From the NCBI GenBank assembly GCA_039586795.1, contig JBDHJS010000067.1, positions 1 through 14,326 on the forward strand: a DNA stretch of 14,326 nucleotides. Direction: 5' to 3'. The translations under genes and the position numbers were made by a program. Positions 1 to 14,326 of the stretch are shown piece by piece. How positions within the stretch are numbered: position 1 is the first letter of the stretch; each line of letters begins with the position of its first letter. Under the pieces are notes generated by a model, which was not told where the DNA came from, searched no databases, and saw only the letters and a program-made list of their open reading frames with translations. This DNA comes from Gemmatimonadota bacterium (GTDB lineage Bacteria > Gemmatimonadota > Gemmatimonadetes > Palauibacterales > KS3-K002).

Positions 1-1031
1 ACGATCTGCCACCAGCGGTCGGGGTAGGGGTAGGTCGGCGCGCCCTCGTACATGATCGATGTGGCGCCGAGGATCAGCGGGCCGTAAACGATGTAGCTGT
101 GGCCGGTGATCCAGCCCGGGTCGGCGGCGCACCACCAGCGGTCCTCCGGCTTGATGTCGAACGCGTACTTGAGGGTGGTGGAGATGCCGACCTGGTAACC
201 GCCGTGGGTGTGGACGATCGCCTTCGGCTTGCCCGTTGTGCCCGATGTATAGAGCAGGAAGAGCGGGTCCTCGGCATCCATCACCTCGGTCTCGCAGTTC
301 GCTCCGTCGGCCCGGGCGACCGGCAACGCCATCAGCTCGTGATAGTAGTAGTCCCGGTTCGTCTCCATCGGGACGTCTTCGCCGGTCCGCTGCACGACAA
401 CGACGTGCTCGATCGTGCCACAGCGCTTCAGAGCTTCGTCGGCGATCGCCTTAAGCTCGACGATCTTGCCCCGCAGGTAACCGCCGTCGGCGGTGATCAG
501 GACCTTTGACTCCGAGTCCTCGATGCGCTCGGCCAGCGCTTCCACCGAGAAGCCGCCGTAGACCACGGAGTGCACGGCGCCGATCTTCGCACAGGCCAGC
601 ATCGCCATCATCAGCTCCGGGATGCGGGGCATATAGATGGTGACGCGGTCACCTTTCGTCACGCCCATGCTCTTCAGTACGTTGGCGAACTGGCAGACTT
701 CACGGTTCAGCGCGAAGTAGCTGAACGTTCGCAGGCTGCCGTCTTCGCCCTCCCACACCAGCGCCAGCTTGTTCAGCGTCGGCGTCGTCTGATGCCGGTC
801 GAGTGCGTTGAGCACCACGTTCGTCTTGCCATCCACGAACCACTTGTAGAAAGGAGCGTCGGAATCGTCGAGCACCTTCTTCCACGGCTCGTACCAATCC
901 AACTCCTTCGCGCGGGCCTCCCAAAAAGCGGCCGGGTCCTTCTCCGCTTCCTTGCGGAGCGCGTCGTAGTCGGTGACGTGTGCCGCGTCGACGATGTCCT
1001 GGGCTGGCCTGTAGATGCCGTCGCTAGCCAT
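1..1031 (-). CDS. acs: Acetyl-CoA synthetase (acetate--CoA ligase), 3' end outside window
   Basis: Missing from the ORF track because there is no stop in the window. Manual translation from the ATG at 1031 (GGAGGA just upstream) gives MASDGIYRPAQDIVDAAHVTDYDALRKEAEKDPAAFWEARAKELDWYEPW...YKWFVDGKTNVVLNALDRH...LACAKIGAVHSVVYGGFS...DPLFLLYTSGTTGKPKAIVHTHGGY...WWCAADPGWITGHSYIVYGPL...YEGAPTYPYPDRWWQI. This contains the AMP-binding signature and Acs-specific motifs. Confidence 0.95.
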   Translation of the reverse strand, partial: MASDGIYRPAQDIVDAAHVTDYDALRKEAEKDPAAFWEARAKELDWYEPWKKVLDDSDAPFYKWFVDGKTNVVLNALDRHQTTPTLNKLALVWEGEDGSLRTFSYFALNREVCQFANVLKSMGVTKGDRVTIYMPRIPELMMAMLACAKIGAVHSVVYGGFSVEALAERIEDSESKVLITADGGYLRGKIVELKAIADEALKRCGTIEHVVVVQRTGEDVPMETNRDYYYHELMALPVARADGANCETEVMDAEDPLFLLYTSGTTGKPKAIVHTHGGYQVGISTTLKYAFDIKPEDRWWCAADPGWITGHSYIVYGPLILGATSIMYEGAPTYPYPDRWWQI

Positions 1032-1120
1032 GTGTCCTCCTGCTGCAAGTGGCCGGGGATGGTTCAAGTCTGTCAGAGGTCCGACGATTATTTCGACTCG
1101 CCGGGCTTACCGCAAGTATC

Positions 1121-1153
1121 GGTAGACGGTGGACGGTAGACGGTAGACCGTCC
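1121..1153. repeat. Heptamer tandem repeat GGT(A/G)GAC x4 with overlapping inverted repeat
   Basis: ggtagac-ggtggac-ggtagac-ggtagac at 1121-1148. ggacggt (1131-1137) is complementary to accgtcc (1147-1153). Confidence 0.75.
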
Positions 1154-1185
1154 GTCCGCGCCATATGTCCGACTGGGCATGGGCT

Positions 1186-1213
1186 TTGCAAATCCTACTT
1201 TGTCGGATACACT
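1186..1213 (+). promoter_or_regulatory. Putative sigma70-type promoter for the leader-cus operon
   Basis: TTGCAA (1186-1191), a 16-nt spacer, then TACACT (1208-1213), about 25 nt upstream of the ATG at 1239. The patch is AT-richer than its surroundings. Confidence 0.4.
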
Positions 1214-1238
1214 AGTAGAGCCAGAAAGAAAGCTCGAC

Positions 1239-1574
1239 ATGATCCGTGTTCTCGCTGCAACGCTCGTTTTCGCCCAGATGTGGGCCTTTTCCGCGCCAGT
1301 CGCCAGTTCGGCGGCGCCCGCGGAGGCCGCACACCCATGCGAGCAAGTCGTGGGCCAGAATGACGCGAACGTGGTCACCTCGACTCATGACTGTGCCTGC
1401 TGCGGGATGGACGATTGCTGCGGACCATTCACCTGCACAGCGCCCGTCTTGGCGCTGTTGGAAGGGACAGTGCAGAAGTCGATGGCACCGCTAGTGACGG
1501 AGCACGGTCGACAGACGACCTGGGTCGCGGAGAGCTTCCTGGCGCCACCCTTACCACGTCCTCCTCAAGCCTAG
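1239..1574 (+). CDS. Secreted Cys-rich small protein with C-terminal Pro-rich RPP motif (CutF/CruR/DUF2946-like leader, putative arrest peptide)
   Basis: 111 aa from the ATG at 1239. It has a signal-peptide-like N-terminus (MIRVLAATLVFAQMWAFSAPVA), 7 Cys (HPC...HDCACCGMDDCCGPFTC) and the C-terminus APPLPRPPQA. It lies directly upstream of the metal efflux operon. Confidence 0.7.
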   Translation: MIRVLAATLVFAQMWAFSAPVASSAAPAEAAHPCEQVVGQNDANVVTSTHDCACCGMDDCCGPFTCTAPVLALLEGTVQKSMAPLVTEHGRQTTWVAESFLAPPLPRPPQA

Positions 1575-1661
1575 TTTCTCACACGGACAGTAGACGAGCG
1601 CCCGGCCGAAACTGGCCGAGTGGTACTCACACATCCACGAATCCCCAGGCGTGAGAGATTG
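1572..1661 (+). promoter_or_regulatory. Putative mRNA stem sequestering the cusC translation-initiation region
   Basis: 1572-1582 (tagtttctcac) can pair with 1651-1661 (gtgagagattg) over 11 bp, including 3 G-U pairs. An internal hairpin cggcc-gaaact-ggccg lies at 1603-1618. The cusC ATG is at 1665. Confidence 0.45.
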
Positions 1662-1664
1662 AGC

Positions 1665-2918
1665 ATGGCCGTAAGAAAGATTTGTATTCTGGTCGCGCTG
1701 CTCCTGCTGTGGTATTCGCCGGGGCGAGCGCAGACGAGCGATACGCTCCGGCTGGTCGACGCCATCGCGTTCGCCCGGCAGGCGAGTCCGAGATTGCAGA
1801 CGGCGCGTCTCGAAGCCGAGGCCGCATACGCGCGCGTACCAGGAGTGGGCGCGCTGCCCGACCTGCAGGTCGGACTCGGATTGATGAATCGGCAGGTCTC
1901 CGATTTCGGAAGTACATCGAACCCGATGATGATGAACACGGTCCAGCTGGCTCAGCGATTCCCGTGGCCGGGGAAGCTGGGCTTCAGCCAGGACCGGGCG
2001 GCGCTGTTGGCCGTGGCCGAGAAGCTCGACGCCGAAGAGGTGGAGCGACAGCTCATCGCCCGGGTGAAGTCGGTCTATTTCCAGATCGCCTACCTGGACC
2101 GGGCACTCATCGTGATGCAGGAGACGCGTTGGCTGCTCCGCGACTTCCTCGATGTCGCGTCGGCCATGTACGGCGTCGGCGACGCGCTGCAGCAGGATGT
2201 TCTGCAGGCGCAGGTGTCGGTGGCGCAGATGACAGAGGACATCACGGTGGTGGAGCAGAACCGACTGGCGATGGGGGCGCGCCTCAACGCGCTGCTCGGC
2301 CGGCCGGCTACATCGCCGGTGGCCGCGCTCGAGCTCCCGGAACCGGGCGGCGACCTTGCTTCCGTGGACAGCTTGATGGCACTCGCCGCTCAGAGCCGCC
2401 CAGCGTTGAGAGCGGCGCGTCAACGAGTCAGCGCGGCGGAAGCGGGCTACCGGGCGGGCCGTCGCATGTCCTACCCGGACTTCACGCTCATGGTGCAGTA
2501 CGGGCAGCGGCCCGACTTCCCCGACCTCGCCACCTTCATGGTCGGTGTCAGCATTCCCGTCTGGGCGGGAAGCAGCCCACGTGACGAGGCGCAGGCGGTG
2601 CATGTGATGGAGCGATCGAAAGAGCTCGAGCTCTACAACGAGACCTACGCGCGGATCGCCGAGCTGCGTGCCGAAGCGGAGCGCGCCCGCAGGCTCGCCG
2701 ATCTCTACTCCACTTCGATTCTGCCGCAGGCGCGCGCCGCGGTGGAGTCCGCCGTTTCAGCCTATCGGGTGGGCCGCGTCGACTACATGACGCTCCTGGC
2801 CAACGAGATGACCGTGAACCGTTATCGGATCGAGAGCGTGCGCCTCACCGCGGAGTATCACAGCGCGGTGGCGCAAGCGGAAGCCATAGTAGGAGCAGGA
2901 TTGGAAGGTACACGATGA
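1665..2918 (+). CDS. cusC: TolC/CusC-family outer membrane efflux protein
   Basis: Signal peptide from the ATG at 1665 (MAVRKICILVALLLLWYSPGRAQ). OEP-type motifs LPDLQVGLG, QRFPWPGKL, QQDVLQAQV, YPDFTL, GVSIPVW and ILPQARAAVESAVSAYRVG. Its stop overlaps the adaptor start (ATGA). Confidence 0.88.
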   Translation: MAVRKICILVALLLLWYSPGRAQTSDTLRLVDAIAFARQASPRLQTARLEAEAAYARVPGVGALPDLQVGLGLMNRQVSDFGSTSNPMMMNTVQLAQRFPWPGKLGFSQDRAALLAVAEKLDAEEVERQLIARVKSVYFQIAYLDRALIVMQETRWLLRDFLDVASAMYGVGDALQQDVLQAQVSVAQMTEDITVVEQNRLAMGARLNALLGRPATSPVAALELPEPGGDLASVDSLMALAAQSRPALRAARQRVSAAEAGYRAGRRMSYPDFTLMVQYGQRPDFPDLATFMVGVSIPVWAGSSPRDEAQAVHVMERSKELELYNETYARIAELRAEAERARRLADLYSTSILPQARAAVESAVSAYRVGRVDYMTLLANEMTVNRYRIESVRLTAEYHSAVAQAEAIVGAGLEGTR

Positions 2919-4204
2919 GAATGGACAGACTGAGCGTTGTCGTTGCCGCGGTCATGGTTTTGGCGTGCGGCGGTTCGGAAGAAGAGTCGCCGATGCCGGG
3001 GATGACGGCGGAAGAGCACGCCATGCATCAGGGCGGGAATACGGGCGTCACCGACAGCACGGGGCAGGCCGTTCGTCAGGCCGTGCATCTGACAGCCGAA
3101 CAAGAACGCGCCCTCGGCGTGGTTTACACGACCGTGGCTCGCGATCGCCTGGTACGGACGATACGAACGGTGGGGCTGATCGAGGCGGCAGAATCGAGCA
3201 TCGCGGATGTGACGCTGAAGATCGAGGGCTTCGTCGAGAGGCTGCACGTCAACACGACCGGCGAGTCGGTGCGTCGTGGTCAGCCGCTGTTGACGCTGTA
3301 CAGCCCGATGCTCGTCGCGGCTCAAGAAGAACTGTTGATGGCAAAGCGCCTGGCGGCGCAGGTCGATTCCAGCGCCAGCGAAGCGTGGAGTAACGCACAG
3401 CGGATGTTAGAGGCAGCCCGCCGTCGACTGGCCTATTGGGACATAACTCCTGAACAGATCGAGCGGGTCGAACGTACCGGCGAAGTTACCAAAACTCTCA
3501 CGTTCGTGGCGCCAGTTAGCGGGATCGTGCTCGAGAAGGATGTCTTCGAGGGCCAGAGGGTCATGCCTGGCCAACGGCTCTATCGCATCGCCGACCTGTC
3601 GACGGTGTGGGTCGAGGGCGAGCTGTTCGAGCAGGATCTCCAATTCGTCCACGCGGGTTCGCAGGCGCATATCGAGGTGGCGGCGTACCCCGGCGTCCAT
3701 CTGATGGGCCACGTGAGCTTCGTCTATCCGACCGTTGACGAGCGCAGCCGCACGAACCGGATGCGACTCACCGTGGCCAACCCCGAGCTCCGACTCAAGC
3801 CCGGAATGTATGTGACGGTCTACTTCGATGCCGAGATCGGAAACGACGTCATTTCCGTCCCCATCGATGCGGTCGTCGCCACGGGCGAGCGGAACCTGGT
3901 CTTTCATCGCCATGAGGATGGCTCTCTTCATCCACATGAGGTCGTGCTTGGCGCCCGCGCCGGCGGCCGGGTGCTGGTCCTGGCGGGGCTCGAGGAGGGG
4001 GTAGAGATCGTGGCATCCGCCAACTTCCTCGTCGATGCCGAGTCGCGACTCGGCGCCACGGGTGGCTCGATGCCGGGGATGCAGCACGCCGGTCATGGCT
4101 CAGCCGTTGAACCGGGGCAAGAGCACACCCAACACATCGAACAGCCGATGGATACATCGGGCGAGCACGAAGGTCACGAAGGCGGAGGGCATCAGCATGA
4201 TTAG
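2915..4204 (+). CDS. cusB: RND periplasmic adaptor (CusB-like membrane fusion protein), probable lipoprotein
   Basis: Lipobox VLAC. MFP motifs GFVERLHVNTTGESVRRGQPLLTLYSPMLVAAQEE, APVSGIV, IADLSTVWVEG, VYPTVDERSRT, LKPGMY and ANFLVDAESRL. Both termini are Met/His-rich. Confidence 0.92.
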   Translation: MRMDRLSVVVAAVMVLACGGSEEESPMPGMTAEEHAMHQGGNTGVTDSTGQAVRQAVHLTAEQERALGVVYTTVARDRLVRTIRTVGLIEAAESSIADVTLKIEGFVERLHVNTTGESVRRGQPLLTLYSPMLVAAQEELLMAKRLAAQVDSSASEAWSNAQRMLEAARRRLAYWDITPEQIERVERTGEVTKTLTFVAPVSGIVLEKDVFEGQRVMPGQRLYRIADLSTVWVEGELFEQDLQFVHAGSQAHIEVAAYPGVHLMGHVSFVYPTVDERSRTNRMRLTVANPELRLKPGMYVTVYFDAEIGNDVISVPIDAVVATGERNLVFHRHEDGSLHPHEVVLGARAGGRVLVLAGLEEGVEIVASANFLVDAESRLGATGGSMPGMQHAGHGSAVEPGQEHTQHIEQPMDTSGEHEGHEGGGHQHD

Positions 4205-7200
4205 CAAGGTCATTGCCTGGTCCCTCAATAACCGTTTCCTGGTGTTGCTGGGTAGTGCGGCGATCGTGTTGGCCGGCATCTGGGCCATCGGCTCGACGCC
4301 GCTGGATGCGATTCCCGACCTATCAGACGTTCAGGTCATCATTCAGACGGACTTCCGGGAGCAGGCGCCGCAGATCGTCGAGGACCAGGTTACGTATCCG
4401 ATTACTTCCGAGATGCTCAAAGTGCCGGGCGCCCGGGTCGTGAGAGGCTACTCCTTCTTCGGCCTGAGCCTGGTCTATGTGATCTTCGAGGACGGCACCG
4501 ACATCTACTGGGCCCGTTCACGGGTGCTCGAGTACCTGAACGGCATTCGCGGGCAACTCCCCGCTGGCGTCGAGCCAACTCTCGGGCCCGATGCCACGGG
4601 TGTCGGCTGGGTGTTCGAGTACACCCTCGAGTCGGACAGCCTCGATCTCGCCGAGCTTCGGACGCTTCAGGACTGGTACCTTCGTTACCAGTTGACGGCG
4701 GTGCCCGGCGTGTCAGAGGTGGCCAGCGTCGGCGGCTTCGTGAAGCAGTACCAGGTCGAAGTGAATCCCGAACGACTTCGAGCGTTCAACATCCCTGTCA
4801 CAAGAGTCGCTCAGGCCATCGGATCTCACAACATAGATATCGGCGCCCGCGTGCTGGAGATGGGCGGCCGGGAGTACATGATCCGCGGACTCGGCTACCT
4901 GCAGGGCGTAGAGGATATCGAGAACGTTGCCGTCGGCGCGACGCCCAACGGCACGCCGATCCGCGTGGCGGACGTGGCGACTGTGCAGTTAGGTCCGGCG
5001 CCACGGCGCGGCGCTACCGACCTCGATGGCAAGGGAGAGGTAGTGGCGGGGATCGTCGTCTTGCGATTCGGCGCCGACGCCCTCGGGACGATCGAGGCGG
5101 TGAAGGAGCGACTGCGTGAGATAGAGCAGGGATTGCCCGCCGGCGTACGCTTACGCACGGCCTACGATCGCAGCGACCTCATCCACCGGGCGATCCACAC
5201 ATTGCGCGAGAAGCTCGTAGAGGAATCTCTGATCGTCGCCCTCGTCGCGCTGGTCTTTCTGCTGCACGCGCGATCGGCCCTCGTCGCCATTGTCACTCTG
5301 CCTCTCGGGATCCTGATCTCGTTCATCGTCATGCGGCTCATCGGCGTGAACGCGAACATCATGAGTCTGGGCGGCATCGCCATCGCCATCGGCGCCATGG
5401 TCGATGCGGCTATCGTGATGATCGAGAACATGCACAAGCACATCGAGCGCGATGACGGGAGCAGGTCACGCTGGGACATCGTTCAGGAAAGTGCCAACCA
5501 GGTGGGACCGCCGCTCTTCTTCTCACTGCTCATCATCACGTTCAGCTTCCTGCCGGTCTTCGCGCTGGAGCAGCAGGAGGGTCGGCTGTTCAAGCCGCTG
5601 GCGTTCACCAAGACCTTCGCCATGGCCGGTGCGGCGTTGCTGTCGATCACCTTGGTACCGGTGCTGATGGGCTACCTGATCAGGGGGAAGATTCGGCCCG
5701 AGTCCCGAAACCCGGTGAATCGGGGGCTCATGTGGGCCTACCGGCCGATCATCGATTTTGCGGTGCGGCGGCCATTGCTCGTCATCGTGGGCGCGGTGGT
5801 CGTACTGGCGGTAACGGTCCTTCCGTGGCGGCGGCTCGGCAGCGAGTTCATGCCACCCCTCCAGGAAGGCTCAATCCTCTTCATGCCAACGACGGTGCCC
5901 GGCGTATCCATCGCTCAGGCCCGCAAGATCATGACGTACCAGGACAGCGTGCTCGCGTCGTTCCCCGAGGTCGATGTCGTGCTGGGTAAGGTGGGGCGCG
6001 CCGAGACCGCTACCGATCCCGCACCCCTCGACATGTGGGAGACCACAGTCACTCTGAAGCCGAAGAGCGAGTGGCGTGATGCGATGACGTACGAACGCCT
6101 CGTCGCGGAGATGGATCGCGCGGTGAGCCTTCCGGGCGTGACTAACGCCTGGACGATGCCCATCAAGGGTCGCATCGACATGCTTGCTACTGGGATCCGT
6201 ACTGCGGTCGGCATCAAGATCTTCGGCCCCGACCTCGAGGCGCTGCAAACCCTGGGCGAGCAGGTCGAGCGGATCATCCAGGAGGTTCCCGGTACTCGGA
6301 GCGCCTTCGCCGAACGTGGCGTTTCAGGCTACTACGTCGACATCGAGATCGACCGCGCCGAGGCGGCCCGCTATGGCTTGAACGTCGGCGACGTTCACGG
6401 CGCCATCATGGCGACCGTGGGGGGTATGACGGCGGCCGTAACCGTGGAAGGTCGCGAGCGCTATGCGGTGAACGTTCGTTACCCGAGAGAGCTGCGCGAC
6501 GATGTGCAGAAGCTGCGAGAGGTCTTGATTCCGGCGATTGGCGACGCGCAGATCCCGCTTGGCCAGGTAGCGAGCGTGGAAGTGCGGCAGGGCGCCATGG
6601 CCGTAAAGACTGAGAACGCGTTTCCGATGACGACGATTTACGTCGATATCGGCGAACGCGATGTCGGGAGTTACGTGCGTGAGGCACAGCAGGCTGTGAA
6701 CTCACAGCTAGCTTTGCCGCCCGGATACTCGTTGGTATGGAGCGGCCAGTACGAGTTCATGCAGCGCGTCATCCAGAAGTTGAGGGTAGTCGTACCGGTA
6801 ACGCTGGCGATCATCTTCATGCTGCTCTACTTCAGCTTCGGCGGCGTCGCCGAATCGCTGATCGTCATGCTCGCCTTGCCCTTCTCGTTGGTCGGCGGTG
6901 TTTGGTTCCTCTGGCTTCTCGACTACAACACGAGCGTTGCTGTCTGGGTGGGCTTCATTGCACTTGCCGGTGTGGCGGCGGAAACCGGCGTGGTGATGCT
7001 CATCTACCTGGACGAAGCCTACTACGCCCGCCTGAAAAAGGGTCTCATGCGCACGAGGTCCGATGTCGCGGCGGCCGTCCGCGAAGGCGCGTTGGAGAGG
7101 CTGCGGCCAAAGATCATGACCGTAACAGCGATCATGGCAGGTCTCGCGCCGATCCTTTGGAGTCGCGGCACGGGCGCCGATGTGATGAAGCGCATCGCCG

Positions 7201-7358
7201 CTCCTATGGTGGGTGGGATGGTGAGCGCGACGGTTCTTACGCTGGTCGTCATCCCCGCGATCTACCTGGTTTGGCGAAGTTGGCTGGTTCGTCGCGAGGC
7301 TCACGCATCGGACGCAGAAGAAACTTTGCAGGAGACGGTAACGGCGTCCATTGTTTGA
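4197..7358 (+). CDS. cusA: CusA/CzcA-family heavy-metal RND permease, Cu(I)/Ag(I) type
   Basis: The likely start is the ATG at 4197 (MISKVIAWSLNNRFLV), overlapping cusB. Motifs DAIPDLSDVQVII, GPDATGVGWV and GAMVDAAIVMIEN. Met-triad equivalents FMPTT, PLDMWET and RIDMLATG. Also AGVAAETG and RLRPKIMT. Confidence 0.96.
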   Translation: MISKVIAWSLNNRFLVLLGSAAIVLAGIWAIGSTPLDAIPDLSDVQVIIQTDFREQAPQIVEDQVTYPITSEMLKVPGARVVRGYSFFGLSLVYVIFEDGTDIYWARSRVLEYLNGIRGQLPAGVEPTLGPDATGVGWVFEYTLESDSLDLAELRTLQDWYLRYQLTAVPGVSEVASVGGFVKQYQVEVNPERLRAFNIPVTRVAQAIGSHNIDIGARVLEMGGREYMIRGLGYLQGVEDIENVAVGATPNGTPIRVADVATVQLGPAPRRGATDLDGKGEVVAGIVVLRFGADALGTIEAVKERLREIEQGLPAGVRLRTAYDRSDLIHRAIHTLREKLVEESLIVALVALVFLLHARSALVAIVTLPLGILISFIVMRLIGVNANIMSLGGIAIAIGAMVDAAIVMIENMHKHIERDDGSRSRWDIVQESANQVGPPLFFSLLIITFSFLPVFALEQQEGRLFKPLAFTKTFAMAGAALLSITLVPVLMGYLIRGKIRPESRNPVNRGLMWAYRPIIDFAVRRPLLVIVGAVVVLAVTVLPWRRLGSEFMPPLQEGSILFMPTTVPGVSIAQARKIMTYQDSVLASFPEVDVVLGKVGRAETATDPAPLDMWETTVTLKPKSEWRDAMTYERLVAEMDRAVSLPGVTNAWTMPIKGRIDMLATGIRTAVGIKIFGPDLEALQTLGEQVERIIQEVPGTRSAFAERGVSGYYVDIEIDRAEAARYGLNVGDVHGAIMATVGGMTAAVTVEGRERYAVNVRYPRELRDDVQKLREVLIPAIGDAQIPLGQVASVEVRQGAMAVKTENAFPMTTIYVDIGERDVGSYVREAQQAVNSQLALPPGYSLVWSGQYEFMQRVIQKLRVVVPVTLAIIFMLLYFSFGGVAESLIVMLALPFSLVGGVWFLWLLDYNTSVAVWVGFIALAGVAAETGVVMLIYLDEAYYARLKKGLMRTRSDVAAAVREGALERLRPKIMTVTAIMAGLAPILWSRGTGADVMKRIAAPMVGGMVSATVLTLVVIPAIYLVWRSWLVRREAHASDAEETLQETVTASIV

Positions 7359-7396
7359 ACGAACCCTGTTGAATCTGACAAAGAAGGAACTGAACA

Positions 7397-8152
7397 ATGA
7401 TGAAGATGTCTGGGATCTTGGCTACCCTAATTGGTTTGAGCTTGGTCGCCTGTAACGATGACCCCACGGACCCGCGGAACGGACAGACACAAACGGTATT
7501 CGATGTACAAGCGGATCGAATAGAGACCTTCGAAGATGTTGACATCCATGTCCGGGTCGACGGTGGCGGCGGTCCGCTGCAGATGGAGCATGGGGAGATG
7601 CACGTCGACGGAGTGGGCGGCTCCGATTGGATGCACGAGATGGAAGCGATGGGGGATGGCTGGGTGGCTCATGCCATGTTCTTCGAGCCCGGCATCCACC
7701 AACTGCACTTCCAGGGTCGCCGCCACGGCGGCGGCGACGAGAACTTCGGCGAACACATGGTCGAGGTTCACCGCCAACATCGGTTGATCGGCGACTATTG
7801 GGCCGAGCTTTCATTCGACCCGGCGCCAATCGTCGCAGGCACGGAGGCGACCGTTACGCTGACCATCTTCGAGATCGACGGTCAGTCGCCCGGGGCGCCG
7901 GCTACCGGTCTGACGCTGGTGGCGCACCTGCACGATCCGAATGATGTCGAATCCCCCGTCTCCTTCGTCGAGGGCACGGCCGGAACCTATGAAGTGACAT
8001 ACACCTTCGACGATGTCGGCCTCTACGAACTGCACGTCACGATCGGCACGGACGAGGGCCTGTTTCATTTCCCGGTATTCGCGTCTCTCGATGACATCGG
8101 GACGCGTGGCCACGGTCACGGAGGAGGCGGTCACCACGGAATGATGCCGTAG
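7397..8152 (+). CDS. His/Met-rich lipoprotein, probably two YtkA/FixH-like beta-sandwich domains; putative periplasmic metal-binding protein
   Basis: AAGGA RBS and lipobox LVAC. Segments MEHGEMH and WMHEMEAM, a YtkA-like GTYEVTYTFDDVGLYELHVTI, and C-terminal GHGHGGGGHHGMMP. Confidence 0.7.
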   Translation: MMKMSGILATLIGLSLVACNDDPTDPRNGQTQTVFDVQADRIETFEDVDIHVRVDGGGGPLQMEHGEMHVDGVGGSDWMHEMEAMGDGWVAHAMFFEPGIHQLHFQGRRHGGGDENFGEHMVEVHRQHRLIGDYWAELSFDPAPIVAGTEATVTLTIFEIDGQSPGAPATGLTLVAHLHDPNDVESPVSFVEGTAGTYEVTYTFDDVGLYELHVTIGTDEGLFHFPVFASLDDIGTRGHGHGGGGHHGMMP

Positions 8153-8174
8153 GGGCCCCGAGCTCAGGGTTACG

Positions 8175-10181
8175 ATGGATCACGGACATCACCCCGACCA
8201 CGGGACGTCGACCGGAAACGGCGGTGGCCACGGCCATCACGCTCACATGGTGGCCGACTTCCGCCGCCGGTTCTGGATCTCACTGGCGCTCACGATACCC
8301 GTCTTAGCACTTGCGCCGCTCATCCAGAGGTTCCTGGGTATCGAAGGTGCGCTCGACTTCCCCGGCGACTCCCTGGTCCAGGCCCTTTTAGCGACCGTCA
8401 TCTACTTCTATGGCGGTTGGCCTTTCCTGAAGGGCTTTGTGAAGGAGATGGGCGACCGGAGGCCAGGAATGATGACGCTGATCGCCCTGGCAATCACCGT
8501 CGCCTATGCCTACAGCGCGGCCGTTGTCCTGGGCCTGCCCGGCGAAGGCTTCTTCTGGGAACTGGCCACGCTGATCGACATCATGCTCCTGGGCCACTGG
8601 GTCGAGATGCGGTCGGTGATGGGAGCATCCCGGGCGTTGGAGAAACTGGTCGAGCTACTCCCCGCAGAAGCGCATCGCCTTCGTGAGGATGGATCCTCCG
8701 AAGACGTCCCCGTGACCGAGGTCGTCCCGGGCGATCGGGTGCTGGTGAAACCCGGCGAGAAGATCCCCGTGGACGGAGTGGTGGTGGCAGGTCGCACGAC
8801 GGTGAATGAAGCGGCGCTCACGGGTGAGAGCGTGCCCGTAGAGAAGGGCGAAGCGGATAACGTGATCGCGGGCGCCGTTAACGGCGAGTCGGCCATCACG
8901 ATTGATGTCCAGAAGACGGGTGGCGATACCTATCTGTCACAGGTCGTGGAAATGGTGCGCCTGGCCCAGGAGACACGCTCTCGCACTCAGGATCTCGCAA
9001 ACCGGGCAGCGCTCTGGCTAACCGTTACTGCGGTGACCGTCGGTACCGTGACGCTAACGGTCTGGCTGCTCGTCGGCCGCGACTTCAATTTCGCCCTCAG
9101 TCGTATGGTCACTGTCATGGTGATCGCATGTCCGCACGCGTTGGGCCTGGCGATTCCCCTCGTCGTGGCGGTATCCACAGGCTTGTCGGCCAGAATGGGT
9201 CTACTGATTCGCGATCGCACGGCGTTCGAGCGGGCCCGGACTCTCGATGCGATCGTCTTCGACAAGACCGGAACACTCACCCGCGGCGAGTTCGGCGTCA
9301 CGGATGTGGTGGACCTGGTCGGGGGGAGCGAAGAGGAAGTCCTGCGCCTGGCGGCGTCGCTGGAAAGCCAGTCGGAGCACCCTATCGCCGCCGGCGTGGT
9401 GCGGAGCGCCGGGGAACGGCAGGTGAAGTTTGGCGTTCCGAAGAACTTTCGAGCTATACCGGGCAAGGGCGCTGAAGCCGATGTGGACGGACGCAACGTC
9501 AAAGTTGTGAGCCCCGGCTACCTAACTCAAAACGGTCTGTCAGTGGATAGCGATCGGGTAGCCGAGCTGAACAAAGAAGGGAAGACGGTCGTTTATTTGC
9601 TTGTCGATGACCGGGTGCACGGCGCCATTGCCCTCGCCGACATCATCCGCGACGAGTCGCACGAGGCGCTGCGGCGGCTCAAGGCGATGGGCATCCAGGT
9701 GTTGATGCTCACGGGCGACGCGGAAGCCGTGGCGCGCTGGGTCGCCGGCGAGCTGGAGCTGGACGAGTATTTCGCCGAAGTACTGCCGGAACAAAAGGCC
9801 AACAAGATTCGGGAGGTCAAGTCGCGGGGGCTGACCGTGGCGATGACGGGCGACGGTGTGAACGACGCCCCGGCGTTGGTCGAGGCGGATGTCGGCATCG
9901 CGATCGGTGCCGGCACCGACGTGGCCGTGGAGTCGGCGGATATCGTGCTCGTGCGTTCCGATCCGCGCGACGTGACCTCGCTGGTCGAGCTGGCCCGGGC
10001 GACGTACCGGAAGATGGTTCAGAATCTGATGTGGGCGACCGGCTATAACGTCGTGGCGATTCCACTGGCGGCGGGTGTTTTGTACAACGCGGGCATCGTG
10101 CTTTCTCCCGCGGCCGGCGCCGTTCTCATGTCTCTGTCGACTGTGATCGTCGCCGTAAACGCGCGACTCCTGAAATTGTAG
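8175..10181 (+). CDS. copB: Copper-translocating P1B-type ATPase, P1B-3 (CopB-like)
   Basis: His-rich N-terminus (MDHGHHPDHG...GHGHHAHM) with no CxxC domain. Motifs TGES, transmembrane CPH (IACPHALGLAIP), DKTGTLT, SEHP, TGDGVNDAPAL, YN and MSLST. Confidence 0.93.
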   Translation: MDHGHHPDHGTSTGNGGGHGHHAHMVADFRRRFWISLALTIPVLALAPLIQRFLGIEGALDFPGDSLVQALLATVIYFYGGWPFLKGFVKEMGDRRPGMMTLIALAITVAYAYSAAVVLGLPGEGFFWELATLIDIMLLGHWVEMRSVMGASRALEKLVELLPAEAHRLREDGSSEDVPVTEVVPGDRVLVKPGEKIPVDGVVVAGRTTVNEAALTGESVPVEKGEADNVIAGAVNGESAITIDVQKTGGDTYLSQVVEMVRLAQETRSRTQDLANRAALWLTVTAVTVGTVTLTVWLLVGRDFNFALSRMVTVMVIACPHALGLAIPLVVAVSTGLSARMGLLIRDRTAFERARTLDAIVFDKTGTLTRGEFGVTDVVDLVGGSEEEVLRLAASLESQSEHPIAAGVVRSAGERQVKFGVPKNFRAIPGKGAEADVDGRNVKVVSPGYLTQNGLSVDSDRVAELNKEGKTVVYLLVDDRVHGAIALADIIRDESHEALRRLKAMGIQVLMLTGDAEAVARWVAGELELDEYFAEVLPEQKANKIREVKSRGLTVAMTGDGVNDAPALVEADVGIAIGAGTDVAVESADIVLVRSDPRDVTSLVELARATYRKMVQNLMWATGYNVVAIPLAAGVLYNAGIVLSPAAGAVLMSLSTVIVAVNARLLKL

Positions 10182-10202
10182 CGCAAGAACGGACCGCCGC
10201 TA

Positions 10203-11228
10203 ATGAACTCTCCTGACAGCGGAATGAAGAAGGGGGCGGGCAGGATTGCCGAGCGACTGGCGCTCGACGCCCTGGACTACGCTGTACCGAAGCTCGCGGA
10301 GCGGGCGCCCTACTTTATCGGTGGCCTGACCGCGTCGTTGATCGCCGTATTGATACTTACGGGCCTCTATCTGGCCCAGTTCTACAATCCGAACCCGGCC
10401 GGCGCCCACGACAGCGTGCTCTACATCATCACCCGTGCTCCATTCGGCGATTGGATACGGAGTCTACACTATTGGGCAGCAGGCGGCGTCGTGGTCAGCG
10501 TCACGGCTCACCTGGCTTACGTCTTCTGGCGTCGCTCCTACAAGCGGCCCCGTGAGGTAACGTGGTGGGCGGGCGTCGCCATGGCCGGCCTTCTCTTTCT
10601 GCTGATCGTTACTGGCACCGCGCTCCGCTTCGACCAGGAGGGCTTCGAGGCCCTGGCGCACTTCGTGGCCGGAGGAGAGCTGACAGGTGCGTTGGGTGCG
10701 TTCTTCACCGAGAGCTTCACGCTGAGCACGCCGCTTCTGACCCGGGTGTTCAGCCTGCACACTAGCCTGTTACCTCTGGCGCTTCTGGCGCTGGTCGGTC
10801 TCCACTTCTGGCTCATTCGGCAGCACGGTATTCGCGCCGACAGCTCAGAGACAATCGTCTTTCGCCGGCATCTCAAGCGGCTGTCGGGTGCGGCCCTTAT
10901 CGTCTTTGCAGTGATAGGTGTGCTGGCGGTCGTTTTTCCGGCAGGGCTCGGCTACCCAGCGGTGGCAGGCTACGAAGTGACCAAGCCGTTCTGGCCGGCG
11001 CTCTGGGTGTATGGACTCGAGAACCTGTTGGGCGCCTGGGGCATGGTCGTCGGGCCGGCCGCGCTCTTCGCGTTTTTGATAGCTGTGCCGCTGTTGGACA
11101 GAAGGACGGATGACGGGCCGGGCCGCAACGGTTGGGTCGGCTGGGTCGGGCTGATCTTCGGGGTAACGGTCCTCGCGCTGTGGCTCTACGGCGCCTTCAG
11201 TGCGCCACAGCAGCATATCGGCATGTGA
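10203..11228 (+). CDS. Orphan cytochrome b/b6-like di-heme membrane protein (cyt b6 plus subunit IV-like, about 7 TM)
   Basis: Motifs YFIGG, LILTGLYLAQFYNP, AHDSVLYI, GDWIRSLHYWAA...AHL, SYKRPREVTWWAG and TRVFSLH...GLHF. All four heme-ligand His are present. The PEWY position reads PFWP. Confidence 0.85.
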   Translation: MNSPDSGMKKGAGRIAERLALDALDYAVPKLAERAPYFIGGLTASLIAVLILTGLYLAQFYNPNPAGAHDSVLYIITRAPFGDWIRSLHYWAAGGVVVSVTAHLAYVFWRRSYKRPREVTWWAGVAMAGLLFLLIVTGTALRFDQEGFEALAHFVAGGELTGALGAFFTESFTLSTPLLTRVFSLHTSLLPLALLALVGLHFWLIRQHGIRADSSETIVFRRHLKRLSGAALIVFAVIGVLAVVFPAGLGYPAVAGYEVTKPFWPALWVYGLENLLGAWGMVVGPAALFAFLIAVPLLDRRTDDGPGRNGWVGWVGLIFGVTVLALWLYGAFSAPQQHIGM

Positions 11229-11252
11229 TACCACTCTCAGGAGATGATAACA

Positions 11253-11813
11253 ATGCAGGTTGGGAAATCGGTCTTTAAACGTCGCGGATATTGGATCGTG
11301 CTTGCGGCAACATTGATGACTGCGACGTCGGACGCACGGGGGCATGAGGATGCCGTATTGAGGAGTTCCGTTTCGGCCATCGCGGCAGGAGACACGCTGC
11401 CGCTCAGTGGGGCCGACTTCTCATCCGGAACCGCCTACGAACTCCGCCTTCTCGGCGCACTGCGTGAATACGAGTTGCGGAGCATCGACGTGGGTCCCGA
11501 AGGCACGTTCGAGATAGCGTTGCCGATCTCATCGGGAGTCGCCCCGGGCGTCTACAAGCTGGTGGCCGTCGCCCCCGACGGCGATCGCGTTGCCAGCCTC
11601 GACCTGACCGTGCTTGAGCCGAGGTTGGCAGCGACCGATGGGAACGACGATTCGAAGGGCAGTGATGGATCGGGACAATCAGACGCACGCGAGATGGCGC
11701 GGGCCGACGAGATACCGATCGAGCGGTCACGGGGCGGCGCCGAGTGGGGCGTCATCGGACTGGTGGTCGGCTTGGCGGCCGGCCTCGGGATCATGTTGAT
11801 CCGCCGTTCGTGA
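11253..11813 (+). CDS. Secreted, C-terminally membrane-anchored beta-sandwich protein, CopC-like
   Basis: AGGAG at 11239-11243 favours the ATG at 11253 over 11244. The signal peptide ends ...SDARG, so the mature protein would start HEDAVLRSS. It contains GVYKLVAVAPDGD and a C-terminal TM WGVIGLVVGLAAGLGIMLIRRS. Confidence 0.65.
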   Translation: MQVGKSVFKRRGYWIVLAATLMTATSDARGHEDAVLRSSVSAIAAGDTLPLSGADFSSGTAYELRLLGALREYELRSIDVGPEGTFEIALPISSGVAPGVYKLVAVAPDGDRVASLDLTVLEPRLAATDGNDDSKGSDGSGQSDAREMARADEIPIERSRGGAEWGVIGLVVGLAAGLGIMLIRRS

Positions 11814-11856
11814 CAGCGAGACGAGTAGAACCAGGAGAAACAGAAAGGGGAGACAG

Positions 11857-12330
11857 ATGGCCAGAGGTTTCTTTGGGAGGCAAATCGCCGCCGTGGTCTG
11901 TGTTGCCGGGGCGATCGTGCTGTCCGCATCGTCGGCCGTGGCGCAGACGGATGAGCAGGCCATAGCGGCGACGGTCGAGGCCGTCTTCGCGGCCGGCGAG
12001 CGGGCGGACTACGCGGCTCTCGATACGCTCTACGCCGGCGAAGACTTGACGATCATCGAGGGCGCGGGCATAGACCGGGGGTGGACGGAGTATCGAGACC
12101 ACCACCTGAAGCCCGAGCTCGAGGCATTCAAGAGCTTTGTCTATCGGCCCTATGAAATAGAGGTCTACGCCGTCGGCTCATTGGCCTATGCGATCTTCCG
12201 CTACGATCTGAAGATAGAGCTCGAGGACCGTACAGTGGACAACGTGGGGCGAGGGACGGCGATCCTGGAACAGCGCGGCGAGCGCTGGGTCGTGAGGCAC
12301 ATGCAGACGACAAGTCGGCCTCGTCGCTGA
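11857..12330 (+). CDS. Secreted NTF2/SnoaL-like (DUF4440-type) protein
   Basis: GGGGAG RBS and signal peptide ending ASSAVA. NTF2-like pattern DEQAIAATVEAVFAAGERADYAALDTLYA...IIEG...GRGTAILEQRGERWVVRHMQTTS, plus the His pair YRDHHL. Confidence 0.78.
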   Translation: MARGFFGRQIAAVVCVAGAIVLSASSAVAQTDEQAIAATVEAVFAAGERADYAALDTLYAGEDLTIIEGAGIDRGWTEYRDHHLKPELEAFKSFVYRPYEIEVYAVGSLAYAIFRYDLKIELEDRTVDNVGRGTAILEQRGERWVVRHMQTTSRPRR

Positions 12331-12345
12331 CCGACGACGCTACCT

Positions 12346-12573
12346 CTAATCGTCGATCTCGAGTTCGTACTTTTCAATTCGGTAGCGCAGCGTGTCCCGG
12401 GTCAGCGAGAGCAGTTCCGCGGCCCGGGTCTTGTTCCCTTGCGTGCGTTGTAGTGCCTGCCGGATGATCTCTTGCTGTAGCTTCTCCAGGTTCACTCCAC
12501 CGGCCGGCAACTGGAAGCCGGGCTCGAGATCCAGTGGGCTGCCGCCCGGCTTCATCTCGTCGGGCAGGTCTGC
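12346..12573 (-). pseudogene. 3' remnant of a sigma54-dependent (NtrC-family) regulator: Fis-type HTH only
   Basis: The frame reads ADLPDEMKPGG...FQLPAGGVNLEKLQQEIIRQALQRTQGNKTRAAELLSLTRDTLRYRIEKYEL. An in-frame TAA lies immediately upstream (12574-12576). No AAA+ or receiver domain is present. Confidence 0.72.
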
Positions 12574-12629
12574 TTACCTGGCCACTCTGGACGGTAACTA
12601 GTCCTAACGCAACTCCAGAGAATTGAGGC

Positions 12630-12662
12630 GGCCGGTGTCGGCATCTCTCCCCGACACCGGCC
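12630..12662. terminator. Perfect 12-bp GC-rich hairpin downstream of copZ, probable terminator or stabiliser
   Basis: ggccggtgtcgg (12630-12641) pairs with ccgacaccggcc (12651-12662) around a 9-nt loop, about 40 nt past the copZ stop. There is no clear U-tract. Confidence 0.55.
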
Positions 12663-12704
12663 ATTCTGTCATACCGGTGATTGCTGATACTTAGGAGCTA
12701 AGCG

Positions 12705-12917
12705 CTACCCGATGAGGGTCGCTTTGTAGCCAGCAGCGGCCACGACGCTGATGATCGCGTCGAGGGTGACGTCGTCCGTCAACTCTATGAGAACGGTCTT
12801 GTCTTCCAGGGAGACTTCCACGTTCCTGATGACGGTCAGACTACTAAGCGCCGACCTAACTTTGTCGGCGCACCCGTCGCAATTCATGTCCGGCACACTA
12901 AGTATGACGTTCTTCAT
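12705..12917 (-). CDS. copZ: Heavy-metal-associated (HMA) domain protein, CopZ-like chaperone
   Basis: 70 aa from the ATG at 12917 (GAAGGGA upstream): MKNVILSVPDMNCDGCADKVRSALSSL...VEVSLEDKTVLI...AAAGY. It has the MxCxxC motif and the terminal GY of the HMA fold. Confidence 0.85.
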   Translation of the reverse strand: MKNVILSVPDMNCDGCADKVRSALSSLTVIRNVEVSLEDKTVLIELTDDVTLDAIISVVAAAGYKATLIG

Positions 12918-12935
12918 CGAGTCCCTTCGTCCCGG

Positions 12936-12975
12936 TCCCCGAATCCCCGAATCTCGTAACCCCCGCATCCCAACG
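12936..12975. repeat. Degenerate octamer tandem repeat in the SHOCT-copZ spacer
   Basis: tccccgaa-tccccgaa-tctcgtaa-cccccgca-tcccaacg, period 8. Confidence 0.5.
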
Positions 12976-13326
12976 CTACTCGATCTTCTCCAGCCGATCA
13001 AGCTCCTTCTCATACTCCTCCATCGAGATCCGCCCCTCGATGAACCGCTGTTGCAGGTCCTCCAACGGCGATGCCGGCTTCGCCCGAACCTGCACCGGCT
13101 CTCTCTTGCTGTCTCGATCGTACGTGGCGTCGACCATCGGCCGTCGGCTCCGGCCCAGGCGGCCTTTCACCCGGGACTCCAGATCCGACAGGCGGCGGTC
13201 GTCCTCGTTCCGCATCTGCTCCACTTCGCCATGCTTCTTCTTGTGGCGACGGCCCCAGCCGCACATGCGGCCACAGCCCCAGAAGATCAGAGCGAACAGC
13301 GCGATGAATCCCCAGCCGAACTCCAT
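12976..13326 (-). CDS. Single-pass membrane protein with C-terminal SHOCT domain
   Basis: GGAGG RBS. N-terminal TM FGWGFIALFALIFWG followed by CGRMC and a basic stretch. The C-terminal SPLEDLQQRFIEGRISMEEYEKELDRL matches the SHOCT pattern. Confidence 0.8.
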   Translation of the reverse strand: MEFGWGFIALFALIFWGCGRMCGWGRRHKKKHGEVEQMRNEDDRRLSDLESRVKGRLGRSRRPMVDATYDRDSKREPVQVRAKPASPLEDLQQRFIEGRISMEEYEKELDRLEKIE

Positions 13327-13343
13327 AAGCCTGCCTCCAGGCG

Positions 13344-13925
13344 CTAGAGGGTATCCCCCGTCGCCGCGCCCGGCTTGATTTCCTCGATCTCACGAGCCGC
13401 CCGCTCCAGGATCTCCTGCACCCGGGCCAGCTCTTCGGGAGTCTCCGACCAGCGGAGGCCCCTCTCAAATGTAACCTGGGCAAGCTTCCTAAACGAGCGC
13501 GTGAGATCGGTCATCTCGGTCCGGAAAAACCTGTCGGTAAAGCTACTGACCCGGTCCAGGATGTCGTCCACCACGTCACCGTTCTCCTTCAAGAACTCCC
13601 GCCCCTCGTCGGTGATGCTATAGACTTTCTTCCCCTCCTTCTCCTCGCAGACCACATACCCCTGGTCCTCGAGCATCTGTAGGGTGGGATAGACGGAGCC
13701 GGGGCTGGCTGAATAGCAGCCGCCCGATTCCTCTTCAAGAGCGCGCATCACCTCGTAGCCGTGCATCGGCTTCTCGGACAACAGGCGCAGAATCACGTAC
13801 TTGAGATCGCCGCGATCGAACATGCGAAAGCGCATGCCCCGAGGCCCCGATCCGAAGCTGAACCCTTTGGGGCCGAAGCAGGCGGCGAACATGTCGAAGC
13901 CTCGGTCCCTGCGTCTTCTACTCAT
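13344..13925 (-). CDS. PadR-family transcriptional regulator (YqjI-like)
   Basis: AGGAG RBS. Winged-HTH motif RGDLKYVILRLLSEKPMHGYEVMRALEEESGGCYSASPGSVYPTLQMLEDQGYV...KKVYSITDEGREFL, and C-terminal ILERAAREI helix. Confidence 0.92.
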   Translation of the reverse strand: MSRRRRDRGFDMFAACFGPKGFSFGSGPRGMRFRMFDRGDLKYVILRLLSEKPMHGYEVMRALEEESGGCYSASPGSVYPTLQMLEDQGYVVCEEKEGKKVYSITDEGREFLKENGDVVDDILDRVSSFTDRFFRTEMTDLTRSFRKLAQVTFERGLRWSETPEELARVQEILERAAREIEEIKPGAATGDTL

Positions 13926-13965
13926 GAGAATCTCCTGACTACGGTGAAACCGTCGGTCCGAAGCC

Positions 13966-14034
13966 GACGTATCGAGATATATCGGTTCGATATATCGTCT
14001 AGATATATCTAACGATATATCGGTTCAGTGTCAA
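13966..14034 (-). promoter_or_regulatory. padR promoter/operator region with four GATATATC palindromes
   Basis: GATATATC at 13976, 13989, 14002 and 14014, plus degenerate GACGTATC at 13966. On the minus strand, TTGACA (14034-14029) is followed by 17 nt and a weak -10-like TAGATA (14011-14006). Confidence 0.75.
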
Positions 14035-14061
14035 GCAGAACCGGCCGGGCCTTTCACATCA

Positions 14062-14289
14062 CTTGGGCGCGCCCTCGGCCTGGCCACCCTCGGCGTCGTC
14101 CTGGGGCTTGGAGGAGCGCTCGGGCTATCACGCTTCCTGACCTCCTTGCTCTACGAGGTGAGTCCGACCGATCCCGTGACACTCGGTGGATTGACGCTGT
14201 TTCTCATGACCGTGGCCTTGTTGGCGGCCTGTCTCCCGGCTCTTCAGGCGGCGCGGCAGGATCCCGCGGCATCACTACGGCGGGAGTAG
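14062..14289 (+). pseudogene. 3' remnant of an ABC transporter permease (FtsX/MacB-like, ADOP type)
   Basis: Not in the ORF track. The frame reads LGRALGLATLGVVLGLGGALGLSRFLTSLLYEVSPTDPVTLGGLTLFLMTVALLAACLPALQAARQDPAASLRRE*, the typical C-terminus of these permeases. Upstream the frame runs into the padR operator, with no plausible start or homology. Confidence 0.8.
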
Positions 14290-14326
14290 TGATTCCGACT
14301 TTCCCCTAACCCCTTCCTAAGATGCG

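Follow-up and report, generated by a model that had tools for sequence, protein, structure and literature searches.

A conserved Cys- and Pro-rich leader gene ahead of a Gemmatimonadota copper efflux operon is a probable CutF-type translational switch

A short gene with a cysteine-rich middle and a proline-rich end directly precedes a cusCBA-type copper efflux operon in a member of the Gemmatimonadota, and comparison with its relatives makes it quite likely that the gene is a cis-acting copper switch of the CutF type, whereby copper would prolong a ribosomal pause at the terminal prolines, the pause would open an RNA helix and the pump would be turned on. The stretch of DNA analyzed here (the window; 14,326 nt) is the entire contig C25 of a genome that is 97.8 % complete. 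The preliminary description of the window had proposed a leader that ends in PPLPRPPQA-stop ahead of cusCBA and a copper ATPase; this ORF, 111 aa long, occupies positions 1239 to 1574 of the forward strand, and the identities of the downstream genes were confirmed by Pfam and NCBIfam matches. The leader's export, copper binding, stalling and regulation are properties that we infer by analogy.

The N-terminus of the leader is a likely Sec signal peptide (1239–1313, +; the end is approximate), with a hydrophobic stretch that covers residues 4–12 in the window leader (mean Kyte-Doolittle value 2.6) and is found in all 28 aligned leaders (mean 2.1–3.3). It is followed by a putative metal-binding or disulfide site (1338–1436, +) that consists of Cys34 and the cluster C52-x-C54-C55-x4-C60-C61-x4-C66; the seven cysteines previously described as one cluster are all there, but the cluster proper comprises six (C52–C66), with C34 located 18 residues upstream. 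A spacer of fixed length and free sequence (1437–1544, +) leads to the proline-rich C-terminus and the stop codon (1545–1574, +), for which the family consensus is P-x-x-P-P-P-[RKQ]-A-stop, the window leader having R107 where Pro is usual. The alternative start at ATG 1179 was rejected: the two closest relatives (P0003 and P0005) support 1239, and the latter start is also favored because a candidate promoter (1186–1213) lies downstream of ATG 1179. The arginine codon is not an assembly error, given that contigs from three sequencing runs of two studies (X1, X2 and X4) cover it without differences.

Scans against Pfam and NCBIfam returned nothing meaningful for the leader ORF, and its reality as a gene was assessed by comparison. 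We defined a leader as a frame of 85 aa or more that ends 20–300 nt ahead of cusC and has three or more Cys upstream of a PP located among its last 15 residues. Among 47 cusC loci, 46 of which belong to Gemmatimonadota according to the record titles, 5 were set aside for want of upstream DNA. Of the 42 loci that were left, 27, nearly all from Gemmatimonadota, have such a frame immediately ahead of cusC, with about one expected by chance (48 occurrences in 543,540 background strand-bases, or 0.025 expected per locus), whereas 15 loci had no leader; the counts of loci and relatives throughout this work come from related genomes and thus do not represent independent samples. The ratio dN/dS was 0.18–0.71 in all 13 pairs tested, and the differences at codon positions 1, 2 and 3 numbered 311, 242 and 443, respectively. 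The leader ORF is a real, conserved gene under purifying selection. The broader proposal of the preliminary description, that a conserved and probably exported Cys/Pro leader of the CutF/CruR class likely gates the copper efflux operon through translation, is supported by the comparison. In the host genome, neither the rule scan nor a profile search revealed a second leader, the one weak profile match being discarded for containing a stop codon. A metagenome scan with the single leader protein yielded one partial match.

The leader family is highly divergent: the 28 aligned proteins share 14–36 % identity with the window leader, and only C60, C66, P104, P108 and P109 are invariant. A profile built from leaders only had matches in 37 of 61 genomes, among them the own genome, with two of the matches weak and partial, and it recovered 21 leaders outside its training set. 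By inspection, the next ORF of these held-out leaders was OEP-like in 12 cases, broken OEP-like in 2, an uncharacterized lipoprotein in 5 and another gene in 2. Among 1.84 billion representative sequences, the profile detected 352 clusters at E ≤ 0.001; the best 150 of these were analyzed, and as one lacks the terminal PP, the counts below refer to 149 relatives, which overlap with the set of 49 locus leaders. The most constant property of the family is spacing, measured from the last PP to the nearest Cys within 30–60 residues ahead of it: 42–43 residues in 145 of the 149 relatives (best 150 of 352 clusters) and in 46 of the 49 locus leaders, and 42 (C66 to P108) in the window. In the same set from the best 150 of 352 clusters, two residues follow the terminal PP in 127 of 149 relatives.

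The residue before the last PP is almost always a third proline (Pro 140, His 5, Arg 2 and Gln 2 among the 149 relatives from the best 150 of 352 clusters; Pro 45 and Arg 2 among the 49 locus leaders), and the two closest relatives of the window leader (68 % and 66 % identity), which keep all seven cysteines, end in PPP-Q-A. Judging from these alignments, the arginine of the window leader represents a seldom-seen replacement within a PPP motif. The suggestion that RPP is an arrest motif of the SecM/ApdA/CruR type therefore did not survive comparison: none of the 49 locus leaders contains R-x-P-P, and Arg two residues ahead of PP was seen, as RPPP, in 5 of 149 relatives (best 150 of 352 clusters). 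Of the features expected to be conserved, the hydrophobic N-terminal stretch, C60 and C66 and the terminal PP are kept, but RPP is not, its place being taken by PPP.

The number of cysteines varies from 3 to 8, and some relatives with 3 Cys are rich in His, the 7-Cys pattern being common to the window leader and its two closest relatives. Because the commonest count is 5 (62 of 149; best 150 of 352 clusters), the family is not metallothionein-like; the window leader, with 7 Cys among 111 residues, only 2 of them (C60 and C66) invariant, has no metallothionein match in Pfam, and the notion of a new metallothionein-like multi-Cys variant is not supported. A language-model search for look-alikes returned 30 clusters, of which 29 are unnamed (the three shown are 113–116 aa long) and one, a 109-aa protein from Bacteroidota with a score of 0.96, belongs to DUF6660 (PF20365); the DUF6660 HMM gave no match in the genome at E ≤ 10, and we treat this look-alike as a lead only. 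Several variations on the theme were also observed. One genome (G011) carries three leader copies; the leaders of L076 and L087 precede genes other than cusC; and in L079, L080, L084, L085 and L086, the position directly after the leader is taken not by cusC but by a gene for an uncharacterized lipoprotein of about 370 aa. A protein resembling this lipoprotein, without a Pfam match, is also encoded in L021 (630–1757).

Among the characterized copper-responsive leaders, CutF of Rhodobacter capsulatus (cutFOG) ends in PEPEGPPPRL; copper or loss of EF-P causes the ribosome to stall, which opens a stem-loop over the cutO Shine-Dalgarno sequence, and a PPP-to-PAP change abolished the regulation (bioRxiv 10.1101/2025.02.05.636593). 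CutF acts in cis only (PMC9973294). The window leader resembles CutF in its size (about 110–120 aa), Sec-type N-terminus, an upstream Cys combined with a Cys cluster, the predicted stem-loop over the Shine-Dalgarno sequence of the next gene, and the copper detoxification cargo. Furthermore, the distance from the last Cys to the last PP is 42 residues in both (C73 to P115 by the published CutF numbering), and two residues follow the prolines in PPPRL-stop of CutF just as in PPP-[RKQ]-A-stop of the leader family. The window leader, which comes from another phylum (Gemmatimonadota), is likened to CutF by layout, and there are differences: the cargo is an RND pump and an ATPase rather than a multicopper oxidase, C-x2-C-x4-C-x5-C stands where CutF has CxxxC, and the window copy has RPP in place of PPP, although its family is like CutF in this respect (PPP in 140 of 149; best 150 of 352 clusters). 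Because CutF has PPP here and lost regulation upon the PPP-to-PAP change, the window copy may pause more weakly.

Both the mechanistic class and the OEP/CusC context have been published, and the window adds a Gemmatimonadota member. In a 2023 survey, OEP/CusC is the commonest downstream neighbor of CutF-like genes (PMC9973294, section 11), and the same paper names CusD, SilD and CzcI (PMC9973294); the Cus system, as well as variants of the Cys motif allowed among CutF-like proteins, were also described elsewhere (PMC8456105). The window operon accordingly shares its genomic context with the OEP/CusC-linked proteins of the survey and does not, as had been proposed, extend the regulatory class to RND operons. 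The filter of that survey admits proteins of less than 150 aa that jackhmmer reaches from CutF seed clusters and that have a Sec signal peptide according to SignalP, PP among the final 15 residues and a same-strand gene within 1000 nt (PMC9973294); the window leader has 111 aa, P108-P109 and cusC 90 nt downstream, and a hydrophobic stretch is seen at its N-terminus as in all 28 aligned leaders. Gemmatimonadota are mentioned neither in the main text of four papers on such leaders, the survey included, nor in the small supplement files of the survey, the large table of which (File S1) could list members. The literature searched yielded no publication on a Gemmatimonadota CutF-like leader, with the same reservation for File S1 of the 2023 survey.

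The other precedent is CruR (Bp2923; DUF2946/PF11162) of Bordetella pertussis, which employs a RAPP motif together with Rho termination, is followed by an intergenic region of 162 nt, and mediates the shut-off of an importer by copper (PMC9426467); the arrest has been demonstrated and is EF-P-independent (PMC12992588). Here too, an upstream ORF with a Cys motif and a terminal PP at a fixed spacing heads a copper operon, and the window leader contains a CxxC motif (C52-x2-C55), but it lacks R-x-P-P, is separated from cusC by a 90-nt gap with an anti-Shine-Dalgarno helix, precedes an exporter and has no Pfam match; the last Cys stands 42 residues ahead of PP compared to 48 in CruR (C93 to P141 by the published numbering). 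The preliminary description had pointed to DUF2946 (PF11162; cut-off 23.7), but none of the 28 leaders matches this family at E ≤ 10, a search of the own genome misses the leader locus, and the matches in 3 of 100 relatives, which span most of the protein length, are weak (15.7–17.3 bits); no leader reaches the cut-off and, by score, the leader is not a DUF2946 member. A CruR-like logic, in which an intrinsic Arg-dependent arrest at RPP would keep the operon on until metal releases the arrest and allows Rho termination, could draw on the Arg that adjoins PP in the window and on the presence of Rho in the genome. We nevertheless deem it highly improbable: R-x-P-P is missing from 49 of 49 loci, the two closest relatives lack the Arg, the spacing is that of CutF and not of CruR, and an efflux pump that is shut off in copper would respond in the wrong direction. 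With the 42-residue spacing in common with CutF, and with CruR set apart by its spacing of 48, its RAPP, its use of Rho and its opposite sign, the leader most likely works like CutF.

The feature that the preliminary description had not named is an anti-Shine-Dalgarno helix at the leader stop codon, a predicted RNA switch. A pyrimidine run lies immediately 3' of the leader stop in most loci, and its complement is the cusC Shine-Dalgarno sequence 70–145 nt further on. In the window, the predicted 5' arm (1572–1582, +) consists of the stop codon and TTTCTCAC and pairs with the 3' arm (1651–1661, +), which contains the Shine-Dalgarno-like GAGAGA of cusC (GAGAGG in most relatives); the C-G pair usually present at the first position after the stop is U-A here (1575:1658). 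With downstream start codons picked by hand, the stop junction and the ribosome-binding site (RBS) are expected to form 5 or more pairs in 37 of 47 loci, compared to 12 of 205 gene pairs from the own genome that served as the background and were delineated by crude gene calls. The positives divide into 22 of 28 training loci and 15 of 19 held-out loci (two of the 21 held-out leaders have no clear start and were left out); the value for the window is 11.3. The cognate arms reach –14.9 kcal/mol versus –11.4 ± 0.4 for permuted combinations, and none of 10,000 permutations was as low. Paired changes on both arms were seen across loci; these were counted per locus because the MAFFT alignment of the intergenic regions is out of register at the 3' arm, a procedure that picks the best register and hence is biased towards pairing. 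In eight loci of a second family, the helix has another sequence, is centered on the stop codon and pairs just upstream of the Shine-Dalgarno sequence. Collectively, these observations lead us to predict that the leader stop codon lies in a helix that hides the cusC ribosome-binding site, even though the region overall folds no better than its shuffles (z –1.0) and the RBS arm pairs best of all with the stop junction in just 10 of 28 loci.

We also modeled a ribosome paused at PP. When its footprint is masked, opening the RBS becomes cheaper by 2 kcal/mol or more in 24 of 28 loci, a count that comes without a control set, and the cost drops from 10.5 to 7.8 kcal/mol in the window; in the held-out loci the cost falls in 16 of 19 and rises in 3 of 19. 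The modeled footprint ends at the third nucleotide after the stop and covers about half of the helix, and after masking the Shine-Dalgarno sequence is just 0.43 unpaired. An alternative explanation is plain translational coupling, whereby any ribosome that ends at the leader stop would open the helix without metal sensing and the leader would be a small secreted protein that binds or buffers copper. A ribosome at the stop codon indeed covers more of the 5' arm than one stalled at PP and opens the RBS as well (mean 9.9 versus 10.4 kcal/mol), and the mature part of the leader is Cys/His-rich. This explanation, which we consider unlikely, leaves unaccounted for both the spacer of fixed length and free sequence (145 of 149 relatives; best 150 of 352 clusters) and the invariant terminal prolines; moreover, CutF, which is laid out in the same way, does not function in trans and is degraded once it has been exported, according to the CutF reports.

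Under the preferred model of a CutF-type switch, cusC would be off by default because its Shine-Dalgarno sequence is paired with the leader stop codon and the 8 nt that follow it, a pairing that is predicted and backed by the paired changes. As in CutF, the nascent leader would be exported co-translationally by Sec, and, with PP at the peptidyl-transferase center, the length of the spacer would place the Cys cluster at SecY's periplasmic mouth. In the absence of copper, disulfide-driven folding and the resulting pull, together with EF-P, would complete the chain and the helix would reform; with copper, the EF-P-type pause would last and the ribosome would cover the 5' arm, so that cusC could initiate. 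Translation of cusB and cusA would follow through coupling at the overlapping stops and starts, whereas genes further distal would respond only via polarity or mRNA stability. Both EF-P and Rho are encoded in the genome.

The operon itself appears to be devoted to copper, with a cusCBA of the Cu(I)/Ag(I) type. The cusC-like gene, the proposed directly gated one, encodes an outer-membrane efflux protein (1665–2918, +; PF02321, E = 5e-40), and comparison with relatives indicates that its start is most likely ATG 1665, 90 nt past the leader stop, rather than GTG 1620, which was dropped. The following genes lie on the same strand and either overlap or are 15–43 nt apart. The cusB-like adaptor (2915–4204, +; PF16576, E = 6e-77) overlaps the cusC stop and is followed by cusA, an RND permease of the CusA/CzcA type (4197–7358, +; TIGR00914 above the cut-off) that aligns with Escherichia coli CusA with 1147 bits and has Met at all three positions of the metal site, which we take to be M573, M623 and M672 of the E. 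coli protein. Next come a His-rich predicted lipoprotein with an Ig-like domain (7397–8152, +; Filamin, E = 8e-6, and a weak YtkA match) and a copper-translocating P1B ATPase (8175–10181, +; TIGR01511, 604 bits compared to a cut-off of 397) with a His-rich N-terminus and a CPH motif, presumably of the CopB type. The genes for a cytochrome b-like protein, an exported or membrane protein of unknown kind and a SnoaL-fold protein (10203–12330, +) are probably part of the same operon. With the three-Met CusA and the copper ATPase, the operon is of the copper type throughout, which speaks against a variant of the model in which the same stall-and-open switch responds not to copper alone but to Ag(I), a different soft metal or the thiol/disulfide state of the periplasm. 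The latter scenario is quite unlikely in our estimate, although the CutF model as described needs disulfide formation for the pull, the Cys number among relatives ranges from 3 to 8 (best 150 of 352 clusters) with some His-rich members having 3, and 5 held-out leaders precede the uncharacterized lipoprotein and not cusC. The remainder of the window consists of an acetyl-CoA synthetase-like gene, recognized from its sequence, which diverges from the leader and is truncated at the end of the contig (3–1030, –), and, convergent with the copper operon, genes for a PadR regulator, a small membrane protein with a SHOCT-like end and an HMA-domain protein (12705–13925, –).

The candidate promoter of the operon is of the sigma70 type (1186–1213, +), with TTGCAA at 1186–1191 and TACACT at 1208–1213 separated by 16 nt; it was read by eye, has 8 of 12 matches and falls below the scan threshold, and similar boxes occupy the same place in L001 and L070. 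A promoter and terminator scan of the window found nothing and hence lends no support to an intrinsic terminator or attenuator. The –10 box of the window is 25 nt upstream of the leader ATG, whereas a –10-like TAnnnT box lies 4–10 nt before the ATG in 30 of 48 leaders, of which 29 lack a Shine-Dalgarno sequence, compared to 109 of 2467 background starts; a –35 box resembling TGGAAC or TCGACA is found about 17 nt above it (L003–L089). Many of the relatives' leader transcripts are therefore probably leaderless or nearly so. Contigs from an RNA library span the leader in part and connect it with cusC at a depth of 2–4, but this coverage may stem from DNA carry-over and is not taken here as a sign of transcription.

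The preliminary description had it that the operon has no local copper regulator; this is true of the 14-kb contig, but the genome encodes a CsoR-family protein next to a heavy-metal ATPase-like gene on another contig (C53). A CsoR-box-like pattern over the –10 box (1206–1219, 2 mismatches) was rejected as an operator, occurring at the chance level (1 versus 0.81 expected), and was not seen in the closest loci. The MerR family has six matches in the genome, and the one inspected has no copper neighbors. ATAC-N4-GTAT palindromes, possible CsoR operators, were observed in G000 at C53:62140, C53:51149, C106:61912 and C106:61934, one at the promoter of the CsoR-family gene and a tandem pair on C106. 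Short GGTAGAC-like repeats occur between genes at both copper loci, in the window (1121–1160) and in L051 upstream of the CsoR-family gene, and might be a genome-wide intergenic repeat.

Among the 15 cusC loci without a leader, 5 (L018, L025, L032, L039 and L046) have a divergent HAMP histidine kinase upstream of cusC, with 50–71 % identity to the L039 copy, and a response regulator was seen in three; no close kinase homolog was found within 3 kb in the 27 leader loci, one of which has a 29 % match. Two-component transcriptional control thus possibly replaces the leader at such loci. At some leader-less loci, cusC is preceded by HMA or YHS genes. The window itself contains, at 12346–12555 (–), a lone Fis-type HTH fragment that matches, over 51 aa and with 61 % identity, the final part of a gene of contig C97, which adjoins the best match in this genome to the L039-type kinase and regulator; from this similarity, the fragment looks like a remnant of a response regulator.

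The 2023 survey counted CutF-like genes ahead of CusC-type pumps and left open whether they work as CutF does (PMC9973294). The leader family described here provides comparative support for CutF-like action, in the form of the 42-residue geometry, the proline end and the helix that hides the Shine-Dalgarno sequence and is kept by paired changes. As the leader ORFs carry no Pfam or NCBIfam label, annotation misses the likely regulator of the operon. The natural variants of the family, which comprise PPP, RPP and HPP ends, 3–8 cysteines and two helix sequences, make up a test set for how a periplasmic metal might hold a ribosome. More tentatively, and with somewhat more doubt than conviction, we suggest that Gemmatimonadota run a whole tripartite copper pump from a CutF-type switch alone, with a constitutive and often leaderless sensor mRNA and the stop codon inside the anti-Shine-Dalgarno helix, and that this arrangement is evolutionarily interchangeable with a two-component system. 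If so, the change from PPP to RPP in the window leader would show that a two-proline pause suffices when it is combined with an enlarged Cys cluster.

Follow-up and report, generated by a model that had tools for sequence, protein, structure and literature searches.

Cytochrome b is regarded as inseparable from the Rieske protein, with which it forms the core of bc/b6f complexes. In a Gemmatimonadota bacterium, a gene for a cytochrome b/b6-type protein lies inside a copper-resistance gene cluster, and this location raises the question of what such a protein does there and whether it could act on copper, for instance as a Cu(II) reductase. The window that was analyzed, a stretch of 14,326 nt, is the whole contig, and neither a Rieske gene nor a CxxCH gene was found in it, in agreement with an earlier note on this DNA, which had reported no adjacent Rieske or cytochrome c gene. 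All genes described here are on the forward strand. The cluster contains cusC-, cusB- and cusA-like RND efflux genes (1620..7358; 1620-2918, 2915-4204 and ~4197-7358, respectively; OEP and HlyD_D23 domains, and TIGR00914 at 1173 bits), a gene for a predicted His/Met-rich lipoprotein with an Ig-like domain (7397..8152; PF00630, 27 bits), which is common to one other locus, and a gene for a CopB-type P1B copper ATPase with CPH, YN and MSxST motifs (8175..10181; TIGR01511, 604 bits, above cut-off). The ATPase gene is the upstream neighbor of the cytochrome b gene (10203..11228), and its stop at 10181 gives the 21-nt spacing that had been reported. Immediately downstream of the cytochrome b gene lies a gene at 11253..11813 (alternative start 11244), referred to here as the partner gene, and behind it a gene for an exported SnoaL/NTF2-like protein (11857..12330; PF13474), a frequent yet optional third gene with relatives in 20 of 81 loci. 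A promoter scan detected no sigma-70-like site, and a single intragenic terminator-like site was found, fewer than in shuffled sequences; the operon structure is therefore proposed from gene spacing. A 339-nt RNA-library contig matches positions 10132-10470 exactly and spans the copB-cytochrome b junction, although contigs of depth 3 are no proof of transcription or of a single transcript. Shares in the RNA runs were 0.06-0.10.

The cytochrome b gene encodes a 341-amino-acid fusion of cytochrome b6 and subunit IV with two predicted b hemes. Profile searches gave 84 bits for PF00033 and 63 bits for PF13631, both above the curated cut-off of 27, and the top sequence hits in the PDB are cytochrome b6 proteins (E 9e-28). 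The heme ligands are H89 and H103 in helix B (10467..10511; kept in 120/120 and 119/120 homologues) and H186 and H201 in helix D (10758..10805; each kept in 120/120), with 13 residues between the first pair and 14 between the second, exactly as the earlier note had counted. An AlphaFold model contains seven membrane-length helices (35-58, 82-110, 118-141, 178-208, 220-244, 279-298 and 310-332), consistent with the approximately seven that had been proposed; a hydropathy scan alone gave six peaks and missed helix B. The model aligns with helices A-G of cytochrome b from bc1/bcc complexes (326 residues at an rmsd of 4.3, Z 24.2), and its pLDDT is below 50 at residues 145-149 (cd1), 250-261 (ef loop) and 337-341 (C-terminus). 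According to positive-inside counts, the N-terminus lies on the inner and the C-terminus on the outer side of the membrane, and the C-terminal QQHIGM (11208..11225) is predicted to be periplasmic, as had been suggested. The same fold of helices A-G, the four heme His and the 13/14 spacing are shared with PetB/PetD, Bacillus QcrB/QcrC and the long cytochromes b, and the Arg/Lys at the b6 R207 position, the P-x-W and the ef Tyr are likewise found in b6-type and long cytochromes b. NCBIfam scores fall far short of the respective cut-offs for PRK03735 (121/325), ExtP (NF040969; 136/290), QcrB (48/500) and SoxC (53/740). The sequence YFIGG (10311..10325), aligned to YCIGG of b6, is a CxGG heme-ci motif without the Cys, which had also been pointed out; the position is occupied by M in 105/120 homologues and by Cys in 1/78 clade rows (P0151). 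Absence of the heme-ci Cys and b6-type spacing are both widespread among long cytochromes b (PMC5600118) and are therefore uninformative here.

The protein belongs to a clade found in Gemmatimonadota, Acidobacteriota, Actinomycetota (on plasmids) and Bacillota, with copies in the named cultured strains Streptomyces sp. FR1, S. mirabilis P16B-1, Pseudarthrobacter defluvii E5, Tepidibacillus and Fodinisporobacter. The clade stays together when the cd1 and ef segments are masked (79 tips, support 0.93) in a tree composed without above-cut-off ExtP or cyanobacterial PetB sequences; a profile search of 301 genomes of the phylum yielded no ExtP above cut-off. A neighborhood survey detected the Rieske motif near 1 of 176 clade cytochromes b (1/80, on the opposite strand, 0/16, and 0/80 in a third set with many short contigs), whereas the same search was positive for 8/8 canonical control loci. 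In its gene context the clade is thus Rieske-free, a point for which the earlier note had suggested a neighborhood survey. The survey is a motif search, which atypical Rieske proteins can escape. It detected no Rieske in the vicinity of four cytochromes b of borderline status (L097-L100), which group with a cytochrome b of the own genome (C80:36980) that likewise has no standard Rieske neighbor, and the reach of the test is limited for this reason. Subfamily G of PMC5600118 was rejected as an assignment for the clade, since its CPR, Ktedonobacter and Nitrospina rows read WDQLAYW/WDQIAIW; the strings EALAH, EALEH, TKPPW and TKPFW do not occur in the four supplementary files of that paper. We found no earlier description in the literature of what appears to be a Rieske-free cytochrome b clade with a dedicated partner (the figures and one supplementary file of PMC4122944 lie outside the text search).

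The signature of the clade is a polar set predicted to face the outside, E146, E149, H153, E258, E273 and H338, which takes the place of hydrophobic residues at and near the Qo/Rieske-docking region. Three of these residues, the predicted metal ligands E146, E149 and H153, lie in the cd1 motif D-Q-E-G-F-E-A-L-A-H (D144-H153; 10632..10661). The earlier note had called this segment divergent, which it is, yet it is more than that: a strictly conserved new motif, with D144, E146, E149 and H153 each present in 120/120 close homologues. E149 is found in 73/78 and H153 in 74/78 clade members, at positions where the 59 other rows have W (43) and V/I (48), respectively. On an ideal helix E146, E149 and H153 share one face within a 60 degree arc, and their b6 counterparts are V143, W146 and I150. 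The ef region (E258-x-T-K-P-F-W-P...Y270-G-L-E273-N; 10974..11024) comprises the former PEWY motif and two new conserved Glu, E258 (69/78 clade members) and E273 (75/78). H338 of QQHIGM, also a predicted ligand, is kept in 120/120 close homologues and in 67/78 members of the broad clade, and M341 in 117/120 close homologues. The polar set is invariant in the 120 close homologues and nearly so at a mean identity of 29%, and it stands at W, V/I and L positions of other cytochromes b.

PFWP (10986-10997) is in register with PEWY of the Aquifex cytochrome b 6kls (P296-E297-W298-Y299), and Y270, which corresponds to Aquifex Y304, is kept together with K261. The replacement of PEWY by PFWP was correctly noted before, but it is not the diagnostic change, since most clade members have PPW; PFWP was rejected as a family marker, as the position holds P in 50, L in 9 and F in 9 of 78. 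The acidic residue of the P(E/D)W(Y/F) motif is present in 1/78 clade members versus 40/59 others. The PEWY Glu is also replaced in Rieske-containing complexes, by PPWF in Sulfolobus SoxC/SoxN and PPWY in Acidithiobacillus. In the Qi-side segment (H223-L227; 10869..10883), position 227 is hydrophobic in the clade (L/I/M/V in 73/78), whereas it is often Asp/Glu in other cytochromes b (33/59). W142, V146 and L282 (yeast numbering) presumably face the docking site. The Rieske head of bc1 finds its docking place between cd1 and the ef loop, where the Tyr equivalent to Y270 forms a hydrogen bond with it (PMC10404626, PMC7908018). Compared to Rieske/cytochrome b complexes, the hydrophobic cd1/ef face (W, V/I, L) is replaced here by E149, H153 and E273, and the new set of six residues comes with a dedicated N-terminal-His partner, whereas a neighboring Rieske or exit cytochrome, the heme-ci Cys, the PEWY Glu and the Qi acidic residue are missing. 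From homology only, given the low confidence of the model in the cd1, ef-loop and C-terminal segments, we infer that the six residues may form one common site.

These observations bear on another explanation, that of an ordinary bc-type cytochrome b joined by a Rieske protein encoded elsewhere, which we consider very improbable. The genome does contain seven Rieske-domain genes, three of which do not adjoin a cytochrome b, a Rieske gene need not adjoin its cytochrome b gene (PMC5600118), functional complexes with PPW motifs exist, and Y270 and K261 are retained. However, four of the Rieske genes accompany other cytochromes b, the one on C17 is a frame of 130 aa that lacks an obvious anchor, and the 12 kb to each side of the plasmid copies of the clade contain no Rieske gene. 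The near absence of the motif from the clade loci compared to the controls, and the confinement of the charged docking-face residues to this clade, likewise argue against a Rieske protein from elsewhere.

Adjacency, co-occurrence and fusion support the product of 11253..11813 as the partner of the cytochrome b. The partner gene is found downstream of the cytochrome b gene in 78/80 GTDB loci, both misses being at contig ends, and in 65/67 metagenome loci with room for it; in the phylum, both genes occur in the identical 18 of 301 genomes, side by side. Fusions of the two proteins are represented by P0129, P0130 and P0135 (E 3e-19 to 6e-10) and by L165, and the fusions retain an AYA-H site, which is AYA-D in P0135. 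The partner consists of a predicted signal peptide, a mature N-terminal His, a predicted Ig-like beta-sandwich, a flexible linker, which is His/Met-rich in many homologues, and a C-terminal membrane anchor; its model (pLDDT 84) shows seven strands and a C-terminal helix. The His directly after the A-R-G cleavage-type site (11343..11345) is a predicted N-terminal Cu(II) ligand and is present in 79/79 homologues and in 70/72 further sequences; cleavage at this AxA-type site is a prediction from visual inspection rather than from a signal-peptide program. In actinobacteria-type loci an unrelated helical partner is encoded upstream, which starts AxA-H in L102, L169 and L172, and two Streptomyces partners start ARA-DEEE, without His.

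The partner resembles CopC in its predicted signal peptide followed by His1 and in an aligned G-x-Y...D-G turn, and an Ig-like beta-sandwich is predicted for it. It differs in that the second His of CopC is Asp: its D-G-D turn (11577..11585) aligns with the D-G-H copper-ligand turn of CopC, and D is found at this position in 65/79 homologues. An hhalign comparison with 25 CopC domains gave a probability of 68% and a score of 29.3 over 45 columns, compared to 14.2 for the best of 30 column shuffles. The PDB CopC 6nfs reached an E-value of 0.63, and CopC and YcnI are absent from the top 50 fold matches, in which generic Ig matches fill the lists and macroglobulin MG2-type Ig domains are the best (Z 11.1, rmsd 2.7, 91 aligned); this absence speaks neither for nor against a relationship. 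With YcnI the partner shares the His1 layout and the C-terminal membrane anchor. Neither PF04234 (CopC) nor PF07987 (YcnI) is among the 25 of 27 families listed for 70 partner members, and no conserved Trp, a YcnI-type ligand, was found in the Ig domain of the 79 homologues. CopC and YcnI go with the importer CopD/YcnJ, whereas the partner goes with a cytochrome b. YcnI, which has a C-terminal anchor, binds Cu(II) by means of His1 and Glu (PMC8424229). Proteins with an N-terminal His can also prefer nickel, as stated for DUF4198 (PMC12537917); DUF4198 relatives occur in eight of the loci.

The clade is enriched next to genes for Cu-type ATPases, multicopper oxidases and the Cus system. Copper markers were found in 43/80 loci (32 with a stricter set), compared to 1.2% of random windows of the own genome, which makes the copper link of the clade strong, but not obligatory. 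The idea that the clade might always be linked to copper did not hold, as 37/80 loci are without a marker, including ten Longimicrobiales loci in a housekeeping context, and of the loci of at least 15 kb only 15/39 contain one. P1B ATPases are near in 16/80 loci, and 18/19 full-length P1B ATPases in the neighborhoods have Cu-type motifs; three actinobacterial plasmid loci lie amid heavy-metal ATPases, and two of them are flanked by a pair. Since CusA is found in only 6/80 loci, the CusA-specific role that had been considered is weak. Multicopper oxidases are as frequent as P1B ATPases (16/80); these enzymes oxidize Cu(I), and their frequency fits a reductase poorly unless the reductase serves loading.

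The ligand set and the marker-free loci would also fit a metal-dependent conduit for a metal or substrate other than copper, for example a protein that holds Fe, Ni or Co in a non-heme site, a ferric reductase, or a superoxide/oxidant scavenger for damage control in copper islands. We regard such a function as unlikely. A Glu-rich ExxExxxH with additional Glu ligands is equally suited to Fe(II/III), several of the ten Longimicrobiales loci without copper genes carry Fur- and MerC-domain genes, and FtrD-like, PepSY_TM, VKOR, DUF4198 and MtrB neighbors occur sporadically. Copper markers dominate nevertheless, the ATPases are of the Cu type, and the neighborhood survey found no iron-uptake gene that recurs beyond a few loci.

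We propose, with a probability of roughly 45%, that the gene pair encodes a membrane-bound periplasmic Cu(II) reductase or electron conduit. Signal peptidase cleavage would expose His1 of the partner, which would hold Cu(II) via His1 and a carboxylate and deliver it to the predicted E146/E149/H153/E258/E273/H338 site by heme bL, the place where the [2Fe-2S] head docks in a bc complex. Electrons would reach copper from menaquinol, or from a cytoplasmic donor via heme bH, and the resulting Cu(I) could be passed on to machinery specific for Cu(I), to be exported, stored or loaded into copper enzymes. Reduction of Cu(II) by low-potential hemes and menaquinol is downhill. The electron donor is the least certain step, because the protein lacks the PEWY Glu and the Qi acidic residue as well as the heme-ci Cys, and no quinone-site residue marking a donor site was identified in the cytochrome b.

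Electrons might also flow in the reverse direction, in a Cu(I):quinone oxidoreductase that would oxidize toxic periplasmic Cu(I) from the P1B ATPase without oxygen and pass electrons inward via bL and bH, although we doubt this. An anaerobic Cu(I) oxidizer has been proposed in the case of CopG (PMC7558416). The gene lies directly behind a Cu-exporting ATPase here, Glu/His-rich sites prefer Cu(II), which would be the product, and bL to bH is the native direction of bc complexes. On the other hand, Cu(I) would have to donate electrons uphill to reach b hemes or menaquinone, the Qi acidic residue, an aid to the binding of an accepting quinone, is lost in 73/78 clade members, and the ligand set of the partner is like that of Cu(II) binders.

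The degradation of all three canonical quinone-site features would be explained if scaffold and partner merely bound copper, as a non-catalytic sink, sensor or handover platform in which the hemes are structural or redox reporters. Many members end in long, store-like His-rich tails or His/Glu helical bundles (P0151, P0162, P0192, P0131, P0137). We nevertheless find such a role improbable, as all four heme ligands are retained across the clade despite the low overall identity, as expected for a working electron chain, and no gene with a signaling domain and no transporter gene is a constant neighbor across the loci. A Q-cycle-type enzyme with copper in place of the Rieske [2Fe-2S] also has little probability in our estimate. 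In such an enzyme a remnant Qo would oxidize quinol, with one electron going to Cu(II) held by the cytochrome Glu/His and the partner His1 and the other to bL and then bH. Loaded with copper, the partner would serve as the mobile head, with Cu(II) from the environment as the acceptor of high potential. If true, electron bifurcation without an iron-sulfur protein would be seen for the first time in a cytochrome b of this family.

The Cu(II) reductase proposed here would follow the same principle as Dcytb, Fre, Steap and bacterial PepSY_TM proteins such as CrpH (PMC7558416, PMC13038864), namely electron transfer from membrane hemes to a metal bound outside. The folds are unrelated, however, and here the scaffold is a Q-cycle cytochrome b and an NADPH/FAD domain is absent. 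CcoG and CopG are both dedicated bacterial copper redox enzymes tied to Cu ATPases or Cus, CcoG with [4Fe-4S] clusters and CopG as a soluble protein of the thioredoxin fold that carries a Cu cluster; neither has b hemes. CcoG is the only specific bacterial cupric reductase listed in a 2020 review (PMC7558416).

Proteins of the clade carry the database name 'ubiquinol-cytochrome c reductase cytochrome b subunit', and through this label complex III is likely overcalled in the genomes that carry them. A widespread, partly plasmid-borne clade in which the Rieske gene was dropped and the docking face was rebuilt with likely metal ligands points to reuse of the cytochrome b scaffold, for which partners with an N-terminal His and with two or more distinct folds appear to have been recruited. 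The two-gene module is a candidate for how bacteria control the oxidation state of extracytoplasmic copper.

The cytochrome b gene of the window, which spans an entire contig, is an open reading frame of 341 amino acids (positions 10203-11228) starting 21 nt past a gene for a CPH-type copper ATPase. The protein scored above the cut-off for both PF00033 and PF13631 in a Pfam profile search, no named family exceeded the cut-off in an NCBIfam profile search, and cytochromes b6 are its closest solved relatives by sequence. Seven membrane helices are present in the AlphaFold model (mean pLDDT 76.5), which can be superposed on helices A-G of the cytochrome b of bc1/bcc. Conservation and alignment checks bore out the heme ligands, their spacing, the PFWP sequence in place of the PEWY Qo motif and the YFIGG segment described in an earlier note, and the C-terminus is predicted to face outside, as that note had proposed.

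Close-homologue conservation was counted on the best 120 of 449 homologues, of which the named ones are Gemmatimonadota. D144, E146, E149, H153, H223, E258, W264, Y270, E273 and H338 were each present in 120/120. A profile search of cluster representatives widened the family to approximately 30% identity, and the same residues were still nearly invariant in a broad alignment of 40 sequences. A tree of 137 rows took in the window protein, loci of the family (25) and of other cytochromes b (26), and 85 of the 149 representatives; the 64 that were dropped covered fewer than 285 profile positions. All 72 rows with both E149 and H153 fell within one 78-row clade (FastTree support 0.77; 0.96 when representative P0171 is added), and masking of the cd1, ef and C-terminal segments gave a 79-row clade with support of 0.93. 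The alignment behind this tree followed a profile derived from the family and the root was placed on proteobacterial bc1; with neither cyanobacterial PetB nor true ExtP among the rows, the tree supports the grouping of the clade but not a particular origin. In the ESM Atlas, the cytochrome b is found among clusters of Actinomycetota, Gemmatimonadota, Myxococcota, Chloroflexota and Thermodesulfobacteriota. A full-text literature search, outside which most subscription papers fall, returned no description of the clade or its module. The clade is unmentioned in the passages covered of two surveys of cytochrome b evolution, PMC4122944 (including one supplementary file) and PMC5600118, where the family motifs were absent from four supplementary files.

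Position 149 is Glu in 73/78 clade rows versus Trp in 43/59 rows outside, position 153 is His in 74/78 versus Val or Ile in 48/59, and position 273 is Glu in 75/78 versus Leu in 32/59. Glu258 is present in 69/78 clade rows versus 13/59 outside. Position 263, the Glu of PEWY, is acidic in 1/78 clade rows versus 40/59 outside, and position 227, the acidic Qi residue, is hydrophobic in 73/78 versus Asp or Glu in 33/59. According to passages of PMC10404626 and PMC7908018, docking of the Rieske head takes place between cd1 and the ef loop, where it forms a hydrogen bond with the Tyr equivalent to Y270. By alignment, E146, E149, A150 and H153 are the equivalents of V143, W146, A147 and I150 in b6, and P262-P265 and Y270 those of P296-Y299 and Y304 in Aquifex. 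E146, E149 and H153 lie within a 60-degree arc of an ideal helix, and together with E258, E273 and H338 they are predicted to form one metal site, in loops where the model is poor. A sub-branch inside the clade (representatives P0194, P0197 and P0213) carries Asp and Arg for E149 and H153, lacks H338 and has another, membrane-anchored extension at its end, which may reflect a second change of function.

The absence of an adjacent Rieske gene, noted earlier for the cytochrome b of the window, extends to the loci surveyed with a single exception. A Rieske motif was found in 1/80 GTDB loci (in L018, on the opposite strand at a distance of 2.5 kb), in 0/16 phylum-sample loci (four of which duplicate earlier loci) and in 0/80 metagenome loci, many of them short. 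As a control, 8/8 canonical cytochromes b caught by the same profile had a Rieske motif within 1.5 kb. Diheme cytochrome c genes occur in a few family loci and are no constant neighbour. An ordinary complex, using a Rieske protein from elsewhere in the genome, is very improbable; the own genome does contain seven Rieske-domain genes and six cytochromes b, and four of the seven adjoin the other cytochromes b. The protein is a member of the cytochrome b/b6 family, yet by the tests applied it does not qualify as part of a Rieske/cytochrome b complex. The own genome (G000) has six cytochromes b of this family, among them those on contigs C29, C53, C55 and C80; four have multiheme cytochromes c besides the adjacent Rieske genes. 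Another Gemmatimonadota cytochrome b group, comprising G000:C80:36449-38181 (L196) and four borderline loci (L097-L100), has an STW/TW-type motif instead of PEWY, and the residue corresponding to H153 is Glu. No Rieske motif was found near L097-L100 by the same search, and L196 has a 159-aa neighbour without standard Rieske motif or PF00355 match, beside multiheme cytochromes c. A QcrB-like cytochrome b occurs on many Streptomyces plasmids; the one examined (L204, NZ_CP130719.1) falls outside the clade and is without a Rieske gene in the surrounding 1.5 kb.

Directly after the cytochrome b gene lies that of its partner (11253-11813). The partner is downstream in 78/80 GTDB loci, both misses being contig ends, and in 65/67 metagenome loci having at least 400 nt of downstream sequence. 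Among 301 phylum genomes, 18 (including the own genome and the unpublished genome G156) have the cytochrome b (E <=1e-52), and the same 18 have the partner (E <=1e-34), adjacent to it; other proteins gave four weaker cytochrome b matches and three weak Ig matches. Cytochrome b and partner are a real, conserved two-gene module. In three genomes (L062:8019-9097, G277:C1 and G106:C3) the cytochrome b gene is apparently split by a frameshift and the partner is intact. In the partner model, an Ig-like domain of seven strands is followed by a disordered linker and then a helix at the C-terminus; its fold matches are generic Ig domains, and in the ESM Atlas it is found among unnamed clusters. Its sole invariant polar residue is a His right behind an AxA-type site (79/79, and a further 70/72). 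Compared by profile with 25 CopC domains, the partner aligned its DGD with DGH of CopC (probability 68%; score 29.3, against 14.2 for the best of 30 shuffles). This is a resemblance rather than membership, as other Ig domains are not controlled for by the shuffles.

Cytochrome b-partner fusions were found in representatives P0129, P0130, P0135 and P0205 and in locus L165. In all except P0135 the AxA-H site is retained after helix G, which suggests that the last cytochrome helix could act as an internal signal. In Actinobacteria-type loci a helical, anchored protein is encoded upstream instead of the Ig partner, starting with AxA-H in L102, L169 and L172 and with ARA-DEEE in two Streptomyces plasmids, and other clade members have a His-rich tail or a helical bundle at their end. 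What stays constant is a His/Glu unit that faces outside and is linked to the cytochrome. Representatives P0131, P0136, P0137, P0143 and P0168, including Tepidibacillus and Fodinisporobacter, have C-terminal helical repeats in place of the Ig partner, His/Glu-rich in most.

Copper markers (P1B ATPase, multicopper oxidase, CusA/B, outer-membrane CopB, DUF305 and Csp) were present in 43/80 GTDB loci, or 32/80 with a stricter set omitting CusB, DUF305 and Csp, versus 1.2% of 20,000 stretches of equal size from the own genome. The ratio is indicative, because the marker queries were drawn from the loci themselves and a single genome served as the control. After clustering, a marker was found in 30/52 clusters at 80% identity (24 strict) and in 6/15 at 70%, and in the phylum sample in 11/16 loci. 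CusA itself is present in 6/80 GTDB loci. Of 23 P1B motifs, 18 have Cu-type YN and MxxS, four are truncated and one is not Cu-type. The clade is present on four plasmid records, and in the three examined its neighbours are heavy-metal ATPases, accompanied by a metal-sensitive repressor, DUF2933 or DUF302. The copper link of the earlier note holds as an enrichment but is not obligatory: 37/80 GTDB loci have no marker, and only 15/39 long loci have one. Among 133 singleton ORFs from loci without a marker, the only additions were a Csp and a sulfocyanin domain, and in ten Longimicrobiales loci the module lies between fumC/trxB and peptidases. That the substrate is another metal or an oxidant is unlikely; Ni binding is possible for N-terminal His proteins, according to passages of PMC12537917. 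A non-catalytic role is quite unlikely.

Several other genes accompany the module. Two paired exported proteins without Pfam match (286 and 533 aa; L044:5373-7920 and relatives) adjoin it; they recur in 14 and 16 loci, where BlaI/M56 regulators and DUF305 are often present too, and further unannotated exported proteins of 458, 417 and 410 aa recur in 7, 4 and 5 loci. In the window, 11857-12330 encodes an exported protein of SnoaL/NTF2-like type whose YRDHH segment looks conserved; relatives of the protein occur in 20/81 loci, and fusions to DUF4198 exist as well. Positions 12346-12555 hold a Fis-type HTH fragment. Convergent on the operon (12705-13925, minus strand) are genes for a PadR regulator, a SHOCT-like protein and a CDGC-containing protein with a heavy-metal-associated domain, and upstream of cusC a small exported Cys-rich protein (CACCGMDDCC; 1179-1574) has no Pfam match.

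The best reading of the module, with a probability of roughly 0.45, is a periplasmic Cu(II) reductase. The partner would catch Cu(II) in the manner of YcnI, which binds Cu(II) with His1 and Glu according to passages of PMC8424229. It would present the ion to the rebuilt site near heme bL, and electrons would come from menaquinol or a cytoplasmic donor. The proposed direction of electron flow follows from general redox potentials; Cu(I) oxidation by the same two proteins is an unlikely alternative direction. As a sub-case of the reductase, a Q-cycle with copper replacing the iron-sulfur cluster is improbable: P262, W264, Tyr or Phe at 270, K261 and both hemes are retained, but the acidic Qi residue is not. 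The proposed reductase would mirror, on a different scaffold, the heme-based metal reductases of eukaryotes (passages of PMC7558416) and the bacterial PepSY_TM proteins (abstract of PMC13038864). The Cu(I) that it may produce would pass on to export, storage or enzyme loading.
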